Part shown: positions 1 to 64,000 of the stretch, in pieces
Layout of the letters: each line of letters starts with the position of its first letter
Position numbering within the stretch: position 1 is the first letter of the stretch
Sequence record: MH051917
DNA length: 64,000 bases
Reading direction: 5' to 3' (one strand)
Source: Enterobacteria phage vB_EcoM_IME341
Notes under the pieces: model-generated
Databases searched by the model: none
What the model saw: only the letters and a program-made list of their open reading frames with translations
Told to the model about the DNA's origin: nothing
Position numbers and translations under genes: made by a program

Positions 1-161
1 TTTACAGGAATCTCGTAATGGTAGAATTATTCACAGAACCGCTTTGGATGCTGGAATTATTTACGATTACGTTTATTAATAAAGGGCCTTGCGGCCCTTA
101 TTTAGTTTATGATATTTTAGGAGATTAAGTTATTGACGAATAATTTTTAATAGGTGAATAT

Positions 162-341
162 ATGAAATTTAACAAATATATATGGGTGTTGATTTTCTTT
201 ATAGTGCTATTTTTGTTTTCGTTAATTTCATTAACTAGTGTGATGTTTGCTTCTATATTGGCTCTTTTCACCTGCATTAGTTCCTTTTTTGGGATAATAG
301 CTACTATAGATAAAATTTTACGTACCAAAAAGGGCCCTTAG
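162..341 (+). CDS. small hydrophobic (2-TM) protein, hypothetical; below the 60-aa ORF-track cutoff
   Basis: ATG 162 after AGGTGA; 59 codons, strongly hydrophobic; stop overlaps hairpin 331-346. Confidence 0.3.
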   Translation: MKFNKYIWVLIFFIVLFLFSLISLTSVMFASILALFTCISSFFGIIATIDKILRTKKGP

Positions 342-440
342 GCCCTTCCCTAAAAGCTTGCTTTATAATTCACGCCCATAACTTTGAGAAGAACCCAGCA
401 TAGTGAGCCTAAGGTGCTACTTGTCCTACCATGAATCTCC

Positions 441-470
441 TGTTTACAAGTTAAAATTCTCATGTTACTA
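441..470 (+). promoter_or_regulatory. early sigma70-type promoter (GTTTAC -35, 17-bp spacer, TACTAT -10)
   Basis: GTTTACA 441-447; TACTAT 465-470; precedes ORF 500. Confidence 0.55.
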
Positions 471-499
471 TTGAATAGTCAAATCACAAGAGAATTGTT

Positions 500-712
500 A
501 TGGATAAGATTAAAGTACATTTTTTACATGAATCAGGTATGAATTTTATTGATATTGCTAAAAAGATTGGCGGAACTGCCAGAGATATGGCTAAAGCTTG
601 GGCCGAAGTTGAGAATGCTAAGGCCAAGTTTAAAGCAAGAGAGAAAGTCGTATATCGTAAAAGATTAAACAACAAAAAGGTCAGCGCAAAGCGCGTTTTT
701 GGTCCAAAGTAA
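500..712 (+). CDS. small basic protein, possible HTH
   Basis: ORF with upstream early promoter; basic C-terminus. Confidence 0.45.
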   Translation: MDKIKVHFLHESGMNFIDIAKKIGGTARDMAKAWAEVENAKAKFKAREKVVYRKRLNNKKVSAKRVFGPK

Positions 713-752
713 TATGCTTTAAATTTAGGTGTGTTATAATGGGTCTAGGTCC
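711..752 (+). promoter_or_regulatory. middle-type promoter cassette (MotA-box-like TGCTTTA, 13 bp, extended -10 TGtTATAAT, conserved GGGTCTAGGTCC downstream)
   Basis: TGCTTTA 715-721; TATAAT 735-740; cassette recurs at 11902 and 63541. Confidence 0.55.
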
Positions 753-826
753 TTCCGTTAAACCATTTGGCTTGGTGACAGAAGAATACTAGCTCTTCTA
801 TTTAATTATATTTATTATGGTGATTT

Positions 827-1195
827 ATGCCGCTTCTTAAAAAGAGAAATGGTGCCACCCGTCAGGTCTTCCTGACGAAACGATACGCCATCAAAATACC
901 CAGTTTCTATAGTTGGAAATTGTTTTTAACTGGATTATGTTGTAATATAACAGAACATGAGTTTACATCTTTGAATGACTCGTATTTGTGCCCTGTTATA
1001 TGGAAATCTTGGTTAGGACTCGTTATAGTTATGCCAAGAGCTAAAGAAGTTACTAATATCGGGTTGTGGAAAACAGAAATACACCATGCTAGGCACCACA
1101 CTCTGGTAGAAAGCCTGTATATGTCTGATTGCAAGCCTTCAAATTATGGTTACCTTAAAGGTAAATTGGTTAAAATTGATTATGGAAGCAAATAA
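827..1195 (+). CDS. hypothetical protein
   Basis: 122-aa ORF downstream of the middle promoter, ends immediately before rnlB. Confidence 0.4.
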
Positions 1196-1196
1196 T

Positions 1197-2204
1197 ATGT
1201 TCAAGAAATATAGCAGTCTCGAAAACCATTACAACAGTAAGTTTATCGAAAAACTCCGTACTAATGGTTTGACTGGTGGTGAATGGGTAGCACGTGAGAA
1301 GATTCATGGGACCAACTTTAGTTTAATCATAGAACGTGACGCAGTCACATGCGCCAAGCGCACTGGCCCTATCCTCCCTGCTGAAGATTTCTATGGCTAT
1401 GAAATTGTACTCAAGAACTATGCTGATTCTATTAAATCTGTTCAACATCTAATTGAATCGATTAATTACCAGTCGTACCAGATTTATGGTGAATTCGCTG
1501 GGCCAGGTATCCAGAAGAATGTGGACTACGGTGATAAAGACTTTTATGTGTTCGATATCCGAGTTACTAAGGAAGATGGTTCAGAATCTGTTCTAACCGA
1601 TACATTGATGGAAGCCTTCTGTATTATCCATAAGTTTAAGGTAGCTCCATGTCTGGCTACAGGTAGCTTTGAAGACCTTATTAAATTACCTAATGACTTT
1701 GATTCAGTTATTCCTGATTATAATTTTGCGGTGGATAACGCTGGCCTAACTATTGCAAACTCGACAGACTTTATTCCTAAGGTAGAAGGTAAAGTATTCA
1801 CGGCTGAAGGCTTTGTACTTAAACCTGATATTCCTACCTGGCTTCCAAACGGAAATCGTGTAGCGATTAAATGTAAGAACTCTAAATTCAGCGAGAAGAA
1901 AAAGTCTGATAAGCCTATTAAGGCTGCGGTAGTTTTATCCCAAGATGATATGGATTTGCTGTGGCAATTCACTGATTATGTGACAGTTAACCGTATCAAT
2001 AACGTTATTAGTAAGATTGGCGAAGTATCACCTAAAGATTTTGGAAAGGTAATGGGCTTGACGGTCCAAGATATCCTTGAAGAAGCTGCCCGTGAAGAAT
2101 TGGAATTAACTGACGCTGAAAATCCTGTTGAAGTTAAAAAGCAGCTCATTGAGTGCGTAAAAGAAACATTAAGACATGTTTGGATTGAACTAGTATCCAA
2201 ATAA
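1197..2204 (+). CDS. rnlB: RNA ligase 2 (Rnl2)
   Basis: N-terminus [12 protein letters not shown] and EKIHGTNFS nucleotidyltransferase motif I match recalled T4 Rnl2; about 335 aa. Confidence 0.85.
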
Positions 2205-2211
2205 ATGATAA

Positions 2212-2235
2212 AGGGACCGTAAGGTCCCTTTTTTT
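2212..2235. terminator. bidirectional intrinsic terminator between convergent rnlB and gp24 paralogue
   Basis: AGGGACC-GTAA-GGTCCCT hairpin flanked by A-run and T-run. Confidence 0.7.
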
Positions 2236-3517
2236 AGTTTTTATCCAATGGAGGAAGTTTAACACCAAGATAAGAACTCAATTGACTTTGATTAGCCATT
2301 TTGTCCATATCCGCACCGTCAATAATACGAGCTTCTTTGTCGTCTTTAGCGACGGTATAAGGATTCGCAGTCAATGCATACCGAGCCAATAAAGATATGG
2401 TAGGTTGCAATGAATCTGGGTCTACAATAACCTTGAATTCACCTACTGAAGTATCACCTTCATCATCAACTTCTTCGAGCCCTTCCGTATAAGGCGCATA
2501 ATACAAAGATGCGACCGTCTGCCCTTCACCCATCTGAGCATTTACACCGACAATAACATAATCACACGGACTATTCATATCAGCATAAAGTGGTAGACCG
2601 TTCTTTAATATGCCATAAGCTAATTCGTCTTGGTCTTCTTTTTTCTCAACCCAACCGGATGCAGCTAAAATAGCGGCGCAACGAGAAGAAGCTACTGCAT
2701 AAGTACCTGCAAACGAAGTCTGGCGTTGAACAGCAGAATTCATTTCACACATATAGTAATACAAGGTACGCGCTCGGTCTTGGGCGTTATCATATTGTGG
2801 GTCTGTTAAGTTCAAGACGCCTTTCTCGGAAACTCCTTGGACTTTAAAACGAGAACTTACCGTAATTAAGGACTGTAATACGTCTTTATTAATTTCTTCG
2901 GCCATTTGAATAGCCAAAATATTGTCTATAAAGTCTGGTGCATTAAACCCGTTGGATTCTAAATCCTGGGCCAGTTCTACAGTCAAAGAAGTTTTAAGTT
3001 TACGCGATTTAACTTCAGTCTGCCACTTATCAATACGGAATCCTGCTTCAGCAATCTCAGGATGGCCTTTTTCAAATTTATTGGTAAAGGCTGCATCAGA
3101 CATCATACGAATATGGCCTGCTGCAATAGCTTCTGAAATAACTTCACCCAAATCGGTTTCAGTTGTTCCTGCAAACGGAGAAGCTTCTAATACCTTGAAA
3201 ACCACACTTTCGAATTGGAACATATCACCAACAGCATATGCTTCGTCTTTATCGGTGAATTCAGGAATGTTTTTACGTTCGAACATACCAATTTCGCCTG
3301 CAAAAGTGGCTCCGCCGAGATAAGTCATTTTATCGTCTGGGTTTAAAACACGGACACCATATAATGCTGCAACAGGTTGAGTAGTTTTTTGTTCAGCAAC
3401 AAGGGCTTTAAAAATTCTTTTATTAGTTGCCTGGGTATATGAAAGAAGATTAGGACGGGCGACCTGGTTGGCCGCCGTCAAAGTTGATTCTTGTATTAAT
3501 GCATTAATCTTTTTCAT
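2234..3517 (-). CDS. second, diverged copy of capsid vertex protein gp24
   Basis: 427 aa, same length and alignable end to end with adjacent gp24 at clearly lower identity. Confidence 0.85.
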   Translation of the reverse strand: MKKINALIQESTLTAANQVARPNLLSYTQATNKRIFKALVAEQKTTQPVAALYGVRVLNPDDKMTYLGGATFAGEIGMFERKNIPEFTDKDEAYAVGDMFQFESVVFKVLEASPFAGTTETDLGEVISEAIAAGHIRMMSDAAFTNKFEKGHPEIAEAGFRIDKWQTEVKSRKLKTSLTVELAQDLESNGFNAPDFIDNILAIQMAEEINKDVLQSLITVSSRFKVQGVSEKGVLNLTDPQYDNAQDRARTLYYYMCEMNSAVQRQTSFAGTYAVASSRCAAILAASGWVEKKEDQDELAYGILKNGLPLYADMNSPCDYVIVGVNAQMGEGQTVASLYYAPYTEGLEEVDDEGDTSVGEFKVIVDPDSLQPTISLLARYALTANPYTVAKDDKEARIIDGADMDKMANQSQLSSYLGVKLPPLDKN

Positions 3518-4798
3518 TTATGCCTCGTAAATAATTGGAGGAAGTTTAACACCAAGCAGATAAGACATATTACTCTGCCCTGCCATTAAATCCATATTAG
3601 TTGCGTCTATAACACGAGCTTCTTTATCATCTTTAGCAACGGTATACGGGTTTGCTGAAAGTGCATAACGAACCATCAGAGAAATAGCCGGTTGCAAACT
3701 ATCAGGGTCTACAATAACTTTATAGGCACCAACATGTTCTTGGTCGTCTAAATCCAGACCTTCGGTATACGGAGCATAGAAAATAGAACCAACTACTTCA
3801 TTACCGCCGTAATCTTCTTTAACGCCTACGATAACATAATCTAAAGGACTATTAACATCACAGAATACAGGCAATCCATTAATCAAATAACCGTAAGCAG
3901 TTTCTGGGAGCCAAGCTTCATCTTCTGGTTTATGTTTCAACCAACCTGAACCTGCAAGCATTGCGGCTACACGACTAGATGCGACAACAAACGTACCTGA
4001 ATAAGAAGTGGTTTTCTGAATTTCAGAATTCATCTCACAAACCATTTCATATAATTTACGTGCACTTTCTGGAGCGGAATTATAGGACAAATCAATAATA
4101 CCGTTATCAGATACACCAGTTACTTTGTAACGTTTAGATACGGTAATCAAGGATTGTAATACGTCTTTATTGATTTCATCAGCCATTACAGTGGCTAAAA
4201 GGTCTTCTAAGAACGCAGGGGCGTCGAAGCCATTAGATTCCATGTCTTGGGCTAGTTCTACAGTCAAAGCGGTTTTAAGCTTACGGGACTTAACAGGGGC
4301 GTTCCATTTATTAACCTGGAATACTGCATTGCTAATTTCAACATCACCTGCTTCGAATTTTTCTGTGTGGGCCGCATCAGGAACAAGACGACAAGTTAAT
4401 GACACCAAACCTTCTTGAAGGGCATCAGCCAATTCTGTAGCGCTAGTGGATGCGAGTGGGCTTGCTTGAAGAGCCTTATAAACCACATTCTGATACTTGA
4501 AATATTCACCCTCGGCAATCGCCTGGGCCTTATCTGTGAGTTCCGGGATAGTTTCACGGTCTTTAGAACCAACTTCACCGCCATAAACGGCACCAGTTTG
4601 GAAGCTGAATTCATTATCAGGGGTAAGATATTTGACACCATACAATGCAGCAATAGGCTGGCTAGTACGTTGTTCAGCAATAATATCACGGTAAATCAAT
4701 TTGGTTGTAGCACGGGTCAAAGCAACAAGATTAGGGCGACCCAATGAGTTGCTAGAAGTAGTTGTTGACTCGCGCAGTAATTCGTTAATCTTTGCCAT
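3518..4798 (-). CDS. 24: capsid vertex protein gp24
   Basis: 426 aa; N-terminus MAKINELLRESTTTSSNS; position next to gp23 as in T4. Confidence 0.9.
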   Translation of the reverse strand: MAKINELLRESTTTSSNSLGRPNLVALTRATTKLIYRDIIAEQRTSQPIAALYGVKYLTPDNEFSFQTGAVYGGEVGSKDRETIPELTDKAQAIAEGEYFKYQNVVYKALQASPLASTSATELADALQEGLVSLTCRLVPDAAHTEKFEAGDVEISNAVFQVNKWNAPVKSRKLKTALTVELAQDMESNGFDAPAFLEDLLATVMADEINKDVLQSLITVSKRYKVTGVSDNGIIDLSYNSAPESARKLYEMVCEMNSEIQKTTSYSGTFVVASSRVAAMLAGSGWLKHKPEDEAWLPETAYGYLINGLPVFCDVNSPLDYVIVGVKEDYGGNEVVGSIFYAPYTEGLDLDDQEHVGAYKVIVDPDSLQPAISLMVRYALSANPYTVAKDDKEARVIDATNMDLMAGQSNMSYLLGVKLPPIIYEA

Positions 4799-4826
4799 TG
4801 CGCTTTCCTTATTGAGGGTATATGTT

Positions 4827-4834
4827 TATTTATA
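4827..4834 (-). promoter_or_regulatory. late promoter TATAAATA for gp24
   Basis: TATTTATA on plus strand about 29 nt upstream of gp24 start. Confidence 0.6.
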
Positions 4835-4840
4835 AAAGTT

Positions 4841-4880
4841 GTTTACAGCAAGGTTATCACATGTTACTATAGACCTATCA
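4841..4880 (+). promoter_or_regulatory. early promoter cassette (GTTTAC-17-TACTAT-AGACCTATCA)
   Basis: consensus cassette; precedes ORF 4900. Confidence 0.65.
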
Positions 4881-4899
4881 AAACATGAGGAGATTAAAA

Positions 4900-5166
4900 A
4901 TGAACAAGTTAAACTTTATTCGTACTACTCTTTCCGCTCTTGATAAAGACATCAAAGCCCTGGTAGAAAAATATGGTTCCAATCCTAACGGTAATGCAGT
5001 GAATGCACTAGTTAAGAAATACGAAGCCATGGCTTATGCTACCGACTTCTGGTGGAACGGTGAATACTCTACCCATACCAAAGACAAATCTGGTAACTGG
5101 CTGAAAATCCAAGAAAATCGTATTGACTTCCGTGATATCATCAACCGTCGTGTCAAAGCAGCGTAA
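4900..5166 (+). CDS. hypothetical protein, first gene of insert between gp24 and gp23
   Basis: ATG 4900 after GAGGAG; 88 aa. Confidence 0.5.
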   Translation: MNKLNFIRTTLSALDKDIKALVEKYGSNPNGNAVNALVKKYEAMAYATDFWWNGEYSTHTKDKSGNWLKIQENRIDFRDIINRRVKAA

Positions 5167-5169
5167 AAT

Positions 5170-5841
5170 ATGAATTATTTAATTTACAAAATAACCAATC
5201 TCATTAATAACAAGATTTATGTTGGAGCCCATGCCACTACAGATGTTAATGATTCTTATATGGGCTCCGGGGTTAACATAGTAAAATCCATAAAGAAATA
5301 CGGCTTAGAGAATTTTAAAAAGGAAATCCTTTTCAATTTCGAAACATCTGAAGAGATGTATGCTAAGGAAGCCGAACTAGTTGACGAGGCTTTTGTTATG
5401 AGAACAGATACTTATAATGCAGCTTTAGGTGGTAAGGGTAATCCTGTTATAGTAGCTTTACAGGAACCTGGGTATCGTGAGATGTTATCCGAAAAGACCA
5501 AGGCAGGTATGACCAAGGAAGTAAGGGCCAAAATGTCTAAATCGAAAACAGGTTCTAAAGAATCCAAAGAGCACCGAGAAAACAAATCTATAGCTAATAA
5601 AAAGTTTTATGAGAATAGGGATTCTCATCTTAAAGGTAGGAAACTATCGGAAGAACATAAAGCCAAAATTAGAGAGAACTCTAATAAAGGTAAGAAATTT
5701 GTATTTGTTGATATAATGATTAAAGGATATAGATTTGACAGATACGAAACCGCCGCCGAATTTTTTAATGTTACCGGAGCTACCATTCGTAATTGGATTA
5801 AAGAAACAAGGCCTCAATTTGACGATTGCTATAAGTTATAG
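5170..5841 (+). CDS. GIY-YIG homing endonuclease, SegD-like by position
   Basis: N-terminal IYKITNLINNKIYVGAH...YMGSG GIY-YIG motif; C-terminal NUMOD-like K/S-rich repeats; sits between genes 23 and 24. Confidence 0.8.
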   Translation: MNYLIYKITNLINNKIYVGAHATTDVNDSYMGSGVNIVKSIKKYGLENFKKEILFNFETSEEMYAKEAELVDEAFVMRTDTYNAALGGKGNPVIVALQEPGYREMLSEKTKAGMTKEVRAKMSKSKTGSKESKEHRENKSIANKKFYENRDSHLKGRKLSEEHKAKIRENSNKGKKFVFVDIMIKGYRFDRYETAAEFFNVTGATIRNWIKETRPQFDDCYKL

Positions 5842-5851
5842 AAACAAGAAT

Positions 5852-5869
5852 GGGAGACCGAAGTCTCCC
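5852..5869 (-). terminator. terminator hairpin downstream of gp23
   Basis: GGGAGAC-TTCG-GTCTCCC on minus strand, 30 nt after gp23 stop, followed by U-rich tract. Confidence 0.6.
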
Positions 5870-5899
5870 AAATAATTTAAGAATTAATAACTTATGTTA

Positions 5900-7459
5900 T
5901 CAAATTCCCTTAACGTAAACGCGACGGAAGTAACCATTCAGACCGAGGCTGTTAACGATGTCAGGCATACCATTCTGAATACGTTTGGTAGGCGCCTGAG
6001 CAGCTGGGTCAGCGAACGGGTTAATACCGATACCGTAACGAGTTTTGAAGCCCATTACCGGTTGGAAGTTCTTCGGATCGGAACCACGCAGCGGAGTCAG
6101 TGCAACGTACGGAGCATAGTAGATACCTGCGTCCATTTCGTTAGAACCTTTATAACCGATGGTGAAGTAATCGGAACGAGCATACTGGTCGATGTAAACA
6201 CGATATTTACCACCAAGAACACCGGCAAATACTGCTTTGGTTGTGTCAACGTTGAAACCCTGACCCAAACCTTGAGCTGCATAACTTACAGAAGTATCAA
6301 CTGCAGCCAGTACGTTAACTACGTTACGGGAAGCGATGATGAAGTTACCAGCACCACGACCGGTCTGACGAGCGATTTCGGCTGCTTCTTTATCAATCTG
6401 GAACAGAAGGGCTTTAAAGCTCTCACCGGCCCAACGAGCACCACGGATATCAATCGGGTCCTGGAAGTCAAACACACCAGCTTTAGCGCCAACGGTGTTG
6501 GTCATACCAGATTTACCAACCTGTGCAGAGTAGTTAATCCAATCGATAACTTCACGGTTGATTTCGAGCATAATTTCGGTAGCAAGGATACCGGACAGTT
6601 CAGCATCTGCATCCATACCGTGTACTGCACGAAGGTCCTGTGCCAGTTCGATAGAGTAGCTTGCTTTCAGCTGACGGGATTTAGCTTCGATAACTTGTTT
6701 GTCGATGCGGAAGCCCATTTCGTTCCACGGGTTATCGGTAGAACCGTTGAAACCTTCCTGAAGTTCAGCGATAGAAGTAGCCATACCTTCAGCGATTTCA
6801 GCCAGTTGACCAGCTTCAACCAGAGCGGTAACAGCAGCATCCAGTTTAGCGGCATCAGTAGCGCCTGCATCAACGGTCACAGCTTCAACAGCCTGGAAGT
6901 GTGCAGCACCGGTAGCTTCGAAGAAGTGAGAATAAATTTTACCAACTTCCAGAACTTTGCTTGCAGCCAGTGCTTCGAAAGTTTCAGCAGCACCCTGACC
7001 AGAGAACATAGCGTTCGGAGCATACATCGGATGGAAAGCTTCTTTAGCGCCTGCAGCGATAGGGTCTTTACCGTATACTGCACGCAGTGCAAATACCTGA
7101 CCAGTAGGGTTATTCAGAGGCTGAACACCACAAATATCAAAAGCAATCAGATGAGGAATAGCACGACGAACCATACCCATTACTGCCGGCCCAATCTGAG
7201 TTACAGCACCAGAGGTCTGGCCAGCTGCGATATTGGTAGCATCATAACCGTGGTCACCACCGATTTCAGCTTCAGTCAGGAAAGAACCAAATGCTTCGGA
7301 GATTTTTTCGTCACGATATTCTGGAGCAGTCAGGATGTCTTGTTCCTGGTTTTCGAAAATTTTAGCGATGATAGCTTGTTTAGAAGCACCAACGATTTCA
7401 GGAAGAGCTTCGTTTTCCAGCAGAGCGGACCATTTTTGAACTAATGCATTCTTTTTCAT
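5900..7459 (-). CDS. 23: major capsid protein gp23
   Basis: 519 aa; synteny 22-23-24; gp23/gp24 paralogy visible. Confidence 0.95.
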   Translation of the reverse strand: MKKNALVQKWSALLENEALPEIVGASKQAIIAKIFENQEQDILTAPEYRDEKISEAFGSFLTEAEIGGDHGYDATNIAAGQTSGAVTQIGPAVMGMVRRAIPHLIAFDICGVQPLNNPTGQVFALRAVYGKDPIAAGAKEAFHPMYAPNAMFSGQGAAETFEALAASKVLEVGKIYSHFFEATGAAHFQAVEAVTVDAGATDAAKLDAAVTALVEAGQLAEIAEGMATSIAELQEGFNGSTDNPWNEMGFRIDKQVIEAKSRQLKASYSIELAQDLRAVHGMDADAELSGILATEIMLEINREVIDWINYSAQVGKSGMTNTVGAKAGVFDFQDPIDIRGARWAGESFKALLFQIDKEAAEIARQTGRGAGNFIIASRNVVNVLAAVDTSVSYAAQGLGQGFNVDTTKAVFAGVLGGKYRVYIDQYARSDYFTIGYKGSNEMDAGIYYAPYVALTPLRGSDPKNFQPVMGFKTRYGIGINPFADPAAQAPTKRIQNGMPDIVNSLGLNGYFRRVYVKGI

Positions 7460-7480
7460 GTGTTGTATAACCTTATTAAA

Positions 7481-8296
7481 TTAAGAAATTCGTGATGCTG
7501 CGATTGCAGACAGGTCCGCGAAGGACAGGGTAGGCTTAGCGCCTTTTTCTTCAACTGCTTCCGAAATGTAATTCAGTGCTGCAGCATCGTCTTCAGTTTT
7601 ATTTATAGCGGCTTCGGTGATTGGTTTTTCAACGTCAGACTGACCTTTAACCATTTCAACGATAGCGCTAATTTTTTTACCAAATGCATCGGAATAATCC
7701 ATGCCTTCTACCAGAGAACTAACTTTTTCTTTCTGAGATTCGGTCAGGTCTTTGGTTGCTTCCGTAACAGCAACTTCACGCTGTACGTAATTGATATAAG
7801 AATCACGCTTACCAACTTCTTCGAACAGGCGAGCGGTTTCGGCTTTCTGTTCAGCCAATTCTTCTTCCATTTCAGCAACAACATCTACTGCTTCTTCTGG
7901 AACAACCACATTGTGTTCAACAAACAGTTCTTTCATACCCATCAACATGGATTCGAACAGTTCGGCTTTAATACCTTTATCAACAGCCAGCTGGTTTTCA
8001 GCCATCCATTCTTTAGCAACGTGGTCAAGGAAACGACCGGCAGCTTCTTGGATTTTCTTATCGGCTTTTTCTTCAGCTTCTTCTTTATTTTTCTCAACTT
8101 CTTCTTCCGCTTTTTCAGCGATTTTAGCGATGTGAGATTCAGCCAGTTTCACGGCGTGTTGCTTGACGGTAGCTTCGAATACAGTGCCGAAAGTTTCTTT
8201 TGCTTCCGGAGAAATATTAACTGATTCGAAAATACTATCAAGAGCAACGGAAGCATCAATATTCTGTGCTTCGGCAATCAGTTGTTCTTTAAGCAT
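7481..8296 (-). CDS. 22: prohead core scaffold protein gp22
   Basis: 271 aa, highly acidic coiled-coil; synteny. Confidence 0.85.
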   Translation of the reverse strand: MLKEQLIAEAQNIDASVALDSIFESVNISPEAKETFGTVFEATVKQHAVKLAESHIAKIAEKAEEEVEKNKEEAEEKADKKIQEAAGRFLDHVAKEWMAENQLAVDKGIKAELFESMLMGMKELFVEHNVVVPEEAVDVVAEMEEELAEQKAETARLFEEVGKRDSYINYVQREVAVTEATKDLTESQKEKVSSLVEGMDYSDAFGKKISAIVEMVKGQSDVEKPITEAAINKTEDDAAALNYISEAVEEKGAKPTLSFADLSAIAASRIS

Positions 8297-8323
8297 TTTG
8301 TAGTCCTGTTGTTTAGATAATAA

Positions 8324-8331
8324 TATTTATA
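8324..8331 (-). promoter_or_regulatory. late promoter TATAAATA for gp22
   Basis: TATTTATA on plus strand 28 nt upstream of gp22 ATG. Confidence 0.55.
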
Positions 8332-8962
8332 ACGCTTTTTTCATGGCCTCTGCGAGAGCCATAAAGGCGTCATCGGCACTGGTATCGGTTTCTACCGTTT
8401 GTGATTCTGTAATTTGCTTTGGAGTTACATAAGCATCAGGAGCAGATGGTCCCCATACTGCATCAACACCGACGGTTAATTTATAACCTTCGTTTACACG
8501 CTTATATCCTTTGTTGGTTTCGGTTAAAGAACCAAGACCACGAGAACTAACACCAGGAACCCAACCTGCTCGAATATTTGCAGCTAGTTTATCACCTGGA
8601 CCATGGTCACCTTCGATGATACGTGCACGTCCATAAACGTCATTACCTTTCCACCACATATCTTCTATAATAATAGCGGCTTGCATAGGGTCGACGTTAG
8701 CACGAGGCGGATGATTTAATTCTCCTAAAGCTTGTTTAGTAGCAACTTGTTCTGCCATATAATCGGCAACGGCTTTTTCCAAAATAGGTTTTGGGTAAAG
8801 ACGTTTATTACGGTTAACTACTTCGGCTTGCATGAAAATGCCTTCTATATAAAGGCCTGGGGCAAGTCCAGAATCTTTCCCATCATGAGATTCCAACATA
8901 GGAACCCCATCGATAATTTCACCTGGTTGTCCCCAATGTTCGATGAGCAATTCAGGTTTCAT
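8327..8962 (-). CDS. 21: prohead protease gp21
   Basis: 211 aa; synteny between gp68 and gp22. Confidence 0.85.
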   Translation of the reverse strand: MKPELLIEHWGQPGEIIDGVPMLESHDGKDSGLAPGLYIEGIFMQAEVVNRNKRLYPKPILEKAVADYMAEQVATKQALGELNHPPRANVDPMQAAIIIEDMWWKGNDVYGRARIIEGDHGPGDKLAANIRAGWVPGVSSRGLGSLTETNKGYKRVNEGYKLTVGVDAVWGPSAPDAYVTPKQITESQTVETDTSADDAFMALAEAMKKAL

Positions 8963-9390
8963 TAGTTAAGTCCAAAGGCTTTACGTTTAGAACGAGCTTT
9001 TTTACGCTTACGTTCAGCACGTACTTGAGTAGACGGATTAGCACGTTTGGTTTTAGATGCTTTGCGAGCAATCTGACGGCGTTTTGCTTTAGATAACCCA
9101 GTCGTTTGATAAGCATTGCGTTGACGGGTTTTAATATCTTTAGTACGAGTAAGCTCACCTTTAGAGGAGACATGCTTAACGATAAATTCGTTAAGAGCCA
9201 TATTTTCATTCAAAGAAGCAATGGCAATAGCTGTATCGATATCACCATCAGCAATCATGTTCTCTACAAGATTATTTATATCGCTTTTCTCGAGTGCTTC
9301 AGAAAGAATAGCAAAACGTCCCTGTGCTTCTAGAATTTTGGCCTCTACGCTTTCAAGAGTTAATTCGTAATCATCAGGGATAAGGAACAT
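8962..9390 (-). CDS. 68: prohead core protein gp68
   Basis: 142 aa, basic C-terminus; synteny. Confidence 0.7.
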
Positions 9391-9659
9391 TATTCATCGT
9401 CCTCGTCGTCATCGCCATCATCACCTTCATCCGCGTCGTCAGATTCTTTTTTGTCTTTCTTATCTGCTTTATCGGATTTTTTGTCATCTTCGTCTTCGTC
9501 ATCTTCGTCAGCTTCTTCGCCTTCAATCATAACGGAGCGAGCAATTTCTGCTTTACGGGCTTCAATCAAAGCGGCTACTCGAGATTCGATAAGCGGGGCT
9601 GCTGCTTTACGAACTGCTACGAGGTCGTTTGATTTAATAGCTTCGATTAAATCTTCCAT
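9390..9659 (-). CDS. 67: prohead core protein gp67
   Basis: 89 aa with acidic D/E tail; synteny after gp20. Confidence 0.7.
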
Positions 9660-11233
9660 TAGAAATCCTCTTCTTCTTCATCTGGGTTTTGGAAACGAGC
9701 CTCTTTAGACTCTTCTTCAATTTGCTTAGCTTCTTGATTAATTTCTTCGTCAGTCATCTGAAGGAAATCTTTCATAGCCGTTTGATGTGAAATGTACTTA
9801 CCAATAAATGGTTCAGCCATCGTTAGCATATTGATTCTGCGTTCCATGATTTCCGCATCTTTCATTTCACTGAAATAGCTATCACGATTGAACGTAACTT
9901 TAATATTATTTATTTCTCTTTCCCACTCATCTTCTGTAATAATCTTTTTAAGAATGAGGTTTGTTTTTAATGGGTCTAAGAAAATTTCTTCAAATTTATT
10001 TTGGAGCTGGCGAATCCATTTAGCAAATTTCAACTCGTCACGAGTTATAGCTGTACCGGCATCAAACATAACACCTGAATTAGATTCACTAGGGATACGT
10101 GATTCTGGAATACGCAGTGCACGGTAAAGTGCTGTGCGGAAATAAAGAACGTCATCCATATCACTCATACCAGTAGCACCTGGCATTGTATCAACTTCTG
10201 TAACCGCTTTACCGTCACGACGTTGCAACCAATAGTCTTCAGTCATGGACATATTGTGTTGTTGGTTTTTAATTTTACCTGTCGAAGCATCATACACTAC
10301 ACGGTTTTTCATCGTGTTCATGATATGTTGCATTTGTGCTGCAGCCTTACGTGAAGGCATATTACCTGTATCGATATAAAATACACGACGGTCAGGAGCA
10401 CGGGTAATACGGTAGATGACCATTGCGTCTTCCATCAATTTAAGCTGGTTTGCAGGCTTAATAGCACGTTGCAAATAGCCAATGATGTTTTTACCACAAC
10501 AATCTAATAATCCTGAATGGGCATAAACCACAGCAGCACGAGGAATTTTAACTTTAGTCCCGGCTGAATAAATGCGTCCATCTGCGCAATAGCTTTCATG
10601 ACCTGTATCATAAACGAAAAACTCACGGTATCCGTCTACAATTTTAACACCATCTTCCATACGTGTAACGATTTCACGAATATATTGGACTTGGCGCGGG
10701 TCTAAGCGACGAAGCTCTTGTACGCCATCTTTCATTTTTTTAGGGTTTATAATTTTATGAAAGAAAATTCTTGAGTCTACATACCAGCGTTGGAAATGGT
10801 CAGTGCCTTTACGTTGGAAATTTAAAAGGTTTAAAACTTCACTGAATTCGGCCAAGATTTTATCTTTAATTGCTTGACTAAATTCTGTCCCGTCTAAATT
10901 CAATGCAACTACTTCTTTATCATCCTCATAGACAATAGCGTCAGACACAATTTCCTGTACGGCGTTGTCGACTTCATAGTTGTTCATTAAATTACGGTAG
11001 GTATCAATAAGTTCCCTGGTATTTTTAACTTCAGGCTCATTACTACCAAACATCTGTTGCATAAGAGCATTATAAGGAATATTTTGCTCTTGTGTCTCAA
11101 TTTCGCGAGCGCCATCATCAAGCTTAGGTGCGGTGACAGACTCTAAATTGTTATTAATTTGTTGTTTATATTCTTTTTCGTCTTCATTAGCCCATGGCTT
11201 AAGAAAACTTAATATTGTATTAAAGTTTGCCAT
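9659..11233 (-). CDS. 20: portal vertex protein gp20
   Basis: 524 aa, same length as T4 gp20; synteny. Confidence 0.9.
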
Positions 11234-11290
11234 TAGAGTCTCCGATGAATGGGATAAGGAGCCGAAGCTCCTTGATAATTCTATTTATAC

Positions 11291-11782
11291 TCATTCCCAC
11301 CAATCGATAGCGAACGTACTTTCAAACGTTTCAACTTCGTTGTTCGAATCCCAATCCATCTGGACTTCACCAACGTTAGTAGGCCATAAGCCGTAAATTG
11401 TAACTTCTTTGGTCACAGTCTTGCCGTCACGATGGAACTGGCGAACTACTGCTTGTTTCTTATATTCTGCAGGTGCTGCACCCGTAATTTCATTGGTCAT
11501 ACCATGACAGAGATTCTGCCAATCAACAATTGCTTGACGAGTGTCATGTGCATCATCGTTATAAATGGTAATAGTCCAATCATCAAACGTACGGTCACCA
11601 GCTACGTTAATTTTACGGTTCATGTAGCCAACCGGTACTTTTTCTACAATGCCTGCCGGCATAGGTGCCGCTTTACATTTAAAGCTAAAGTTTTTACCAA
11701 GAAATGGAATTTCCACTTCGAAAAGGTTAGGGCGTGCAAAGTCACCTGACTCAAACGCACGAGTGATATCTGTCAACTCCAT
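11291..11782 (-). CDS. 19: tail tube protein gp19
   Basis: start moved to internal Met (MELTDITRAFESGDFARPNLFEVEI) giving 163 aa as in T4. Confidence 0.85.
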   Translation of the reverse strand: MELTDITRAFESGDFARPNLFEVEIPFLGKNFSFKCKAAPMPAGIVEKVPVGYMNRKINVAGDRTFDDWTITIYNDDAHDTRQAIVDWQNLCHGMTNEITGAAPAEYKKQAVVRQFHRDGKTVTKEVTIYGLWPTNVGEVQMDWDSNNEVETFESTFAIDWWE

Positions 11783-11800
11783 GGGATGCCTCTTAAGTCG

Positions 11801-11823
11801 GTTCCTGGACACACCAGGAACGT
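11801..11823 (-). promoter_or_regulatory. 5' leader stem-loop of gp19
   Basis: GTTCCTGG-ACACA-CCAGGAAC perfect 8-bp hairpin between late promoter and gp19 RBS. Confidence 0.5.
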
Positions 11824-11834
11824 TCTGATTAATT

Positions 11835-11842
11835 TATTTATA
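11835..11842 (-). promoter_or_regulatory. late promoter TATAAATA for gp19
   Basis: TATTTATA on plus strand in the 18-19 intergenic region. Confidence 0.55.
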
Positions 11843-11901
11843 ACAGTTGATAAATCATATTCTGAGAGAATAATCAATCCCAGGCGCAATTCTACGTGAT
11901 G

Positions 11902-11941
11902 TACGCTGTAACCAAACTCATGGTATAATGGTTTTAGGTTC
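11902..11941 (+). promoter_or_regulatory. middle-type promoter cassette, antisense to gp18
   Basis: CGCTGTA 11904-11910, 13 bp, TGGTATAAT, then GGTTTTAGGTTC; same cassette as 711 and 63541 but pointing into the 3' end of gp18. Confidence 0.4.
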
Positions 11942-11967
11942 TTTATATTACAACCTGGGATAATAGA

Positions 11968-13950
11968 TTATACTAACGGTCCAATCAATTCATCAAAATC
12001 AGCACCAGTGCTCGTTGCAACGAAGTTCAACGTGATGTAGTTAATAGAACGAGAAGGTTTAACGTAGATATTAGCAATAAACTCATTACGGTCGATAACC
12101 GCAGGGGTGTTCACTGTAGTATCACAAACCACACGTCCTTCATAAATCCCACCAAGTGCCTTAATACCATCTAAGTACTGAGAAACTTCCATACGGAAGC
12201 TTGAACGAGTGAAGTTGTCGTTCAATTCAAACAGTTTATATTTAGAGGCATCGCCGATATTTTTCTTAAGCATGTTGAACAGACGGCGAACGTTAATGTG
12301 GTCCATCGGAGATGGAACTTTAGTTGCAGTCTTATCACCAAACAATACGAAGCCATCACCGCCGGCAAAACCGACAACTGGGTTAATAGCTTCTTGGTAC
12401 ATGCGGTCACGTTGTGCTTGACGTGGTTCAATTGCCAATTTCAGAACGTTAAGAATCTGACCACGGTTATAACCAGCTGGAGACATCCAAGGCTGAGAAA
12501 CATCATCTGTACGCGCACACAAACCGGCCATATCGGCGGCCAGAGGCACCCAACGGTTTACGTCATTATATTTGTCATACTGATATTTATAGTTACCGTC
12601 AATAGCAGCATAAGTGGTGCTAATGTTCATATTGTTGCTTTCAAACAATCCTGAACCAGTACGCCAGTCGATAAGGTTATCTACTGCACGAGTCAGTGGA
12701 ACGTTAACCAAAAGACCTTTAGGAGGAGAAATAAATGCTAAGCAATCCTGACGTTCATCAGCAATACTAACAACGTGTTTCTGGACGGTAGAAGCAACTT
12801 CATCACCTTCACCAGCAACAGCACCAGCAATCAAAAGGTTAATATGGAGGGCTTCACGATCGGCAAACAAATCCCAACCCTGCATCAAATCGCCTGCGGT
12901 AACTTTATCGTTGGCAGAAACACCACCCATCAAATTAATGATACCACTGAAGCCTTTTGGCCAGTTCAGAGAAGTTGCATAGATGTAATTGGAAGTACCT
13001 TTAGCGAAATAGTCATCAAGATAAATGTTATTACCGTAAACGTCTTTTTCGCCTTCTTTGGTAGAAAGTACGACAGATTCTACGATAGCGCCATCACGAC
13101 GAACAATAATAGCGTATTGGTCTTCTGTTTGAGGACCGTAATTAAATACCGCCTTGGCAATAGAAGCACGAGAACCACCGCCTGGATAAATATCCAGCAT
13201 TTTAGTAGAACCGGCATCATAAGCTGCTTTAGAAACAATTTCTACTTCTAAGGTAGAACCAATTTCGCCTGGATAAAGAGCAACTACGCCTGGCATAGCA
13301 AATTTCTTAAGAGACGCTTGGAATTCAAGAGAAGTAATAGCTTCTTCACTATTCTCGGCTTCGGTCAAAAGAATACCGGAATCGGTAACAATTTTGCCTA
13401 CGGTAATAGTACCAGAAACACCAGAAGAAGCGGAAGTAACTTCAGCCGTCCAAGCCGGACCCAGGGTAGGATACTGGTTTAAAGAACGTGCATAAGTAAT
13501 AATTTTTGCCGATGGGATAAACACAGAAAGAATTTTACCGTCTGTATCTACAGAAGTAACACGGCCTTCAGATTCGATTACAGTTTGGTTATATTTAATA
13601 TTGATTTTATCGCCTACTGCATAGTTAGAACCGGCCGTAGTAATAGTGGTTTCGATATTACCGGCAATAGGAGATGCGTTTTTAGCAAACTCACGACTAA
13701 CAACACGAACTGTACGAAGGTCGTTACCATACTGGAGGAAGTTCATACCAGACATAAAATAATCTGCTACTTCGTTATTAGGACCTCCAAACAAATCCAC
13801 CAGTTCAACTTCGTTAGTAATTTGAGTTACCTGGAAAGCAGGGCCCCACTGGAATTTACCAACCAGCGCTGCACGACCCGTTGCGTTACGAACGACAGTA
13901 CTCTGTACGGACGTTTCTTTGAGCTCAATGCCCGGTGATAATAAAGCCAT
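11968..13950 (-). CDS. 18: tail sheath protein gp18
   Basis: 660 aa; synteny. Confidence 0.9.
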   Translation of the reverse strand: MALLSPGIELKETSVQSTVVRNATGRAALVGKFQWGPAFQVTQITNEVELVDLFGGPNNEVADYFMSGMNFLQYGNDLRTVRVVSREFAKNASPIAGNIETTITTAGSNYAVGDKINIKYNQTVIESEGRVTSVDTDGKILSVFIPSAKIITYARSLNQYPTLGPAWTAEVTSASSGVSGTITVGKIVTDSGILLTEAENSEEAITSLEFQASLKKFAMPGVVALYPGEIGSTLEVEIVSKAAYDAGSTKMLDIYPGGGSRASIAKAVFNYGPQTEDQYAIIVRRDGAIVESVVLSTKEGEKDVYGNNIYLDDYFAKGTSNYIYATSLNWPKGFSGIINLMGGVSANDKVTAGDLMQGWDLFADREALHINLLIAGAVAGEGDEVASTVQKHVVSIADERQDCLAFISPPKGLLVNVPLTRAVDNLIDWRTGSGLFESNNMNISTTYAAIDGNYKYQYDKYNDVNRWVPLAADMAGLCARTDDVSQPWMSPAGYNRGQILNVLKLAIEPRQAQRDRMYQEAINPVVGFAGGDGFVLFGDKTATKVPSPMDHINVRRLFNMLKKNIGDASKYKLFELNDNFTRSSFRMEVSQYLDGIKALGGIYEGRVVCDTTVNTPAVIDRNEFIANIYVKPSRSINYITLNFVATSTGADFDELIGPLV

Positions 13951-13979
13951 TTTGAATCCTCTTGGTTATGCTTTATTGT

Positions 13980-16289
<2,310 letters not shown>

Positions 16290-16293
<4 letters not shown>

Positions 16294-17156
16294 GGGTTTC
16301 TCCTTGGTGCTGGAGGCGCTGGCTCGACAGGCACTGGAATATCTTGTGAATATGTTTGAACGGAACTTCCATCCCATTCTGTTTGTTCTACACCTCTCGG
16401 AACCACTTCGCTATCAACCGATTCGAAATTACCTTCAGGAGCGAGTTCCTTTGAGTTAGCAAAGAAATCAAGATAAATGGTTTTAATTTCGCCTTCCATT
16501 TCTTTCACAGGAGGATATAACCACCCATTAACCTCAAACATCATAGACCATTCTAAACGACGACGTGAAGCGGTATCACCTTCAAGTTGTTCATCCATAG
16601 CAATAGACTGGAACACAATACGAATATCACGGTCAAATTTAATCTCGTTTGTATAGAGTTCAGTGATTGTTGTATTAAAGTGAGGTTGGAAATAAGGCAT
16701 AATCTGTTCCACAATTTGGAACATATCATCTTGGGTTCTAGTGTAAATACCCAGTTCGAAAATCATTTTAACCGGAGTAGGAGAATATTGGCTAACTCGT
16801 TTTCTTGGGTCACCATTCTCAAATTGAATTTGTGTTCTGTTCTGAAGAGCTGTTTTGTATTGTGAGTTATAAAGCATATCAACCATTTGAAGGTTCATAC
16901 GTGGGAGAACTGTTTCCACTTTAGCTTTTTGTTCAGCTCGTTCTTTAGGAGACATATTAGGGTTTGGAATATTTTGAACAGCAGTCCATTTACCCAAATT
17001 TGCCATAAATCTTTCTTTAGAAGCATACGTAATAGGAACCTTAATAAATTTAAGCCCTGTATCTTCTCTTTGACGTGCTACTTGAACATGGGAAAATAAA
17101 TCACCCATCAAAACAATATAGCGACGTAGCGAACTATTATACCAATGTCCAAACAT
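16290..17156 (-). CDS. 15: tail sheath stabiliser and completion protein gp15
   Basis: start moved to [13 protein letters not shown]; synteny. Confidence 0.8.
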
Positions 17157-17194
17157 CAAACCTCCTAAATGGCGCACCATGCGCCATGTATTAT

Positions 17195-17968
17195 TTAATC
17201 ATCTAAAAAAGCATCATCAAATGCTGTAGGAGGAGCATCCTCTCCTCGGCCATTAATTACAACATAAGGATGTACGAATTCTGCAGCTTCGGCATTAATC
17301 TCATTGACCTCTTCGTATTGAATGTCGGAGATATCAGCCAACCCGTCGATATTCTTAACAGGCATTAAATCAAGCTCACTGAATTCGGGAATATTAATAC
17401 CTTCATTTCTCTGTAATTCAGGACGAAGTTCTTCACCGTTGTAAATGAACTTGGTAGCAGTGATTCGACGCTGGACGTTAGCACCCACTTGATAGAATGG
17501 GTCATAAGGTTGAACCCAGTTAATTTCGAATAGGCTGTTGTCCATTGGGAAATAAATCAAGTCGCCTGAAACAGGTTCAGTGCCATTGCATTGATGTTTA
17601 AAAAGGTTAGGGTTAATTGTGATTGTTACCTCATCATTAACCATCATACCGAACTTACTGAAATAAGTATTGTCACCGGAATAACCTTCAAAGGAATCCA
17701 AATATCCTGCAAACTTCCAGGCTTTAGTAAATTTGTTCTGAAGGTCTTCGCCAAATAGCTGGTCAGGTTTAACGTATTCACGTGGTATATAATAAAGCTC
17801 AATACCACGCATTTGAATAGACTCAGCAACTAAAGCATCAGCCAATGTTTGGGTATTCTCATGCTTATAAAAGTTGACGAAAGGGTTCATTATTTCAGTT
17901 TCGTTCGTGTTAGCATAGCCAGTATTATCTTCTAGCTTAGCGAATAAACTCGAATCGAAAGTAGCCAT
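17195..17968 (-). CDS. 14: neck protein gp14
   Basis: 257 aa; synteny. Confidence 0.8.
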
Positions 17969-17970
17969 AA

Positions 17971-18903
17971 TTATCCAATTAAAATAGGTGTTGGTGGGTC
18001 GAGTAAATCTAATTCTTCACGAAGACGTTCTTTTTCTAAACGAGCCTCTTCAATCAATCGAATACCGTCTACGGTGGTTCCGCCTGCAAGTTGCATGCCT
18101 TGGTGTTTGGCCAAAATATTACCATTGACTTCTTTAACCAGTGCCGTAGCATAATCTTTAACCCAACGGTTATTATATGCACCATCTTGAAGACCAAGGT
18201 CCTCACCTACACGCATACCAGAAATACGACGTGACGGGTTATCCCAAACAGCACCCGGGCTCCATGCATCTTCACCACAAGCTGAAGCATAACCATATCC
18301 TACAGTATTTCCTACCATAGAATCCACTCCATTAAAAGAGCGAGTATAAACTTCAATTACAATAAAATCGCCTTTAACAAAGTTACCCATTACCTTCAAC
18401 TGTTCAGTGGCATCGTTATACCAATAATCAGGTAGTGGAACCAAAAGGTCCTGCATCATAGAACGATATTGCATTAATTGTGTAAAATAACCAAGGTCAG
18501 CACCAAAGGCATTAGGTCCGAAGCTATTACATGAAGACCCTAACCCACCATTAATTCCGGCTAGGCCTAATACAAAATCAGTAAACCACGGATAAGTTGC
18601 TTGCCCGTCCATAGATGTTAAAGAACCCACGTTGGTTCTCAAAATTTGTGTTACTGCAAATATATTACGTCCTTTAAGGTCAAACACTCCATTACGGAAT
18701 TTTTCTTCATCATCATGACCGATATAAAAAGCCTGATAACCTTTGTTATACCCATTATAATGATACTCGCCGTAGAGCTCTAGGGCGCGCTGGATGCAAT
18801 CGTATACTTGGTCTGTAGTTACTTCAATATTTGTAATCGGCGCACCCAGGCGGCGCAGAATAGCGTCCTTGAGTTGCTTAGGGTTAAATGATTCACTTGC
18901 CAT
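17971..18903 (-). CDS. 13: neck protein gp13
   Basis: 310 aa; synteny. Confidence 0.8.
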
Positions 18904-18924
18904 ATTTTATTCCTCTAATAACCG

Positions 18925-18932
18925 TATTTATA
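18925..18932 (-). promoter_or_regulatory. late promoter TATAAATA for gp13
   Basis: TATTTATA on plus strand 22 nt upstream of gp13 ATG. Confidence 0.6.
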
Positions 18933-18933
18933 G

Positions 18934-18953
18934 CAAAAAAAGGGCCGAAGCCC
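18934..18953 (-). terminator. intrinsic terminator after wac
   Basis: GGGC-TTCG-GCCC hairpin followed by 7-8 U on minus strand. Confidence 0.75.
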
Positions 18954-18958
18954 TTTTA

Positions 18959-21358
18959 TTATGGTGCTGAGTTTAAAGTCACAAAATCTGACAATAGAAC
19001 CCATGCATTATCAACCAGAACATACGGAAGTCCATCAGCTGCAGGAGCAACAGGAGGGCGTTTAGCCAACTCAGTTTCTAGTGCAGTGATTTTACCTTCA
19101 GCCGCAGTTAAACGGGTTCCTAAATCAGCAACTTTATCAGATTCAACTTTAACCGCCGCTAAACCTGTTTCAAGAGTACCAACTTTACCTTCTACCGTAC
19201 CTAAACGGGTATTGATTCCTGCAACTTTATCGGATTCAACTTTAACTGCTGCCAACCCGGTTTCAAGAGTACTAACTTCACCTTCAACAACGCCTAAACG
19301 GGTATTGATTCCAGCCACTTTACCAGATTCAACTTCAACAACACCTAAACGGGTATCGATCCCTGCAACTTTATCGGATTCAACTTTAACATCGTCCAAA
19401 CCGGTTTCTAAGGTGGTAATTTTACCTTCAGCTGTACCTAAACGGGTATTAATTCCTGCAACTTTATCAGATTCAACTTTAACAGCAGCTAAACCTGTTT
19501 CTAAGGTGACAATTTTACCTTCAGCAGTAGTGACTCTGGTGGTTAAAGGAGCTATTTTAGCGGTGTCCAATTTAATATCGGTAATTTCACCTTCATTAGC
19601 AGCTACTCGTCCGGTTAAAGTAACGATATCGCCTTTGTTCTTAGTTATATCAGCTTTAATAGGAGTTAATTGTGATTCTATAGAACTCACATCTAAGGCC
19701 AAAGCAGTAACATCAGAATCAGTGGTATCGGTTTTAGATTCAAGTGCCGTTATTTTTCCGTTAACGGTAACATCACTTTCTTCTAAAGCTGTGATACGAC
19801 TATCTTGCTCGGTGTCTTTAGATTTTAACAAAACGATATCGGCTTTAATTTCTCCTACTGAAGTGTTTAAAGCTCCGGTACGTGTATCAAGAGAAGAAAT
19901 TGAAGTGTCATTGGAATCGACTCTTGCCGTTAAAGCTGATACTTTACCGTCTGTAACCAATAAAGAAGCTTTGACTGCATCAATTTCTGCGGTGCCGTCA
20001 AGGATTTCCTCCCATGCAGCATCTTTACGTCCGTACAATTTACCGTCAGCAGGAGCTTCACCCAATTTAGTAGGCATTTGGGCTTCAAGGCCTTTAACAG
20101 AGTTTATTAACCCTCGTTCTTCTACAGTACTACCGTTAGGGTTGGTTCCTTCAATCTGGTTGGTAATTTTAAGAATAGAACCCTTAATACCGGTTTGGTT
20201 ATTACCAATCTCTGCCTGCAGGTCCTGAATAGTAGAGGCTGAAGTATTACCTTGAGTTGTAAGGTCATTCAAACGTTTATTAATTGTTCCTGCAGCCGGA
20301 CTTACATCGGCACCAATTTTACGGTCAATATCAGAAACCTGGAAACGAAGCCCTTCAGACGAACTATCACCAACTATATTTTTTAGCTCATTAACATCAG
20401 TACGTAAGCCACCTAATCTACCGTTAATAGAAGTAGGGGTATCCGCAGTACCGATAGTGGTCTCTACCGCAGTAACTCTAGGAACCAAACCATTATTAAC
20501 TGTGTTTTCCAAAGTGGAAGTTTTAGTTTCTAGTGTGGTTACTCTTGTATCAATAGAGCCTTTATCAAAACCTATACTGGTCTTGATGGAATCTATTGAT
20601 TCATTAAAGCTTTCAGCAGCAGTTTCAAGAGCAGAAATCCTGGTATACGCTGGTTGTTTACCTACGGTATCAATATGAGGACCTAGTTCTTCGCGAATTT
20701 CGTTAAGCTTAAGACCAAGTTGCCCTACATCAGAATCTTCGTAATTCTTTTCAAGGGTATCTATACGTTGTGAATGGTCGACAATAGCACTGGTATTATC
20801 CATAATGCGACGTTTCATGCCGGTGGCTTCAGAAGTTTCACCTGGAGGAAGCGGCTGGCTGTTTATGTCCTGGTTTGCATAGTGGCCAATTTCAGATTTG
20901 AGAAGATTTATATTTTCTCTGACGGTGAGATATGGGCCATCTAAAGACGGGTCATAATAACCTACATCTTCTTCTAAAAAATTAAAATTAACGGTTAAGT
21001 CACCTAATTCTTGTTTAGTTTCGGAAGCCTTTTCATCCACAGCCAGTATATCGACACGGTTCTTTTCAATTTGCTGAATAACCGCCGTATCAGTAGAAAT
21101 ATCTAGGGCTTCATTAATCAAATTAACGTTATCCACAAGCTCGTTAATTTTGTCTTTAGAAGCTATACTGTTTTCTTCTAATCTAACTACGTTGGTTTGT
21201 ACTCCTAAAGCAGGGGCGTTCAAATTACCGTCGTGACCGTATTTAGTCGTGGCTCCTTCAATACATTCTCCATTGCGTATCCAACGGATACGCTCTTGGG
21301 ATGCATCAGGTACACCATCGACAAACGGAAGTTCTTTAATACTCAGTTTGTCAATCAT
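18959..21358 (-). CDS. wac: fibritin (whisker/neck fibre), enlarged to about 799 aa with C-terminal repeat array and foldon-like end
   Basis: start moved to MIDKLSIKELPFVDG (T4 wac begins ...LPFVDG); coiled-coil; C-terminal ...DGLPYVLVDNAWVLLSDF. Confidence 0.8.
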   Translation of the reverse strand: MIDKLSIKELPFVDGVPDASQERIRWIRNGECIEGATTKYGHDGNLNAPALGVQTNVVRLEENSIASKDKINELVDNVNLINEALDISTDTAVIQQIEKNRVDILAVDEKASETKQELGDLTVNFNFLEEDVGYYDPSLDGPYLTVRENINLLKSEIGHYANQDINSQPLPPGETSEATGMKRRIMDNTSAIVDHSQRIDTLEKNYEDSDVGQLGLKLNEIREELGPHIDTVGKQPAYTRISALETAAESFNESIDSIKTSIGFDKGSIDTRVTTLETKTSTLENTVNNGLVPRVTAVETTIGTADTPTSINGRLGGLRTDVNELKNIVGDSSSEGLRFQVSDIDRKIGADVSPAAGTINKRLNDLTTQGNTSASTIQDLQAEIGNNQTGIKGSILKITNQIEGTNPNGSTVEERGLINSVKGLEAQMPTKLGEAPADGKLYGRKDAAWEEILDGTAEIDAVKASLLVTDGKVSALTARVDSNDTSISSLDTRTGALNTSVGEIKADIVLLKSKDTEQDSRITALEESDVTVNGKITALESKTDTTDSDVTALALDVSSIESQLTPIKADITKNKGDIVTLTGRVAANEGEITDIKLDTAKIAPLTTRVTTAEGKIVTLETGLAAVKVESDKVAGINTRLGTAEGKITTLETGLDDVKVESDKVAGIDTRLGVVEVESGKVAGINTRLGVVEGEVSTLETGLAAVKVESDKVAGINTRLGTVEGKVGTLETGLAAVKVESDKVADLGTRLTAAEGKITALETELAKRPPVAPAADGLPYVLVDNAWVLLSDFVTLNSAP
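18990..19560 (-). repeat. in-frame tandem repeats of about 93 bp (31 aa, VESDKVAGINTRLGTxEGKxxTLETGLAAVK) inside wac
   Basis: about 5 copies visible in DNA and protein, one truncated. Confidence 0.7.
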
Positions 21359-21368
21359 TTTTATTTCC

Positions 21369-22901
21369 TTAAGCAACTTTAATAATGAATAGGATGGACA
21401 TAGTCCAAGGACGGTTTTCGTTACCAATTAACCCTTCACTGTTTAGGGTAGTTCTTGAATCTCGTGAACCTGAACCATCAATTTCGTATCCTTCGTTTGT
21501 AAAGTAAGAACGGTTATCCCAGTCCAGTCCTTTACGAGTACCGGCAAAGTTAGAACGAACGGTATTACCAAATGCACCCGCATTGTCGTGTTCACCAAAG
21601 CCGCCAGCGTGTTTATGGAAACGAAGTTGCTGGGCTTGTACAGTACCATGGCCATATGAACCACAGCCTACGCCTAATCTTGGTTTACCTTTGGCATCAT
21701 TACCTTTGGCATCTCTAATTCTAACGTTGGCATCCCATTCTCTTAATCCGCCGTCATTAGTCTGGTTTGCTCCACGCGGATATAATCCTCGGAAGTCGGG
21801 ACGAGCACCAGTTGAACCCCATTTACTACCAACTACATTTCGGAATCCTTGTTCACCAGAGTTACCACCATCACAAACAGCCCAACCTGCAGGGATATTA
21901 TTAATCTGGCCTCCCCACATAACAATAGTACCGATAGGGACAGAATCTTTTAATTGGTCGATAGTAACAACATCACGCCCATTGCGACGCAAATTACCAT
22001 TAACGTTTAAAGTACCGTTAATGGTGCCGCCTGTGGTAGAAATAACGTTAGCATTATATGCCAATGCCGTATTCCCATCACCGGAACCAACCGTAGTCGA
22101 TAATTTAACAACACCCAACCTTCCAGTAGTACCAGTACGAGAAAGAAGAGTTGAAGGAGATAAAGCTATATTAGAATCGCTCCCAGCCGAAGCTTCTTGT
22201 GGAGTAGCCAATCTAATAATACCTGCTCGCCCTTGGGTAGAAGTTAAAGATTTTAACCCGGAAGGAGAAATTGCCACACCATTGGTCAATGTACCATTTG
22301 CCACTTCGGCATTTGTTGCGATTCTAACAATACCTTCAACAGTTTGGGTAGCGCTGGCATAAGTCGGTAATGCGGATGTAGCGGCACCAATTGCCTGGGC
22401 GGTTTTCAGAGGTGTCATTGCCGTCGTATCATCTGTACCTGCTAGAGCAGCCGGCAGGGTTGAAATCTTGAGTACGCCTGTAGTGTTCTCTGTGGCTAAA
22501 CGATTGGTGAATGTATAATCTATAGTAGCTTTCAAAGACGATGCTACGATTGCAGCCTGGGTTTCTGTTCCAGCAATGGCTTCATCATTAGTGGCATAAC
22601 GGGTGATGCCTACATAAGTTTCTGTTGCTTGAGTAGGAATATCTAAACGACCTTTTAAAGTGGCCGGAGTTACCGCAGAGAAAGTATCAGTACCATCAAT
22701 AACTTCTTGTTGGGTCGCTAATCTAATAATACCCTGTTCTGTTTCAGAAGCCGAAGGTATATTACCTGTAACACCTATAGCGGAAATAGACGCCAATGCG
22801 TCCTGGACATTAGTAATAGAGGGGTCAAAATTCGACCCGGTAGGGTCGAATGTTTTAAATTCTGATTTATCACTTATGTGTTTTAGTGTATTTGTAGACA
22901 T
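21369..22901 (-). CDS. 12: short tail fibre gp12
   Basis: N-terminus ...KFDPTGSNFDPSITNVQDA...LATQQEVIDGT matches recalled T4 gp12. Confidence 0.85.
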   Translation of the reverse strand: MSTNTLKHISDKSEFKTFDPTGSNFDPSITNVQDALASISAIGVTGNIPSASETEQGIIRLATQQEVIDGTDTFSAVTPATLKGRLDIPTQATETYVGITRYATNDEAIAGTETQAAIVASSLKATIDYTFTNRLATENTTGVLKISTLPAALAGTDDTTAMTPLKTAQAIGAATSALPTYASATQTVEGIVRIATNAEVANGTLTNGVAISPSGLKSLTSTQGRAGIIRLATPQEASAGSDSNIALSPSTLLSRTGTTGRLGVVKLSTTVGSGDGNTALAYNANVISTTGGTINGTLNVNGNLRRNGRDVVTIDQLKDSVPIGTIVMWGGQINNIPAGWAVCDGGNSGEQGFRNVVGSKWGSTGARPDFRGLYPRGANQTNDGGLREWDANVRIRDAKGNDAKGKPRLGVGCGSYGHGTVQAQQLRFHKHAGGFGEHDNAGAFGNTVRSNFAGTRKGLDWDNRSYFTNEGYEIDGSGSRDSRTTLNSEGLIGNENRPWTMSILFIIKVA

Positions 22902-23566
22902 TAACTTACTCGCTTATAGTGATATAAGGTTGTTGTTCCATTTACGGTTCCACCTGTCATAGATTCTGTAGTAGAACCCAAATATTCCCAGTATCCATAA
23001 CCTGCACGAGGCTCTTGAACTATAGTCTGAGAAATGGTGCATCCTGCTTGTTTAAATGGCTCAAAAATATGGTTTTGGTAGTCGTTATATTTAATGTTTA
23101 AAGTAGATTGGTCTAGAGGGTCAATAGACGTTTCTGCCAAAATATAACTATCGGCAATAGCGCTTATAAAAGCATCGTTAACTTTAGAAGCAACCAGGAC
23201 CGAAGAATCACCTACAATAACTTCAACAGGCAAACCGAATACCTTAATAATAACCGTATCGCCTAATTCACCACCAGAAGAAATGGAGCCAGAGAAAGTT
23301 AATTTATCCGATTGTTGAATAAAACCAGGCGCTCTGTTTTCAGTAGTAGTTACAACTGCATTAACAGGAAGTTCTGCACGGAAAGCAATATCATCAATAG
23401 CACTTTGGACCGTAGGATAATAAACGCCTTTTTGAGTTTGGTTTGCTGATGGACCACCAATAGGACGTTGACCTGCCACTGCGGCAGGTTGATTAGTTGT
23501 AAAAGAAAATTCTAAAAAGTCAGCAAGGCGGGATTTTAACCCGCTTTTCATTTCTGTTAAAGTCAT
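22901..23566 (-). CDS. 11: baseplate wedge protein gp11
   Basis: 221 aa; synteny. Confidence 0.8.
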   Translation of the reverse strand: MTLTEMKSGLKSRLADFLEFSFTTNQPAAVAGQRPIGGPSANQTQKGVYYPTVQSAIDDIAFRAELPVNAVVTTTENRAPGFIQQSDKLTFSGSISSGGELGDTVIIKVFGLPVEVIVGDSSVLVASKVNDAFISAIADSYILAETSIDPLDQSTLNIKYNDYQNHIFEPFKQAGCTISQTIVQEPRAGYGYWEYLGSTTESMTGGTVNGTTTLYHYKRVS

Positions 23567-25377
23567 TACGCAATCCTCACCCAGCGATAAACGGTTGTAT
23601 ATGGAGGCAAAGTATCAATAGGAATAGGCGTTGTAGATTGCTGCTTGTTTATCGTAGCTTTATCTTCACGATATTTTGTATAAGCAGGGCCTTGGGCATC
23701 CGGGTCTACCAAACATCCACCGATAACAATAGGACCGTTATCATCAGCAACTAATACCTTGTCATCTGTATTAAGTTCAGGAACGTTTTCATATTTAATG
23801 GAAATATTATGAGAACCACCTGTTCCACCGGCAGTAGATTTAGGAATACCTGAAGAATCTAAATCATTATTGTTTGCATTGAACAATGAATCAGCGTCCG
23901 GAGACCAACCTACAAGGAAACTATCAGACAGACGTTTCCAACTACCCATACCCATATAAGTTGCAGGGTTATTAGGGTTCACGGTGTTCTCATAAATCGT
24001 TCCGATAGGGTGGAACAAATCAAACATCACTGCGGCCGTATTAATAGAAACTTCAGATTCTGCTACAGGTTCAAAGTTAGGAGAAAACGGATTATCCACA
24101 TCAGTAATACGAACCTGGCCAGTCAAAGATACCGAAGGACCTTGAGAAATATAGATATCGTTTGTTGTATCTAAAATCTCGTCAATAGTCATAGTGGTAC
24201 CGATATCGTTATTATACCAAATCACAGTAAGGATATCGCCATGTTCCAGTTTACGTCCAAATTCAAATGACTCGATTTTGTCATCATCTGCTATATTCAA
24301 AATATAATCAGATTTGGATTGGGTCCATACACCACCCGAATCTGCACAAAGGCCTGCATCATCCGTATCAACACCTTCACAATAGAAAGCAGGGAATCCG
24401 GCAGTACCAGCTTGATGCAATAAAGTACTGTTAAGCATCACCTGGCAAGCATTAGGGTTAATAGGGCTTGTAGGAGAAACGTTTAATTCTGCCGATGTAA
24501 TAGTCTGTACGGTAGAAAGGTCTAATACTACTTTAGAACCATTAACTGTGGTTTCATGGGTCAGGGTTTTATCTAAAATGGTAATATCACGACGGTTATA
24601 AGAACTACGCCATTGGGCCAATCCATCGTTATACGATTTAATAATTACCGTATCGCCAGCTTCACAAGGATATTTCAAACGGATATCTTTACCGTTCAAT
24701 TCAACCAATTCGCCTGGGTTTGCACCTGGGCTACCAAACTCAGAAGTAGCTTCATCAAATATATCGTCTACACCATAAAACAAGGTGTTACCACGTTGGA
24801 TAACGCTAAGACTTGAAATATTATAGGTTAGACCTGGGAAAATATCCAAGAAATCAGTTTGGCCTTCAGTGGCAATAAACTGTTTAGTTGCTACAGTAGC
24901 GAGGTCGTTATTTGGGATACGGTTAACTTGTTTGTTCTCAACATATTCCCAACGTCCTGGAGCACAGTAAACAAGTTCAAGGTCAGCAAAGTTACGTGCT
25001 ATTTCAACCTGTACAGCAGAACCTTTAATTGTATCACCTGGAGCAGGTATAATCGTTACAGGGTTAGCTTGCCAAGAAGAATAAACGTCGCGTAAACGAA
25101 TTACAAAGTTATATTCTGATGGGGTGCCTTTAGGAAGTTGAACGTTAATCCTTCCACCTTGGGTATTCAATGTGTAGCTATGACCCATAACGGCATTAAG
25201 TAAAGGACCGTCTGCAGTAGAATATTGTTTCCAGGCACCAGCAGCGTGTGGATTATCTCCATCACCTAATTGATAATATAACTCATTAAAGTTATTATTG
25301 ATTTTTAGACCGCCTGCGCGCAGGTAATCTCCGGAGCCATCGTCAACGGCCTGGCCGATTTTTAATTCTTGTTTCAT
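23566..25377 (-). CDS. 10: baseplate wedge protein gp10
   Basis: 603 aa; synteny. Confidence 0.8.
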   Translation of the reverse strand: MKQELKIGQAVDDGSGDYLRAGGLKINNNFNELYYQLGDGDNPHAAGAWKQYSTADGPLLNAVMGHSYTLNTQGGRINVQLPKGTPSEYNFVIRLRDVYSSWQANPVTIIPAPGDTIKGSAVQVEIARNFADLELVYCAPGRWEYVENKQVNRIPNNDLATVATKQFIATEGQTDFLDIFPGLTYNISSLSVIQRGNTLFYGVDDIFDEATSEFGSPGANPGELVELNGKDIRLKYPCEAGDTVIIKSYNDGLAQWRSSYNRRDITILDKTLTHETTVNGSKVVLDLSTVQTITSAELNVSPTSPINPNACQVMLNSTLLHQAGTAGFPAFYCEGVDTDDAGLCADSGGVWTQSKSDYILNIADDDKIESFEFGRKLEHGDILTVIWYNNDIGTTMTIDEILDTTNDIYISQGPSVSLTGQVRITDVDNPFSPNFEPVAESEVSINTAAVMFDLFHPIGTIYENTVNPNNPATYMGMGSWKRLSDSFLVGWSPDADSLFNANNNDLDSSGIPKSTAGGTGGSHNISIKYENVPELNTDDKVLVADDNGPIVIGGCLVDPDAQGPAYTKYREDKATINKQQSTTPIPIDTLPPYTTVYRWVRIA

Positions 25378-26237
25378 TATACTGGGACTCCAATAGTTTG
25401 GGTATCTACGACTTTAATTGCCAATCTCATAGGGATTTCAGATGATGCCGTAGCCACTATATAGTTAGTTGCATCAAATTTAAAATCGAGTTTGTAAATT
25501 TCGTCTTCATCAGTGGCCTGACCACGACGGATAACAGCGTATTCCGTAGAATATATTTTTTTAGCTTGGTTATCCATAAACAAAAGATATTCAGAAGCTT
25601 TATAAATGGTTTCATTGGCATTTACTGCCGTAACTAAAAGCTTAACCAAAGAATATTGGCCTGAAAAAACCACTGGGATATCTCTAGGTACGTTAGAAAT
25701 ATTATATGTTCTATTTAATGGTACTCGCTTATCACCAAACATACTCTCAATAGAATAATCCCATACAGCTATACCGTTTATATCACTTACACACCACAAC
25801 AGAACTCGAGTATAAGGAGTTACTATTCTTAGGGTTGATGTAGGGTGATTTAAAAATGAATCCAATATACGGATTTCAAGATAGTTAGTAGCTGAAATGC
25901 TTCCGTTAGAGTTAATTATTTCAATACCTTCACCCACAGCTCCTTTTACAGTTGTCAAAACTATAGAACCTGTAGAGGCATCAATATCAACCAAAGAGCC
26001 AAGGTCAACAGAACCTGCTTGGTCGGTATCGCCAAATTTTTGATAGTATCCAGTGGCATGTAATTTCTGACCGGTAGTTTCGCCTGTAAGGGCTGCTTTA
26101 CGTTGGTCACCAAAAGTATTGTAGATGTTATTTAAGTCGGTGTTCAGTTTAACACCACCGTCATATAAGATGTCGCCGGTGCTAGCATTACCAATTTCAC
26201 CAACGTCAATTAGTAATTTACCAGTTTGCTTAATCAT
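25377..26237 (-). CDS. 9: baseplate wedge protein gp9
   Basis: 286 aa; synteny. Confidence 0.8.
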   Translation of the reverse strand: MIKQTGKLLIDVGEIGNASTGDILYDGGVKLNTDLNNIYNTFGDQRKAALTGETTGQKLHATGYYQKFGDTDQAGSVDLGSLVDIDASTGSIVLTTVKGAVGEGIEIINSNGSISATNYLEIRILDSFLNHPTSTLRIVTPYTRVLLWCVSDINGIAVWDYSIESMFGDKRVPLNRTYNISNVPRDIPVVFSGQYSLVKLLVTAVNANETIYKASEYLLFMDNQAKKIYSTEYAVIRRGQATDEDEIYKLDFKFDATNYIVATASSEIPMRLAIKVVDTQTIGVPV

Positions 26238-26263
26238 AGGTATGCCTCATTATTGATATAATG

Positions 26264-26271
26264 TATTTATA
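26264..26271 (-). promoter_or_regulatory. late promoter TATAAATA for gp9
   Basis: TATTTATA on plus strand 27 nt upstream of gp9 start. Confidence 0.55.
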
Positions 26272-26280
26272 CCCCCGAAA

Positions 26281-26299
26281 GGGCCTTGCGGCCCTTTTT
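26281..26299. other. intergenic GC hairpin between gp8 and gp9
   Basis: GGGCC-TTGC-GGCCC followed by TTTTT on plus strand; orientation ambiguous. Confidence 0.45.
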
Positions 26300-27305
26300 A
26301 GAATTCGAAGACAATGTTAATTTCTTCGGTCTGGTCCATGGAACGAATAACCGGAGGTCGGTTTTCCATATAAATCATTTCACCGGAGTGGCGGGAGAGG
26401 TCTATAACATCATAGTACTCTTTTTCGGCTTTAATGATCGGATCGGATGGGTGGGCTTTAGCTTCCAAAGGGTTGGAAATTATTGAAAGTTGTCTAAACC
26501 CTTTGTTACCAGGCAGACTAAATTCAGGGAAGTAAACTGAATCTAAGAATGCTTTAAAACGAATAGTATTGGCTTTAATACGATAAATTAAACCATAATC
26601 GTCTTGTTGCCAAGTAAGGTTATTCTCGTATCCCCAACGTTCAGGGTCTTCAGCAATTTCTTCTGGCCATGGTACTACAATATATTCGTTGGTGCAACGG
26701 TTGATACTTACATCAGGTGGAATCTCATAAAGGTATTCCCAAAGATATCCATCACCAGTATCAACCATACCTTCTGTATCGCCTTGTCCTGCCGGGGCTT
26801 TAACTGAAGGAACGTTAGCAGTCCATTTACCACCAAGTTTAATACACTCGGTTTTGTTATCAAGAGATAAAATGGAACATGCTCCGGATTCCGGTACGTC
26901 TACACAACGATAAACCATCCAACCTGCACCTACATCAGTACGGTTTTGTGGTTGGCTATTCGCCACTACAATTTCACCGATTTGGAAAGTGAAAGGGTTA
27001 GGATAAGAGGTATCGCCCCAGTCTTTGCGAGGAACAACACAATCTAGCATACTCTTATAAACCTTAACACAACCCATCATGTTTGTCCAGACGTCTTCTA
27101 CGCCCTCAGAATCATCTACAGGATAAGGTGGAGCAAAGCCTGGGTCGTTTTCGTTAGGAGCCCATGGTTGGGCTCTTCCGAAAGATACATACATCGTGTT
27201 CTGGTCTTCGCCGTCACCGATTGTTCTGTAAAAGTTGTACATTTTTTCCGTTCTAAATTTAGAAGTAACAATAGAACGGTATATTACTGTTGAATTAATC
27301 ATCAA
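26298..27305 (-). CDS. 8: baseplate wedge protein gp8
   Basis: 335 aa; synteny. Confidence 0.8.
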   Translation of the reverse strand: MMINSTVIYRSIVTSKFRTEKMYNFYRTIGDGEDQNTMYVSFGRAQPWAPNENDPGFAPPYPVDDSEGVEDVWTNMMGCVKVYKSMLDCVVPRKDWGDTSYPNPFTFQIGEIVVANSQPQNRTDVGAGWMVYRCVDVPESGACSILSLDNKTECIKLGGKWTANVPSVKAPAGQGDTEGMVDTGDGYLWEYLYEIPPDVSINRCTNEYIVVPWPEEIAEDPERWGYENNLTWQQDDYGLIYRIKANTIRFKAFLDSVYFPEFSLPGNKGFRQLSIISNPLEAKAHPSDPIIKAEKEYYDVIDLSRHSGEMIYMENRPPVIRSMDQTEEINIVFEF

Positions 27306-30300
27306 TTTTTACCTGAGTTGGGTCTTGCGGGTCTCTAGGGTTTCCTATATCAGCTTTAAGTCTGTCATCAACTAAAGCACGCCATTTTGAAAATGTTACT
27401 GCACTTTGGTCAAATAAAGGACTATGCTTTTTAATACGTTCATGAGGTAATTGACCTTGGAATACAGAGAAATCATTTTCTGCATCATAGTCATCAGGAA
27501 TAGGGAACGGTTCGCCTGCTTTAGGTCCAACGTTATAAACCGGAAGTCCTGTTCTAGGGTCTCTTTCTATATTACCATCAAATCCGATTACAGCAACTCT
27601 ATCGTACCACTCGGATGGAAGTCCTGAGTCCCACTTATAGTTCTTAAGTATATTAATAATGGTTTCCGTGTGCTTTAATGTCAATCCGACGTTAACAAAC
27701 ATAGAAAGCAACGTAATCCCTATAAAGCCAAATCCTACAGGGTGGACAAATCTCAACACGTCATTACGATATCGAGAAGTAGGGAGGTTGGATTTAATAG
27801 TCATAACATAATAAGAACGGTTACGGTTAATATAATCGATATTGTTACTTAACAATTCTTTACCGCGTACACCCTGCACTATCATACCTTTAAATGAGGT
27901 GCGTTCAGATTTAATCTCTTGTCCGACTATAAAACGGCCTAAAAGATTGTGGATGGTTAAACGCCATTGCAATTTACCATCTTTGTAATTTCGTTCTATA
28001 TAAGTAACATTACTTCTTCCTGTAGGGGTATAAATCGTTTGGCCTACGATATCTTCACTGATATTGTCGGATTCTACAATGATATCATATTCAATCGAGT
28101 TCTTGGACTCGATGTCAATTTCAACATCTTCGTTATAAAGCAATTTAAACAGGAATTTATATGAAGCTTCGGTACCTTTTGTAGACCAGAAATCCGATTG
28201 TCTTGCTTGGAAGAAACGAACTACTTCGTCGCGTTTTTCTTTAGACAAATAGATATTGCGTTTATAGATTTCAGACCATAAGTATTCCCATGCATCTTCT
28301 TCTCTAGGATATTGGTTACGAATAAGATTTAATAGATTATTATAATGGGTGCCGGAGCCATCACTAATAAACTGAAGATAGTATTCGCAGAATTTTTCAA
28401 AGTTAGAATCTTGAAGCAAATAACTATCAGGAACCATTTTAACCAATAAAGGACGCAAATCTGGGTCTTGTTCGCCGGTTTCTTCTTTAGGCGTCCATGG
28501 AATTTCATGCTCTTGGTTTTGAAGCTCAGCCGTAAACATTATTTCTTTAGGCTTCCAAATTATTCTAACTTCATCTCGAACTCGGTAGTCGAACTCGAAA
28601 TATCCAACCAATTCACCCGATGATTTGTGAATCATTATACCTGAAGAATATTTTTTAAATCCATTGAATTCAATGTTCGGGCATGTTACGGTACAAAAGC
28701 CTTTATCCCAAATTTCGCGAATAATACGTTCAGGAGAAGAACCACTGTTTAAATCAATAATTTTCTGGTATAAGGCATCATTATAAACAACCATTGCATG
28801 ATTACTTGTGGTAATCCAAGAACGGGTCCCGTCGCGTCTAGACCAACTAAAGAATGGTTCAGCATAATAAGCCATTCGACCAGGTTTGAATTCTTTAAAA
28901 TCTGACTTACTGTTAGCTCTAAAGCTCATCATCAGATAATGTTTATCATGAATCCACTGTTCGTCCTTAACATATTTTACCGCTGAGGCCACAATAGGGG
29001 TTTCTAAAGGTAATTCGTTATCAACTTCTATTTCGTATTTGAAGTTACTGGAGCTAAAGAATATTTCTTCGCCATCAGTAGACATGCTAGTATAACCGTG
29101 CTCAATACGACGTCTCTCTTCTTCAGTATTACCAAATACTCGGGTCCACGTATCGGTTTCGACATCCAGCCAATAAACACCTTTAGATTCAGAATCAACC
29201 ACGTTTTCTTCTTTAGTAGGGTCCATTCTTTCTTCTTTAACTTCACCCGTAATTAAGGCAAAGGTATTTCCTTGGATTGAATCTAACTTATAACAAACTG
29301 CTTTAGGGTTACCGGTTATAGTCGAATATCCGCTTTCAAATATTTTTTCACCATAAGTAGGAGAACCCGGGTCGGTATCAATAGGGGCATCAGTAGTTTT
29401 TGCTTTATAAACTCGGTCACGGGCCGCAACGTAAATAAAATCGTCCGAAGCACACATAGCTTCTGTGATAGTAGAAATAGCTAATGGTAAACGGGCATAA
29501 GAACCGAAAATTTCGATTTCGAAGTCCAGGTCGATATCACTACCAATTTTGGCAAATGTCACGTCTTGTGAGCTAAAACGTACATCATCAGCAGACCAAC
29601 GAATATCACTCGATTTACGTCCGTAAAATATACGGTCATAACCTAGAACATAAGTTGTTGTGTCTGTTTGATAATGAGCCGTACGTGAAACCGGATTACC
29701 TACCCTATCATTAAACAAACGGATATAATGCCAGTTCTGGGCCTTATCATTAGATACCTTAGCGGTGTTTTGGAATCTTTCTAAAAGGTAAAGTACACCA
29801 CCAAGCTCCATTAAAATAGAACGATTAGGGTCTTTACAAACGGCTTGGATACTTCCTTGAATCTCATGGAAGCGGTCAGCCTTTAATACGTAATTAGAAA
29901 TTGAAGAAAGGTGTGAATATGCCGGAGTCCAAGTAAAATCTTCGGTCATCATAGAGGCCATAATGGCGTCACTATTAAAATCTACGTAACTCTGGTTATT
30001 TTTAGTAAATTTTTCTTCAATGAATTTATTAGATAAAGTGAATTCGCGCATATGCTCGAAGGTATATGCGTTAGTAGAAAATGTCTCGAATTCTTCTGTA
30101 TAAACCCAGTCGGATTGTTCAAATCCTTGAGCCGCTACAGCGACACGCATTTTATAAAACGAATCAGGAGAAATAAATCTTTCTTCGAACCAGTTATTGT
30201 TCGGGGTGTAACCTAAATTTCTCCAAAATAACTTATCATCGGGTATAGATTCACCCGCATCCTTGGTTTGGGCCAGTTCTACGAAATAATAGAAATTGGC

Positions 30301-30387
30301 GCCTACGTCATCCCAAAGAATACTTACATGGTTAGCCGAGAGTTTATCAATTCTCAAACTAGTAACGGAAGGCGCTTGCACAGACAT
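27295..30387 (-). CDS. 7: baseplate wedge protein gp7
   Basis: 1030 aa; synteny. Confidence 0.8.
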   Translation of the reverse strand: MSVQAPSVTSLRIDKLSANHVSILWDDVGANFYYFVELAQTKDAGESIPDDKLFWRNLGYTPNNNWFEERFISPDSFYKMRVAVAAQGFEQSDWVYTEEFETFSTNAYTFEHMREFTLSNKFIEEKFTKNNQSYVDFNSDAIMASMMTEDFTWTPAYSHLSSISNYVLKADRFHEIQGSIQAVCKDPNRSILMELGGVLYLLERFQNTAKVSNDKAQNWHYIRLFNDRVGNPVSRTAHYQTDTTTYVLGYDRIFYGRKSSDIRWSADDVRFSSQDVTFAKIGSDIDLDFEIEIFGSYARLPLAISTITEAMCASDDFIYVAARDRVYKAKTTDAPIDTDPGSPTYGEKIFESGYSTITGNPKAVCYKLDSIQGNTFALITGEVKEERMDPTKEENVVDSESKGVYWLDVETDTWTRVFGNTEEERRRIEHGYTSMSTDGEEIFFSSSNFKYEIEVDNELPLETPIVASAVKYVKDEQWIHDKHYLMMSFRANSKSDFKEFKPGRMAYYAEPFFSWSRRDGTRSWITTSNHAMVVYNDALYQKIIDLNSGSSPERIIREIWDKGFCTVTCPNIEFNGFKKYSSGIMIHKSSGELVGYFEFDYRVRDEVRIIWKPKEIMFTAELQNQEHEIPWTPKEETGEQDPDLRPLLVKMVPDSYLLQDSNFEKFCEYYLQFISDGSGTHYNNLLNLIRNQYPREEDAWEYLWSEIYKRNIYLSKEKRDEVVRFFQARQSDFWSTKGTEASYKFLFKLLYNEDVEIDIESKNSIEYDIIVESDNISEDIVGQTIYTPTGRSNVTYIERNYKDGKLQWRLTIHNLLGRFIVGQEIKSERTSFKGMIVQGVRGKELLSNNIDYINRNRSYYVMTIKSNLPTSRYRNDVLRFVHPVGFGFIGITLLSMFVNVGLTLKHTETIINILKNYKWDSGLPSEWYDRVAVIGFDGNIERDPRTGLPVYNVGPKAGEPFPIPDDYDAENDFSVFQGQLPHERIKKHSPLFDQSAVTFSKWRALVDDRLKADIGNPRDPQDPTQVKIDD

Positions 30388-30415
30388 TAAATCTCCTCAA
30401 AGCCTCCTAAGAGGC

Positions 30416-32374
30416 TTATATTGTAATAGGTTCTAATTCAATGGTCGTGTATTGAGGGCGGAGGTCATCTTCAAATACGATTAACGAACCGTCTTTTGTA
30501 AAGATGTTGTCTTGGTCAGGCCCCGCATAAAGTTCTATAGATTGAACTTCAAAACGATCGGACGTTAAACCGATAGCCGCAATGTCCCAGAAAATGAAAT
30601 CTGAATAATAATCAATTTCACCTATAACGTAATAAACGGATTGGTCTGCAGGAGCAGGCATTTTATCAAAGTCGTTTCCTGTATATGGTTTAATATATTG
30701 GTTTTCAATTACATCTCCTGGACGGAAAGGCCCAATAACAATTTTACCATCACCACGTTCGTCTTTATCTGTAGCGGCAATTCTGACATTATATGCCGGA
30801 TTGTCTTCAGAAACGGTAGTAGGGACAAACTCAAATTCACTAGAAACCACAGAACGGTTAGTGTATTGATTATAGTATTTAATACCTGATTCAGGGGTTT
30901 TGAAAAAGTTCAATACCTCACGAACCATTGTTATGGTAGCAGAGGAGCCTAAAATACTATGGTCTGCATTATCAATATAAGTCAGCATTTTTGACTTAGC
31001 GAATCCATGGTTAAAAATTTCTACTTCGTTAATATAATAACGGTCTATCTGAGAAAGAATTTGAGCCGATAACCACTGTTCAGATTCCTGTAATTTATTC
31101 AAGGCATACGAAACCTTAATTTTATGCTTTAAGAACAAATAATCGGGAGAAATAACAGAAGCGGTAATAGGGGCCAAGTTAAATTCTTTTAGGTAGTCTT
31201 GGATATCTTCACGCTGGACTGCGGTCAAATATAGCCCTGATTTAGGTTTAATGGTGACAAAAGCATAACCTGGCTTATTTGGGTCTGTAAAGGTTTGTAC
31301 TGCTTGTACAATAGAACCAAAACGTTCGGACACGAATGTATCGTAGTCGGTTCCTGTTACAGCACGCATCTGGGCTTCGCGCTTAACTACAGCCAATTCA
31401 CGAATACGTTCAATATCTTCAGGGTCACCACCGCCATCGGCACCTACATAATCAGGGTCGTCGTTATAGTTTTCAGTAATTTTTTCTACAGTAATATAAG
31501 CCAAGGAGTCAGCATAACTGAAGTCAACCGCACCGTTTGCAACTTCACCGTCTGTACGAAGGTATTCTATAACAATGGTAGAATCTTTAACAGGTTTTAG
31601 ACCACCAATATAATTAGCTTCTAATACTCCACCTGCAACAGATTTCTCGGCTTCACCCTCACCAAAGAAGAATTCAGTATTACCATCTACGGTTTCGCGC
31701 ATATAGTAAATGGTAGAGGTGCTACCAGCATGAACCATCGATTTATTGGTCCAGTTAATCCATTCTGCGCCATCAACATAAAGTTTAACTTCTTGTCTAT
31801 CGATATCCGGGTCGCGAATAAGAATAGGAGTTTTAGGGTCGTATTTAAGTTCGGTACGAATAATACGTCCTTGAGCCAGAGAAACAATAGGCCAATATTG
31901 GTTATTAACATCACGCACGGCAATAACGTTATCTGTTGTCACAAAAGAATATGGATCGGCGGATGTATCACGGGCATACGCTAAGAATTTAGTACCTCTT
32001 GGAATACGAATATTCTTTTCATTAAGGGCCTGAGTACACGTAAGCATTACGGTAGTTTTTGCCGCTGATTTAGAACTAGGAAGATATCCGTTATCCTGTG
32101 CAGCCTGGACAACCGAAGAACGAAGGTTTGCAGTTCCTATAAAAGATTCGTATAAAGCTGTGTTAGCAAATTGTTGCATATAAAGGGTATTATAAGCAAG
32201 CATATCAATAAGGATATTCATTCGAGAACCAACGAAATCATAATCCTTAAATTCGTCCTGGCTAGAAAGCCAGTCTATAATATTCTTTTTAATTTCTTCA
32301 AACGTAGCTCCCACAAATACTTTTGGGATAGCGTTAACGGTTCTTGTTAATTGGTAATTCGTAGGAGTAGCCAT
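30416..32374 (-). CDS. 6: baseplate wedge protein gp6
   Basis: start moved to MATPTNYQLTRT; synteny. Confidence 0.8.
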   Translation of the reverse strand: MATPTNYQLTRTVNAIPKVFVGATFEEIKKNIIDWLSSQDEFKDYDFVGSRMNILIDMLAYNTLYMQQFANTALYESFIGTANLRSSVVQAAQDNGYLPSSKSAAKTTVMLTCTQALNEKNIRIPRGTKFLAYARDTSADPYSFVTTDNVIAVRDVNNQYWPIVSLAQGRIIRTELKYDPKTPILIRDPDIDRQEVKLYVDGAEWINWTNKSMVHAGSTSTIYYMRETVDGNTEFFFGEGEAEKSVAGGVLEANYIGGLKPVKDSTIVIEYLRTDGEVANGAVDFSYADSLAYITVEKITENYNDDPDYVGADGGGDPEDIERIRELAVVKREAQMRAVTGTDYDTFVSERFGSIVQAVQTFTDPNKPGYAFVTIKPKSGLYLTAVQREDIQDYLKEFNLAPITASVISPDYLFLKHKIKVSYALNKLQESEQWLSAQILSQIDRYYINEVEIFNHGFAKSKMLTYIDNADHSILGSSATITMVREVLNFFKTPESGIKYYNQYTNRSVVSSEFEFVPTTVSEDNPAYNVRIAATDKDERGDGKIVIGPFRPGDVIENQYIKPYTGNDFDKMPAPADQSVYYVIGEIDYYSDFIFWDIAAIGLTSDRFEVQSIELYAGPDQDNIFTKDGSLIVFEDDLRPQYTTIELEPITI

Positions 32375-32382
32375 TTTAATTC

Positions 32383-32676
32383 CTATTTTATGAATACTTT
32401 GGATGAGGCTTGTGCGACTGTATCTCCGCATGAAATAGGGTCCGCCATCTGGACAGCCTTTTTGCCTGTAACATATACCTTTGATGTTCTAGGTTGGGTT
32501 ACCCCACCGTGGGTTTCATATGGTTTTTTAATTTCTGTGTGTTCTGTAATAGGGTCCCCTGCAACTAATACAGGAATACCACCCGTAAATACTTTACCTT
32601 GGGTGGCATTTATTACTGTAGGAGGCCACGCTTCATGACCTGCCGTTACGCATTGGTTGTAACTTAAGCCTGACAT
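32383..32676 (-). CDS. 5.4: PAAR-repeat spike tip protein gp5.4
   Basis: 97 aa, position between gp5.1 and gp6. Confidence 0.7.
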
Positions 32677-33237
32677 TTACGGCCTCGCATATACGTATTC
32701 TCTTAATTGGTGAGCCCATTTGCTCCAATTACCCACTATAACCTTGGTATAAACCTTAGTAAGGGTTTTTCTTACTGGTGCTGGAGGAGGGTCTGTTTCG
32801 TTACCAGCTCTAGAATTACTCCCTCCTGAGCTCCCTGTATCACCTCCTGACGTCTCTTCCTGAAAGTCATAGATTAATGTGACAGTATAAGAAAAAGTCT
32901 TCTGGAGATTGCTAGGGGCTTTCCAGAGGTATAATTGAGTGCTCTCGTCCTCTGGTAAATCTTTCCATGAACCAGCAGTTTTAAATTCATCGTTTAATCG
33001 GTATTTTAATGCATCCTCGGAGAATCCAAATACTGATTCGTAGGTTCCATATAAACGGGCCCCATCGACAATAATGCCTTCTGTAGGCTCATATTCTGTT
33101 ATATTTATTTCAACTAATGTTTCGTTTGTTTCTAATTGAGCAGTAAACGTAACATCGATTGAGGCTCCTTCCATGGAGTCTCCTAAATCTGTGCTCATAG
33201 GTAAAATATTAGCCAATGTCAATCCTCGAACCATCAA
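32677..33237 (-). CDS. 5.1: gp5.1-like protein
   Basis: position; true start possibly internal (MSTDLGD), the 5' end overlaps gp5. Confidence 0.55.
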   Translation of the reverse strand: MMVRGLTLANILPMSTDLGDSMEGASIDVTFTAQLETNETLVEINITEYEPTEGIIVDGARLYGTYESVFGFSEDALKYRLNDEFKTAGSWKDLPEDESTQLYLWKAPSNLQKTFSYTVTLIYDFQEETSGGDTGSSGGSNSRAGNETDPPPAPVRKTLTKVYTKVIVGNWSKWAHQLREYVYARP

Positions 33238-34951
33238 TAGTGTATTGACCTGATGCTATAGAACTCATGGTCGACATAGTTTCAGACCAATTACCGGCAA
33301 CAGTCATATCAACGTTTCCGTTTACAGACCATTTAACGTTTCCATTTACTGTGTAATCATGGTTGCCTTCAACTAATGTTTTTGCATCACCTTTAACAGT
33401 TATATCGGCATTGCCTTCAACAATAACCGTAACGTTCCCTTTAACAATAAGGGTCCCATCACCTTCTACAGTTTTGGTTTCATTACCGCGAATATGGATG
33501 CTTTCGGACCCATCAGTTTGACGGCGCACGTTTGCCATATTATAATAGGTTTCATCACCACCTATATTGACTTTATTATTACCACCAACATAAGTATTTG
33601 AATCACCTTGGGTCATATAATACCCATCAGCTACAGTCTTAGAAGTTTTACGTCCGTCGGGAGCAACTTCTTCATAACTACCAGTTGGGTGGATTAAACG
33701 ATAACGTTCTTGCCCTGGGGTGTTATCGAATTCTTGAATATGTCCACCTTCAGTTTGCATGGTTTGGACATATGGGTATTCGCCTTTATAACTAGAATCA
33801 GGCTCTTTAAAAAGAATCCTTGTGTCTTCTGGAGTCCACGGATCGGCCGGGTCTGAATTTGTAGGAGCAGCAAAAGTTTGAATCATCCTATACGAACGCC
33901 CTTTAAATTCTCGTTCTTTAGGAGCCATTATGCCGTATGATTCCATATTACCGGTAAGGATAATCATTGATACCCTTGATGCACGCCCTTTAGTTTGGTT
34001 AAACCATACCGAATTTCTAGCTTCTTCAAATGCCTTTTTATAATCGCCTACTAACATTGCACCGAGCATACCACGGAATTTAGCCAACCCACCTAATCCC
34101 ATTTGGAAAGCCATGTTTTCAAGGGCCATTTGTCTTGAACGGTTTTCTTTATTGTAAACAGGACCTACAACACTGTGCCTACCTATATCATTTTGAACTT
34201 TTTTAAGGTCCTCTTGGAATAATTTAGAAGCCTCGTCCATTGATATTGCACCAGGGTTACCTTTAACTTCACGGCCTATTTGATTAGATAATATTTTGTT
34301 TATCTGATTCATATCTCTAATAGGTTGTGGTGTAATAAGGTGGCCTATACCTATAGTAGGATACCCTTCGGTGTCCCAATATACTTTAAGACGAAGACCC
34401 TCATCACGATGAAGCATGTTTTCTATTGTGAAATTAGGATTATCGTCAGGCTTGACTTGACTTAAATCTAAACCATCAGGATTAATACCTACATCAGTGT
34501 TTGCATCTTGTATTACGTTAGAAGTCGCATCATATCCAACTTCACCACCTCGGTTTAGTGCAGCAGCATCATTACCTAAATAAAGTGGGTATTGGCCTGT
34601 TGGGTCACTAAAACCTTCATTAGGGTTTGCTTTTTGTTTTGAAGCGGAACCGTATGTACCAAGGACAAGCCCGTTTAATTTCCACTTATCAAGAAAGTGG
34701 CCATAAACTTGTGTACCCGGGACCATACCTGTCATAGCGGTTTGGATACCAGAAACAGAGGCTGAAGATGTAGGCATTAATACTGACATCCATGGTAAAT
34801 CTTCTGTACGAAGGCCTTTTACAGGGCCCTGTACCTTTTCATAGGGATGCATACCCCATACGCGTACACGCACGCGACCTTGTTTGAGAGGGTCCATTCG
34901 GTCTTCAACCACACCGACGAACCAACTTACATTATCAGACATGTTAATCAT
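33209..34951 (-). CDS. 5: baseplate hub/spike with lysozyme domain gp5
   Basis: 580 aa; internal YWDTEGYPTIGIGHLI lysozyme motif; C-terminal VxGN beta-helix repeats. Confidence 0.9.
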   Translation of the reverse strand: MINMSDNVSWFVGVVEDRMDPLKQGRVRVRVWGMHPYEKVQGPVKGLRTEDLPWMSVLMPTSSASVSGIQTAMTGMVPGTQVYGHFLDKWKLNGLVLGTYGSASKQKANPNEGFSDPTGQYPLYLGNDAAALNRGGEVGYDATSNVIQDANTDVGINPDGLDLSQVKPDDNPNFTIENMLHRDEGLRLKVYWDTEGYPTIGIGHLITPQPIRDMNQINKILSNQIGREVKGNPGAISMDEASKLFQEDLKKVQNDIGRHSVVGPVYNKENRSRQMALENMAFQMGLGGLAKFRGMLGAMLVGDYKKAFEEARNSVWFNQTKGRASRVSMIILTGNMESYGIMAPKEREFKGRSYRMIQTFAAPTNSDPADPWTPEDTRILFKEPDSSYKGEYPYVQTMQTEGGHIQEFDNTPGQERYRLIHPTGSYEEVAPDGRKTSKTVADGYYMTQGDSNTYVGGNNKVNIGGDETYYNMANVRRQTDGSESIHIRGNETKTVEGDGTLIVKGNVTVIVEGNADITVKGDAKTLVEGNHDYTVNGNVKWSVNGNVDMTVAGNWSETMSTMSSIASGQYTIDGSRIDIG

Positions 34952-35553
34952 TAGAGGGCTTTCTCCATTTCGCGAATAAGGGCAGAAATAAAGGACTCAA
35001 TATCATTAGGGTCTACAATCTTTATTTCGCGCTTATATTCATTTTTACGAATAGCATCCTCGTAAATATCTACTGCGGCCAAAGGGCCCTCATATTGAGG
35101 ATAACGTTTTTCTGTATCGCCTTTATCATACCAAGTGTACGGGTTTTCTGGAGTGTTAACAAGATTCCAGAATTTCTCACCCTTTTCATTAACATGATAA
35201 AGAACTTGATTACCACCTGCAGTAGAATATCTTTGGATAGCTGCTTGATAGGCCGCTTCTTGACCTGTAATCCAGCCGTAATAGGGGTCGTATATATTAT
35301 TGCACATCAATAAAACCCAGTATAATTGAACATTGCCATAAAGTTGATGGGCCAATTCTTCCGGACGAGGAGCCCCATTGATATAATAAGTTTTTAGTGT
35401 ATAATTTTTAGCCACTTTATCAAAATATTCTTTATAATTTCTAAATATATCAGTCATCGGCACGCTCAATACATCGGCATTGGTTAATGAGCCCGAATCC
35501 GGCTTGACTGTTTTTGATTCGTAATCGATAGGATCGAAAAATGAGAAGAGCAT
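34951..35553 (-). CDS. 53: baseplate wedge protein gp53
   Basis: 200 aa; synteny, divergent from gene 4. Confidence 0.75.
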   Translation of the reverse strand: MLFSFFDPIDYESKTVKPDSGSLTNADVLSVPMTDIFRNYKEYFDKVAKNYTLKTYYINGAPRPEELAHQLYGNVQLYWVLLMCNNIYDPYYGWITGQEAAYQAAIQRYSTAGGNQVLYHVNEKGEKFWNLVNTPENPYTWYDKGDTEKRYPQYEGPLAAVDIYEDAIRKNEYKREIKIVDPNDIESFISALIREMEKAL

Positions 35554-35565
35554 AGGGCCTCCGAG

Positions 35566-35573
35566 TATAAATA
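35566..35573 (+). promoter_or_regulatory. late promoter TATAAATA for gene 4 operon
   Basis: TATAAATA 27 nt upstream of gp4 ATG. Confidence 0.6.
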
Positions 35574-35580
35574 ATATTAA

Positions 35581-35588
35581 TATTTATA
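35581..35588 (-). promoter_or_regulatory. late promoter TATAAATA for gp53
   Basis: TATTTATA on plus strand 28 nt upstream of gp53 ATG; divergent partner of 35566. Confidence 0.6.
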
Positions 35589-35599
35589 AGGAGGCGACT

Positions 35600-36049
35600 A
35601 TGGCTTACTCAGGGAAATTTAAACCTACAAACTTACAAAAATATAAAGGTGACTGGAAGAAAATCCAATATCGTTCCTCTTGGGAAGCATGGTTTATGCG
35701 TTGGCTTGACAACCATCCTAATGTAGTCCAGTGGAATTCAGAAGAGGTGGTTATCCCATACTTTTGCAATGCTGAAGGAAAGAAAAGACGTTATTTTATG
35801 GACTTCTGGGTTAAATTTGATACAGGTCAACAATTCTTTTTTGAAGTCAAACCTTTTAAAGAAACCCATGCTCCTGCGGTGCCTGTTAAAATGACTACGG
35901 CCGCTAAAAAGAGATATATCAACGAACACTATACTTGGTCTGTTAATACCGATAAGTGGAAAGCAGCTAAAGCTACAGCAGATAAAATGGGTATCACCTT
36001 TAGATTGATTACCGAACATTCACTGAAAAAATTAGGATGGAAAGGATGA
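35600..36049 (+). CDS. 4: head completion protein gp4
   Basis: 149 aa; synteny; PD-(D/E)xK-like YFMDF...FEVK. Confidence 0.75.
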
Positions 36050-36873
36050 GTATATTTTCCTACATCAATGAGGCTACTGAAACCACAAAAGGTTCTAAGC
36101 CTACCCGTTCAGAACAACAATGGATAGCTTTAGGTGTTGAATATGCCAAAGCTAAGGCTAAAGGTGTCTCGGCTAAGAAATTCGCTGAAGATAAAGGCAT
36201 TAAGTATTCTAGCTTTACATCTGCGATGTCTCGATACTCGAGTCGAATTAAAACCGCTGTACAGGTTGAAAAGCTTCAGAAGAAACCTGGCAATAAATTA
36301 ACCAAAGCCGAACGTCAATTAATTTTGGTAAACAGTTTTAGAAAGAGTATTCGTGATAAGATTGCTAACGAAGGCGCTGCTGTAAACAATAAATCCGCTA
36401 AATGGTTTACAGAAACATTAAAGAAAGGAATTCGTGGACACCAGGTATCTAAACCACAACCTGGAAAGCTTTATGCTTATATCTATGACGCTAAACACAA
36501 GGATACCCTACCGTACTGGGACAAATATCCTTTAATCATTTATCTTGGGTTAGGTAAGCATAATTTAATGTATGGTCTGAACTTACACTATATCCCACCT
36601 AAAGCACGCCAACAATTTCTAGAAGAATTGCTGAAGCAATACGCGAGTACGCCTACCATTACCAACTCGACTAAATTAAAAATCGATTGGAGTAAGGTAA
36701 AAGGATTCGCTGGTGCAGACGTTATGATTAAGGCTTATATCCCTGGAAATATTAAAGGACCTTTAGTAGAGATAAAACCATCTGATTGGGCTAATGTGGT
36801 CATGATGCCTCTCCAACAGTTCATGTCTAAAGGCAAGCGTTATTCAGCTCAGAAAGTATGGAAGAACTCATAA
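36037..36873 (+). CDS. 2: DNA end protector protein gp2
   Basis: 278 aa; synteny. Confidence 0.75.
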
Positions 36874-36958
36874 TAATCTATTATCCCAGCCAGTTATTGA
36901 ATGGAACAGACCTAGGACCATTATACACTGTCTGGGACTTAAGCAATATAGGAACCCT

Positions 36959-37549
36959 ATGAACGGTTTATTTAACCAAACTAACACCACCAACTTTATC
37001 TTAGAGGTTAGTGACTCAGGAATGACCCAGTCATTCAAATTGAACGTACAAGATGTAACACTACCTGGTATCCATATTCCGATCTCAGACGTCCCAGGAT
37101 CGACCCAGGGTATACATCGTGCTAAGCTGCCAGGTTCTACAGTAGAATTCGACCCATTGGTCGTGAACTTTCTTGTAGACCGTGAATTGAAATCATGGCT
37201 TGATGTTTATAAGTGGATGTTGTCATTAAACAACTACGTAACCCACGAATCCGAAGCTTGGCATCCTAAAGGCTTACCTGAAGCAATTACGCTCCATATT
37301 CTTGATAATAACAAACAGAAAATCGTAATGAGCATTCATTACTACGGTGGTTGGCCATCCGACCTATCCGAAATCCAGTACTCATATAAAGAGGATTCCG
37401 ACCCTGCGATAATCGCTACAGCAACATTCAACTTCAAATCGTTTGCTGTAGAAATAGATGGTACAATAGTTACAGGTCGTCCACAAATTGATTCGTATGC
37501 CGAACAACGTGTGGCTCGTATGTCTATGCATCCATCTATGAGAAAATAA
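36959..37549 (+). CDS. 3: tail completion and sheath stabiliser gp3
   Basis: synteny; AGGAA RBS. Confidence 0.7.
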   Translation: MNGLFNQTNTTNFILEVSDSGMTQSFKLNVQDVTLPGIHIPISDVPGSTQGIHRAKLPGSTVEFDPLVVNFLVDRELKSWLDVYKWMLSLNNYVTHESEAWHPKGLPEAITLHILDNNKQKIVMSIHYYGGWPSDLSEIQYSYKEDSDPAIIATATFNFKSFAVEIDGTIVTGRPQIDSYAEQRVARMSMHPSMRK

Positions 37550-38302
37550 TGAAACTAATATCAATTGTAGGAATCAAACGTAGCGGTAAGGATACCGTTG
37601 CTAACTATGTAATCGAAAATATGGATTCGGTAAAATTTCAGCTCGCGGGTCCTATTAAAAAGTATCTGGCTGAAGCCTATGAATACATCTCTGATGACCC
37701 TGTATTCGACCGTAGTTATATGCCTAAACTCGATTTTAACTGTTTTGAAGGTATCGGTTACGACCGCGAAGAAATCCTTCCTTTAAAACCATATGATGTG
37801 ATTGATATCTTTGAAAATGCTATTGTCAAACTGAATAATATCCTTCCTATTCCGGGAATTGATGTTCTTACCGCATATCATTATGGTCTTACCCCAGTCC
37901 AGTATCTGTCTGAAGAAACAAAAGACCAACTGTTTGAAGTAATAAATAAAAATAACAATTGGTCAGTACGTCGTCTCATGCAGACCCTTGGGACCGATAT
38001 TATTGTTAACCAATTTGATAAGATGTATTGGGTTAAGTTGTTCGCTTTAGACTATTTTGATAAAATATACTCTGATGCGAAATACTATGTCGTACCTGAT
38101 GTTCGTCAAACACACGAAATTGATTCGCTCAGAGCGATGGGTGCTACGATTATTCATGTAGTTCGCGCTGAAACCGGTCAAGTACAAGACTCGCACATCA
38201 CTGAAGCGGGTCTACCAATTTTACCTGGTGACGTTGTTGTTGAAAATAACGGCACTCTTTCTGAACTATACACTACTATTGATAAATTATTAGGAAATAA
38301 AA

Positions 38303-38310
<8 letters not shown>
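37549..38310 (+). CDS. 1: deoxynucleoside monophosphate kinase
   Basis: N-terminal P-loop IVGIKRSGKDT; synteny. Confidence 0.85.
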
Positions 38311-39194
<884 letters not shown>

Positions 39195-39206
39195 TTTAAA
39201 AAAGGT

Positions 39207-39246
39207 GTTTACAAGGTCTATAGGCATGATACTATAGACCTATCAA
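39207..39246 (+). promoter_or_regulatory. early promoter cassette with 10-bp inverted repeat flanking the -10
   Basis: GTTTAC 39207-12; TACTAT 39230-35; AGGTCTATAG 39214-23 pairs CTATAGACCT 39232-41. Confidence 0.7.
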
Positions 39247-39272
39247 AACAAACTAACCAAACGGAAATCAAA

Positions 39273-39497
39273 ATGAAAACTTATCAAGAATTTATTACCG
39301 AAGCTAAAAAACACGAAGACCAACTGCCGGTTGTTACAAAAACCTTTGACGGTTCATTGGCTGATTTTAAAAAAGTCCCTAGTGATAAGCTCGCTAAATT
39401 GACCGGGAGCATCGGCGAAAAAGACGGCAAGGTCACATTTTCTGCTCAAGGCACCGCTAATCTTAAAAAACTTTTGAAAGCCGCTGGCGCTGAATAA
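39273..39497 (+). CDS. internal-protein-like small protein with leader MKTYQEFITEAK
   Basis: capsid-targeting leader. Confidence 0.65.
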   Translation: MKTYQEFITEAKKHEDQLPVVTKTFDGSLADFKKVPSDKLAKLTGSIGEKDGKVTFSAQGTANLKKLLKAAGAE

Positions 39498-39499
39498 AA

Positions 39500-39772
39500 A
39501 TGAAAACATATCAAGAATTTATCGCTGAATCTATTCTTAATGAAGAAGTAAAAATTAACAAATCTGTTAAGACTATGATTGATAATATAAATCATCTCTA
39601 TAACATCGATTTGACTAATCATGTAACTTTAGGCAATAAGCGAAACTTTTTTGTATTTGATACTTCAGAACTCGACCAGAATCAAATTAACAATATTGAA
39701 CGTTTTGCTAATGAAAAAGGGCTGCGTCACGAAACGGCTGGTTATAAAAAGTATGCAATTTATTTAAAATAA
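39500..39772 (+). CDS. internal-protein-like small protein with leader MKTYQEFIAESI
   Basis: capsid-targeting leader. Confidence 0.65.
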   Translation: MKTYQEFIAESILNEEVKINKSVKTMIDNINHLYNIDLTNHVTLGNKRNFFVFDTSELDQNQINNIERFANEKGLRHETAGYKKYAIYLK

Positions 39773-39774
39773 TT

Positions 39775-39816
39775 GTTTACAACGGGCTCTAGTGATGGTA
39801 CTATAGCCCTATCAAA
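39775..39816 (+). promoter_or_regulatory. early promoter cassette with compensated inverted repeat
   Basis: GTTTAC 39775-80; TACTAT 39799-804; GGGCTCTAG vs CTATAGCCC. Confidence 0.65.
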
Positions 39817-39840
39817 ACAAATGAGTGATTGGAGAATAAA

Positions 39841-40026
39841 ATGAAACGTTGTGAATTAATTAGAAATGTTACTGCACTGGCAGCCGTTACTGCTTTTGGC
39901 TTTAGTATGTTTGCAGGATTCATGCTCGATATGCTTTCAACTTCCGAGAATATAATCTCTTTAGTAGTGGCATTTTTAATTGGTTCAATCTCTTTCGTAA
40001 TGGATAAAATCTCTAAAGGTGAATAA
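39841..40026 (+). CDS. small membrane protein
   Basis: ATG 39841 after GGAGA; two hydrophobic segments. Confidence 0.45.
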   Translation: MKRCELIRNVTALAAVTAFGFSMFAGFMLDMLSTSENIISLVVAFLIGSISFVMDKISKGE

Positions 40027-40427
40027 TGAACGTTGAATATTATGTATATGCGGATTATGAAAATAACCCGTCTAAAGATGAAGATAACCGTTTAGGTGTT
40101 GATGCTTTTGACTCTCCTGCTGCAGCTTGGCAATGGGTTGAAAGTACTGATATCCCTTATCGTTATATTGAAGTGGTAGACCATGCAGGAAACAAGTATC
40201 CTAAGGAAGCATATATTCCTTCTGGAAAGGTAAATTTCCTTTTGTTCGCCGGTGACAACTATTATCCACGTGGTGGATACACTGACTTAATCGCAAAAGC
40301 TGCTACTGAAGATGAACTACGTAATATCATTAAAGATAACGAGAATAAGCCTTGTTACGGTTCTAATCGTTTTGACTGGTGGCAGATTGTTAATGCCAAT
40401 ACCCACACAATTGTAGACGAGGGTTAA
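40026..40427 (+). CDS. hypothetical protein
   Basis: 133-aa ORF, translationally coupled. Confidence 0.5.
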   Translation: MNVEYYVYADYENNPSKDEDNRLGVDAFDSPAAAWQWVESTDIPYRYIEVVDHAGNKYPKEAYIPSGKVNFLLFAGDNYYPRGGYTDLIAKAATEDELRNIIKDNENKPCYGSNRFDWWQIVNANTHTIVDEG

Positions 40428-40712
40428 ATGCTATACGTTAAGGTTACTAATCCAGAGAATGGCTATAAATCCGATCAGGTTGCAGCTGAGTTGTTGATTC
40501 GCAATTATGGCAAAGATGCTGTTCTTGATGTTCAACAGGTTAATATAGGACGTAGTTCAAGCGATGTTAAGCTCAAAGTTAACAGCCATCGTTATAATTC
40601 TGTTAACTTTACTTTTTATACCGCAACTGAAAATGGATTGGTCGAATACGACATCTTTAAAAATCCTTTGAAGATTGCTTCTATTAAACTTGATTACATT
40701 AATATGCTTTAA
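40428..40712 (+). CDS. hypothetical protein
   Basis: 94-aa ORF. Confidence 0.45.
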   Translation: MLYVKVTNPENGYKSDQVAAELLIRNYGKDAVLDVQQVNIGRSSSDVKLKVNSHRYNSVNFTFYTATENGLVEYDIFKNPLKIASIKLDYINML

Positions 40713-40815
40713 GAATTATGTGATATTATTACTCTATCATTAATACCCTCTATTACCAAAGGTTCTTCCCTCAAAGAATCTTTCATAATAGAATTAATCA
40801 ACTAATGAGGAAAAT

Positions 40816-41235
40816 ATGATTACTCCAATTCTTATCGATTTTAACAGCGAAACCTGGGAAAATCCAGAAATCGCTACAGAAGTATTTTATAACTGCCAAC
40901 CATCTGAAATTAACTATAATTGTTTTGACGGGAATTTAATCCGTATTTGGTTAAAATCTAAAGAACACTCGGCCCATATTGTGGCTACAGTCTGTGATGA
41001 CGAGTTATATGAAATGTGTTCCGGCGTAACAGAATTTGATGCCGATTTAATTGCTGGATGGTTATTCACTGTTTTATTTGAAGATGTTTGGTCACCAGGC
41101 GGTGAACAATTCTGTTTCAGCGAGTTTGGTAAAAAGTTAGGTGTTTTTTCTTCGGATGACACCAATTTTAATATTTCGCCTGATATTTGTGTACACTATG
41201 ATGGCCCTTCCGAAGGTTGGAATTGGTCTAGTTAA
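40816..41235 (+). CDS. hypothetical acidic protein
   Basis: 139-aa ORF with AGGAAAA RBS. Confidence 0.5.
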   Translation: MITPILIDFNSETWENPEIATEVFYNCQPSEINYNCFDGNLIRIWLKSKEHSAHIVATVCDDELYEMCSGVTEFDADLIAGWLFTVLFEDVWSPGGEQFCFSEFGKKLGVFSSDDTNFNISPDICVHYDGPSEGWNWSS

Positions 41236-41242
41236 GAATTAA

Positions 41243-41319
41243 GGCCCTGTAGCTCAATGGTTAGCAGCAGTCCCCTCATAAGGGAAAGGTTACCAGTTCA
41301 AATCTGGTCTGGGTCACCA
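41243..41319 (+). tRNA. tRNA with CAT anticodon (Met, or Ile2 if lysidine-modified)
   Basis: cloverleaf folded by hand: T-arm ACCAG-TTCAAAT-CTGGT, anticodon loop CTCATAA, 3' CCA encoded; one acceptor mismatch. Confidence 0.65.
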
Positions 41320-41387
41320 ACTTTGATTAGGTAGAGCAGTCAACTTCTCCATGAATAAATATCTATATAAAATTCATGGAGAAAATT

Positions 41388-42047
41388 ATGCTTTGCCAAT
41401 ATTGTTCTAAAGAATGTAAAAACTTAAATTCACTAAAGCAACATGAAAAACGGTGCAAATCTAACCCAAATGGATTAGATATGAGCGGCCCTAATAACCC
41501 TCGTTTCGGTCTTAAAGGTGTCAATCAATTTACAAAAGCCAAAGAACTAGGTAAAGAAATAAAGGTTTCTGATAAAACCAGAGAAAAACTTAGAAAAGCC
41601 AATACAGGATATGTATGGTCTAATGAACGCAAAGAAGCACATTCTAAAAGAATGCGGCAAGCTGTTCTTGATAATCCTGATTCATATTCTGCTTCTAATG
41701 TTTCTGGTCGAGTAAAAACATATGAGTTTGACGGATTTAAATTTAAAGGGACTTGGGAATTAAAAGTTGCTAAGTTTTTAAAAGAACACAATATCAAATA
41801 TACTAATGAAATAAAGCCAATTCCTTACGAATGGGAAGGTTCAGAACATCTCTATTTTCCTGATTTTTATTTACCCACTTATGATTTTTATATAGAAGTC
41901 AAAGGATATAAAAGAGATAGAGACCTTTGTAAATGGAAAGCTTTAGAAAATTTGATAGTTTTAGAAAAAGATGAGATTTCCGATTTGTCTTGTCTTTTAA
42001 ATAAATTACGTCCCGCTGGTGTAATGGATAGCATACGATCCTTCTAA
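41388..42047 (+). CDS. free-standing homing-endonuclease-like protein: CxxC...HxxxxC zinc finger, NUMOD-like linker, PD-(D/E)xK domain related to gp4
   Basis: ATG 41388 after GGAGA; C-terminal YFPDFYLPTYDFYIEVKG parallels gp4 YFMDF...FEVK; lies in tRNA cluster like T4 segB. Confidence 0.55.
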   Translation: MLCQYCSKECKNLNSLKQHEKRCKSNPNGLDMSGPNNPRFGLKGVNQFTKAKELGKEIKVSDKTREKLRKANTGYVWSNERKEAHSKRMRQAVLDNPDSYSASNVSGRVKTYEFDGFKFKGTWELKVAKFLKEHNIKYTNEIKPIPYEWEGSEHLYFPDFYLPTYDFYIEVKGYKRDRDLCKWKALENLIVLEKDEISDLSCLLNKLRPAGVMDSIRSF

Positions 42048-42084
42048 GTTTGCGGTCCTGGTTCGATCCCAGGGCGGGATACCA
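42010..42084 (+). tRNA. tRNA-Arg (TCT anticodon)
   Basis: acceptor GTCCCGC/GCGGGAT, T-arm CCTGG-TTCGATC-CCAGG, anticodon loop CTTCTAA, CCA encoded; overlaps 3' end of the preceding ORF. Confidence 0.7.
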
Positions 42085-42314
42085 AATGAAGACTATTATA
42101 TAGTCAAGCCGTCGTATGAAGACTGATTGCCAGCATTCACCGGCGCAACAAACAAGAAACCGGGTCGCTACCGGTAAGTCGTCGGACTGAAGTTCTCTGG
42201 AGTATAGTTCCTCCCACAGTTGTACTGTGTTCTGGTTCTTTACTATCACAGCTGAAACGGCGCACCGAACACTTGCCTAGCAGGTGGAACCCCGACAAGG
42301 TTGCCGCAAGGCAT
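42085..42314 (+). ncRNA. GC-rich non-coding segment downstream of tRNA-Arg; candidate stable RNA (cf. T4 species 1 and 2 RNAs)
   Basis: no ORF, GC clearly above the window background, ends at an intrinsic terminator; inference only. Confidence 0.3.
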
Positions 42315-42342
42315 AGCCCCTTCCGAAAGGTTGGGGCTTTTT
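42315..42342 (+). terminator. intrinsic terminator (AGCCCCTTCC-GAAA-GGTTGGGGCT + T5)
   Basis: GNRA-loop hairpin and U-run; near-identical copy at 42963. Confidence 0.7.
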
Positions 42343-42383
42343 GGCATAATAAATAGATAAGTTAATTAACTTAGGAAATAATA

Positions 42384-42848
42384 ATGAAAACTTACAATGA
42401 ATTTTTGACTGAACAATCTAGTTCAGATGTAAAAGCCGCTGCGATTGCAGCAATTCAAGCAGGTAAATATTCTTACAAAGACGCCTCTGATGAAGAACGT
42501 TTCCGTTTTATTAAAGATTTTAAAGCCGAAGGTTTTACTAATGCTAATACTGTTAGCCGAGTTTTTAAAAGCCTAGCTGCATCAGGTGAATTGTTCCAGA
42601 AAGCTACAGGTAAAGCACCTGCGCCAAAAGCGGACCCTAAAGCCGCTCAAGAAAAAAATATCGCCAAAGGAATTATTTCTAAGTATGAAGCAATTCTTAA
42701 AGAGCTTTTAGTAATCAAAACAGAAGGCCAGAAACTGGCACGGGCACATAGCTTCAAAGATAATCCGCATGCTCACGACTTAGAGTATGTTGAAGATATT
42801 CAGAAAATCATCAAAGACCGTATCTGGTCTGCTAAACAAATCAAATAA
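42384..42848 (+). CDS. internal-protein-like protein with leader [11 protein letters not shown]
   Basis: capsid-targeting leader; 154 aa; position corresponds to ipI in T4. Confidence 0.65.
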   Translation: MKTYNEFLTEQSSSDVKAAAIAAIQAGKYSYKDASDEERFRFIKDFKAEGFTNANTVSRVFKSLAASGELFQKATGKAPAPKADPKAAQEKNIAKGIISKYEAILKELLVIKTEGQKLARAHSFKDNPHAHDLEYVEDIQKIIKDRIWSAKQIK

Positions 42849-42853
42849 CGAAA

Positions 42854-42872
42854 GCCCCGTCTGGGGTTTTTT
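42854..42872 (+). terminator. intrinsic terminator
   Basis: GCCCC-GTCT-GGGGT followed by TTTTTT. Confidence 0.7.
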
Positions 42873-42962
42873 GGTTAACTTAGAGAAATATATGAAACTT
42901 TTAAAATAAAGCTATGTTAGCCTTCCACATAAACCCATTCCGGTTCTACAAGAACTGATTCT

Positions 42963-42992
42963 AGGCCCTTCCGAAAGGTTGGGCCTTTTTTG
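42963..42992 (+). terminator. intrinsic terminator, direct repeat of 42315
   Basis: AGGCCCTTCC-GAAA-GGTTGGGCCT + T6. Confidence 0.7.
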
Positions 42993-43014
42993 TTTCTAAA
43001 AGTTTAAAAAAGTT

Positions 43015-43053
43015 GTTTACACCTCCTTTAAACATGATACTATAGACCTATCA
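43015..43053 (+). promoter_or_regulatory. early promoter cassette; spacer CCTCCTT complementary to downstream SD
   Basis: GTTTAC 43015-20; TACTAT 43038-43; SD AAGGAGA 43067-73. Confidence 0.65.
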
Positions 43054-43078
43054 AAACAACAGAGTGAAGGAGAGTAAA

Positions 43079-43342
43079 ATGGATAATTATGGTGAATTGT
43101 TTAATTTCTTTATGAAATGCGTTCCTGAAGAATTTGGTGCTACTGTTAACGATATTAAGGTTATAGGTGACGACCATCCTATATTTGAAACGTATGCAGT
43201 AATGGGTAATGATGATGGCCAGTGGTATACCGTAAAGGTTGTGGTTAATATGTTTGCCGCCGAAGGTTATGTTAAATTGTCTACCAAAGTTTATCATGAT
43301 AACGATTTTGATGCGGAAGAGTATTTCAATAATATGAAATAA
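43079..43342 (+). CDS. hypothetical protein
   Basis: ATG 43079 after AAGGAGAG. Confidence 0.5.
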   Translation: MDNYGELFNFFMKCVPEEFGATVNDIKVIGDDHPIFETYAVMGNDDGQWYTVKVVVNMFAAEGYVKLSTKVYHDNDFDAEEYFNNMK

Positions 43343-43344
43343 TT

Positions 43345-43381
43345 GTTTACATGGGCTCATGATTAAGATATTATGAGCCCA
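43345..43381 (+). promoter_or_regulatory. early promoter cassette with 9-bp inverted repeat across the -10
   Basis: GTTTAC 43345-50; TATTAT 43369-74; TGGGCTCAT 43352-60 vs ATGAGCCCA 43373-81. Confidence 0.65.
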
Positions 43382-43399
43382 TAATTTGAGGAGAACATA

Positions 43400-43798
43400 A
43401 TGAATATCGAAGATAAAGAAATGCAAGAGTTGTACAATTCATTAACGCCTGAACAACAAAAAGCTGCCAAAGAATTAGAGAAAGCTCTTACTTTCAACTT
43501 GGCAAAAACTGATTGGGCTGCCATGTATGAAGAAAAAACTAGATTAGAACTTGAAGCGGTCGAGAGAAATGAATGGATTGTCGAAACCAAGATTTCTGAT
43601 GGTGGTTGCTCTGTTGAGGTGTCAGCTGTAGTTAAAGGTACCCATGGCGAAAAATCATGGGGCTGGCATAATGAGACAAACAAATATATTGTTCTCTCAA
43701 CGTCAAAAACTTATGGCCAAAGGGCTCCTGTATCCAAAGCTATTATTAAGCAAGCTCAATGGGAAGCCAATGAAATCTGCCTCGCAAAAATGAAATAA
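43400..43798 (+). CDS. hypothetical protein
   Basis: 132-aa ORF after GAGGAG. Confidence 0.5.
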   Translation: MNIEDKEMQELYNSLTPEQQKAAKELEKALTFNLAKTDWAAMYEEKTRLELEAVERNEWIVETKISDGGCSVEVSAVVKGTHGEKSWGWHNETNKYIVLSTSKTYGQRAPVSKAIIKQAQWEANEICLAKMK

Positions 43799-43801
43799 AA
43801 T

Positions 43802-43838
43802 GTTTACATCCCTCAGAGGACAGGGTATAATGTCCTCA
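43802..43838 (+). promoter_or_regulatory. early promoter cassette with 7-bp inverted repeat across the -10
   Basis: GTTTAC 43802-07; TATAAT 43826-31; GAGGACA vs TGTCCTC. Confidence 0.65.
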
Positions 43839-43873
43839 TGGATTATAAATCTTAACCAACTGAAGGAAATACT

Positions 43874-44467
43874 ATGAACACTTTAAAGAAAATCGTTGAA
43901 TTCATCCGTTCTAAACTGGGTACTGCAATGGCTCAGAACCTGTCAATCGAAGACCAGTATACTAAAGCTGCTTCTACCCTGATTGATAAAATCACTGAAC
44001 TCCAGACTGCTCATGTTAAGTCTGTGAATGAAGAAAAACGTATTCGGGCGTTGGCTAATGAAAAAGACCAGCTTGCTGCTTCTAAAGAACGTGAAATTCG
44101 TAAACTGATTGCCGAAGGCGCTGATGTCCAGGTACATGCTAAACTCGGCCTCCTTTATCGTCGTACGGCTACTCAGCTTCGTAAGAAAGCCGATGATTAT
44201 ATCGAAATGCGTAATGAAATTAAACTGAAGGTCAAGGAACTTGATGACTCTCGTCAGGAACTGGCTGTTAAGCTCGAGTACATCCGTGAAACTCGTAATA
44301 TGGCTGCCCTTGGTATTGCTACTGCCGATGATGTTGTTGAAATCGCTGCACTGACTAAGATTGATATTGAAGATACCCTGCTGCGTGTAGAAACGTTTAA
44401 AGGCCCACAGGTTGGAATGGATACGACTTCTGCTGATATCGACGACTACATTAATTCACTTAAGTAA
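43874..44467 (+). CDS. coiled-coil protein, PspA/IM30-like by composition
   Basis: 197 aa, heptad-rich; similarity judged by eye only. Confidence 0.45.
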
Positions 44468-44474
44468 TGTTACC

Positions 44475-44497
44475 GGGAGACTTCGGTCTCCCTATTT
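44475..44497 (+). terminator. hairpin, weak terminator
   Basis: GGGAGAC-TTCG-GTCTCCC then TATTT; inverted copy of the hairpin at 5852. Confidence 0.5.
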
Positions 44498-44515
44498 GGA
44501 GGAGAGGAGAATATT

Positions 44516-45058
44516 ATGAGTTTATATGATGACCTGATATCAAATATTGATTGGTTTAAACATAGCGGTCTTTCCCATGAAACTAATGCAGTTCTTTATA
44601 GAATTCGCCAAGACCTAGGTTATTCCAATGATTTCTTAAGTCGAACAAGTAGCCATGGACACACTACCAAATTGCCCTTTATCTTCGCTTTAGCTGAAGA
44701 CCTTTCTTTTGCAGAAGCTTTAGAAATTATTGACGTAAATCTGGGTATTCAACGAGTGGAATTCGCTGGATTATGCTATTCAGTATACGCTTTAAATGAA
44801 CCAAGTGATTGTAAACAGCTTGTTGATGCTGACGATGATTACCATTTAGTATGCTATTTGATGTTAGAAAATGGTGACCACTTTGGTATGGTCGACCGCC
44901 GCCCGAGTTATTCGGATATTAAAAATTACGATAAAGATGAGCTTATTATTTTGGCTAATGAGTATACATCAGAGATTCGAAAACAACAACGGAAGCTTAA
45001 TCGTTTTATTGCTGAATGTCGCGAATACGCTAAAGAGGTTCAAAATGGAACGGCCTAG
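44516..45058 (+). CDS. hypothetical protein, C-terminal ...NRFIAECRE
   Basis: 180-aa ORF after GGAGGAGAGGAG. Confidence 0.5.
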   Translation: MSLYDDLISNIDWFKHSGLSHETNAVLYRIRQDLGYSNDFLSRTSSHGHTTKLPFIFALAEDLSFAEALEIIDVNLGIQRVEFAGLCYSVYALNEPSDCKQLVDADDDYHLVCYLMLENGDHFGMVDRRPSYSDIKNYDKDELIILANEYTSEIRKQQRKLNRFIAECREYAKEVQNGTA

Positions 45059-45398
45059 TCTTTCATCACATGTTTATCAATTGGCTGAATATGATATTGC
45101 TATTTCCTTATTTATGGGAATTGTCACCGGTATGCTAGGAGGTTTGGTTGGTCTGGTAATGACCACGGTTATGGCGGCAATCGAAGGAGTCACGCCTATT
45201 GAGATGGGTTTTTATATGATAATCGCTCCGGCTGTCGTGGCTTATTTTATCCCTGTTGTGTATGATATTTGCCATACAAACGCTTTGAATGCTCCCATCC
45301 GTAAGAGATATGCTTTAGAGATGGCTAATTATAATGAGCATGTAAAACAAACTAAACGTAATGACCTTGAAATCTTTATTAAGGAATGTAAATCATGA
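45045..45398 (+). CDS. small membrane protein, C-terminal ...EIFIKECKS
   Basis: two TM segments; coupled to next gene. Confidence 0.5.
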   Translation: MERPSLSSHVYQLAEYDIAISLFMGIVTGMLGGLVGLVMTTVMAAIEGVTPIEMGFYMIIAPAVVAYFIPVVYDICHTNALNAPIRKRYALEMANYNEHVKQTKRNDLEIFIKECKS

Positions 45399-45685
45399 AT
45401 AAAATTGAAATCGAAATCCCAGAACACAACGATGAGAAATCTGCAGAAAAGGCTATCTATGCTCTTCTGAATAAAGTGAATACCATCGAACATGAATGTG
45501 AAGCTATTGCCGATAAGTATGGTATCCAATTCGGTACCGGTGATTATGGTTCAGGCCGTACATATTATCCTGTCGGTTATGAATGCTCCCAGTGGTTTAA
45601 AGATGAAATTGAAAACAACGGCGGTGAAGTTGAAAACGGCGTCGTTACAGTTGGTGCTTGGGTCTCCTCTTCAGCAATGTGCTAA
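45395..45685 (+). CDS. tandem-family member A (C-terminus GAWVSSSAMC)
   Basis: TAAGGA RBS; shared C-terminal motif. Confidence 0.6.
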   Translation: MNKIEIEIPEHNDEKSAEKAIYALLNKVNTIEHECEAIADKYGIQFGTGDYGSGRTYYPVGYECSQWFKDEIENNGGEVENGVVTVGAWVSSSAMC

Positions 45686-45694
45686 GGAAACGCT

Positions 45695-45976
45695 ATGATG
45701 AATGATAACCATAACAACCCGGAGCTTCTGGCCGCAGTAAAAGAAATCCATGAAGCTATTCGTCGTGCTGAGGAAATTGCAGACAAATATGAGACTCATT
45801 TTAATATATACCCTGCTCGCGGTATGGGCGGTGACTATTATTCTCCTGGCGCCCTGAAAGCTGACCTGGCCCACTGGGAAGAAGATGGTCATCCTGAATG
45901 GGCTATTGTTAATACTCATGACTATACAACTGACCTGGAAAATGGTGGTTGGGTGTCCTCTTCTTCTGAATGTTAA
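45695..45976 (+). CDS. tandem-family member B (C-terminus GGWVSSSSEC)
   Basis: TAAGGA RBS overlapping upstream stop; shared motif. Confidence 0.6.
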   Translation: MMNDNHNNPELLAAVKEIHEAIRRAEEIADKYETHFNIYPARGMGGDYYSPGALKADLAHWEEDGHPEWAIVNTHDYTTDLENGGWVSSSSEC

Positions 45977-45985
45977 GGAATTATT

Positions 45986-46183
45986 ATGTCTCGTGAATTA
46001 GATTGTGCAATCCGTACTGCAGCCGCAGCTATTGAAAACGTTATCCAGATTTGTAAAGAAGAACGCGAAGAAGCCGATATCTATATCGATGGTGTTCGTG
46101 ACCTAGAACGACATATCACGCTTTATAACGGTTGTATTACTATTAGTGGTACCTCTTGGGTGTCCTCCTCTTACGAATGCTAA
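45986..46183 (+). CDS. tandem-family member C (C-terminus TSWVSSSYEC)
   Basis: as above. Confidence 0.6.
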   Translation: MSRELDCAIRTAAAAIENVIQICKEEREEADIYIDGVRDLERHITLYNGCITISGTSWVSSSYEC

Positions 46184-46192
46184 GGAAATAAA

Positions 46193-46402
46193 ATGACTAT
46201 TGATGAAATTGAAAAACAAATCCGTGAATTAGTACGTAAAGGCCAGTCTGTGGCTGACGAAACAGGTCAGCACTTCCACGCTGGTGGCGAAGAATATATT
46301 CCAGCTTCTAGTCCGGAATATGATGATTACGAATGGGTCCGTGATGACTACGGTATTCCTGAAGGTGAAGGTTTCTGGTTTAGCTCCTCTATGTCTTGCT
46401 AA
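46193..46402 (+). CDS. tandem-family member D (C-terminus GFWFSSSMSC)
   Basis: as above. Confidence 0.6.
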   Translation: MTIDEIEKQIRELVRKGQSVADETGQHFHAGGEEYIPASSPEYDDYEWVRDDYGIPEGEGFWFSSSMSC

Positions 46403-46412
46403 GGTGATAAAA

Positions 46413-46637
46413 ATGACTGATATTAATGAATTAGAAAAAGCGGCACTTGAACTGGCTGCACTGTATAAGAAAGTAAAAGATATGGCTTCTGCTCAGGATT
46501 TTGGTGTTGAGCTCGATGATTATGACGGTGAAGTTCGTCTCGAAGATTGGCTGAATAGCTCTTGTTATGGTGAAGAAGCTGGTCGCACCTTCGTTGCTCG
46601 GTCCGATGGTAAAATCTGGTACCCAAGCTCATGCTAA
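46413..46637 (+). CDS. tandem-family member E (C-terminus KIWYPSSC)
   Basis: as above; degenerate motif. Confidence 0.55.
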   Translation: MTDINELEKAALELAALYKKVKDMASAQDFGVELDDYDGEVRLEDWLNSSCYGEEAGRTFVARSDGKIWYPSSC

Positions 46638-46858
46638 AATTGAAAAAACGATACATTCGTAAAATAAACGGTCTTCGCGATTATGCCAAAGGTTGGCCAC
46701 TAAGTATTATTATGGCTGATAGACACCCACGTTATAATACCGAGATGACTTATTACAAAAAGTATGATTCGTATTGTCGGTCTAAAGCAGGCCGTTTAGA
46801 TGGTTCTTACGAAGACTATTTTGGTAAAAAACCTACTCGTGTTTCGTTAGGAAAATAA
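46631..46858 (+). CDS. hypothetical basic protein
   Basis: 75-aa ORF, weak RBS. Confidence 0.35.
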   Translation: MLKLKKRYIRKINGLRDYAKGWPLSIIMADRHPRYNTEMTYYKKYDSYCRSKAGRLDGSYEDYFGKKPTRVSLGK

Positions 46859-46888
46859 TTTAACCACATGGATGTGGTAGGAGGACTT

Positions 46889-47218
46889 ATGCATAAAGAT
46901 TCAGTATTCAAATATCTTTTGAAAACAGATAAAGAATTCTATATGAATGGGCAAGCCTTCTTGTTCGTTCGTGGTAAACGTGAGATGTTTTACAAATGCG
47001 ACCTCTCAATGCACCATCATATGTATCACACCCATGGCGAGCCTATACTGGGGTTCTCTGGTGACGAAACTAGACGTATAGCTATGTACTACGACCATTT
47101 TAAGCTCAATGATTGTGGTGACAACGCTCTGGTCTGGAATCCATCTTGGCGTCGTTGGGATACGGTAGACAACGATAAATTATTTTTAGAATATTGCAGA
47201 AGTGATGTACAACTCTAA
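46889..47218 (+). CDS. hypothetical His-rich protein
   Basis: ATG 46889 after AGGAGGA. Confidence 0.45.
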   Translation: MHKDSVFKYLLKTDKEFYMNGQAFLFVRGKREMFYKCDLSMHHHMYHTHGEPILGFSGDETRRIAMYYDHFKLNDCGDNALVWNPSWRRWDTVDNDKLFLEYCRSDVQL

Positions 47219-47234
47219 AAATACGTGTTACTAT
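47207..47234 (+). promoter_or_regulatory. early promoter variant (TGTACA -35, TACTAT -10)
   Basis: leader ACACAAACATGAGGAGAAC shared with the denV leader. Confidence 0.45.
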
Positions 47235-47261
47235 TACCCTACACAAACATGAGGAGAACAT

Positions 47262-47501
47262 ATGTGGTATTACGCTCCGATGTCCGATAAGTCTAATGAA
47301 CCGGTACGCATTACTCGTGCCAAGTTTAAAAAGATTTATGGCTTTGCTTATAAGAAGTCTGATTACGGTGTTCGTTTTGAAGATGCTCACTGTATCAATG
47401 ACCCTTATGCAGAAGAAATTTCTAATGAGATAATTCCTATCGTTGAGAGTAATTCCAATGATATGTGGGAATTGCATAACACTTACGTTGCCGAAATTTA
47501 A
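47262..47501 (+). CDS. hypothetical protein
   Basis: 79-aa ORF after GAGGAG. Confidence 0.5.
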   Translation: MWYYAPMSDKSNEPVRITRAKFKKIYGFAYKKSDYGVRFEDAHCINDPYAEEISNEIIPIVESNSNDMWELHNTYVAEI

Positions 47502-47520
47502 GTTTACTGAGGAAAATATT

Positions 47521-48480
47521 ATGATGCTAGTTATTGGTTCTCGCGCACTGCACCACGCTGGTCTGATTGAAAATAAGTATATCGAAAATTCTGATTGGGA
47601 TTTCATTGCCGACCAAGGCTCATGGAACCACTTTAAAGCTCGGATGTTCGGCGCCCATGTACACGTTGACAATCCTGATGTTCAGGCTTTCAAATGTATG
47701 CATAATGGTAAAGAAACCTATTTCGAAGCTTATATCGTCCGTGCTCTGACTAACGTACGTGAAATCACTGGTGAGCTCCAAGACGAAGATTTCACCTCAA
47801 GTTATCGTCTCCTGAAATATGCTGAAAATCGTATTAAAAAGGACCGTCTTACAGGTTTCTATTGGGCTACGCCTGATATCTGTCTGGCTATCAAAACCTC
47901 TCATCGTTTCCTGAAGAATAATCCTTTCTTCTTGAAAACTATGTCCCACATCAAATACCTTCGTAATAAAGGTATCACCCTGAATGAAGAACTCCAGGAA
48001 ATTATGCTGCAGCGTCAAAAAGAAACGTTGAGCTATTCCCACCCTAAATTGGATGTAAACAAATCATCGTTCTTTAACGATACCATTTATACGCTAGACC
48101 ACGACTCTATCCATGAAGCCGTGGCATTGGCAGGGCGCCCGGCATATACCTTTTATATGAAGGAAGGTTCTGAAGTCATGACCTCTCGTGAGAAGTTCGA
48201 GGCTTTGCCTGAAGCTATTAAACTGGCTGGTGTATATGAAGAAACTTGTGTCCTGGCACTAGAACGTTCACAGGTTCCTAATGACTTCAATATTTCACCA
48301 TCATTAAGTTTCTATATGGCTCTTGAGAAAGTGTGTACCTCAATCACTTCAGGTTGGTTCCGTGAGTACGCCTGGGAAAACTACCAAGCTGTGGTTAATA
48401 TGTACAAGACTTTAGGTGAAAACGACTACATCAAACGATTCCAAGATAACCATCATTTAATTCGTCCTTTCGAAAAATAA
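47521..48480 (+). CDS. hypothetical protein with possible G-S...D-x-D nucleotidyltransferase-like N-terminus
   Basis: ATG 47521 after GAGGAAAA; IGSRALHHAG...SDWDF; weak. Confidence 0.5.
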   Translation: MMLVIGSRALHHAGLIENKYIENSDWDFIADQGSWNHFKARMFGAHVHVDNPDVQAFKCMHNGKETYFEAYIVRALTNVREITGELQDEDFTSSYRLLKYAENRIKKDRLTGFYWATPDICLAIKTSHRFLKNNPFFLKTMSHIKYLRNKGITLNEELQEIMLQRQKETLSYSHPKLDVNKSSFFNDTIYTLDHDSIHEAVALAGRPAYTFYMKEGSEVMTSREKFEALPEAIKLAGVYEETCVLALERSQVPNDFNISPSLSFYMALEKVCTSITSGWFREYAWENYQAVVNMYKTLGENDYIKRFQDNHHLIRPFEK

Positions 48481-48492
48481 TTGCATAAAATT

Positions 48493-48532
48493 GTTTACAA
48501 GGTCTATAGGCATGATACTATAGACCTATCAA
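48493..48532 (+). promoter_or_regulatory. early promoter cassette, 45-bp identical copy of 39207
   Basis: identical GTTTACAAGGTCTATAGGCATGATACTATAGACCTATCAAAACAA. Confidence 0.7.
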
Positions 48533-48558
48533 AACAACAGAGTGAAATGGAGAATAAA

Positions 48559-48771
48559 ATGAAACTTTCTAACCAAGCAATCAACATGTTAAACGAAGTT
48601 CGTGCAGCTGGTGCTAAATGCCTGATGGTTAACACTCGTGACGGTGACCTTCGTCAAGCATTCGGTGAATTGAAATCTGCTGACCTGGTTAAATGTTCAG
48701 TTGGTATCGGTAACGCACTTCGTGTATCCTTATCCCCTAAAGGTAAAATGTACTTTTTCAACAAAAAGTAA
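48559..48771 (+). CDS. hypothetical protein
   Basis: ATG 48559 after GGAGA; 70 aa. Confidence 0.5.
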   Translation: MKLSNQAINMLNEVRAAGAKCLMVNTRDGDLRQAFGELKSADLVKCSVGIGNALRVSLSPKGKMYFFNKK

Positions 48772-48785
48772 GTGAGGAAAATATT

Positions 48786-49472
48786 ATGAACGGTCCAAAA
48801 ACTTTTAATTCTAAAGCTCGTGCAGTAGGTGGTTTCGCTGGTAAAATTTCTAATGATAAAATCAAAAACGAACCTATGTTCTTCAACAGCTCGTTGGCCT
48901 TCGCTTTTGATAATGGTGGCCCTATTACTCGCAGCTTCATCATGAACCTACCGGATGATTGGAACACTGACCGGGTTGTATTTGATTCTCGTGTTCATAT
49001 GCTGATGCCTGGCTGGTACCCTGCTATCCCAGGTTATCACCATGATGATGTACCACGTCCGGATATTCCGGTTGGCCAACACTTTATTACCGCAGGGCAG
49101 CCTGATTATGATAATCCTCGTTACCATTCTGAACATATTCTTGGTCTTGTTAACGCTGATGTGTGTCCTACCCATTTTGCAACCGGAACTGCGCAATTTA
49201 GCCAGATTCCTGAAGGCGAACTTATCTATCGCCAGTGGCATAAAGAAGTTCTGGAAAAAATTGAGTCCAATGAATTAACCAAGTGGGATGCTCCTGACCG
49301 CACGTTGCTCCAATTTGATTGGCAGACATGGCATACAGGTTCTCGTGCAGTAAGTAACGGTTGGCGCTGGTTTGGTCGTGTCTCTCGTAATACCGACCGT
49401 GTTAAAAAGATTACTAATGAAATCCGTGTTAATGCTCAAGTTTATCTGGAATTCCCTATGGAGGGCTGGTAA
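48786..49472 (+). CDS. hypothetical protein with H-H-D-D...H metal-binding-like motif
   Basis: 228-aa ORF after GAGGAAAA; motif-level only. Confidence 0.5.
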   Translation: MNGPKTFNSKARAVGGFAGKISNDKIKNEPMFFNSSLAFAFDNGGPITRSFIMNLPDDWNTDRVVFDSRVHMLMPGWYPAIPGYHHDDVPRPDIPVGQHFITAGQPDYDNPRYHSEHILGLVNADVCPTHFATGTAQFSQIPEGELIYRQWHKEVLEKIESNELTKWDAPDRTLLQFDWQTWHTGSRAVSNGWRWFGRVSRNTDRVKKITNEIRVNAQVYLEFPMEGW

Positions 49473-50059
49473 TGGCCCTTTATGAACCCGGGTGTATGGG
49501 CATTGATGTAAACTTCATCCGTCGGTCGGAAAATGCCGGAATTATTATCCCAAGAGGTGAGAATATGATTATTAAAAAGTCCTGGCGAAATCTCGATGAC
49601 GGTGATGAAGGAATTTCAGCCAGTACAATAGATTGGTCAGGTTGTACTGCTGAAATGAAACAGCTTTTAATTGAGGAATATAAAATGGGTTATATCGTAA
49701 ACGGTTGGCAACCTGAACCACATAAAGAGCAGACTCCGGACCCGTTGATTTGTTATAGTAAAAAATACGGCTTTCGCGCATGGAGTGACGAATATGACAA
49801 ATTAGTGAGTTCTAGGTTCTATGTTTGGATGGGAATATTATTTTTTCCACTCCTTTGGTTTTTCCTGACAACAGATAATGACCTGCCTATTTGTGTATTC
49901 GCTTCAGCGATGTCTGCGGCTATCTCGGGTCTTATTGCGTCATTTTTATGGACCTCGGTTATCGAAGTACCTTTTCGTATTTCTAAAGTTAAAAAGGTAT
50001 ATGATGATATCTCCAAGAAAAATACATTAAACTCTTTTATTGAGGAATGCCGTAAATGA
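49472..50059 (+). CDS. membrane protein, C-terminal ...NSFIEECRK
   Basis: 195 aa, C-terminal TM segments. Confidence 0.5.
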   Translation: MALYEPGCMGIDVNFIRRSENAGIIIPRGENMIIKKSWRNLDDGDEGISASTIDWSGCTAEMKQLLIEEYKMGYIVNGWQPEPHKEQTPDPLICYSKKYGFRAWSDEYDKLVSSRFYVWMGILFFPLLWFFLTTDNDLPICVFASAMSAAISGLIASFLWTSVIEVPFRISKVKKVYDDISKKNTLNSFIEECRK

Positions 50060-50292
50060 GTATTGCAATTTATATTAAATCTGAGTCATGTGATTCTTAT
50101 CTGTATTCCTATGATACCGGAACGTCAGAAGAAAAAATCAAAGAAGATTTAGAAAGCGACTTGGATATGTTCCGACCTATTTCTGATTATATGGTCCAAA
50201 TATCTGATAGTGAAAGTCCGTCAACAGAAACGTGTGTTGAAATTATTATACGAGATATCTTTAAACAATCATGGGACCGAGACAATGAGTAA
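50056..50292 (+). CDS. small acidic protein
   Basis: 78-aa ORF, coupled. Confidence 0.4.
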   Translation: MSIAIYIKSESCDSYLYSYDTGTSEEKIKEDLESDLDMFRPISDYMVQISDSESPSTETCVEIIIRDIFKQSWDRDNE

Positions 50293-50734
50293 GAAAGCTA
50301 AGGAATTATCGGCAGGTATTTTGTTCATGACTGTTGATAAAGAACTGGTCATGGGGCGTGTAACAGGCTCTCGTAATCCAGAGAATATGCGTCATAAATG
50401 GGACATTCCTAAAGGTCATGTCGAACCAGGCGAAGAGCCTATTCAAGCGGCAATGCGTGAAACCGAAGAAGAGATTGGATTCACAGCATACGATCCTGCG
50501 TTCCTGAAAGACCTAGGTGAGTTCAAATATTCAAGCAATAAGAATCTACATCTGTTCTTATATACGGTGCCTGTGGAACACGAGCAGTTCAAGAATTGCA
50601 AATGTACGGCTTACCATACGTTCCCTGACGGTCGCACGATTCCTGAATTCGATGCGTTTGCCTTGATTAAACGTCCACAATGGGAATATGTCATGGGTAA
50701 GTCGATGTTTAAGGTTTTAGATTCGCTCTTTTGA
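50285..50734 (+). CDS. nudE: Nudix hydrolase
   Basis: Nudix box GHVEPGEEPIQAAMRETEEEIG; start at MSKKAKEL; directly upstream of e. Confidence 0.8.
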   Translation: MSKKAKELSAGILFMTVDKELVMGRVTGSRNPENMRHKWDIPKGHVEPGEEPIQAAMRETEEEIGFTAYDPAFLKDLGEFKYSSNKNLHLFLYTVPVEHEQFKNCKCTAYHTFPDGRTIPEFDAFALIKRPQWEYVMGKSMFKVLDSLF

Positions 50735-50761
50735 TATAAATACCTCCTATACTCAGGAGGT
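50735..50761 (+). promoter_or_regulatory. late promoter TATAAATA embedded in an SD-sequestering hairpin upstream of e
   Basis: TATAAATA 50735-42; ACCTCCT 50742-48 pairs AGGAGGT 50755-61 (the e RBS). Confidence 0.7.
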
Positions 50762-50764
50762 ATT

Positions 50765-51259
50765 ATGGATATTTTTGATATGTTACGTCAAGACGAAGGT
50801 CTTGATTTAAATCTTTATAAAGACACCGAAGGTTATTGGACTATTGGGATTGGCCAGTTGATTACCAAAAACCCTTCAAAAGATGTTGCTCGTGCCGAAC
50901 TTGATAAGCTTATGGGCCGGGTTTGCAACGGTCGTATTACTATGGCTGAAGCTGAACAACTCTTTAACCGATCGGTTGAAAATGCTCGTAGAGCTATTCT
51001 GCGTAATCCTAAATTGAAACCTGTTTATGATGTACTGGACGAAGTTCGTCGTTGTGCTTTAATTAACATGGTCTTCCAGATGGGTGAAGCAGGTGTAGCT
51101 GGGTTCACTAACTCTTTACGTATGCTCCAACAGAAACGTTGGGACGATGCGGCAGTTAACCTGGCTCAATCCCGTTGGTATAAACAAACTCCTAATCGTG
51201 CTAAGCGCGTGATTTCAACATTTAAAACAGGTACTTGGAAAGCATATGAAAACTTATAA
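50765..51259 (+). CDS. e: endolysin (T4 lysozyme)
   Basis: 164 aa, near-collinear with recalled T4 lysozyme ([21 protein letters not shown]...[31 protein letters not shown]). Confidence 0.95.
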
Positions 51260-51548
51260 TGAATTTATCACTGAAGCCCGCGTAACCGCAGGTAAATTAG
51301 AAGCCGCTGTAAATAAAAAGGCCCATTCATTTCATGATTTGCCAGATAAAGACCGTAAGAAACTTGTAAGCCTTTATATTGACAAAGAGCGTATTCTCGC
51401 TCTCCCGGGCGCTAATGAAGGTAAACAGGCCAAGCCTTTGAATTCTGTCGAAAAGAAAATTGATAACTTTGCTTCTAAGTTTGGTATGTCTATGGATGAC
51501 CTTCAGCAAGCGGCTACCGAAGCAGCTAAAGCAATTAAAGGTAAATAA
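51246..51548 (+). CDS. internal-protein-like protein with leader [12 protein letters not shown]
   Basis: capsid-targeting leader; position matches ipIII/ipII in T4. Confidence 0.65.
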
Positions 51549-51550
51549 CA

Positions 51551-51580
51551 GTTTACTTTTACAATAGCTGTGATATAGTG
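51551..51580 (+). promoter_or_regulatory. early promoter (GTTTAC, 17 bp, TATAGT)
   Basis: upstream of denV. Confidence 0.5.
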
Positions 51581-51608
51581 TTCTCACACAAACATGGAGA
51601 ACACTAAA

Positions 51609-52025
51609 ATGACTCGTATTAACCTTACCTTAGTATCTGAATTGGCCGACCAACACTTAATGGCTGAATATCGCGAATTACCACGTGTTTTCGGTGCAGT
51701 TCGTAAGCATGTTGCTAATGGTAAACGTGTTCGTGATTTTAAAATTAGCTCTACTTTTATCCTTGGTACCGGCCATGTTACTTTCTTTTATGATAAGCTT
51801 GAATTTTTACGTAAACGTCAAATCGAGCTTATAGCCGAATGTTTAAAACGTGGTTTTAATATCAAGGACACTACGGTCCAAGACATTAGTGATATTCCTC
51901 AGGAATTCCGTGGTGACTATACTCCACACGAAGCTTCTATTGCTATATCTCAGGCCCGTTTGGACGAAAAAATTGCACAGCGTCCTACCTGGTACAAACA
52001 TTATGGCAAGGCTATTTACGCTTAA
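51609..52025 (+). CDS. denV: endonuclease V (pyrimidine-dimer DNA glycosylase)
   Basis: 138 aa, near-identical to recalled T4 DenV ([47 protein letters not shown]...). Confidence 0.95.
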
Positions 52026-52067
52026 TTAAATCCGTGATAGAATACTTCTATCAACTTAAGGAATAAT

Positions 52068-52367
52068 ATGAAAACTTATCAAGAATTTATTACAGAAGCC
52101 AAAGCTCCTAAAGCATTTCAAATTGGAGTTCAAGGCAATTTAGACCAAGAATATGTTGATGCTATTGTAGCAAGCCTCGGTAAACAGGGTGTACAAGTGG
52201 ATTTTGTTGATTTTACCAAAGGTAATACTTTTAATATTGTTACATCTAAAGGTTCTTTAGCTAAAGTTAAAAAGGCCTTTGGCGTAGCACAAGCATATGA
52301 AATCGACCACTCCGAATTGGAAAATAAAGGTCGCCAGAACACAATTAAAGGTTCTGGTTCTTTCTAA
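52068..52367 (+). CDS. internal-protein-like protein with leader MKTYQEFITEAK
   Basis: capsid-targeting leader. Confidence 0.65.
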   Translation: MKTYQEFITEAKAPKAFQIGVQGNLDQEYVDAIVASLGKQGVQVDFVDFTKGNTFNIVTSKGSLAKVKKAFGVAQAYEIDHSELENKGRQNTIKGSGSF

Positions 52368-52527
52368 TAAAGGCAAGCCGGCCCTCTCCTCATGAACGTC
52401 GCGTCCTCTGAGTGATGGACCTTTCCCTACCTGTAATAAGGTCGAGCCCAAGTGCGGTAAAGGGTTTACATACGGATACATGGACGAATTATGTGCCAAG
52501 GAACGGCCCCACCACTAAGAGACTACT

Positions 52528-53055
52528 ATGAAATTTTTAACTCCCATTTATCTAACCTTAATGCACGCCTTCGCTGAACGCGCCATTGAACGTTTAGACT
52601 CAGACCAATATACCTGGTATGAACCTGCTTCAAGAATGCAAGAGTTTGGTACTCTTCGACTTGATGGCGGACGCCAAACAGGTAAAACAAGTGCCCTTGC
52701 TCAGTTCGCAGCTGATTGGGTTTCCAAGGGTAATGATGTGATTGTTATGTCAAGTTCTTCGCATCGCTCGCGGGAAATCTGTAATATAATAAAGCGGGTT
52801 TCTAAGGCACAACCGCATCTTAATGTTGACCAACCCGGTTTTATCGTCTACGATACTGTTCGTTCATTTTTAGATGAAGATCATTTCCATAAGTACCGTG
52901 GGCTATCTGTTACCCGATTATTGATTATTATTGAAGAGCCGATGCGCCTTCCGGCAATGGATAAGTTCTATGAAGCTTATCAGGTAATGATTAATAAATT
53001 TATGTGCCAAGGCGACAAACCTTTACCTCTGTTCTTTGTGATAGGAATGCAATGA
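52528..53055 (+). CDS. small P-loop protein
   Basis: Walker A-like GGRQTGKTS; 175 aa. Confidence 0.5.
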   Translation: MKFLTPIYLTLMHAFAERAIERLDSDQYTWYEPASRMQEFGTLRLDGGRQTGKTSALAQFAADWVSKGNDVIVMSSSSHRSREICNIIKRVSKAQPHLNVDQPGFIVYDTVRSFLDEDHFHKYRGLSVTRLLIIIEEPMRLPAMDKFYEAYQVMINKFMCQGDKPLPLFFVIGMQ

Positions 53056-53348
53056 TGACTGATGAAGAACTTTTTGAGTTCTGTTATTTCTCACGTAAGG
53101 TTCGAAGAGAGGACCTTACCGCGAATTTTGAATATGCTTATTTTTACCCACTAGAATACGTGTTCATGACAGGGCCCTTTAAGGGCTCTCGTTTTAGATG
53201 TCATGCCCCAAGCATCCGATTAATGAAACAGGTTCCTTACTTTACCCTCGAGTTCATCTCAGGGCCTTGTAAGGGTATTATTACTCGCAGTCTCTTAACT
53301 TATGACCAAGAGATTCATATGATTTCTGACTGGAAGAAATATGTCTAA
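53052..53348 (+). CDS. hypothetical protein
   Basis: ATGA-coupled ORF. Confidence 0.45.
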   Translation: MMTDEELFEFCYFSRKVRREDLTANFEYAYFYPLEYVFMTGPFKGSRFRCHAPSIRLMKQVPYFTLEFISGPCKGIITRSLLTYDQEIHMISDWKKYV

Positions 53349-53559
53349 ATTGACAATTGAAGGCTCTGATGAAGCTCTGAAGATGTTTGTTGACTGGTTC
53401 CACGGACAGGGCGAACAAGGCTTTTTGGAATGTTGGGATGGCGGACGCTGGAATGGTAAAGAAACCGTTTATCCTAGCACATATATCTCTGTTCGTGGTG
53501 GATATGACGGGATTCATTTAGTTGAATACGATATTGCATCTGATGAGGAAGTGAAATGA
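53341..53559 (+). CDS. hypothetical protein
   Basis: 72-aa ORF. Confidence 0.45.
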   Translation: MSKLTIEGSDEALKMFVDWFHGQGEQGFLECWDGGRWNGKETVYPSTYISVRGGYDGIHLVEYDIASDEEVK

Positions 53560-53834
53560 TTGAAGATATTAAGGGTTACAAACCACATACCGACGACAAA
53601 ATCAGTAAAGTGAACGCGATTAAAGATGCTGAAGTTCGATTAGGGTTAATCTTTAAAGCCTTGGAAGAAGAATATGTTGAAGCCTTTACATGCTCGGGTG
53701 TTGACAAAATGAGTGATGAAGAATTCAACCTCACCCATGAACGCCTAGCCCAGATTCGTACGGCAATCGAACGCTTGAAAGAAGCAAGCATGTGGGCGTG
53801 TCGTTCCGTTTTCCAGCCCGAGGAAAAATACTGA
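53556..53834 (+). CDS. hypothetical protein
   Basis: 92-aa ORF after GAGGAAG. Confidence 0.45.
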   Translation: MIEDIKGYKPHTDDKISKVNAIKDAEVRLGLIFKALEEEYVEAFTCSGVDKMSDEEFNLTHERLAQIRTAIERLKEASMWACRSVFQPEEKY

Positions 53835-54043
53835 TGAAAATTGAAAGTTTACAAGATTTCCAGCGTATCATTGGTGAAGCCTGTACCGGCTACCACAAAT
53901 ACTTGCTTGACGACCAAATGGCTTGTCTCGAAGAAGGTGAAGTACAGTATGCAGCCCAACGCCTTGAACAAGTGAAAGAGTTTTATCCTGTATTGGTAGA
54001 AATTTGTTCAGCTGCTGGAAAACTTACCCCATTCCAAGAATAA
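53834..54043 (+). CDS. hypothetical protein
   Basis: ATG 53834 after GAGGAAAAA. Confidence 0.45.
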   Translation: MKIESLQDFQRIIGEACTGYHKYLLDDQMACLEEGEVQYAAQRLEQVKEFYPVLVEICSAAGKLTPFQE

Positions 54044-54047
54044 AGCA

Positions 54048-54096
54048 GTTTACATCTCCTGTAGACATGATACTATAAACCTATCAACTACAGGAG
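54048..54096 (+). promoter_or_regulatory. early promoter cassette; spacer CTCCTGTAG pairs with SD-containing CTACAGGAG
   Basis: GTTTAC 54048-53; TACTAT 54071-76; arms 54056-64 and 54088-96. Confidence 0.7.
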
Positions 54097-54104
54097 ATTA
54101 CAAA

Positions 54105-54563
54105 ATGTCAGAAATTAATTCAGAAGTATTCATCCGCCGCAACAAATTACGTCGTCAGTTCGAAACCGAATTCCGTGAACTGAATGCGTCCATCAAAAAA
54201 GCCGCCATTAAGAGCGGTGTCCCAGCCTTCTTTATTAAGTACTCTAATCACTTGTTGGACCGTGCTATCCAACGTGAAATCGACGAAAAATACGTTTTTG
54301 CTTTATTCAAGCAACTCCATAACCATGTTAAAGAAATCCACGAATTCTTAATCCAGGAACCTCTGCCTGATGTAGAATCCGAAATTGTCCCTGGTAAAGT
54401 GTATCGTCCATTGCGTCTCGAAATTACCGATAAAACCTTATGGCTAGGTATGACAGTAGACCGTAAACATCCTGATAAAGGATATTCCCTTAAATGTCGT
54501 ATGGCATTTGTTAACTCTAAACGTTTAGAAGGTAAAACCAGCACTAAAGTAATCTATCTTTAA
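54105..54563 (+). CDS. hypothetical protein
   Basis: 152-aa ORF. Confidence 0.5.
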   Translation: MSEINSEVFIRRNKLRRQFETEFRELNASIKKAAIKSGVPAFFIKYSNHLLDRAIQREIDEKYVFALFKQLHNHVKEIHEFLIQEPLPDVESEIVPGKVYRPLRLEITDKTLWLGMTVDRKHPDKGYSLKCRMAFVNSKRLEGKTSTKVIYL

Positions 54564-54575
54564 TAATGAGGTCTC

Positions 54576-55115
54576 ATGAAAAAAGTATTAGCCACTTTAC
54601 TATTGACAGTTAGTATGTCTGCCCATAGCGTAGAGCCTACTTTCAGTAATGAACAACTCGATAATTTACATTACGCGTATGCTTTCGGTGAACAATACCA
54701 AAAGTCGGGAAAGTTCAAAGAAAACCCTAATCAAAAAGGATTAGGATATATCATGGCCGGATTACTATGGCAGGAATCATCCGCCGGAATTAATCAAGGT
54801 TTAAATAAAGATAAGCACCATGCTTATGGCATGTTCCAAAATTACTTGCCTACGTTAAGAAGTCGTGTTCAACAGGTAGGTTGGAAGATGTCAGACAAAG
54901 AAATAATTCGTATGGTCCAAAAACGACAGAACAGTGCCTCTTGGGCCTACATTGAGCTGTCTTATTGGATTGATGTTCACAAAGGTGACCTGAGAAAAGC
55001 GATTGCTTCTTATAATGCGGGCTGGAACGTCAAAGCAGGCAGTAAGTATGCTTCTGAAGTTCTAGAAAAGGCCAATTACCTAAAATCTAAAAAGATGTTT
55101 GAGGCGGTATATTAA
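54576..55115 (+). CDS. secreted lytic-transglycosylase-like protein (SLT motifs)
   Basis: signal peptide MKKVLATLLLTVSMSAHS; catalytic-type WQESSAG...GMFQ and AYNAG-like ASYNAGWN. Confidence 0.55.
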   Translation: MKKVLATLLLTVSMSAHSVEPTFSNEQLDNLHYAYAFGEQYQKSGKFKENPNQKGLGYIMAGLLWQESSAGINQGLNKDKHHAYGMFQNYLPTLRSRVQQVGWKMSDKEIIRMVQKRQNSASWAYIELSYWIDVHKGDLRKAIASYNAGWNVKAGSKYASEVLEKANYLKSKKMFEAVY

Positions 55116-55472
55116 ATGATTAAGCAGATGACTATAGCGCTTATGTTGATCGCTCCGGGAGTATTAGCGTCACAAGTTGATGATAGCAATAATTCAATTG
55201 TTGAGTATGCTACCCGCACAGCAAAAGATTATTGTCATCCAAGTAATACTGAATGCGTTATCGAATTCAGTTCAAAAATCACAGCGGCTTTTAAAGATGG
55301 ACAGAACGACGTAGAGCATCGCAGAATGAAAGAGAAAACTCTTTCTAAAAGGTACGAGCAACGTCTAAACGTTACTGAATGTGTTCCATCTGATAAAAAG
55401 TACAAAGAAATGTGTGCGTCTATGGTAGACAGACTCGTTGACTCATACAACCGAGGATTAAACTCTAAATGA
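55116..55472 (+). CDS. secreted Cys-containing small protein
   Basis: signal peptide MIKQMTIALMLIAPGVLAS. Confidence 0.5.
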   Translation: MIKQMTIALMLIAPGVLASQVDDSNNSIVEYATRTAKDYCHPSNTECVIEFSSKITAAFKDGQNDVEHRRMKEKTLSKRYEQRLNVTECVPSDKKYKEMCASMVDRLVDSYNRGLNSK

Positions 55473-55936
55473 TTATTGATTATATTAAGGGCGATATAGT
55501 CGCCCTGTTTCTTCAAGGTAATAATGTTGCACACGGGTGCAATTGTTTCCATACAATGGGTTCAGGTGTAGCCGGACAATTGGCTAAGGCTTATCCGCCT
55601 ATTCTCGCTATCGATAAAACCACTTATTTAGGTGGGGTAGAAAAACTTGGCACGTTTACCCAAGCCACAGGTAATAATGGCCAAATTTGCTATAATCTTT
55701 ATACGCAATACGAACCTGGCCCTAATCTTGATTATGGTGCTTTAGTAAACTGTATGATAGAATTAAACCGTACCGCAAAGGGTCTTTTGTTTAAACCCAG
55801 AATTTATATTCCTCGCATCGGTTGTGGTATTGCTGGTGGTGATTGGGACAAGGTTTATCAATTGATTAATTTGTTTACTCCTGATATTAATTTAGTGGTG
55901 GTAGATTATGAAAGCCCATTACCCACATCCGTTTGA
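55469..55936 (+). CDS. macro-domain (ADP-ribose binding/hydrolase-like) protein
   Basis: GDIVAL...NNVAHGCNCFHTMGSGVAGQL resembles the macro-domain signature. Confidence 0.6.
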   Translation: MIIDYIKGDIVALFLQGNNVAHGCNCFHTMGSGVAGQLAKAYPPILAIDKTTYLGGVEKLGTFTQATGNNGQICYNLYTQYEPGPNLDYGALVNCMIELNRTAKGLLFKPRIYIPRIGCGIAGGDWDKVYQLINLFTPDINLVVVDYESPLPTSV

Positions 55937-56120
55937 CCCTAAAAACAAAGCGGAAATTATTCGACGCTGGACCGAAACCCGAGTAACCAAATGTCCTATA
56001 AAAAGTCAACACAACACCGATAAATGGTATATCGGTGAATACGTTGAATATACTTTTATAGATAAAAATAAACGTAAACATCATGTAGAAGAATATTGCT
56101 TAAAGGTGCAATGGCTATGA
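55908..56120 (+). CDS. hypothetical protein
   Basis: 70-aa ORF. Confidence 0.4.
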   Translation: MKAHYPHPFDPKNKAEIIRRWTETRVTKCPIKSQHNTDKWYIGEYVEYTFIDKNKRKHHVEEYCLKVQWL

Positions 56121-56302
56121 GTCTGAGTAAAGAACAGAAAGATAAATTGTTTGAGCTTATCCATGAGCTTTTGGATGAGCATACAGAAGCAAACGCCTTT
56201 TATGATGAATACGGTCCAATAGATGCCGAACATCAGGAAGAATTTGCCAATCGATTTGATGAGAAAGAAAATGAATTAATAGCTTATGTAAATAGTCTTT
56301 AA
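56111..56302 (+). CDS. small acidic protein
   Basis: ATG 56111 after AAGGTG. Confidence 0.4.
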   Translation: MAMSLSKEQKDKLFELIHELLDEHTEANAFYDEYGPIDAEHQEEFANRFDEKENELIAYVNSL

Positions 56303-56311
56303 GAAGGTAAT

Positions 56312-56884
56312 ATGGCCCAACTTTATTTTCACTACGCAGCAATGAATTCCGGGAAGACCGCTTCATTGCTAACAGCCGCTCATAACTACAAAGAACGTGG
56401 TATGGGCGTACTTCTTTTAAAGCCTGCGATAGACAATAGAGAATCAAGCCATAGCATTTCGTCTCGTATAGGGATTAGCCAAGAGGCTAATGCAGTGACT
56501 CCAGATATGGACCTATACGAGTTCTATCGTTGGGCTGAATCTCAAAAAGATATCCACTGCGTGTTTGTGGATGAAGCACAGTTCTTAGAACCAATACAGA
56601 TAAAACAACTGGCAAAGATAGTAGACAATTATAATGTTCCAGTTATGTGCTATGGGCTAAGAACTGATTTTCAGGGTAAACTGTTTCCTGGTTCTGCTGA
56701 ATTACTCGCTACAGCAGATAAACTCGTTGAGTACAAAGGTGTGTGCCATTGTGGACGTAAAGCTACTATGACGGCTCGTATCCAAGATGGTATCGCAATT
56801 AAGGACGGTGACCAAGTTTCTATAGGTGGCAACGATTCTTACGTGTCATTGTGCAGGAAGCACTGGATAGAAATAACGAGTTGA
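56312..56884 (+). CDS. tk: thymidine kinase
   Basis: N-terminal P-loop YFHYAAMNSGKT; 190 aa. Confidence 0.9.
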   Translation: MAQLYFHYAAMNSGKTASLLTAAHNYKERGMGVLLLKPAIDNRESSHSISSRIGISQEANAVTPDMDLYEFYRWAESQKDIHCVFVDEAQFLEPIQIKQLAKIVDNYNVPVMCYGLRTDFQGKLFPGSAELLATADKLVEYKGVCHCGRKATMTARIQDGIAIKDGDQVSIGGNDSYVSLCRKHWIEITS

Positions 56885-56891
56885 GGGTACT

Positions 56892-57170
56892 ATGGACCTA
56901 AATTCAAAGATTTTAATTCTAGCGTTCGCTGTGGCTATTTCTTATATTGTTCTTTCGCCTATCATGGATGATGTGGCTTACAAAAGAGAGATAGAGGTTG
57001 TAGCAGCGACGTATAATGCTAATAATAAAGAATGCCCTAATAAAAATGGGATGGATTTAATTAAAGCGCATTATATGCTTTCCATTACCTCGCCTATACA
57101 GAGGAATTGGGTTGAATATAATTTTAACGACGTGTTCTATTCTTATTGTCGTAAGCTTAAAAAGCTATAA
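56892..57170 (+). CDS. N-terminally membrane-anchored small protein (rI-like by position after tk)
   Basis: N-terminal TM, Cys-containing periplasmic part. Confidence 0.45.
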   Translation: MDLNSKILILAFAVAISYIVLSPIMDDVAYKREIEVVAATYNANNKECPNKNGMDLIKAHYMLSITSPIQRNWVEYNFNDVFYSYCRKLKKL

Positions 57171-57262
57171 ATAATAATACTAACCGTAGAGCTTTAGCTT
57201 TTGGTAATCGCTATCGGTTAAGGCCGAAAGGCAAATAGTATAAAACAACAAAGGACATTTGT

Positions 57263-57556
57263 ATGGATATTTTCCGTACAGCGGCTTGTATCCTTATGGC
57301 GGGATGTTTAGGCCCTTCAGTTTCACTAGCAAATGATACCAATGATAAATTGATGGACGCGTTTGCTAGTAGTGCGATGCCTGTTTATGCGCAAATGAGT
57401 AGACCCAGCGTAAAAGCCTCCGAAGATTATTGGGCCTATGTTACGGCTTCCTGGAAGAATTCAAGTTGTCGGACTATAGAAGCGTGCTCAATTGAAGGTC
57501 GTGCCATCGGAGAGCGTTATGCAAAACTAATGAAGGTAGAAGATGAAATTCAATGA
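57263..57556 (+). CDS. putative lipoprotein
   Basis: signal peptide with lipobox-like LMAGC. Confidence 0.45.
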   Translation: MDIFRTAACILMAGCLGPSVSLANDTNDKLMDAFASSAMPVYAQMSRPSVKASEDYWAYVTASWKNSSCRTIEACSIEGRAIGERYAKLMKVEDEIQ

Positions 57557-57926
57557 TTTCGTACCCGGTCGAGGGTCTGAAGTGGATTCTTATATTGGTT
57601 GGCTACTGGTTTCTTTAGCCTATTTTAAGTCAGCCCATTTAGAAACCAAAAGCTATGCAAGACACAAAGCGTATGACTTCTATTATGTAGAAGTTCAAGG
57701 ACCTCTGGACCAATTTAGTGAGCAATATCTTGGATTCAGTGGCAAAGAATATAAAGCATCATTACCGTCTGCTTCAGACTTGCCTAAGGACCCTGTAGAT
57801 TTCCTTGATGAGCTTCTTAAAGCAACTGATAAAATCTATGGCACTCTTCCTAAGGCCATCCAGTCGACTTTGGACGATATCACTGGCGTCTTTTACCAGA
57901 CTAAGTATTTGCTGACGTTAGAATAA
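57543..57926 (+). CDS. hypothetical protein
   Basis: 127-aa ORF. Confidence 0.5.
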   Translation: MKFNDFVPGRGSEVDSYIGWLLVSLAYFKSAHLETKSYARHKAYDFYYVEVQGPLDQFSEQYLGFSGKEYKASLPSASDLPKDPVDFLDELLKATDKIYGTLPKAIQSTLDDITGVFYQTKYLLTLE

Positions 57927-57931
57927 TCAAA

Positions 57932-57957
57932 GGTCTCACTTCGGTGGGACCTTTTTT
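57932..57957 (+). terminator. intrinsic terminator
   Basis: GGTCTCAC-TTCG-GTGGGACC + T6. Confidence 0.75.
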
Positions 57958-57966
57958 CGTTTAGGT

Positions 57967-58016
57967 GTTTACATCCTCTAGGAACATGATACTATAGACC
58001 TATCAACTAATGAGGA
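57967..58016 (+). promoter_or_regulatory. early promoter cassette
   Basis: GTTTAC 57967-72; TACTAT 57990-95; spacer TCCTC vs SD GAGGA. Confidence 0.65.
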
Positions 58017-58023
58017 AAACAGT

Positions 58024-58260
58024 ATGAAACTTACAAGTACTACGGTTTCATTAGAATATGAAATCAACGGTCGTATCCTTGAGATTAAGATATTCGACGA
58101 CCGAAGTATCTTTGCCGATTATCGAGGATACAGAATTCGTCTGGAAAAGGACGAGCTCAAGGAACCGTGGCTCCTTAAAGACACATTAAAGGGTTGTGGG
58201 TGTAAACTGAAAACCACCCAAGCCCAAGAATTAATTTCTACTATCAACAAATACTGGTGA
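58024..58260 (+). CDS. hypothetical protein
   Basis: 78-aa ORF. Confidence 0.5.
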   Translation: MKLTSTTVSLEYEINGRILEIKIFDDRSIFADYRGYRIRLEKDELKEPWLLKDTLKGCGCKLKTTQAQELISTINKYW

Positions 58261-58264
58261 TATT

Positions 58265-58447
58265 ATGTTAACTACTGAACAGTGTGCAAAAATTCTTAAA
58301 TTGGCTATTGAAATTGAAAGAGATTCTAACGACCTTGCGGTTGAGATGTGTGAAGGTTATTCATATTCCGGAATAGAACGGTGTAAACGAGATTTGGCTA
58401 AATCAAAACAGGCTTTGGTTGATTATTTAGAAGAATTGAAAGCATAA
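58265..58447 (+). CDS. hypothetical protein
   Basis: 60-aa ORF. Confidence 0.4.
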   Translation: MLTTEQCAKILKLAIEIERDSNDLAVEMCEGYSYSGIERCKRDLAKSKQALVDYLEELKA

Positions 58448-58566
58448 TGGCTGGTGGCATAGGAGCATGATATGATTTACTATCTTGAACCTTGGGCTTG
58501 GCTAACAATGGCTGTAGGGCCTGTTTTAATTGGTTTATTCTTTTCATGGTTAGCGAGGAAACTGTA

Positions 58567-58764
58567 ATGTTATACGATCCGAGTGGTTGTTCTGAAGATG
58601 GTATTATTGTTCTTTTGGCAGATGTTGAAGAATCTGACGATGATATCTTTGTTAAAGATTGGGAAGAAAAAGGTGGAATTACGCTCCAACAAGAAAATGA
58701 TATGATTTGTCTGAACGCAAGCCAAGTCGAAGAGCTTTATAGTATTTTAAAACACAACCGGTGA
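58567..58764 (+). CDS. small acidic protein
   Basis: ATG 58567 after GAGGAAA. Confidence 0.4.
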   Translation: MLYDPSGCSEDGIIVLLADVEESDDDIFVKDWEEKGGITLQQENDMICLNASQVEELYSILKHNR

Positions 58765-58767
58765 TTT

Positions 58768-58950
58768 ATGAAAACCGAAGAAAAGCACTTAAAGCTTGAA
58801 GAGCTTATCGAGATATATTCTGGAGCAGTGGCCAGATTTGAAACTGCGTTTTGCAACGATTACCCAGCTAGTGAATGCAGCAGGCTTTCTAAAGAAGAAG
58901 ATGAAGCTCTTAAAGAGTTGTTAAATTTTATTAAACAAAATGTGAAATGA
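58768..58950 (+). CDS. hypothetical protein
   Basis: 60-aa ORF. Confidence 0.4.
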   Translation: MKTEEKHLKLEELIEIYSGAVARFETAFCNDYPASECSRLSKEEDEALKELLNFIKQNVK

Positions 58951-58960
58951 GGAACGGAAA

Positions 58961-59521
58961 ATGATTATTGAAACATCTGGGTTGTTTGGTGACCTGACCG
59001 CTGAAGTAGTTGATAATGCAATTGTGCTTTCACAAGAAGACGATAAAATCGTACTGACTATCCAAGATATCAAACCACTTTACGATTTAAAGGTTTTGGA
59101 CAAACACCAATATCTTAATGGTAGTTTTAGAGGTGTATTTAATATTAACGATGATATGTGGGCCCAGATTTATAACCATGACAACGGGTTTAATTTGGAA
59201 ACGGATAGGGAATGTCTAAGCATTAGTGATTCTGCTAATTTCTTTAAATGTATTTTTAAACTGTTCCAGGAAGAATGTAAGCCAGAAGTCGAATGGAAAG
59301 TCCCTGGCCAAGATGCGGTGATTCGTTCTAGTGAAACCTTTGAGGGTGACGAAGAAGAACTGGATTATGACACCGAATTGTCCGTGTATCAACACCAGGG
59401 TCGTGATTTGCTATCCTTGACCCAAAGACATGACGGTGAAAATGAAGTGGTATTTACTAAGGACGAGCTCAAGGCTTTAGTCTCTTATCTGAACTCTGTT
59501 ATCCCAACTATGAACTCTTAA
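58961..59521 (+). CDS. hypothetical acidic protein
   Basis: 186-aa ORF after GAGGAA. Confidence 0.5.
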   Translation: MIIETSGLFGDLTAEVVDNAIVLSQEDDKIVLTIQDIKPLYDLKVLDKHQYLNGSFRGVFNINDDMWAQIYNHDNGFNLETDRECLSISDSANFFKCIFKLFQEECKPEVEWKVPGQDAVIRSSETFEGDEEELDYDTELSVYQHQGRDLLSLTQRHDGENEVVFTKDELKALVSYLNSVIPTMNS

Positions 59522-59530
59522 GGAAATATT

Positions 59531-59983
59531 ATGATTATCAATACAAACTCTTGGCACGTTAAATTACACGACCGTTTTTATGACCGTCATTCTCGACCGC
59601 ACTCTTTATGTGCTTACTTCTGGAAAATGGTTTGGGCCTGTTTTGCTTGTGCTGTTGTTGCAGGTAGTACGCTTTTTGGATTAACTGTTGCAGGCGCTGG
59701 TGTATTAGAGCATTTCTTTGTATTAAGTACCCCTGTTCTGTTGAGTCTAGGGTTTGTTTTAGGGTTGATTACGATAGCTCTTATTATTGCGCTATCCATT
59801 GGTTTGGCATTCGGTGCGATGAATTTACACGCATGGTATGATGCCCGTAGAGAAGAAAAGGAATGGCAACGTATTCAAGCTGAGCGTGAAGGCCGAGAAA
59901 CTAAAGAAAACGTTGTCATCCAATATATTAAAGCTCGTAAATCTAAGGTCTGCCCTGTAATCCACTTCGAGAACAAAGAATGA
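59531..59983 (+). CDS. multi-pass membrane protein
   Basis: 2-3 TM segments; TAAGGA RBS; overlaps start of next gene. Confidence 0.5.
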   Translation: MIINTNSWHVKLHDRFYDRHSRPHSLCAYFWKMVWACFACAVVAGSTLFGLTVAGAGVLEHFFVLSTPVLLSLGFVLGLITIALIIALSIGLAFGAMNLHAWYDARREEKEWQRIQAEREGRETKENVVIQYIKARKSKVCPVIHFENKE

Positions 59984-60990
59984 GAACAGTTATGAAAGGC
60001 TACTTCGGTAGCCACCTTTATGGAACAAGTACTCCGGAATCTGATGTCGATTTTAAAGAAATCTTTGTTCCACATCCGCGTGATATTCTGTTAGGTACGG
60101 CTATGAACCATACCAACCTGAATACGAATAACACCGCTTCCAAAAACACTAAAGATGATGTTGACCACGAGCTTTATAGCCTGAAATATTTCTTTAAACT
60201 AGCGGCTGAAGGCGAAACCGTTGCTCTGGACATGATTCATACTCCACCTGAACTGGTGGTTAAATCTGATTTACCTGATGTATGGAAATTTATCCAGGAT
60301 AACCGTTCACGGTTCTATACAACCAACATGAAAGCCTATTTAGGGTACGTCCGTAAGCAAGCTTCTAAATATGGTGTTAAAGGTTCTCGTCTGGCTGCTC
60401 TGCGTGGTGTACTGGCTATTGTTAACCAGATTCCTGAACAGTGGGTCGATTATCAAGAAGATGGTTCGACTAAGCAACGTCGCTCTAAGGTGGAAGATAT
60501 CAAACATCGGCTCCCTGAAAACGAATTCTGTGAATGGGTATTCCATAACCATGAGAAAACAGGTCCTCAAACGTTTTATACTGTTCTCGGACGTAAATAC
60601 CAAACCACTCTGTCATTAATCGAGCTCAAGCAATCTCTGAATAAGCTCGATGCGGAATATGGTGAACGTGCTCGTAAGGCTGAAGCCAATGAAGGTATTG
60701 ACTGGAAAGCTCTGAGCCATGCTTATCGTGCTGGTTATCAGTTGAAGGAAATCTATCAAACAGGTGACCTGGTTTATCCGCTTAAAAATGCTTCTATTAT
60801 TAAAGCAATAAAAGCAGGTGATATGCCTTTTAAAGTGGTCCAAGGGCTGTTGGAAAATATTGTTGATGAAGTCGAAGTCCTGGCTATCCAGGCTCATAAG
60901 AACGGTATGCCTGAGAAGGTAGATATGAAGTTCTGGGACAAGTTCGTTGAAGAGGTGTACCTTGACAACCACAACGCTTATTACCGCTAA
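59980..60990 (+). CDS. Pol-beta-superfamily nucleotidyltransferase-like protein
   Basis: N-terminal YFGSHLYGTSTPESDVDF (GS...DxD) and downstream LDMIH acidic residue. Confidence 0.55.
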   Translation: MRTVMKGYFGSHLYGTSTPESDVDFKEIFVPHPRDILLGTAMNHTNLNTNNTASKNTKDDVDHELYSLKYFFKLAAEGETVALDMIHTPPELVVKSDLPDVWKFIQDNRSRFYTTNMKAYLGYVRKQASKYGVKGSRLAALRGVLAIVNQIPEQWVDYQEDGSTKQRRSKVEDIKHRLPENEFCEWVFHNHEKTGPQTFYTVLGRKYQTTLSLIELKQSLNKLDAEYGERARKAEANEGIDWKALSHAYRAGYQLKEIYQTGDLVYPLKNASIIKAIKAGDMPFKVVQGLLENIVDEVEVLAIQAHKNGMPEKVDMKFWDKFVEEVYLDNHNAYYR

Positions 60991-61186
60991 AGAAGAAATT
61001 AACGTCTTTCTATCGTATGGAAGACCTCATAAAACTCGACGTTGGTATCTTGAAGCCGTCTGTAAAGAAACCGGACGTCGAGTCAATATCAAGTACGCAT
61101 GCAAACCTACGCCTAAACAGACAAGACGATTTGTTAACTGGGCTATAAATGATATCCGCTTCTATAATTTTTGGAGCGCAATTTAG
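60947..61186 (+). CDS. possible small basic protein; start uncertain
   Basis: ORF overlaps the 3' end of the preceding gene by 44 nt, no internal ATG. Confidence 0.25.
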   Translation: MKRCTLTTTTLITAKEEINVFLSYGRPHKTRRWYLEAVCKETGRRVNIKYACKPTPKQTRRFVNWAINDIRFYNFWSAI

Positions 61187-61207
61187 GAACCTTCGGGTTC
61201 CTTTTTT
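61186..61207 (+). terminator. intrinsic terminator
   Basis: GGAACC-TTCG-GGTTCC + T6. Confidence 0.75.
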
Positions 61208-61226
61208 GGGTTTAGTGCAAAAAGGT

Positions 61227-61266
61227 GTTTACAACCTCGTAGAGCATGATACTATAGACCTATCAA
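61227..61266 (+). promoter_or_regulatory. early promoter cassette
   Basis: GTTTAC 61227-32; TACTAT 61250-55; TAGACCTATCAA. Confidence 0.65.
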
Positions 61267-61303
61267 ATAAATGAACTGAAACAACTTAAAACGGAGATAC
61301 AAA

Positions 61304-61558
61304 ATGAATATTAAAGCACCTTTCGCCGGTAATGTTATTCGTGAAGATTCAATCGAAATCAACGGTGTGGTAGTTAAAGCGGTTTTAACTGATATCAAAA
61401 CCCTGGTTAAAGTTGATTACTTAACCTTTAATTTCGAAAACATTGAAGGTTATATTAATTTCCCACCAAGCATTAAAATGCATGTACGCCATGAAACTTG
61501 GTCTAAAGCAGATCAGCAAAAAGCAGTAGATTTTATTATTGAGTTCTTCTCAAAATAA
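61304..61558 (+). CDS. hypothetical protein
   Basis: 84-aa ORF. Confidence 0.5.
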   Translation: MNIKAPFAGNVIREDSIEINGVVVKAVLTDIKTLVKVDYLTFNFENIEGYINFPPSIKMHVRHETWSKADQQKAVDFIIEFFSK

Positions 61559-61560
61559 GT

Positions 61561-61600
61561 GTGTACATATGCTTTAAACGTGTTATTATAGACCTATCAA
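61561..61600 (+). promoter_or_regulatory. early promoter variant (GTGTACA -35, TATTAT -10, TAGACCTATCAA)
   Basis: cassette variant upstream of the ATPase gene. Confidence 0.5.
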
Positions 61601-61626
61601 ATCTACTGAGTGAAATGGAGAATATA

Positions 61627-62607
61627 ATGTTAACTATCAAAATCAACAAAGGTATCTATCGCGGTAATGAAATCTCTGGTACGTTCATGAGTTCAGGTAA
61701 AACCTGGTTCCCTAATAAAATTCATGAATCCGAAGCTCACCTCGGTGATGGCAAGGTATTCGTACAGATTGATGGTGTTGAACGTGGTGTATGGGTGTTC
61801 AAATGTGACGTTGAAATGGAAGGTGCTGAAGCTCCTGTAGTGGTTACTGAATCCGCTGAAGAAATGAAACATCGCATCAACAAACGTTTTAAAGTAATGA
61901 ACATGATGACTAACGGAATCATCGATGGTAAAATTCGTTCCCTTATCATCTCTGGTGCCGCAGGTATTGGTAAAACGTATTCTTTGGATAAAGCATTACA
62001 GAATGCCCATGAAAATGAAACTATCGAATATAAATCAATCAACGGAAAGATTAGTGGAATCGGTCTTTACGAGCAGCTTTGGAATAACCGCGGCCCTAAT
62101 AGTGTTCTTCTTATCGATGATGTTGATGTATTCTCTGATATGGATATCCTGAACCTGTTAAAAGCAGCATTGGATACCGGTGAAAAACGTAAGGTGTGCT
62201 GGAGCACTTCAAGTTCTTACCTCGATGATAAAAATATCGATAAAGAATTCGAATACGAAGGCACCATCGTGTTCATCACCAACGTTGATATTGACCGTGA
62301 ATTAGAACGTGGAACTAAACTTGCTCCACACCTCCAGGCTTTAGTATCTCGTTCAGTTTACTTAGACCTCGGAGTTCACTCTAACGAAGAGATTATGGTT
62401 CGTGTTGAAGACGTTATCCTGTCCACTGATATGATGCAAAACCGAGGTCTGTCTGATGCTGAGACCTATCAAGCTTTAGCATGGATGAAGGCTAATGTAT
62501 CTCGTCTTCGTAACGTATCATTACGTACAGCTCTTTATCTAGCGGACTTCATTGCCACCGATAAAAATGACTGGAACGAAATCGCTGAAGTTACCCTTCT
62601 GAAATAA
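61627..62607 (+). CDS. P-loop ATPase (Walker A GAAGIGKT, Walker B LLIDDVD) with distinct N-terminal domain
   Basis: ATG 61627 after GGAGAATATA; motifs read from translation. Confidence 0.6.
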   Translation: MLTIKINKGIYRGNEISGTFMSSGKTWFPNKIHESEAHLGDGKVFVQIDGVERGVWVFKCDVEMEGAEAPVVVTESAEEMKHRINKRFKVMNMMTNGIIDGKIRSLIISGAAGIGKTYSLDKALQNAHENETIEYKSINGKISGIGLYEQLWNNRGPNSVLLIDDVDVFSDMDILNLLKAALDTGEKRKVCWSTSSSYLDDKNIDKEFEYEGTIVFITNVDIDRELERGTKLAPHLQALVSRSVYLDLGVHSNEEIMVRVEDVILSTDMMQNRGLSDAETYQALAWMKANVSRLRNVSLRTALYLADFIATDKNDWNEIAEVTLLK

Positions 62608-62617
62608 AGGTGAAATT

Positions 62618-62959
62618 ATGTTCGAACAATTTAGTTACGACCTTATAAAAGCAGAGTTGAAGTACTCTAATGCCATGAAACAGTCCGTCGAGGACTACGA
62701 TAATGAATTTAAATACAAATTCGCCGAAAAGGTTTATAAAACCGATTGTGAAGAAGGAGACTACAAGAGACTGGCCTTGGCCGCTAAGACTCAGGCCTTA
62801 ATAAATCTAGACCGTAAGCAGGTAAAGTTGGCAGGCGACTTCCGAGGTGAACTCTGCGCCATCAGGAATGAATACCTTATTCGTATTAAACACCAACGGA
62901 AAGAGAACAACCAATCCGCTTGGTTTAGTGGTCAATCAGGTGAAAAAAGTTTCTATTAG
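62618..62959 (+). CDS. hypothetical protein
   Basis: 113-aa ORF after AAGGTGA. Confidence 0.5.
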   Translation: MFEQFSYDLIKAELKYSNAMKQSVEDYDNEFKYKFAEKVYKTDCEEGDYKRLALAAKTQALINLDRKQVKLAGDFRGELCAIRNEYLIRIKHQRKENNQSAWFSGQSGEKSFY

Positions 62960-62961
62960 TT

Positions 62962-63010
62962 GTTTACATCTCCAGTAGAAATGATACTATAGACCTATCA
63001 ACTACTGGAG
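62962..63010 (+). promoter_or_regulatory. early promoter cassette; spacer CTCCAGTAG pairs with SD-containing CTACTGGAG
   Basis: GTTTAC 62962-67; TACTAT 62985-90; arms 62970-78 and 63002-10. Confidence 0.7.
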
Positions 63011-63016
63011 GTTATC

Positions 63017-63541
63017 ATGAACGCTAAAGATATTTTTTCACTGATTAATTTCAACAACGGTAATTTCAAATCTGAAAAACAAAGCAAGTTCTTTAACGAC
63101 GTTGCTTGTGGTAATGAGATTACCGTATCTGGAGGAGAGATTTACAAAAGCCGTTGGAACTGGATTGCTATCATCGATTCAGTTGGTATTGTAGAGCTCT
63201 ATAAAAACACTAACAAAAAACGTATTCTTTACTGGAGTCGTGAAAACAATCAAGCTTATCAAGCTGAACGTAACAAACGTTTAATGCCTACTGAATCTGA
63301 CCTGGCAAACGTTAAATCTGATATCGCTTATTTCGATAATCTGATTGCCGAACAACAAGCAGTTATTGATAAGTTTGACGAAATCAAAGCTTGTAAAGAG
63401 ATTCCTGAATTCATGCGGGAATCAGTAAACGAACAGTACGCCCTCACTTCAGGTCGTATCGAGCAGTACAAATCACAACGAGCTGAACGCCAAGCTCTGC
63501 TTCAGAAATTTGAAGAGCGTTTAAAGACGGTTCTCGCATAA
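63017..63541 (+). CDS. hypothetical coiled-coil protein
   Basis: 174-aa ORF after GGAGG. Confidence 0.5.
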   Translation: MNAKDIFSLINFNNGNFKSEKQSKFFNDVACGNEITVSGGEIYKSRWNWIAIIDSVGIVELYKNTNKKRILYWSRENNQAYQAERNKRLMPTESDLANVKSDIAYFDNLIAEQQAVIDKFDEIKACKEIPEFMRESVNEQYALTSGRIEQYKSQRAERQALLQKFEERLKTVLA

Positions 63542-63579
63542 ACGCTTTATACCAAGGATGGTATAATGGTTCTAGGTTC
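63541..63579 (+). promoter_or_regulatory. middle-type promoter cassette
   Basis: CGCTTTA 63543-49, 12 bp, TGGTATAAT, then GGTTCTAGGTTC. Confidence 0.55.
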
Positions 63580-63604
63580 TTAATTACTTACTGAGGAAAT
63601 TATT

Positions 63605-64000
63605 ATGTCACAGGCAATTAATCAAATTCGTTCTGAAGTTAAAAAAGTTATTAAATTTGGTCGTATTCCACTGAATAAAGAAGTGGTTGAAAAGGTTTTG
63701 GCCATGATGTGGGAAAAGTTTGAAGTTTGTATTTCTGTAGATGAATTCACTAAAATCTTTGACAAGACTAAAGGTTTGTTTACGTTAGAAGACAGAGTCA
63801 TGAAATCTCTTCACAGGGCCGGTATGTTGACTCGTGCTAACGCCAGAATTATTCTTAGAAATTATAACAAAGGCTACGACCTCTATGGTCGTTTAATCCC
63901 GGCGATGTCATTTGATGAAGTTGTTAAAGATCTTCGTACTAACCAACGTCGTTTACTAGCACTGGGTGCTCGTCTGGCTTTAGGTAAAGATAAGCAAATG
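63605..64000 (+). CDS. hypothetical protein, 3' end beyond window
   Basis: ORF after GAGGAAA runs to the window edge. Confidence 0.5.
   Translation, partial: MSQAINQIRSEVKKVIKFGRIPLNKEVVEKVLAMMWEKFEVCISVDEFTKIFDKTKGLFTLEDRVMKSLHRAGMLTRANARIILRNYNKGYDLYGRLIPAMSFDEVVKDLRTNQRRLLALGARLALGKDKQM

Follow-up and report, generated by a model that had tools for sequence, protein, structure and literature searches.

The 64,000-nt stretch analysed here (the window) very probably carries, in its variable early regions, a family of T4-type early promoters with hairpins whose arm lies in the promoter spacer and with a role in recombination, that is, a cassette family of the promoter-early-stem-loop (PeSL) type. 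PeSLs combine an early promoter with a stem-loop between -35 and -10 or over the -10, occur in hyperplastic regions and mediate indels (PMC2839356, PMC4122927). Hairpins occur in three layouts. In layout A the hairpin lies across the -10 and ends ahead of the predicted start site, in layout B an anti-Shine-Dalgarno (SD) sequence in the spacer is paired with the SD of the downstream gene (regB, denV, nrdC.8), and in layout C a separate canonical terminator stands just 5' of the promoter (43015, 57967, 61227). Cassettes and associated terminators are collected in Table 1.

Promoter motif and genomic setting

Searching the window with GTTTAC-N17/18-TAYWRT led to 13 exact matches, all on the plus strand, which is the coding strand, compared to a mean of 0.34 and a maximum of 3 in shuffled sequences. 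Together with the variant -35 copies at 61561, 52014 and 47212 the total is 14-16 (about 15) cassettes, the membership of the 47212 copy being doubtful. A scan with the generic sigma-70 consensus gave 65 matches versus 57.1 in shuffles and thus no enrichment, so only the phage-specific motif is informative. Alignment of the cassettes resulted in the consensus AAAAAGnT-GTTTAC-A.C..CTATA.ACATGA-TACTAT-AGACCTATCAA, and their build is an AT-rich UP-like region, the GTTTAC -35, a TGn extended -10 and then an SD and an ATG, an SD-like sequence and ATG being present 19-54 nt past the -10 in every copy. The box TAGACCTATCAA is exact in eight plus-strand copies (4870, 39235, 43043, 48521, 57995, 61255, 61589 and 62990), has one mismatch in two cassettes (39804 and 54076) and is missing from cassettes 442, 43345, 43802, 47212 and 51551.

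A preliminary description of this DNA had listed 15 copies sharing the -35, a 17-bp spacer, the -10 and the box. The promoter core stands at the 13 exact sites with a spacer of 17 or 18 bp, but the box is not common to all copies. The listed copy 47207 has no GTTTAC and corresponds to a weak variant at about 47212, and the one at 61561 is a cassette with the box but with GTGTAC instead of GTTTAC. The reported identity of 39207-39251 and 48493-48537 is real and extends to 46 bp (39206-39251 versus 48492-48537); many other cassette pairs agree at 36-41 of 45 positions. The cassette at 52014 had been overlooked.

Table 1. Cassettes and separate upstream terminators in the window, all on the plus strand (+); "exact" denotes a GTTTAC-N17/18-TAYWRT match.
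Feature	Position	Strand	Promoter	Downstream gene or neighbour	Layout	Stem	ATG
Cassette	442..502	+	exact; without box		B	spacer AATTCTC 455-461 with GAGAATT 490-496, the latter overlapping the SD	500
Cassette	4841..4902	+	exact; box			weak 6-bp CATGTT/AACATG beside the SD	4900
Cassette	39207..39275	+	exact	ip-like gene MKTYQEFI...	A	10 bp, AGGTCTATAG 39214-39223 with CTATAGACCT 39232-39241	39273
Cassette	39775..39843	+	exact	trna.4 orthologue	A	GGGCTCTAGT 39784-39793 with ACTATAGCCC 39800-39809, one mismatch	39841
Intrinsic terminator, canonical	42964..42985	+		directly 5' of cassette 43015	C	GGCCCTTCCGAAAGGTTGGGCC and T-run
Cassette	43015..43081	+	exact	e.8 orthologue	B, moderate	spacer CTCCTT 43023-43028 with SD AAGGAG 43067-43072	43079
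Cassette	43345..43402	+	exact; -10 TATTAT; without box		A	13 bp, 43351-43363 with 43370-43382	43400
Cassette	43802..43876	+	exact; -10 TATAAT	e.6	A	7 bp, GAGGACA 43816-43822 with TGTCCTC 43831-43837	43874
Weak, degenerate copy	47212..47264	+	ATGTAC-N18-TACTAT; without box				47262
Cassette, twin of 39207 over 46 bp	48493..48561	+	exact		A	48500-48509 with 48518-48527, arms as at 39207	48559
Cassette	51551..51611	+	exact; -10 TATAGT	denV	B	GTGTTCTC 51578-51585 (overlaps the -10 end) with GAGAACAC 51597-51604 (covers the SD)	51609
Cassette	52014..52070	+	ATTTAC-N18-TAGAAT	ip-like gene		no convincing hairpin	52068
Cassette	54048..54107	+	exact	regB	B	11 bp, ATCTCCTGTAG 54054-54064 with CTACAGGAGAT 54088-54098	54105
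Intrinsic terminator	57929..57954	+		12 nt 5' of cassette 57967	C	canonical, C(UUCG)G tetraloop and T-run
Cassette	57967..58026	+	exact; box			weak spacer/SD complementarity, -8.9 kcal/mol	58024
Intrinsic terminator	61186..61201	+		5' of cassette 61227	C	GGAACCTTCGGGTTCC and T-run
Cassette	61227..61306	+	exact; box	84-aa ORFan		no internal hairpin
Cassette	61561..61629	+	GTGTAC; -10 TATTAT; box	nrdC.10			61627
Cassette	62962..63019	+	exact	nrdC.8	B	11 bp, ATCTCCAGTAG 62968-62978 with CTACTGGAGGT 63002-63012, one U.G pair	63017

The window is 92-98% identical to the Dhakavirus genomes IME08, JS10, JS98 and C6, and its source belongs to the JS98/IME08 group of T4-like coliphages. Cassettes are confined to 0.4-4.9 kb and 39.2-63.0 kb, none being found in the minus-strand structural block at about 5.9-35.5 kb; the many copies thus occupy hyperplastic early regions and not late structural modules. 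The cassette region is the counterpart of the T4 57B-tRNA-e-ip-denV-regB-tk-nrdC segment, and the genes 3' of the cassettes include orthologues of T4 regB, denV, e.6, e.8, trna.4, ip genes, nrdC.8 and nrdC.10. T4 early promoters in the syntenic region are alike: those of denV, regB, nrdC.8, ipI, ipII, ipIII and trna.4 show the layouts seen in the window. Both layout A and layout B occur in T4, and the denV promoter of T4 holds an identical TACTATAGACCTATCAACTACAGGAGA. The cassettes also share GTTTAC, A-rich -40s, the TGn extended -10 and further conserved positions outside the sigma-70 elements with the T4 early promoter class (Hinton, 2010, PMC2988021; Nolan et al., 2006, PMC1524935), the Dhakavirus copies being more stereotyped than T4 early promoters. 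Dhakavirus genomes contain 11-14 copies each of the exact 17-mer TACTATAGACCTATCAA, T4-like contigs about one.

From the T4-type layout and the position of the sites 5' of orthologues of T4 early genes, the cassettes are most likely early promoters, as had been suggested; the start site is taken from the consensus and T4 as 7 nt past the -10. Host sigma-70 RNA polymerase would use them immediately after infection, and a conserved discriminator/start region AGACCT-ATCAA would be followed by a short leader and then by the SD and ATG.

Recombination at the cassettes and comparison with known PeSLs

The proposal that the repeats serve as recombination sites is borne out by a comparison with seven relatives, in which 20 of 66 distinct homology boundaries fell inside cassette intervals that make up 5% of the region (p=4e-11), an enrichment which is partly confounded because indel ends and promoters are both intergenic. 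Two chimeric junctions were found. The single cassette of IME08 consists of the 5' half of 61227 and the 3' half of 61561, and the 84-aa ORFan (61304-61558) that these two cassettes bracket is gone. In JS10, cassette 43015 leads at the SD into the gene after 43345, and e.8 is gone. No clear chimeric junction could be detected in JS98, which lacks 39296-39765, and IME08 lacks the entire cassette 57967. Cassette swaps were also seen at orthologous genes. Crossovers lie within the -10/box or SD segments that the cassettes have in common and not at stem bases. As near identity over 36-46 bp is common to the cassettes, they may act as sites of homologous recombination, and single ORFs would be gained, lost or swapped by cassette-cassette recombination.

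Regarding the resemblance to RB49/phi1-type PeSLs noted in the preliminary description, every defining feature at the sequence level is present in the window: a sigma-70-type early promoter with an AT-rich upstream region (motif, AAAAAG, TGn), stem-loops within or next to the promoter including the three upstream terminators, SD and ATG, and indels or replacements that distinguish close relatives and have their crossovers within the cassette. These features are not special to RB49/phi1-type phages and are general in T-even-type phages including T4, and the cassettes of the window match the PeSL type already described (Arbiol et al., 2010; Comeau et al., 2014). With the RB49/phi1 PeSLs (Arbiol et al., 2010, PMC2839356) they share the repeated order of AT-rich region, early promoter, stem-loop, SD and ATG, a stem-loop often between -35 and -10 or over the -10, a concentration in hyperplastic early regions, 5' of small ORFs, and indels between close relatives with crossovers between -10 and SD. 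Whereas the RB49/phi1 promoters have the sigma-70 consensus TTGACA/TATAAT and polyG/polyC stems (PMC2839356), those of the window have a T4-type GTTTAC -35, a -10 that is mostly TACTAT, and AT-richer, more variable stems. For RB49/phi1, experiments demonstrated terminator activity and mini-circles, the present evidence being from sequence; SD masking is not discussed for the RB49/phi1 PeSLs (PMC2839356).

The T4/PST and nt-1/KVP40 PeSLs (Comeau et al., 2014, PMC4122927) have the same promoter type, TTTACW-N17-TAYWAT. The ip, e, nrdC and tRNA neighbourhood and the swaps of ORFs are also alike, both for these PeSLs and for the elements of the T-even IP locus (Repoila et al., 1994, as cited in the PeSL literature). 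T-even stem-loops were placed 5' of the promoter (PMC4122927), and the terminator-plus-promoter copies 43015, 57967 and 61227 fit this description of a stem-loop "just upstream of the promoter"; most stem-loops in the window and in T4, however, lie across the -10 or extend to the SD. That three copies carry a separate upstream terminator is an addition to the preliminary description. The analysis of Comeau et al. (2014, PMC4122927) included no Dhakavirus phages, and JS98 is mentioned in the PeSL literature only for PeSL-like sequences near gene 43.

Stem-loops and their covariation

All four inverted repeats quoted before (39207, 39775, 43345 and 43802) are present, the pair at 39775 with one mismatch. 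Duplexes between the spacer and the downstream sequence of window cassettes had a mean energy of -11.3 kcal/mol for cognate and -7.6 kcal/mol for non-cognate pairs, and the cognate value was matched in 0 of 20000 permutations, indicating that the complementarity is specific to each copy. Among 75 distinct cassettes from nine genomes, 46 combined a duplex of -8 kcal/mol or lower with a shuffle p≤0.05, a threshold at which about 4 would be expected. Chance palindromes were rejected on the basis of the permutation tests. In the 46 strong cassettes the 3' arm adjoins the -10 in 24 and overlaps the SD in 22. Within the window a significant stem was detected in 10 of about 15 copies, straddling the -10 in five and reaching the SD in about five. 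At 39207 most of the -10 sits in the loop or 3' arm of the hairpin, and the stem at 54048 encloses the -10 together with the predicted start site and SD. In about half of the hairpins the partner of the spacer is the downstream SD and not the discriminator, a point absent from the preliminary description. Approximately one-third of the cassettes (4841, 52014, 61227, 61561 and 47212) have no convincing hairpin, which is therefore not obligatory. Rfam at the gathering threshold gave only two tRNAs in 38000-64000 and no family for the hairpins.

At the e.6 promoter, orthologues carry the stems GAGGACA/TGTCCTC, GAGGGCA/TGCCCTC, GGGAACA/TGTTCCC and GAGAGCA/TGCTCTC. All cells (100%) are paired, compared to 37-56% in slid controls, and both sides changed in three of seven pairs. 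The observed number of cells paired, of cells changed on both sides and the covariation score were each reached by 0 of 500 shuffles, the count of pairs changed on both sides by 167 of 500. For the regB promoter, MAFFT alignment scattered the SDs over different columns, and anchored and duplex-energy analyses were used instead. In the 43 regB loci the anti-SD/SD stems differ by lineage and are at most 17 bp long. Duplex energies of the 21 variants among them were -16.1 kcal/mol for cognate and -10.8 kcal/mol for non-cognate pairs (0 of 20000 permutations), and stem positions 5, 7, 8 and 9 are occupied by several Watson-Crick pair types. No clear anti-SD stem was found in five of the 21 variants, namely L030, L040 (Gaprivervirus) and L063, with weak ones in L036 and L056.

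Thus, the arms covary both among copies and in related genomes, and the compensatory changes at e.6 and the lineage-specific stems at regB uphold the earlier suggestion of selection on a hairpin. Orthologues of regB, that of T4 among them, retain the SD helix of layout B and show covariation in it, and layout B is well supported by this comparison. As judged from the sequences, spacer/SD pairing is kept by compensatory change in T4, Dhakavirus and several T4-like lineages, but not in all, e.g. not in the regB promoter of Gaprivervirus. In the interior of 91 strong stems, whose sequences are related and non-independent, non-Watson-Crick pairs were G.T in 12 and A.C in 2 cases (p=0.013), which favours pairing of the sense strand, i.e. 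of RNA. Folding energies of the whole region, sense versus antisense, gave a weak asymmetry (33 versus 23, p=0.076).

Possible roles of the hairpins in RNA

The spacer, being under little sequence constraint from sigma-70, would double as the 5' arm of the hairpin. As this arm lies 5' of the cassette's own predicted start, the hairpin can only form in RNA read through from the upstream gene. In layout A the 3' arm would be the discriminator just ahead of the start site and the hairpin would mark the end of the upstream message, where it may act as a 3'-end barrier or attenuator. In layout B the read-through RNA would be translationally masked and RNA from the local promoter would have a free ribosome-binding site. 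The predicted probability of an unpaired SD in the read-through and in the own transcript was 0.00 and 0.30 for regB, 0.00 and 0.24 for nrdC.8, 0.02 and 0.46 for denV, 0.01 and 0.59 for cassette 442, and 0.37 and 0.83 for e.8, while for layout A copies the two values differ by at most 0.16 and in either direction.

Masking in layout B is suggested by analogy with the SD-sequestering hairpins of T4 e, soc, 49 and I-TevI (Uzan and Miller, 2010, PMC3014915), in which the 5' strand of the helix likewise lies ahead of an internal start, long read-through transcripts are masked and internal-promoter transcripts are translatable. An SD/AUG helix of this kind is found at 54048, 62962, 51551 and 442, and in part at 43015. 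In the T4 examples the internal promoter is late and translation is late only (PMC3014915), whereas layout B has an internal early promoter whose spacer is the 5' arm, and translation is predicted only from the own immediate-early transcripts. In place of the late (gp55) promoter TATAAATA the internal promoter is of the early sigma-70 type, and layout B is therefore analogous to e/soc/49/I-TevI and not of the same class. We found no description of layout B with an early promoter in the PeSL papers or the 2010 T4 reviews, although an earlier mention for regB or denV is possible. Our tentative proposal, to which we give somewhat less than an even chance, is that in T-even-type phages including T4 the spacer of many early promoters is an anti-SD arm, so that regB, denV, nrdC.8 and others would be translated only from their own immediate-early mRNA, the read-through RNA being silent and shielded from RegB.

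Alternatively, the stem-loops might solely be terminators or attenuators of upstream transcripts with an incidental SD overlap, which we consider unlikely. Such a function has been put forward, and in part demonstrated, for the RB49/phi1 PeSLs. The stem-loop of PeSL211/210 lowered expression of lacZ to roughly the same degree as rrnB T1 did (Arbiol et al., 2010, PMC2839356), three window cassettes have true terminators directly 5', and hairpins at the end of the upstream cistron suit the intergenic position. Yet no U-tract follows any -10-straddling or SD-pairing stem; the terminator scan flagged only the separate upstream hairpin at 57929 and none of these stems, and by sequence a likeness to intrinsic terminators is limited to the three separate upstream hairpins. 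Internal hairpins as canonical terminators were therefore rejected, and the role of layout A is the weakest step of our reading. In addition, loops of 23-30 nt in layout B are unlike those of terminators, the regB orthologue stem is always anchored on the SD with covarying flanks, as would not be expected if termination alone mattered, and predicted SD accessibility shifts strongly only in layout B.

It is also rather improbable that layout B mainly shields intercistronic GGAG SDs in read-through mRNA from RegB, keeping the transcript intact rather than blocking its translation. RegB cuts GGAG in early SDs, its own included (PMC3014915), GGAG is present in 11 of 16 cassette SDs of the window, and the best conserved layout B stem is that of regB itself. 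By the same analogy the GGAG of layout B is probably shielded in read-through RNA; shielding and translational masking, however, would both result from one and the same pairing and can coexist.

Action of the inverted repeats as DNA, either as a cruciform or hairpin target of a recombination nuclease such as endonuclease VII or of another DNA-binding protein behind cassette mobility, or as operators for a factor in early-promoter shut-off, appears improbable. It would be in line with crossovers mapping within cassettes, with the conservation of TAGACCTATCAA beyond known sigma-70 contacts and with the statement in the T4 literature that the mechanism of early-promoter shut-off is unknown. However, the arms differ from cassette to cassette and covary, which speaks against a protein site of defined sequence and led us to reject an operator palindrome, the stems are short (7-13 bp), the long loops of layout B make cruciform extrusion unlikely, the excess of G.T over A.C points to pairing of one strand (sense), and crossovers at the shared -10/box or SD are what plain homologous recombination gives. 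Finally, an origin of the repeats as by-products of recent promoter duplication or gene conversion with chance complementarity of CT-rich spacers to GGAG, and no structural selection, is highly improbable and, from the sequences, largely refuted by covariation in orthologues: the 46-bp identical copies and the many closely similar pairs, spacers that often begin A-T-C-(C/T)-(C/T)-C whatever the partner, and a basal CTCC:GGAG complementarity seen in the non-cognate regB duplexes would fit it, but cognate beat non-cognate pairs in every permutation, orthologous promoters of T4, Dhakavirus, Gaprivervirus and other lineages carry stems of unrelated sequence, with changes on both sides, at an equivalent position, and strong stems far exceed the number expected.

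A PeSL-type family is ordinary for T4-like phages, and its catalogue now reaches the JS98/IME08 (Dhakavirus) group, adding two clean examples of gain or loss of a single ORF by recombination between cassettes. Annotation is affected as well, since true starts of genes and boundaries of modules are marked by these cassettes. Of specialist interest is that the hairpins are of several kinds and that about half pair the spacer with the following gene's ribosome-binding site. If masking by layout B holds true, tightly packed early genes would be insulated from read-through by translation rather than transcription, and a widespread "promoter-of-origin" control of translation would mirror the late-promoter hairpins of e, soc, 49 and I-TevI.

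Cassette family and genome setting

A search of the window for GTTTAC-N17/18-TAYWRT gave 13 matches, all on the + strand (dinucleotide-preserving shuffles: mean 0.34, maximum 3), and 14-16 cassettes, named here by their start coordinates, are reached once 61561 (GTGTAC), 52014 and the weak copy 47212 are counted in. The family of at least 15 copies announced in the preliminary description is therefore real, its number somewhat overstated. Alignment of the cassettes led to the consensus AAAAAGnT GTTTAC A.C..CTATA.ACATGA TACTAT AGACCTATCAA. The box TAGACCTATCAA, a conserved segment downstream of the -10, is exact in eight copies, carries one mismatch in two and is absent from 442, 43345, 43802, 47212 and 51551, so that the sharing of all elements by all 15 copies was also claimed too broadly. 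As described, 39207 and 48493 are identical, the identity spanning 46 bp, and the four inverted repeats quoted are all present. Cassette 52014, missing from the earlier list, is followed by an internal-protein-like gene (start 52068) beginning MKTYQEFI..., as does the gene after 39207 (ATG 39273). Cassettes of T4, Dhakavirus and Gaprivervirus repeatedly show the discriminator/start region ..CTATCAA(C/A).. and the leader ATCAACTAC(T)GAGGAG, whatever their hairpin type. In IMG/VR, Dhakavirus genomes each have 11-14 exact copies of the 17-mer TACTATAGACCTATCAA, T4-like contigs about one. Conservation of the cassettes reaches beyond the sigma-70 contacts.

Window 38-64 kb shows 92-98% identity to Dhakavirus T4-like coliphages (IME08, C6, JS10, JS98, AnYang) and, as read from annotated relatives and T4, is collinear with T4 57B - tRNA - e.8/e.6 - e - ip - denV - vs - regB - tk - rI - mobD - nrdC.11/10/8. 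All genes of this 57B-to-nrdC segment lie on the + strand; structural genes occupy the - strand at ~5.9-35.5 kb. None of the seven relatives compared has a counterpart of segment 40793-42148, which may be a mobile nuclease insertion, since the T4 tRNA cluster contains the homing endonuclease segB. Between tRNA-Met and tRNA-Arg, some relatives (JS10, IME08, JS98) have a tRNA-Asn and others have none. Product names deposited for Escherichia phage vB_EcoM_ESCO10 (OM386655.1) are clearly shifted or wrong in the region compared (regB, denV and tk orthologues, for example, carry names of baseplate or tail fibre proteins or of DNA ligase), and this record is unfit as a source of gene names.

Hairpin layouts and their predicted role

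When every spacer was paired with every cassette's downstream segment, cognate duplexes in the window averaged -11.3 vs -7.6 kcal/mol for non-cognate ones, and the cognate mean was reached in 0 of 20000 permutations. The syntenic early region was then compared across nine genomes (the window, T4, five Dhakavirus and two Gaprivervirus genomes), which supplied 75 distinct cassettes. In 46 of them the duplex between spacer and downstream segment reaches <= -8 kcal/mol and is also better than at least 95% of spacer shuffles, with ~4 expected by chance. Three layouts were distinguished. In layout A, the discriminator directly 3' of the -10 is the 3' arm; the loop contains or adjoins the -10, and no part of the hairpin extends past the predicted start site. 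In layout B, the Shine-Dalgarno sequence (SD) of the downstream gene pairs with an anti-SD within the spacer. Layout C has a canonical intrinsic terminator directly upstream, with an internal stem weaker or lacking; two of the three terminators carry a C(UUCG)G tetraloop. Each terminator stands directly 5' of a cassette without strong internal hairpin, which suggests that the two are alternative solutions. A convincing stem was not found in 4841, 52014, 61561 and 47212.

Features of the window, with predicted probability of an unpaired SD in read-through RNA and in the cassette's own transcript
Feature	Position	Details	Read-through	Own transcript
Early-promoter-like cassette	52014-52070	ATTTAC-N18-TAGAAT
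Layout A	39207 = 48493
Layout A	39775
Layout A	43345
Layout A	43802
Layout B	54048	upstream of regB; ATCTCCTGTAG/CTACAGGAGAT	0.00	0.30
Layout B	62962	upstream of nrdC.8	0.00	0.24
Layout B	51551	upstream of denV	0.02	0.46
Layout B	442		0.01	0.59
Layout B, weaker	43015	e.8	0.37	0.83
Layout B, weaker	57967
Layout C terminator	42964-42985
Layout C terminator	57929-57954	UUCG tetraloop
Layout C terminator	61186-61201
ORF	40816-41235	139 aa; no Pfam match
tRNA-Met	41243-41319	within 40793-42148
ORF	41376-42047	223 aa; sub-threshold Pfam Phage_endo_I match, E 2.6e-5
tRNA-Arg	42010-42084	start overlapped by ORF 41376-42047

With the start site placed by sigma-70 rules on the A of CCT-ATCAA, 7 nt downstream of the -10, each 5' arm would lie upstream of the cassette's own predicted transcript, so that the hairpin would form solely in read-through RNA coming from the upstream gene. 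Predicted SD accessibility follows this pattern in layout B (see table); in layout A copies the two values differ by at most 0.16, in either direction. The same masking logic is established for T4 e, soc, 49 and I-TevI (PMC3014915), where the promoter inside the helix is a late one, whereas here the masking is predicted and the promoter is early. Since GGAG, the RegB target, is present in 11 of 16 cassette SDs by our count, layout B pairing would also protect read-through RNA against RegB. For the upstream message, layout A may serve as attenuator or as 3'-end barrier, the least supported step of the proposal; its stems lack a U-tract, and the terminator scan does not pick them up.

A symmetric DNA cruciform would be an alternative to pairing in RNA. 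Folding energies of sense and antisense strands over the entire region differed weakly (33 vs 23, p=0.076), and in a set of 192 distinct cassettes, which contained 91 strong stems, G.T pairs within these stems exceeded A.C pairs (12 vs 2, p=0.013). The excess fits sense-strand RNA pairing rather than a cruciform and is supportive rather than decisive, because the cassette sequences are related.

Covariation and recombination

The window, IME08, JS98 and JS10 have the e.6 promoter stem GAGGACA/TGTCCTC in common. In its place ESCO10 has GAGGGCA/TGCCCTC, Gaprivervirus has GGGAACA/TGTTCCC, and additional contigs from IMG/VR have GAGAGCA/TGCTCTC. In the alignment of nine sequences 100% of cells are paired (slid controls: 37-56%) and three of seven pairs changed on both sides; 0 of 500 shuffles each reached the observed paired percentage, both-side-changed cells or covariation score, but 167 of 500 reached the number of both-side-changed pairs. 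For regB, 43 loci gave 32 distinct upstream variants, in most of which the spacer pairs with the SD by inspection with differing flanks: CTCCTGTAG/CTACAGGAG, TTTCTCCTCTTTATG/CATAAAGAGGAGAAA, ATCTCCTTTTAGT.GTGT/ACAC.ACTAAAAGGAGAT, ATCCTCATTTG/CAAATGAGGAT, TTCTCCTCTAGTTG/CAACTAGAGGAGAA and, in T4, TTCCTCTTgACTG/CAGTtAAGAGGAG. In the 21 variants taken into the duplex test, cognate pairs averaged -16.1 vs -10.8 kcal/mol for non-cognate ones (0 of 20000 permutations reached the cognate mean), and several Watson-Crick pair types occur per position outside the CTCC:GGAG core; in five of the 21 a clear anti-SD stem is lacking, its place being taken by layout A or nested stems. The compensatory change proposed for the arms is thus borne out by two-sided changes with pairing kept at e.6 and by varying flanks at regB. 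Both layouts are present in T4 itself: denV, regB and nrdC.8 have layout B, and ipI, ipII, ipIII and trna.4 have layout A. The denV cassette of T4 is almost identical to the Dhakavirus box version.

The suggested use of cassettes as recombination sites was also supported. Of 66 distinct homology boundaries with seven relatives, 20 fall within cassette intervals, which make up 5% of the region (p=4e-11), an enrichment partly confounded as indel ends and promoters are both intergenic. Two small single ORFs, each bracketed by two cassettes, mark explicit junctions inside a cassette. IME08 lacks the 84-aa ORFan 61304-61558, and its single cassette matches 61227 in terminator, -35 and spacer and 61561 in -10, box and leader; JS10 lacks the e.8 orthologue 43079-43342, and its single cassette matches 43015 as far as the SD, followed by the gene that follows 43345. 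Different cassettes stand at orthologous genes in different phages for denV, e.6, the gene after e.8 and nrdC.10.

Relation to promoter-early stem-loops

In RB49 and phi1, a promoter-early stem-loop (PeSL) consists of an early promoter and a stem-loop, with SD and ATG next in order; the stem-loop frequently lies between -35 and -10 or over the -10. These elements cluster in hyperplastic regions, and ORF indels and mini-circles arise through them (Arbiol et al., 2010; PMC2839356). The same authors already noted PeSL-like sequences in JS98 and regarded T-even IP-locus elements as analogues built on T4 early promoters, and the name was later extended to T4/PST (TTTACW-N17-TAYWAT) and nt-1/KVP40 (Comeau et al., 2014; PMC4122927). 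Because every sequence-level defining feature is found in them, the window cassettes are, as judged by sequence, of the PeSL type, an already known kind of element, as the preliminary description had proposed. Its observation is confirmed, apart from the overstated copy count and motif sharing, and its interpretation is supported. SD masking is discussed in neither PeSL paper, and the cases in the 2010 T4 reviews are all late-promoter; a wider literature search found nothing on early-promoter SD masking, although older key papers lay outside its reach and an earlier description is possible. The conserved anti-SD hairpins embedded in early promoters merit more attention than the cassette family, and they are testable in T4.

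Follow-up and report, generated by a model that had tools for sequence, protein, structure and literature searches.

T4-type phages provide a classic model of homing endonucleases, and the families described are GIY-YIG, HNH and EDxHD. SegB of T4 targets tRNA genes and is widely associated with them (PMC2330249, PMC13096335). It also cuts tRNA genes of its own genome (PMC2330249), and was recently shown to drive the amplification of tRNA and anti-defence genes (PMC13096335). I-Bth0305I has an N-terminal NUMOD region followed by a small C-terminal nuclease (PMC3239194), which is also the layout of the protein examined here.

The window, meaning the whole 64,000-nucleotide stretch that was analysed, comes from a T4-type phage, a Dhakavirus, and the record nearest to it over positions 41200–42300 is that of Escherichia phage EcWhh-1 (96.9% identity). 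An open reading frame (ORF) encoding a predicted nuclease was found between a tRNA(CAT) gene and a tRNA-Arg(TCT) gene (Table 1). The tRNA(CAT) gene is 100% identical to T4 tRNA-Ile over 76 nt; its ARAGORN/Rfam label was also given as tRNA-Met(CAT). The ORF is one of three parts of a cassette, in which it is preceded by a leader hairpin that carries a late-promoter-like box and, further upstream, by the decayed fossil of a tRNA 5' half. Judged from its sequence and those of its relatives, this cassette probably encodes, or did until recently, a free-standing homing endonuclease that belongs to an undescribed family and has tRNA genes as its targets.

Table 1. Positions of the cassette, its parts and the flanking tRNA genes in the window
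Feature	Coordinates	Strand	Basis
tRNA(CAT), complete, T4 'tRNA-Ile' type; left neighbour of the cassette	41243..41319	+	ARAGORN; Rfam tRNA 53.9 bits
Degenerate tRNA 5'-half fossil, left end of the cassette	41321..41345	+	Leader alignment
Insertion as defined against the empty allele (±3 nt at each boundary)	41323..42006	+	Alignment with vB_EcoM_005, PSD2002
Leader hairpin, 12-bp stem and 15-nt loop; 3' arm holds GGAG (41378–41381) and ATG 41376	41345..41383	+	
AATAAATA, 7/8 match to the T4 late-promoter box TATAAATA	41354..41361	+	Sequence
Nuclease ORF, 219 aa: zinc finger, NUMOD3-like helix, endonuclease-I-like PD-(D/E)xK nuclease	41388..42047	+	
C2HC zinc finger (C3, C6, H19, C23)	41394..41456	+	Homologue alignment; structure model
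Minimal PD-(D/E)xK nuclease domain, residues ~110–200; catalytic E124, D159, E170, K172	41715..41987	+	
tRNA-Arg(TCT), complete	42010..42084	+	ARAGORN, Rfam

The start at 41388 was preferred to an alternative in-frame ATG at 41376, which would give a protein of 223 aa, because GGAG is located 6 nt upstream of it and homologues begin with M-x-C. The ATG at 41376 has no Shine-Dalgarno sequence, lies inside the hairpin stem and would place the first cysteine at position 7, and was therefore rejected. At its other end the ORF overlaps tRNA-Arg by 38 nt (42010–42047). The first 38 nt of the tRNA gene thus double as the end of the ORF, supplying its final 12 codons and its stop; this TAA consists of base 36, the last of the anticodon, and loop bases 37 and 38. 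This overlap of about 12 codons had been noted in the initial annotation, and was borne out by ARAGORN and Rfam. Beyond residue ~200 the protein is not conserved among 76 homologues, the tails varying in both length and sequence, and as the homologue alignment covers residues 1–200 only, the 12-residue tail that tRNA-Arg encodes does not belong to the conserved part.

The alignment of these 76 homologues, which share 43–85% identity over residues 1–200, was used to examine the domains of the protein. At the N-terminus is a zinc finger with the spacing C3-x2-C6-x12-H19-x3-C23, in which C3, C6 and H19 do not vary among the homologues and the conservation of C23 is at least 90%. It was modelled as a beta-beta-alpha fold (pLDDT ~97) and gave weak matches to C2H2 finger models. 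Some other family members carry two or three fingers. A single NUMOD3-like helix follows at residues ~59–75. Pfam NUMOD3 did not score on the window protein even at E≤10, but did so in 13 of the 76 homologues, at the homologous helix. The segment NPDSYSxSNVxGRVK is also conserved among the homologues. The initial annotation had described a CxxC...HxxxxC zinc finger and NUMOD-like basic repeats; the finger stands, with HxxxC as its actual spacing, and the repeats reduce to the one helix. It had also described a C-terminal PD-(D/E)xK module (YFPDFYLPTYDFYIEVKG), and this is present. The four catalytic residues are invariant in the homologues, and the invariant or near-invariant positions of the nuclease domain are W123-E124, P158-D159, E170 and K172. 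The predicted fold of the C-terminal domain is a nuclease fold, a point on which the proposal of a homing endonuclease had been made to depend.

T7 endonuclease I was the only solved structure matched by sequence when PDB sequences were searched (E 1e-5 with the single protein and 1.3e-6 with the family profile), and its catalytic residues E20, D55, E65 and K67 align with E124, D159, E170 and K172. The corresponding Pfam model, Phage_endo_I (PF05367), scored 24.4 bits, below its gathering threshold of 29.1, with positions 14–72 of 149 in the profile matched. A match to PHROG 15137, 'endonuclease', was also obtained (5e-39), while a Foldseek search against the PDB returned weak matches only (best E 0.03). 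The module had further been likened to the gp4 head-completion fold encoded at 35600. That protein (149 aa, 35600–36049) is a TnsA-like PD-(D/E)xK protein (Pfam E 2e-23), and over the E..D..ExK core it aligns with the family profile by hhalign (E 3.8e-5, probability 71%), so that the parallel is real but distant, at the level of the superfamily. A role in defence or anti-defence was considered and rejected, as PADLOC gave only marginal PD-(D/E)xK matches and NCBIfam nothing meaningful.

Database labels of family members include 'endonuclease', 'endonuclease I', 'Holliday junction resolvase' and 'hypothetical'. The second and third of these, together with the sequence similarity to T7 endonuclease I, would suit a Holliday-junction resolvase or another structure-specific DNA nuclease used in phage replication and recombination. 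This is a very improbable reading, as the similarity covers only a catalytic core of ~65 residues, and in the window protein this core is joined to sequence-reading modules of the kind usual in homing endonucleases. The gene is moreover associated with tRNA genes, and as it is missing from nearly all close relatives its function cannot be a core one. T4-type phages also have a resolvase of their own, gp49.

A profile search of 1.84 billion representative proteins assigned 334 clusters (at 50% identity) to the family of the window protein at E≤1e-30, and 2,656 at E≤1e-10. Members were found in Straboviridae, namely in Dhaka-, Tequatro-, Karam-, Lazarus- and Tulanevirus and in Aeromonas phages, and elsewhere in Kuttervirus (Ackermannviridae), a Vibrio phage and jumbo Staphylococcus phages. 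A full-text literature search, with subscription-only literature outside its reach, did not return a description of the family, and no paper was returned for 'DUF7487'. Cleavage, homing or marker-exclusion experiments on a family member were likewise not found in the literature.

All four of the annotated loci examined lie within tRNA clusters. When these were combined with 79 IMG/VR loci and reduced to 58 clusters at 80% protein identity, a tRNA gene was found within 100 nt of the ORF in 42 of the 58 (hand tally), compared with 9.0 expected from random placement of the ORF in the same ±6 kb (maximum 22 over 200,000 simulations). A tRNA gene is found no more than 60 nt downstream of the stop codon in 34/58 loci, on the same strand as the ORF in all but one, and the ORF runs into the downstream tRNA in 22/58. 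The CAT anticodon is carried by 26 of these 34 downstream tRNAs, but by only 11.4% of all tRNAs in the same loci (binomial P 2e-18). The overlaps are concentrated at 10 nt, where the stop codon is U8-A9-G10 of the tRNA, and at 38–39 nt, where it is the TAA of the anticodon loop. As such overlaps recur across the family, taking the stop codon from the adjoining tRNA is a habit of the family and not an oddity of the window. The downstream tRNA(CAT) was also considered as a conserved target, but a common recognition sequence could not be derived; this idea was dropped because, apart from the CTCATAA loop and what is universal in tRNAs, these tRNAs have little in common.

The slot occupied by the cassette was compared across phage genomes. 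In the Dhakaviruses vB_EcoM_005 and PSD2002, tRNA(CAT) and tRNA-Arg are 5–8 nt apart, and relative to this empty allele the window has ~685 extra bases. The cassette is absent from most close relatives and the empty site is precise. Near-identical copies were found in 3 of 50,697 phage records (EcWhh-1, vB_Eco_F25 and HEMP5), and at least 19 records have the contiguous empty slot. T4 segB sits in the spacer between tRNA-Ile(CAT) and tRNA-Arg, the same one as the cassette (PMC2330249; PMC2988022 Table 1), and this identical position was also seen in the T4 sequence. The initial annotation, which had T4 segB, a GIY-YIG gene, at the equivalent place, was thus correct to the exact spacer. In T6, segB is directly upstream of tRNA-Arg, and in the Dhakaviruses LHE83 and IME540 the slot contains a 221-aa ORF annotated as a homing endonuclease. 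The LHE83 copy, the one compared with Pfam, matches GIY-YIG and NUMOD3, whereas the window protein has no Pfam match to GIY-YIG at E≤10, in support of the further suggestion that a different nuclease family occupies the same niche. A SegB-like protein is encoded in 146–203 records (tblastn, E≤1e-40), and was placed in the slot for T4T, T6, LHE83 and IME540 only. The tRNA-Arg gene is identical across filled, empty and segB-bearing alleles.

Relatives of the cassette point to where its ancestor inserted. In Lazarusvirus, the tRNA-Ile(CAT) gene that is intact in phage Stupor is split in Acinetobacter phage Apostate by a 664-nt cassette located inside the anticodon, with flanks 98–100% identical to those of Stupor. 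The exact insertion point is ambiguous, from C34|A35 to T36|A37, owing to a 2-nt microhomology. The two halves of the tRNA remain intact, and A37-A38 form part of the ORF's stop codon. The site is filled in 9 of 108 Lazarusvirus-related records. Citrobacter phage CkP1 (Karamvirus) encodes the closest protein outside the clade of the window protein (68% identity), and there the 5' part of the tRNA stops at C34 and the 3' part restarts at A35, as read against the intact tRNA-Met of Edwardsiella phage PEi20 (C34|A35). In these two lineages, comparison of alleles thus shows a tRNA(CAT) gene with the cassette placed precisely within its anticodon. Kuttervirus PhaxI keeps the first ~27–33 nt of a resident tRNA-Met present in SJ3, the remainder having been replaced by the cassette and a different, complete tRNA-Met, with flanks 99.6% identical to those of SJ3. 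This slot is filled in 6/271 Kuttervirus records, and the others are listed as empty or with an HNH gene. ARAGORN run with long introns gave many chimeric calls in tRNA-dense DNA, and its split-tRNA calls were accepted at two loci only (L005 and L006), after comparison with intact alleles.

Orphan tRNA 5' halves were sought in 450 kb of family loci using an HMM of such halves (nhmmer), with complete tRNAs masked. The screen recovered 23, of which 15 end 10–146 nt upstream of a nuclease start, where ~0.3 would be expected. The fossil in the window was not picked up by this nhmmer screen as it is too degenerate. It was recognised by alignment with the orphan halves of CkP1, Apostate and six further loci (P0003, P0005, P0008, L012, L017 and L065), its bases corresponding to tRNA positions ~9–33. 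It consists of the D-arm, the 5' strand of the anticodon stem and C32-U33, and the first ~8 nt are missing. This alignment indicates that the window cassette retains a decayed piece of a tRNA gene split by its ancestor. The possibility that the fossil ends in an Arg TCT anticodon was rejected, as the leaders of CkP1 and P0003 place the equivalent bases in the hairpin arm. A direct repeat between fossil and downstream tRNA was also sought and is generally absent, the fossil being the 5' half of a different tRNA, although in the three loci compared (L037, L065 and L076) the first 7 nt of the fossil are identical to those of the downstream tRNA or have one difference. Since relatives insert in the anticodon of tRNA(CAT), the ancestral target would have been a tRNA gene, which would also account for the residence of the cassette in tRNA arrays.

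The intact halves in Apostate and CkP1 could alternatively belong to an element that acts on RNA, in which the nuclease excises its own insert from a split pre-tRNA and the halves are rejoined by RNA ligase 1 and polynucleotide kinase, with which T4-type phages repair anticodon loops, or in which it processes transcripts of the tRNA array. On this reading the window copy would be derived, having ceased to interrupt a tRNA. Such a role is highly improbable. Splicing would have nothing to work on in the window or in most members, where either the downstream tRNA is complete or no 3' half survives, and filled and empty alleles are so alike that intact halves may only mean recent insertion. Sensitive Rfam scans for a group I intron or other known RNA in positions 40700–43000 of the window and in three homologous loci (L005, L006 and L007) found only tRNAs and hence no ribozyme. 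The active site is of the T7 endonuclease I type, that of a DNA nuclease, and the sporadic distribution does not suit a processing function. In Apostate the ORF occupies ~630 of the 664 nt of the insert, and leaders are 38–60 nt long.

Insertion by a mobile nuclease gene, as expected of a homing endonuclease, is consistent with the distribution of the window cassette. The block comprising tRNA(CAT), cassette and tRNA-Arg shares 97.1% identity over 849 nt between the window and the Tequatrovirus F25, although their flanks share only 69–84%. The 5' leader of the cassette is identical in the window, EcWhh-1 and F25. The ORFs of the window and F25 differ by 11 synonymous and 5 non-synonymous codons (dN/dS ~0.11). 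On these comparisons the ORF is under purifying selection and the cassette crossed between phage genera recently. Identity that is independent of the flanks, together with a low dN/dS, marks a gene that has moved recently and remains under selection. The original proposal of a homing-endonuclease-like gene gains support from an intact active site, DNA-binding modules, a clean empty site and sharing across genera.

The present arrangement in the window is a complete tRNA(CAT), the truncated fossil, the cassette and a complete tRNA-Arg. Both tRNA neighbours are intact and are identical, or nearly so, to those of relatives that do not have the cassette, with no difference in their 5' halves; a difference that would confer self-immunity is thus not visible, nor is there an obvious target in the window phage. 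This is not decisive against homing, as SegB also cuts tRNA genes of its own genome (PMC2330249) and poses the same problem of target and self-avoidance (PMC2330249; PMC13096335). It could instead be that the cassette is stranded in T-even-type genomes, which would offer no cleavable tRNA(CAT) of the ancestral kind, and that it persists there, moving solely through ordinary recombination at the conserved tRNA genes on either side. These tRNAs are the same in filled and empty alleles, the fossil is degenerate in the window but intact in CkP1 and Apostate, and the cassette is very rare in the slot compared with the number of records encoding a SegB-like protein (3 versus 146–203). However, the ORF is under purifying selection with all of its catalytic residues intact, and the crossing between genera was recent, which makes a stranded cassette an unlikely alternative to a homing endonuclease that is, or was until recently, active.

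A 9-bp inverted repeat had been reported just upstream of the ORF, and this is real and longer, with 12 bp. The arms TTCTCCATGAAT (41345–41356) and ATTCATGGAGAA (41372–41383) are 100% complementary, and as RNA the hairpin has a dG of -18 kcal/mol (z = -4.3), with 1 of 200 shuffles folding equally well. It is conserved in six leaders (those of the window, CkP1, P0003, P0005, P0008 and Apostate), across which compensatory changes occur in 9 of the 12 pairs. In the family more widely, at least 6 of the 10 bases of the Shine-Dalgarno region are paired in 27/45 leaders. The sequence AATAAATA, which resembles the T4 late-promoter box, straddles the junction of 5' arm and loop, with three bases in the former and five in the latter. 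Among 45 family members, 16 have ATAAATA no more than 60 nt before the ATG (1.1 expected), and 9 have an exact TATAAATA within the same distance of the start (0.3 expected). The likeness to the T4 box suggests that this element may function as a promoter.

Expression of the nuclease is probably held down in two ways. In early read-through transcripts the hairpin would fold and conceal the ribosome-binding site, preventing translation, whereas a late transcript beginning within the hairpin would be translatable, a scheme for which PMC2330249 and PMC2988022 are the sources. A second possible brake is cleavage by RNase P at the 5' end of tRNA-Arg, which would strip the message of its stop codon because that codon is located inside the tRNA.

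If the cassette encodes a homing endonuclease, the protein would be expected to bind DNA through the N-terminal zinc finger and the NUMOD3-like helix and to use the PD-(D/E)xK domain, which is related to T7 endonuclease I, for cutting, probably acting as a dimer to break both strands. By analogy with other phage homing endonucleases, its substrate would be the cassette-free genome of a related phage in the same infected cell. The break would then be repaired by recombination with the genome that bears the cassette, and the cassette would be copied across.

The family would add to the described homing endonucleases a large homing-type family whose catalytic scaffold is different and whose habitat, phage tRNA arrays, is sharply defined. 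On the evidence of the genomes compared here, it would also represent an unusual habit, in which a free-standing homing endonuclease invades tRNA genes at the anticodon without an intron. Members split tRNA(CAT) genes and leave orphan 5' halves, often with a different complete tRNA(CAT) after them, and such splitting and replacement provides a concrete mechanism for the gain, loss and replacement of tRNA genes in phages. If the enzymes are site-specific, they would be compact nucleases combining a zinc finger with a PD-(D/E)xK domain and having natural targets in conserved tRNA genes. If excision at the RNA level were true, the family would provide a bacterial-virus counterpart of archaeal and eukaryotic tRNA splicing.

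Among known systems, the EDxHD family (I-Bth0305I and Hef) is closest to the window protein in architecture and fold. However, I-Bth0305I and Vsr have no sequence match to the family profile at E≤10, where neither 3r3p nor Vsr appears, and the active site E...PD...ExK of the window protein differs from the EDxHD/Vsr constellation. In addition, I-Bth0305I is encoded by a group I intron of recA, and it contains NUMOD2-like HTH motifs but lacks a zinc finger. The closest active-site sequence is that of T7 endonuclease I (gp3, Phage_endo_I), with four catalytic residues aligned, but beyond the short core the two differ. T7 endonuclease I is a domain-swapped, structure-specific junction resolvase without a zinc finger or NUMOD region, and is encoded by a core phage gene, whereas the window cassette is a sporadic insert. 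Homing endonuclease genes of group I introns in tRNA anticodon loops of bacteria and cyanobacteria share the insertion place of the Apostate and CkP1 cassettes; in contrast, no ribozyme was found in the loci scanned, and the tRNA gene appears simply to be split or is accompanied by a second complete tRNA.

SegB occupies the same slot, from tRNA-Ile(CAT) to tRNA-Arg(TCT), and ends a few nt before tRNA-Arg. Both SegB and the window nuclease are free-standing proteins of ~220 aa, a leader hairpin concealing the start region has been proposed for both, and the segB-like protein of LHE83 also has a NUMOD3 motif. The catalytic domains are nevertheless unrelated and in reversed order, GIY-YIG being N-terminal in SegB and PD-(D/E)xK C-terminal in the window protein. 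SegB has its own stop codon, whereas that of the window ORF is inside tRNA-Arg, and unlike the window cassette segB has no tRNA fossil upstream. By the features that define the SegB, EDxHD and T7 endonuclease I families, the window protein falls outside all three. After SegB, whose slot it shares and which is the closest known element in function and niche, it provides a second and independent example of a nuclease associated with tRNA genes.

Upstream of the nuclease gene in many members of this family lies an orphan tRNA 5' half (the fossil), which was compared with the complete tRNA(CAT) gene downstream at three loci. The first 7 nt (acceptor strand) were identical in L076 and differed at 1 position in L037 and L065, and at all three loci the D-arms and anticodon stems of fossil and downstream tRNA were strongly unlike. 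The downstream tRNA(CAT) of L076 also has a long extra arm. This pattern is as expected if the nuclease gene carries along with it a replacement allele that resists cleavage. In Citrobacter phage CkP1, further orphan T-arm-like pieces, GGTTCGATTCC and GGTTCGAGTCC, were found 3' of the split tRNA-Met; they belong to no predicted tRNA, recur in phage PEi20, and look like the remains of past tRNA-gene turnover.

In family members from metagenomic phages that are not of the T4 type, the leader motif TATAAATA is replaced by TATTTAT, often within ATATTTATA. TATTTAT was found upstream of the start in 15 of 45 family leaders (0.7 expected), including those of loci L012, L013, L017, L020, L022, L023, L025, L026, L038, L041, L043, L055 and L090. 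The motif may serve a different group of phages as its late-promoter box.

The tRNA array of a 154 kb metagenomic T4-like contig (L095) holds, in addition to a zinc-finger/PD-(D/E)xK family member, a Vsr-like RAP/DUF559 nuclease-like ORF directly 3' of tRNA-Gly, which may be another tRNA-array homing endonuclease. The gp4-like head-completion protein, to which the initial annotation had likened the C-terminal module of the nuclease, matches Pfam PF08722 (E 2e-23), a TnsA-like endonuclease domain of the PD-(D/E)xK type, and retains the residues E..D..ExK.

Features compared in the window and in related phages
Feature	Sequence	Coordinates
Cassette edges, left and right	window	41320-41327 and 41996-42009
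Cassette edges, left and right	T4 (L009)	1577-1583 and 2273-2288
Left junction	F25 (L002)	
139-aa ORF immediately 5' of tRNA(CAT)	window	40816-41235
Non-coding stretch after tRNA-Arg, ~300 nt	window	42085-42383
rnaD homologue	window	about 42157-42270
gp4-like protein	window	35600-36049
Orphan T-arm-like pieces	CkP1 (L005)	3168-3290
RAP/DUF559 ORF	L095	4000-4677

The 139-aa ORF had no Pfam match and is variable among relatives, being found in EcWhh-1, where it is annotated as VR7 gp149-like, while an unrelated 267-nt CDS takes its place in vB_EcoM_005, PSD2002, LHE83 and IME540. The non-coding stretch, for which Rfam has no matching model, includes a homologue of T4 rnaD (species 2 RNA) preceded by ~70 extra nt. 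As the sequence that follows rnaC (species 1 RNA) in T4 is joined straight onto the rnaD-like part, rnaC seems to be absent from the window.

The T4 segB cassette and the nuclease cassette have their outermost edge sequences in common, on the left ATTTTGA (T4 and F25) and on the right TTTTAAAT..TTAC, immediately 5' of tRNA-Arg. These common edges suggest either replacement of one cassette by the other through recombination at the edges or retention of the same ancestral spacer by both.

Follow-up and report, generated by a model that had tools for sequence, protein, structure and literature searches.

A T4 rnaD ortholog with a covariation-supported fold in a structured RNA island downstream of a phage tRNA-Arg gene

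We focused on a GC-rich island that follows the tRNA-Arg gene in a 64,000-nucleotide stretch of DNA (the window) from a T4-like phage, whose nearest records are the Dhakavirus genomes IME540 and ABTNLsp5. The tRNA-Arg is identical to that of T4 (alignment A1) and, as the upstream neighbor of the island RNAs, probably has a transcript in common with them. About 260 nt without a credible open reading frame (ORF) extend 3′ of this tRNA, and the next gene begins at position 42384. A preliminary description of positions 42085 to 42314, made from the sequence, had characterized this stretch as a GC-rich, non-coding candidate for a structured stable RNA with several short complementary segments, and each of these points stands. 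The G+C content is 0.45 to 0.57 over positions 42000 to 42349 (in 100-nt windows), compared with 0.23 to 0.36 in most flanking windows, and the non-coding stretch 42085-42345, which runs on the tRNA strand and has an intrinsic terminator at its end, shows ∼50% G+C versus ∼30% in its flanks. The complementary segments proved to be real in the folds described below. The only ORFs in the island are mechanical ones, namely, a 27-amino-acid (aa) ORF with a TTG start on the plus strand and three ORFs on the minus strand (33, 53, and 116 aa), the longest of which runs antisense through tRNA-Arg. Annotated related genomes have either no gene called at the island or rnaD/rnaC annotated there. Given that the ORFs are only mechanical and that none is annotated in relatives, a coding reading of the island was rejected.

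Known RNA families did not account for the island either. Rfam scans of the window at gathering and permissive thresholds returned tRNAs alone; neither a ribozyme nor a riboswitch nor any other family matched the island, in line with the earlier failure to recognize a ribozyme core by eye. The Rfam tRNA models had no match in 42085-42345 even at an E value of ≤10, and a cloverleaf with D, anticodon, and T arms was not found, ARAGORN giving only tRNA-Met and tRNA-Arg. A blastn search against 5,426 Escherichia coli genomes yielded no match to the island, and host origin or mimicry at the sequence level was rejected on this basis.

The feature spans position 42085 to ∼42342, rather than ending at 42314, and consists of three modules (Table 1). 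We interpret it as the distal end of a phage tRNA transcription unit, made up of a mini rnaD-like unit, an ortholog of T4 rnaD, a conserved trailer, and an intrinsic terminator, and we assign this reading a probability of roughly 85%.

Table 1 Features of the tRNA-Arg locus and its RNA island (coordinates refer to the window)
Feature	Position	Strand	Basis or remark
tRNA-Met	41243-41319	+	ARAGORN, Rfam
ORF	41376-42047	+	
tRNA-Arg, anticodon UCU, encoded CCA end	42010-42084	+	ARAGORN; Rfam tRNA model, 48.8 bits
Module 1, "mini" element, 66 nt	42085-42154	+	Only in 25 Dhakavirus records
Mini element, P1′ hairpin, 6 bp	42091-42096 with 42100-42105	+	
Mini element, AA linker, then P2′ GCCGUCG with CGGCGC, enclosing a short hairpin	42108-42114 with 42141-42146	+	
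Mini element, A-rich tail AACAAACA		+	
Module 2, ortholog of T4 rnaD (species 2 RNA)	42150-42267	+	
P1 hairpin, ACCGG (42159-42163) with CCGGU (42171-42175), 7-nt loop GUCGCUA	42159-42175	+	RNAalifold, covariation
Linker AA between P1 and P2		+	
P2 5′ strand GUCGUCG, partner 42258-42263	42178-42184	+	RNAalifold, covariation
J2/3 internal-loop strand GACUGA (family consensus RACNGA), opposite GAAA 42254-42257 (consensus GA[A/C][A/G])	42185-42190	+	
P3 5′ strand AGUU, partner AGCU 42250-42253	42191-42194	+	Covariation
Three-nt bulge between P3 and P4		+	
P4, UG (42198-42199) with CA (42247-42248), closing the apical domain 42200-42246	42198-42248	+	
Apical helix, AUAGU with ACUAU	42204-42208 with 42242-42246	+	
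Apical pyrimidine-rich internal loop, UCCUCC / UUCUGGUUCUUU		+	
Apical hairpin, CACAGU with ACUGUG	42215-42220 with 42224-42229	+	
rnaD 3′ end: J3/2 GAAA, P2 3′ strand CGGCGC (42258-42263), tail ACC (42264-42266)	42254-42266	+	
Module 3, trailer with invariant block and terminator	42265-42345	+	
Trailer	42265-42314	+	19 distinct trailers aligned; RNAalifold on 11
Hairpin T1, held in the invariant block AACACUUGCC..GCAGGUGGAACCCCGACAAGG	42270-42276 with 42280-42286	+	
Small hairpin AACC/GGUU	42288-42291 with 42299-42302	+	
Hairpin T2, GCC-GCAA-GGC	42303-42312	+	
Intrinsic terminator, AGCCCC-UU-CC GAAA GG-UU-GGGGCU plus U-run (stem 42315-42338)	42315-42342	+	Folds

T4 rnaD is a small stable RNA first found in the 1970s, and both rnaC and rnaD date from the early work on T4 tRNAs. 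In the GenBank record of T4T, rnaD (species 2 RNA, 119 nt) and rnaC (species 1 RNA, 139 nt) are located directly after tRNA-Arg, both as miscellaneous RNAs, and we took the mature ends of T4 rnaD from this annotation. T4 RNAC and RNAD have been detected among the late RNAs, in work that included a Northern blot probed for RNAC (PMC9697503), and their roles are stated as unknown (PMC3014915, PMC9697503). In the window, positions 42155-42195 are 97.6% identical to the 5′ end of T4 rnaD over 41 nt, and positions 42245-42266 are 95.5% identical to its 3′ end over 22 nt (blast; alignment A1); the ∼50 nt between these conserved ends are unrelated to T4. Model R1 has a single match in the window, from 42150 to 42267 (120.5 bits, E = 1.5e-31), which includes the purine-rich leader AAACAAGAA and the 3′ sequence ACCG. 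As in T4, this element is encoded on the tRNA strand, 3′ of tRNA-Arg and 5′ of the common trailer/terminator and the e.8-e.6 genes, and its position differs only by the 66-nt mini element, which intervenes between tRNA-Arg and rnaD. By every testable feature, i.e., homology, position, and fold, 42150-42267 belongs to the T4 rnaD family, and it is neither a tRNA nor a ribozyme nor a member of any Rfam family. The earlier suggestion that the island could be the counterpart of the two stable RNAs of T4 is thus borne out for rnaD but not for rnaC, which was not found anywhere in the 64-kb window (blast; alignment A1), and the island as a whole is composite. The junction where rnaC is missing is clean (GGCGCAC followed directly by CGAACACUUGCC), and the close relative ABTNLsp5 retains rnaC.

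RNAalifold applied to the T4-like set and MFE folds of single members gave one architecture, in which a P1 hairpin is followed by a long irregular hairpin whose closing helix, P2, brings the 5′ part together with the 3′ end. We counted covariation over the 18 pairs of P1 to P4 in 31 distinct sequences (alignment A3). Standard pairs occupy 96.2% of the cells, versus a mean of 86.2% in column shuffles, and 0 of 500 shuffles reached 96.2%, a control that overstates significance since the 31 sequences are related. When the partners were slid by one to three columns, only 33 to 50% of the cells paired. Both sides change in 7 of the 18 pairs. In P2, whose five-pair core is kept in 31 of 31 sequences, the pair 42184-42258, G-C in the T4-like phages, is replaced by C-G in each of the eight sequences from Phapecoctavirus and Certrevirus. 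P3 has both-side changes in three of its four pairs (U-A, A-U, and U-G in pair 1; U·G, G-C, C-G, and U-A in pair 3; U-A and C-G in pair 4). The helix of P1 differs by lineage (ACCGG/CCGGU, GCCGG/CCGGC, ACAGG/CCUGU, GCGAG/CUCGC, and AGGGU/ACCCU), its closing pair being A-U, G-U, or G-C, with C-G, A-U, and G-C seen inside, and its loop contains, in Certrevirus and in a divergent T4-like contig (L037), a structured insertion of 40 to 50 nt with compensatory changes of its own.

In folding energy, the rnaD unit is unremarkable (z = −0.85, with −2.4 for both the mini element and the trailer), so that support for the rnaD structure comes from covariation and not from folding energy. Given that most core columns are invariant, several pairs, among them the outer register of P2, carry no covariation signal. 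Taken together, covariation, which the preliminary description had named as a check on a structured RNA at this locus, supports one rnaD fold, in which P1 and P2 are followed by a purine-rich internal loop, by P3 and P4, and by an apical hairpin that can be exchanged. The invariant and frequent U·G pairs are compatible with the plus strand alone, and a fold of the opposite strand was rejected (z = 0.07 for the rnaD unit, with the U·G pairs turned into A·C). A local hairpin AGUC-GUCG-GACU in place of P2 is disfavored, since the changes in Phapecoctavirus and Certrevirus break this hairpin and are compensated in P2.

For the outer end of P2, two registers can be drawn. The pairs chosen by RNAalifold, U42179-A42264 and G42178-C42265, show four violations and zero covariation. 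The other register, in which G42178 pairs with C42263 and U42179 is bulged, is compatible with 31 of 31 sequences and leaves the 3′ tail ACC; position 42179 itself varies (U, C, or A). P2 is followed by ACC(G) in the window, by ACCA in T4 rnaD and in the mini element of IME540, and by ACC or AC in most other members, a tail that resembles in form the 3′ end of a tRNA, with a discriminator plus a CCA that would be either complete or repairable. This acceptor-like reading draws on six pairs and a short tail, and the tRNA models give no match to the rnaD unit. The internal loop next to P2 is conserved as RACNGA opposite GA[A/C][A/G], with columns that are either invariant or purine-only (A3). The purines beside P2 switch jointly from G...A to A...G across lineages, as expected of a purine-purine pair, and L037 has the A...G purines together with the T4-type 82-164 pair, so that the switch is independent of the neighboring Watson-Crick pair. 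We infer that the loop may form tandem G·A pairs. It is like a kink-turn in its order of helix, three to four unpaired nucleotides, G-A facing G-A, and helix, and its GA/GA beside P3 is like the tandem sheared G·A pairs that follow the bulge, a resemblance in sequence pattern only; unlike a kink-turn, it has two extra nucleotides on the non-bulged strand. A possible K-turn-like kink in this loop would speak against a straight mimic of an acceptor/T-stem.

The conserved ends of rnaD enclose a center that is exchanged between phages. In T4-like phages, 47 nt at the 5′ end and 25 nt at the 3′ end hardly vary, and the center occurs in at least three unrelated types, each of which folds as a hairpin: type A in T4, type B in T2 and in the window, and type C in JS98-like phages. 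These types assort independently of the remaining locus. The type B core, composed of UUCC(UCC), a 5- to 6-bp hairpin, and (G)UUCU(G/A)G, recurs in T2-type phages, Phapecoctavirus, POP18/PBES02, and POP15, and its stems covary (CACAGU/ACUGUG versus CCAUG/CAUGG). It is not found in T4 itself, and because T4 does without it and it recurs elsewhere, we consider the type B core to be a portable module outside the invariant core of the RNA. The type B core was also seen in a separate non-coding stretch of L037.

The mini element (positions 42090-42155) has no counterpart in T4 and is present in 25 phage records, all 97.5 to 98.8% identical. The differences among these 25 copies are few and located in loops or in the tail, and their near-identity leaves no covariation to read. 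The element repeats the rnaD layout of P1, linker, and P2, with the same P2 core CGUCG/CGGCG including its U·G pair, and the motif pair CGTCG...CGGCGCA occurs within the 64 kb only in the mini element and the adjacent rnaD (expected, 0.01 and 0.07). Model R1 aligns the mini element from end to end via P1 and P2 only, with a weak score of 7.7 bits. When the mini element and rnaD were aligned globally by sequence, 47 of 500 shuffles scored as high, which is not significant, and homology by sequence alignment was rejected on these grounds. Judging from the P2 motif, the architecture, and the weak model alignment, the mini element is a probable truncated paralog of rnaD, i.e., an internally deleted tandem duplicate, which may or may not be functional.

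Downstream of rnaD, positions 42265-42345 match the T4 sequence 3′ of rnaC, terminator included. Across 19 distinct trailers, the invariant block has zero substitutions outside the T1 loop, while the T2 hairpin is GCC-GCAA-GGC, or ACC-CUA-GGU in other phages, or absent in VR26-type phages. The trailer stays in place with or without rnaC or rnaD upstream, and its block is kept in VR26-type phages, which contain neither. The terminator that the preliminary description had placed at the 3′ end of the island is real, although it lies just beyond the end given there, position 42314; a simple terminator scan missed it because of the internal UU/UU mismatch in its stem. The stem is perfect in T4, one of its pairs changes from C-G to G-C between phages, and a second copy of the same terminator is located at 42963-42993. 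The trailer combines hairpins with a conserved single-stranded stretch and a U-tailed terminator, which fits the layout of Hfq-type base-pairing small RNAs (sRNAs), a class that also requires chaperone dependence. It may serve as a platform for processing or an anchor for recombination, or it may be a 3′-derived RNA in its own right. In the invariant block, the unpaired part AACCCCGACAAGGUU is almost a copy of AGCCCCGACCGAAAGGUU, which forms the 5′ arm and loop of the terminator in T4.

To describe the range of the family, we searched for the rnaD unit with blastn and found it in 744 phage records. Weak blast matches extended it beyond Straboviridae to seven Phapecoctavirus records and to Certrevirus and its relatives POP15/17/18, PBES02, CR3, CR8, KaOmega, and F1M1E, and the divergent T4-like contig L037 also carries a homolog. 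In Phapecoctavirus and Certrevirus, the unit shares its strand with the surrounding tRNA genes; the CCA of one tRNA ends a few nucleotides upstream of it, and in most records the next tRNA begins 8 to 10 nt downstream. Model R2, a covariance model built from T4-like sequences alone, scores the Phapecoctavirus elements at 58 to 68 bits, those of Certrevirus at 32 to 47 bits, and that of L037 at 29 bits, with E values from 5e-6 to 2e-16, so that kinship is detected independently of placing these elements in the seed alignment. Rfam scans of the T4, Phapecoctavirus, and Certrevirus homologs returned no family but tRNAs. Exact-motif scans of IMG/VR and of metagenome contigs yielded 12 loci each, several of which are chance matches in G+C-rich DNA; the apical motif was found 0 times in 185,579 bacterial and archaeal genomes and once in IMG/VR. 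Loci fetched through the neighboring e.6 protein came from close relatives only. Some close relatives, VR26 among them, lack rnaD, which is therefore dispensable. Three results appear to be unreported in the literature searched, whose scope stops short of the early T4 papers: the covariation-supported fold, the mini element, and the presence of family members in Phapecoctavirus and Certrevirus.

Comparison with known systems places the element next to T4 rnaD. Both lie after tRNA-Arg(UCU) on the tRNA strand, have the P1-P4 architecture, and precede the same trailer and terminator, and their sequences are nearly identical over 41 nt at the 5′ end and 22 nt at the 3′ end. The element differs from T4 rnaD in its center of ∼47 nt, which is a T2-type apical domain, in the 66-nt mini element that precedes it, in the absence of its partner rnaC, and in its tail (ACCG versus ACCA). 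T4 rnaC is likewise a stable RNA of the tRNA unit, in which a hairpin extends the 5′ side of a helix with a tRNA-like 3′ terminus, but it has no sequence homology to rnaD and contains a true T-arm, GGUUCGAAUCC; its acceptor plus T-arm weakly matches the tRNA model (17.5 bits). Among RNase P substrates that are not tRNAs are pre-4.5S RNA, the M3 RNA of phage phi80, and the C4 RNA of P1/P7 (PMC11143913). Like these substrates and acceptor minihelices, rnaD appears to have a terminal helix of six to seven pairs followed by an unpaired ACC(A), and its gene lies amid tRNA genes and is thus exposed to the same maturation enzymes. Unlike them, rnaD is without a cloverleaf or T-loop, and the 5′ side of its helix bears a conserved hairpin that is apparently retained, T4 rnaD being annotated with 119 nt. 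The E. coli sponge RNA 3′ETS-leuZ, which is derived from the spacer of a tRNA operon and base-pairs with Hfq-dependent sRNAs, is comparable as a functional RNA freed from a tRNA precursor by processing, beside the operon terminator, but has no sequence or structural similarity to rnaD. GOLLD and ROOL, phage non-coding RNAs of 500 to 800 nt that have Rfam models and often lie beside tRNA genes, are also structured, phage-borne, associated with tRNA clusters, and of unknown function; rnaD differs from them in its size of ∼115 nt, and their Rfam models gave no match here.

These features suggest a route by which rnaD could be produced. Judging from the biology of tRNA operons, it would be cotranscribed with tRNA-Met and tRNA-Arg up to the terminator at 42342, and host tRNA maturation enzymes would free it by endonucleolytic cuts in the A-rich spacers, between CCA and AAUGAAG on one side and between GCAAC and AAACAAGAAAC on the other. 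Where a tRNA directly follows the unit, RNase P would cut at the 5′ end of that tRNA. Trimming of the 3′ end would then proceed as far as P2, an incomplete CCA would be repaired, and the RNA, stabilized by its closed helix and tRNA-like end, would accumulate as a stable species of ∼110 to 120 nt, as T4 rnaD does. In the product, P2 followed by ACC(A) would mimic the acceptor end of a tRNA, with the 5′ side blocked by P1. Our leading guess at its function, though in itself rather doubtful, is that rnaD acts in trans by binding a tRNA-directed factor, e.g., a host defense nuclease or a processing enzyme; the conserved P2 and internal loop would then serve as the recognition surface and the apical domain as a host-specific module.

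The main alternative to the binding of a tRNA-directed factor is that rnaD, the trailer, or both act as a base-pairing regulator or sponge on host or phage transcripts, either through the apical UCCUCC, which is complementary to the Shine-Dalgarno sequence GGAGG, or through the single-stranded trailer sequence GGAACCCCGACAAGG. This would fit the sRNA-typical layout of the trailer as well as the presence of CCUCC in the type B apical loop, conserved across three phage groups. However, T4 and many relatives have unrelated apical hairpins without CCUCC, the invariant part of the RNA is the P2/internal-loop core, and the blastn search of 5,426 genomes revealed no similarity to E. coli sequences, all of which makes base-pairing regulation unlikely.

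We consider it very unlikely that the island acts in cis only, as a structured 3′ spacer plus terminator that shapes the processing, stability, or termination of the tRNA transcript and gives no discrete trans-acting product. The T4 homolog accumulates as a stable RNA (PMC9697503, PMC3014915), the Phapecoctavirus and Certrevirus units lie between tRNAs with no terminator nearby, showing that their conservation is not tied to termination, and the conserved internal loop and compensated helices exceed the needs of a spacer. These observations weigh against the location of the island between the last tRNA and the terminator, the conservation of the trailer block independently of rnaD/rnaC (it persists in VR26 without rnaD), and the reuse of the terminator as a module, all of which a role in cis would explain. 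Least probable of all is an effect at the DNA level, in which the invariant arms around a swappable center would serve as substrates for recombination or homing, with cassettes exchanged around homing-endonuclease genes and repeated terminators, and the RNA would be a neutral passenger or a decayed tRNA. In its favor, the locus is highly mosaic (close relatives carry independent combinations of center type, rnaC, mini element, and T2 hairpin), is flanked by homing-endonuclease genes, and belongs to a region whose exchange is driven by SegB, which cuts within tRNA genes (PMC2330249). Against it, substitutions in three phage groups keep P1, P2, and P3 paired through compensation, a sign that the structure of the RNA is under selection, and the tRNA models do not match the unit. 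Recombination accounts for the mosaic and not for the covariation, and the two explanations can coexist.

That a T4-like phage contains an rnaD ortholog is unsurprising by itself. The covariation-supported fold, with its defined core of P2 and the purine-rich loop, makes the old question of the roles of rnaC and rnaD easier to test, as does the evidence that two unrelated groups of large enterobacterial phages also carry family members in their tRNA clusters. The natural minimal version (P1 plus P2) and the natural apical swaps suggest mutants to build. Going further with the binding of a tRNA-directed factor, one could speculate, with the odds well against it, that rnaD-type RNAs form an unrecognized class in the tRNA clusters of Tevenvirinae, Phapecoctavirus, and Certrevirus, namely, 5′-blocked acceptor mimics that would act as decoys or inhibitors of a host tRNA-directed factor (a tRNA-cleaving defense nuclease or a maturation enzyme), with an apical cassette tuned to the host by an arms race and the mini element as the minimal active core of P1 plus P2. 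A paper on SegB that was consulted for an anti-defense role of this region deals with tRNA-Tyr, gp49.2, and TifA and not with rnaD (PMC13096335).

Several observations favor a host-specific accessory role for rnaD: the strict association with tRNA clusters in three phage groups, the blocked acceptor-like end, the conserved loop, which has the look of a recognition site, the exchange of the apical cassette, the presence or absence of the RNA among close relatives, and a convergent single nucleotide polymorphism (SNP) in the T4-like phage BW-1. They point to a host-specific accessory function, possibly counter-defense. When BW-1 adapted to the semi-permissive host E. coli ECOR34, one rnaD SNP was the sole mutation common to three lines, and virulence (RBG) rose from 0.17 to 0.98 during this adaptation (PMC12685909).

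The sister stable RNA of T4, rnaC (species 1 RNA), is cleanly missing from the window phage at 42263-42266 when the locus is compared with L001:2700-2850, and it is likewise missing in the close relative IME540 and in L005, L011, L012, L015, and L041. The deletion junction joins GGCGCAC to C[G/A]AACACUUGCC. ABTNLsp5 and QL01-type phages, which are otherwise very similar to the window phage, retain rnaC. In L036 and L038, an rnaC-like unit is present, with no rnaD in the sequence examined. A divergent T4-like contig from IMG/VR (L037:172-770) carries ∼300 nucleotides of extra hairpin-rich noncoding DNA between its rnaD-like unit and tRNA-Met, including another copy of the type-B motif, the core of the T2-type apical domain of rnaD (GUUCCCACAGUACGCUGUGUUCU, at ∼376-398), and a diverged rnaC-like unit lies 3′ of this tRNA-Met (∼550-765).

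Phage VR26 (L043:∼1230-1260), which is without rnaD, retains GGUCGUAUUCACGGCGCACCC immediately 5′ of the trailer, the conserved segment that follows rnaD in the window. This sequence, which falls within the end of an annotated ORF, resembles a collapsed version of the rnaD-like mini element (GUCGUAU...UUCACCGGCGCA) and may be a deletion relic. Within the trailer itself, the invariant, unpaired segment AACCCCGACAAGGUU is a near-repeat of AGCCCCGACCGAAAGGUU, the 5′ arm and loop of the terminator in its T4 version (42288-42302 versus 42315-42333), and could serve as an alternative pairing partner for the terminator 3′ arm. The stretch that separates this terminator from the following ORF (42346-42383) contains CATAATAAATAGA, which resembles a T4 late promoter, TATAAATA, with one mismatch.

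Features in the neighborhood of rnaD in the window and in Phapecoctavirus
Feature	Position	Strand	Location
223-aa ORF	41376-42047	+	Between tRNA-Met and tRNA-Arg
Second copy of the rnaD-trailer terminator (GGCCC...GGGCC allele)	42963-42993	+	
Sigma-70-like promoter (TTTACA-16-TACTAT)	43016-43043		3′ of the second terminator copy
tRNA-shaped sequence	L048:630-710; L044:∼820-900		Directly 5′ of the rnaD-like unit

Upstream of the second terminator copy lies a five-codon remnant, ATGAAACTTTTAAAATAA (42893-42910), derived from the gene found after the corresponding terminator in IME540. The region of this copy has the appearance of a scar left by recombination at a PeSL-type module (PMC4122927), a terminator-promoter unit that is reused.

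On the other side of rnaD, the 223-aa ORF, whose final 38 nucleotides overlap the start of tRNA-Arg, occupies the position of segB, a GIY-YIG homing endonuclease gene, in T4 and IME540, although its product differs from SegB. The predicted protein has an N-terminal CxxC...HxxxC motif and a weak match to Phage_endo_I (24.3 bits, below the cutoff of 29.1). The ORF probably encodes another free-standing homing endonuclease, distinct from SegB.

In the tRNA-shaped sequence of the two Phapecoctavirus loci, seven base pairs (GGACUUG/CGAGUCC) form the acceptor, a T-arm is present, and CCA is encoded. The anticodon region is aberrant, and neither ARAGORN nor Rfam called this sequence. In L044, part of the sequence is duplicated.

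Follow-up and report, generated by a model that had tools for sequence, protein, structure and literature searches.

The window analyzed here, a 64,000-nucleotide stretch of Enterobacteria phage vB_EcoM_IME341 (MH051917), is from a Dhakavirus-like T4-type phage, and the locus of interest runs along its plus strand from a cluster of tRNA and stable RNA genes to the homologue of T4 e.8 (43079–43342), which is the conserved right anchor of the locus. On the left, an endonuclease-like ORF of 223 aa (41376–42047; phrog_15137 'endonuclease', 6e-40) is inserted between tRNA-Met and tRNA-Arg and overlaps the 5' end of the latter [TCT anticodon, 42010–42084, found by ARAGORN and as Rfam RF00005]. This ORF gives a weak match to Pfam Phage_endo_I, below cutoff, and shows no similarity when compared with T4 SegB. 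Its stretch is matched in EcWhh-1 and F25 only, among 17 comparison loci, and other Dhakaviruses have at its site either nothing or a different 666-bp 'homing endonuclease'; we regard it as context for the locus and as a possible driver of local recombination. The tRNA gene is followed by a homologue of the T4 stable RNA rnaD (42086–42266), recognized by alignment with the rnaD/rnaC region of T4, ABTNLS3, and JS98, and the rnaC homologue of about 146 nt that would adjoin it has been lost from the window by deletion. Next comes a 3' trailer (42267–42314) that precedes a hairpin in 30 of 30 loci, the first 33 nt of which are invariant and which holds the left exchange point of the mosaic described below.

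The hairpin itself, HP1 (42315–42343), has the form of an intrinsic terminator (GCCCCUUCC-GAAA-GGUUGGGGC followed by U5) and is the homologue of the single hairpin found downstream of rnaC in T4. It is followed by the box AATAAATA (42348–42355), which matches the T4 late promoter consensus TATAAATA at seven of eight positions (consensus from PMC1524935) and is probably a late promoter; most related loci have a perfect TATAAATA directly 3' of the T-run of the hairpin. A conserved ribosome-binding block, TTAACTTAGGAAATAATA (42366–42383), leads into the gene for a 154-aa protein resembling the internal proteins (IPs) of T4 (42384–42848). This gene has its own terminator (AAAGCCCC-GUCU-GGGG followed by U6), which shares its outer stem with the hairpin family. 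It is the third terminator that had been predicted at 42854, and it is real: the sequence AAAGCCCCGTCTGGGGTTTTTT folds at 42851–42872 with −13.4 kcal/mol. It looks like a shortened copy of the hairpin, and Mosigvirus and Tequatrovirus-like loci have a full hairpin copy at the same place.

Behind this terminator lies the 89-nt vestige of a DUF7338 gene (42873–42961), in which a ribosome-binding site, an imperfect repeat of the upstream block (42875–42891), and the first five codons are fused to the last 17 codons, so that the ATG at 42892 now opens MKLLK-stop and the original stop remains at 42956–42958. The vestige was made by a 488-bp internal deletion with microhomology of only about 2 nt and without use of the hairpins. 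Among the 14 records covering most of the stretch, fDHCT2 and PSD2002 alone have the same deletion as the window; in the other 12, about 609 bp separate the two halves, the distance found in the intact gene. A second hairpin copy, HP2 (42963–42991; GGCCCUUCC-GAAA-GGUUGGGCC followed by U6), is the predicted terminator of the DUF7338 cassette and forms a terminator/promoter composite with the T4-type early promoter for e.8 (43015–43043; GTTTACA, 16 nt, TACTAT). The idea that the repeats flank a single gene hence holds in part: the IP-like gene with its own terminator does lie between them, but so does a second cassette, of which only the DUF7338 remnant is left.

The internal-protein-like gene

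The ORF at 42384–42848 is real and conserved, and its product belongs to phrog_2280, a family with about 490 phage records that are annotated only as 'hypothetical protein'; the same is true of all database names for the 154-aa protein itself, none of which is internal protein. IPs start with a leader some 10 residues long that closes with (L/I)-x-E, the cleavage motif of the prohead protease. The protein has a 10-residue leader of this kind, which resembles the capsid-targeting leader MKTYQEFIAE of T4 IPII and IPIII, and residues 1–44 of the protein give a weak match to phrog_7857 ('internal virion protein'). Alignment with the T4 IPs is confined to the leader, and the protein is, like them, small, basic, and rich in Lys and Ala, with a pI of 9.4, 14% Lys, and 15% Ala (IPII and IPIII: pI 9.3–9.5, 13.5–15% Lys, and 14–16% Ala). 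Taken together, leader and composition suggest a protein that would be packaged and injected.

'Two Ip loci' are stated for the T-even phages (PMC12373910), one next to 57B and the other next to e, and the IP-like gene lies outside both, between tRNA-Arg/rnaD and e.8. The window has leader-bearing ORFs at both of the classical loci as well (at 38985, 39273, and 39500, and at 51246 and 52068). The gene had been thought hypervariable, which was not borne out, as it is 98–100% identical within the genus; what varies instead is the gene content of the locus.

The repeated hairpin and its relatives

A repeat search recovered HP1 and HP2 as a 29-nt direct repeat, TAGCCCCTTCCGAAAGGTTGGGGCTTTTT (42314–42342) and TAGGCCCTTCCGAAAGGTTGGGCCTTTTT (42962–42990), with 27 of 29 positions identical (93%) and a spacing of 648 nt. 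Both mismatches belong to a single base pair, C-G in one copy and G-C in the other, and compensate each other. Even with three mismatches allowed, the 64 kb contains just two occurrences of the 17-mer core CCTTCCGAAAGGTTGGG, where shuffled sequences give an expectation of 0.09. The perfect core of the repeat is only 18 nt, which is short for recombination between the hairpins given that efficient homologous recombination in T4 is quoted as needing roughly 50 bp (Singer 1982, cited in PMC2839356).

In the predicted fold of both copies, a 6-bp G+C stem leads through a 2x2 U.U internal loop to a further 2 bp capped by a GAAA loop, and a U-run comes next (U5 in HP1 and U6 in HP2); the folding energy is −16 kcal/mol and the z-scores are −2.2 and −3.1. 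A generic terminator scan did not call either one because its loop rule excludes the internal loop, and folding and covariation were used instead. Among 11 distinct hairpin variants, pair 2–21 changes from CG to GC and pair 1–22 occurs as GC, AU, and GU, and 88% of cells are paired, compared with 29–67% when the partners are slid. HP1 and HP2 thus have the G+C-rich stem-loop and following U-run, on the transcribed strand, of a Rho-independent terminator, and they are probably transcription terminators first of all. This is also consistent with position, since the hairpin follows a stable RNA cluster, as in T4. A search of Rfam gave no family matching the hairpins or the rnaD-like region. That two near-identical terminator hairpins bracket the IP-like gene, which is the observation at the core of the original prediction, is therefore confirmed by the repeat and by the folding of both copies.

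In T4, a single homologous hairpin lies about 55 nt after the annotated rnaC and is followed by the e.8 promoter; it is reported to be the terminator of the tRNA/rnaD/rnaC operon (Broida and Abelson 1985). HP1 resembles it in position, 55-nt trailer, outer stem, GAAA loop, and T-run. The T4 stem, however, is fully paired (GACC/GGUU) and single-copy, whereas the hairpin here has two U.U mismatches in its inner stem and is duplicated. Position also favors termination in the case of a third copy, which lies where uvsW.1 and uvsY converge, a junction with a predicted, conserved bidirectional terminator (PMC1524935).

Variation of the locus was surveyed in 30 loci of about 566 e.8-carrying records, picked partly for diversity; IMG/VR searches with the e.8 protein and then with the e.8 alignment gave the same nine loci, and the survey was extended with single phage-collection records. 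At least nine gene arrangements between rnaC and e.8 were found in the 30 loci, from empty (T4 and ABTNLS3) to two genes, and every cassette array starts at a hairpin. Three separate comparisons yielded presence/absence pairs with the junction inside the hairpin repeat. T4 differs from 4E10, L085, and L086 by a hairpin-bounded indel of 535–559 bp carrying an IP154-like gene, ABTNLS3 differs from IME540 and MX01 by one of about 624 bp carrying DUF7338 (29–30 nt perfect repeat), and IME08 differs from JS98 by one of 622 bp, where the repeat is about 37 nt and includes TATAAATA. These pairs are the polymorphism at the repeats that the original prediction had proposed looking for, and the contrary picture it had described, of hairpins with unrelated sequences around a constant set of genes, is clearly not what the relatives present. 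The indels appear to have been made by recombination rather than by another process.

The hairpin is not the only border. Other cassettes end in a block of ribosome-binding site, start codon, and leader, in the GGGCTTTTT 3' arm of a terminator, or in an early promoter, and these conserved blocks serve as borders as often as the hairpins do; about half of the examined borders use non-hairpin blocks or only 7–9 nt. The ribosome-binding block, for example, is the border between IME540 and UGJNEcP3, where PSD2002 is a recombinant. The IP154 and IP202 cassettes share the hairpin, the TATAAATA-like box, the ribosome-binding site, and the first 25–30 nt of the leader, and IP cassettes are followed downstream by terminators and the early promoter. 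The two hairpin copies of a genome agree in a double substitution of the inner stem, which reads GA in Tequatrovirus-like phages and TT in Mosig- and Dhakaviruses, and this agreement argues for duplication of, or homogenization between, the copies. In the Tequatrovirus GRNsp7, DUF7338 is present together with a Dhakavirus-type hairpin, a transfer between genera.

A chimeric A/B hairpin, which would be a direct trace of an HP1xHP2 crossover, was looked for and none was found; the PSD2002/QL01 variant (GGCCC...GGGCT) is a point variant. An apparent tandem duplication of hairpin and leader in phage 04086 (L003), which looked like a recombination scar, is an assembly artefact because NNN stands at its junction (2148–2150) and its copies, with 206 matches over 209 positions, differ only at the three Ns.

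The window itself is a three-way mosaic, in which the left flank is 98–100% like EcWhh-1, the cassette is 99–100% like UGJNEcP3/fDHCT2, and the right flank is 96–100% like IME08. The switch points are at 42267–42299, in the invariant trailer 5' of HP1, and at 42993–43012, in the A/T-rich spacer from HP2 to the −35 box of the early promoter. Neither can be placed inside a hairpin; both are immediately outside.

Cassette turnover and known systems

Conserved-block shuffling at the T-even IP loci was proposed by Repoila et al. (1994; EMBO J 13:4181; Repoila, Tetart, Bouet, Krisch), and as far as that proposal is related in later papers (PMC2839356, PMC4122927, PMC3012670, PMC12373910), the present locus has much in common with it. 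At those loci, as here, ORFs start with a conserved capsid-targeting leader and are flanked on either side by conserved blocks that carry signals for transcription and translation, close relatives differ in how many ORFs they have, which ones, and in what order, and the blocks are proposed to mediate the shuffling of injected effectors. The differences are that the described IP loci lie next to 57B (ipI) and next to e (ipII/ipIII), whereas the present one occupies the interval from the tRNA/rnaC cluster to e.8, which holds no cassette in T4; that one of the cassettes here (DUF7338) has no IP leader; and that the stem-loops of the IP loci are weaker and A/T-rich (PMC2839356), whereas the repeated border here is a terminator rich in G+C that descends from the one of the tRNA operon.

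The shuffling idea was later generalized to promoter-early stem-loop cassettes (PeSLs), which are known from RB49/phi1, PST/T4, and nt-1/KVP40 (Arbiol et al. 2010, PMC2839356; Comeau et al. 2014, PMC4122927). For RB49/phi1, both mini-circles and recombination from one PeSL element to another were shown (PMC2839356), and PeSL-like blocks have been noted at the T-even IP loci (PMC2839356, PMC4122927). The locus resembles these systems in having composite terminator/promoter elements that are repeated through hyperplastic regions and in which indels between close relatives end. [quoted passage not shown] Unlike in a PeSL, what follows HP1 is a late-promoter-like box and not an early promoter, and the early promoters here are T4-type (GTTTAC) and not of exact sigma-70 consensus.

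In T4 itself, deletions and amplifications occur at microhomologies of 6–10 bp, losses of ipIII included (Srikant et al. 2022, PMC9391042); accessory genes, ipIII among them, are lost or amplified by recombination at short repeats, much as is proposed for the present locus. Those events were observed in the laboratory at repeats of 2–10 bp, whereas the ones described here are deduced from natural genomes and involve repeats of 29–37 nt. The GGGCTTTTT arms at the borders of the IP187 cassette are similar to the GGGC/GCCC motif of Mosig et al. (1998; cited in PMC2839356).

Copies of one terminator, together with other conserved blocks acting as recombination linkers, probably explain both the turnover of cassettes at the locus and the history of the window. 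HP1 would end the early tRNA/stable RNA transcription unit and HP2 would end the cassette array just before the e.8 early promoter, and a cassette would consist of a late-promoter-like box, a ribosome-binding site, a gene, and a terminator. Each cassette would lie directly behind a terminator and therefore be transcriptionally insulated. Since the terminator, the ribosome-binding/leader block, and the promoter are each conserved from cassette to cassette and from phage to phage, they could act as short homology 'linkers', two of which the T4-type recombination and replication machinery would occasionally recombine, deleting or duplicating the intervening DNA within one genome and swapping it in a mixed infection. 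Cassettes would thus be gained, lost, or replaced with neighboring genes left undamaged, and the window would have acquired its one intact IP-like cassette and the wreck of DUF7338 by exchanges ending in the trailer and in the spacer between HP2 and the promoter. Relatives gain and lose genes at hairpin copies, and the original idea that the repeats are a recombination substrate for gene swapping is therefore largely supported: the three indel junctions in the hairpins of relatives speak for it, and against it are the exchange points of the window, which only adjoin the hairpins, and the DUF7338 deletion, which is independent of them.

A different reading is that the hairpins are only terminators and that cassettes turn over in mixed infections by crossovers in the long near-identical flanks (tRNA/rnaD on the left and e.8 onwards on the right), perhaps stimulated by double-strand breaks from the endonuclease-like gene 270 nt upstream, with the hairpin repeats as a by-product. 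The exchange points of the window outside the hairpins agree with this, as do the 94–100% identity of the flanks over hundreds of bases, the presence or absence of the endonuclease-like ORF itself at the tRNA-Met/tRNA-Arg junction, and the case of T4 SegB, which is encoded at the same map position and causes the tRNA region to be inherited preferentially (according to a reference cited in PMC4122927). Such crossovers, however, spread existing arrangements and cannot create one, and an event at the hairpin is required by the three indels, whose junctions are ambiguous exactly within the hairpin repeat, and by the concerted change in the inner stems of the two copies. As a rival, this reading is unlikely; because flank crossovers cannot create arrangements, they are complementary to hairpin recombination and not exclusive of it.

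The indels may also have arisen when replication slipped, or switched templates, from one direct repeat to the other, aided by the hairpin in single-stranded DNA, and not by strand exchange. The repeats are short (29–37 nt), close together (0.55–0.65 kb), and self-complementary, T4 deletions at repeats of 2–10 bp are well documented (PMC9391042), and the deletion in DUF7338 needed about 2 nt of homology. Slippage and recombination leave the same sequence outcome, so the indels cannot separate them, but slippage does not explain the exchange between genomes seen in GRNsp7 and in the three-way mosaic, and we consider it a distinctly unlikely explanation.

A more far-reaching interpretation would make the rnaC–e.8 junction a third, unrecognized IP locus in which a common family of injected effectors, phrog_2280, is moved by a structure-specific mechanism working on the duplicated tRNA-operon terminator hairpin, as an attC-type folded site or the target of the neighboring endonuclease, via circular intermediates and not by passive homology. 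Taken as a whole, this is very improbable. Also very improbable is a reading in which the hairpin is the site for a dedicated protein of an integron- or attC-like system, by which cassettes would be cut out as circles and put back. Arbiol et al. did detect PeSL mini-circles and speculated on a protein binding GGGG...CCCC stems (PMC2839356), the stem here is conserved with compensatory changes, and an endonuclease-like gene is nearby; yet no integrase or recombinase is present among the ORFs scanned in 40816–44467, only the endonuclease-like ORF, covariation is equally expected of an RNA terminator, many borders have no hairpin, and the hairpin is also found at the unrelated convergent-gene junction, as a plain bidirectional terminator (PMC1524935). 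Finally, that HP1 and HP2 are alike by chance or by independent convergence on a good terminator is refuted: the exact 17-mer does turn up, one copy each, in many IMG/VR contigs that are far smaller or larger than T4-type genomes of ~170 kb, where an independent origin is at most possible, but 0.09 matches are expected per window against the two observed, identity runs past the stem into TAG and the T-run, and the same sequence stands at the same positions with shared flanks in 30 related loci.

Turnover by recombination between terminator copies and other conserved blocks is not in itself a new principle. Cassette shuffling at the T-even IP loci is already described, the locus is a new example of it, and as the principle of conserved regulatory blocks serving as recombination linkers is established, the gain is incremental. 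What is modestly new is a third IP-like locus and a border made of a terminator plus a putative late promoter. All three T4 IPs inhibit different GmrSD type IV restriction enzymes (PMC12373910), and since IPs are injected with the DNA and act against GmrSD, the set of IPs in a given phage contributes to its host range. The locus is a clean natural example of effector swapping, the exact empty-site/filled-site pairs make its mechanism testable by PCR and crosses, and the widespread, leader-bearing family of 'hypothetical' proteins encoded here, away from both textbook IP loci, may be a source of new anti-restriction proteins.

Paired hairpins between the stable-RNA cluster and e.8

The region is that of a T4-type phage whose nearest relatives are the Dhakaviruses EcWhh-1, fDHCT2, UGJNEcP3, WG01, QL01 and IME08. 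A 2.1-kb query with the locus at its centre is covered to less than 80% by every record of the phage collection, so the locus is visibly mosaic. On the + strand, tRNA-Met (41243-41319), an endonuclease-like ORF (41376-42047), tRNA-Arg (42010-42084), a stable RNA homologous to T4 rnaD (42086-42266) and a conserved trailer (42267-42314) lead into the first hairpin, HP1 (42315-42343). A AATAAATA box resembling a late promoter (42348-42355), a ribosome-binding block, the internal-protein (IP)-like gene with its 154-aa ORF (42384-42848), a predicted simple terminator (42851-42872) and an 89-nt gene remnant (42873-42961) then precede hairpin HP2 (42963-42991), a T4-type early promoter (43015-43043) and the T4 e.8 homologue (43079-43342), all on the same strand.

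The ~146-nt rnaC homologue is missing in the window (junction 42266-42267, where GCGCACC meets GAACACTTGCC), EcWhh-1, JS98 and IME540, and present in T4, ABTNLS3, fDHCT2 and UGJNEcP3. Within the rnaD homologue, the central part (~42196-42250) is unlike that of every relative compared. The 223-aa product of the endonuclease-like ORF matches phrog_15137 and, weakly, Phage_endo_I. The ORF shares 38 nt with tRNA-Arg, is matched only in EcWhh-1 and F25 among 17 comparison loci, and has no similarity to T4 SegB, which has the same map position; elsewhere the tRNA-Met/tRNA-Arg site holds nothing in some relatives and an unrelated 666-bp 'homing endonuclease' in others.

The predicted bracketing of the gene by near-identical hairpins was borne out by a repeat search, in which HP1 and HP2 form a 29-nt direct repeat (27/29 identity, spacing 648 nt), and by a common predicted fold of −16 kcal/mol followed by a U-run. 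The two positions that differ pair with each other in the stem, and a scan of the 64 kb for the 17-nt core gave no third site, even with three mismatches allowed (expected count 0.09). Among 11 distinct hairpin variants drawn from 30 loci, pair 2-21 switches between CG and GC, pair 1-22 is GC, AU or GU, and 88% of cells are paired (29-67% when the partners are slid); these compensatory changes and this pairing show that selection acts on the stem, as it would on a terminator. In T4 a single hairpin (GCCCCGACCGAAAGGTTGGGGC plus T5) is homologous; it lies ~55 nt 3′ of the annotated rnaC and after the same trailer, with the e.8 promoter and e.8 ~150 nt past it and no gene between. We take the T4 hairpin to be a terminator, and its position points to HP1 as the predicted terminator of the tRNA/stable-RNA cluster. 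The third terminator of the original prediction is likewise real by folding (42851-42872); its outer stem, GCCCC/GGGG(C), is that of the hairpins, its position holds a full hairpin copy in Mosigvirus and Tequatrovirus-like relatives, and it looks like a shortened member of the hairpin family.

Outside the window, Dhakavirus genomes L067 (4249-4265), L035, L060, L070 and L020 contain a third GGCCC-type copy at the convergent junction of uvsW.1 and uvsY-side genes, a junction at which a conserved bidirectional terminator is predicted in T4-like phages (PMC1524935); this placement suggests a general-purpose terminator rather than one specific to the IP locus.

Cassette gain, loss and exchange

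The trailer-to-e.8 interval was taken from 30 genomes and annotated with one script. It is empty in T4 and ABTNLS3. Between two hairpins, the 154-aa IP-like gene (IP154) stands alone in SF, 4E10, L085, L086 and ESCO10; with the simple terminator and a vestige in the window, fDHCT2 and PSD2002; and with the simple terminator and a DUF7338 gene in UGJNEcP3, ABTNLsp5, 04086, QL01-like genomes, vB_EcoM_005 and GRNsp7. DUF7338 alone lies between hairpins in IME540, LHE83 and MX01, and is followed by the 202-aa type (IP202) and a simple terminator in JS98, EcWhh-1, AnYang and L081; IME08 has one hairpin and IP202. In PhAPEC2, F25 and L087-L089 the hairpin-bracketed IP154 is followed by the 187-aa type (IP187) and a simple terminator, and in RPN187 by an unrelated gene. 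A 209-bp tandem duplication of hairpin and leader in 04086 (L003 1942-2358, OR842557.1) has NNN at its junction and most probably reflects overlapping contigs that the deposited assembly left unmerged.

The interval had been read as holding a single gene. The IP-like gene is present, but the remnant between the simple terminator and HP2 makes it two cassettes, one decayed. A 184-aa DUF7338 gene (PF24027) fills this space in UGJNEcP3, ABTNLsp5, QL01 and others, and HP2 is the 3′ end of that cassette. The window retains only its RBS, first 5 codons and last 17 codons, the product of a 488-bp deletion with microhomology of ~2 nt. Among 14 records spanning most of the vestige stretch, this deletion is present in fDHCT2 and PSD2002 alone, and the gene is intact in the remaining 12. 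Homologues of the DUF7338 gene (L004 2535-3089) are present in 559 phage records that span many unrelated groups, including Felixounavirus, Klebsiella and Enterobacter jumbo-like myoviruses and Aeromonas phages; the N-terminus resembles a membrane segment, and the protein is without an IP leader, though it lies within an IP-like cassette array behind a TATAAATA box.

Presence/absence polymorphism at the repeats was indeed found among related genomes, in three comparisons between genomes that differ by one cassette and in which the junction ambiguity coincides exactly with the hairpin repeat: T4 versus 4E10, L085 and L086 (535-559 bp), ABTNLS3 versus IME540 and MX01 (~624 bp, perfect repeat of 29-30 nt), and IME08 versus JS98 (622 bp, repeat of ~37 nt including TATAAATA). 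The inner-stem dinucleotide of both copies is GA in Tequatrovirus-like loci and TT in Mosig- and Dhakavirus loci, and this shared double change points to duplication of, or homogenisation between, the copies. GRNsp7 (L095), a Salmonella phage of Tequatrovirus, has a T4-type HP1 before its IP154-like gene and a Dhakavirus-type HP2 behind its 96%-identical DUF7338 gene, evidence that the DUF7338 cassette crossed from one genus to another along with its terminator.

Besides the hairpin, other conserved blocks also border cassettes and serve as linkers. The UGJNEcP3 IP154 cassette, compared with IME540, has an imperfect copy of the RBS/start block at either border, and at this block PSD2002 and QL01 also join an IME540-type upstream region to IP154; the IP187 cassette is bordered by GGGCTTTTT, the 3′ arm and T-run of two different terminators; and the IP202 cassette begins at the hairpin T-run and ends at the early promoter. 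About 100 nt of 5′ sequence, from the hairpin through the TATAAATA-like box and RBS to the leader, is common to IP154 and IP202.

When the nearest relative was tracked along the window in 150-nt steps, it was EcWhh-1 up to ~42100 (98-100%), UGJNEcP3/fDHCT2 in the cassette (99-100%) and IME08 from ~43150 on (96-100%), and the cassettes of EcWhh-1 and IME08 differ from that of the window. Resolved to single bases, the left switch falls at 42267-42299, in the invariant part of the trailer, and the right at 42993-43012, between the HP2 T-run and the −35 box. These switch points suggest that the cassette was exchanged as a block whose ends adjoin the hairpins and are not demonstrably inside them.

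A leader-bearing family at a third IP-like locus

The 154-aa protein has the same sequence as gp140 of phage IME341. Its N-terminal 10-residue leader is comparable to MKTYQEFIAE of T4 IPII and IPIII, with no alignment to T4 IPs past it, and the protein equals IPII and IPIII in basicity and in Lys/Ala content; we infer that it may be packaged and injected. Phrog_2280 unites it with the 202-205-aa and 187-aa leader-bearing proteins that other phages have at this locus. Relatives occur in 493 phage records (e.8 in 566), and all names seen for them are 'hypothetical protein'. Variants in vB_EcoM_005 (L082 161-634) and ESCO10 (L093 1738-2199), 79-81% identical to the window protein, have different N-terminal regions and look like chimeras of an IP202-type leader region and an IP154-type body.

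Five further window ORFs with the leader MKTY[NQ]EF[IL][TA]E occupy the two classical IP loci, 38985, 39273 and 39500 in a row upstream of trna.4, and 51246 (a clear IPII homologue) and 52068 near the e/ipII region. With both classical loci so occupied, the rnaC-e.8 site is a third IP-like locus; recent literature still counts two (PMC12373910).

Proposed recombination at short homology

The hairpins would act as terminators insulating the cassettes. They and the remaining conserved regulatory blocks would also offer short stretches of homology to the very active recombination/replication machinery of the phage, which would delete or duplicate cassettes and, when two phages infect together, replace them. 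In T4, repeats of 6-10 bp are sites of deletion and amplification of accessory genes, ipIII among them (PMC9391042), and recombination between promoter-early stem-loop cassettes (PeSLs) was shown in RB49/phi1, with circular products (PMC2839356). Flank crossovers that move cassettes, perhaps stimulated by the adjacent endonuclease-like gene, and replication slippage may contribute as complementary routes to such recombination. A dedicated structure-specific system is unlikely, no recombinase gene having been found among ORFs scanned at the locus (40816-44467).

A strong stem-loop is joined to 10 of the 12 T4-type early promoters (TGTTTAC... TACTAT/TATAAT) in the window (39206, 39774, 43014, 43344, 43801, 48492, 54048, 57966, 61226 and 62961), upstream of the −35 or between −35 and −10, and several, such as 39206 and 48492, have a nearly identical ~45-nt block. 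A fold of −12.9 kcal/mol or better is reached by only 4% of 50-nt segments chosen at random. By this count, the region appears full of PeSL-like repeated regulatory cassettes, HP2 with the e.8 promoter probably being one.

Novelty is limited, as the underlying principle of shuffling is already known, having been proposed in 1994 for T-even IP loci and generalised in 2010 and 2014, according to PMC2839356 and PMC4122927. Three features may be new: the site itself, as a third IP-like locus that is empty in T4; the common leader-bearing family without annotation; and the repeated border, a tRNA-operon terminator coupled to a late-promoter-like box instead of an early promoter.
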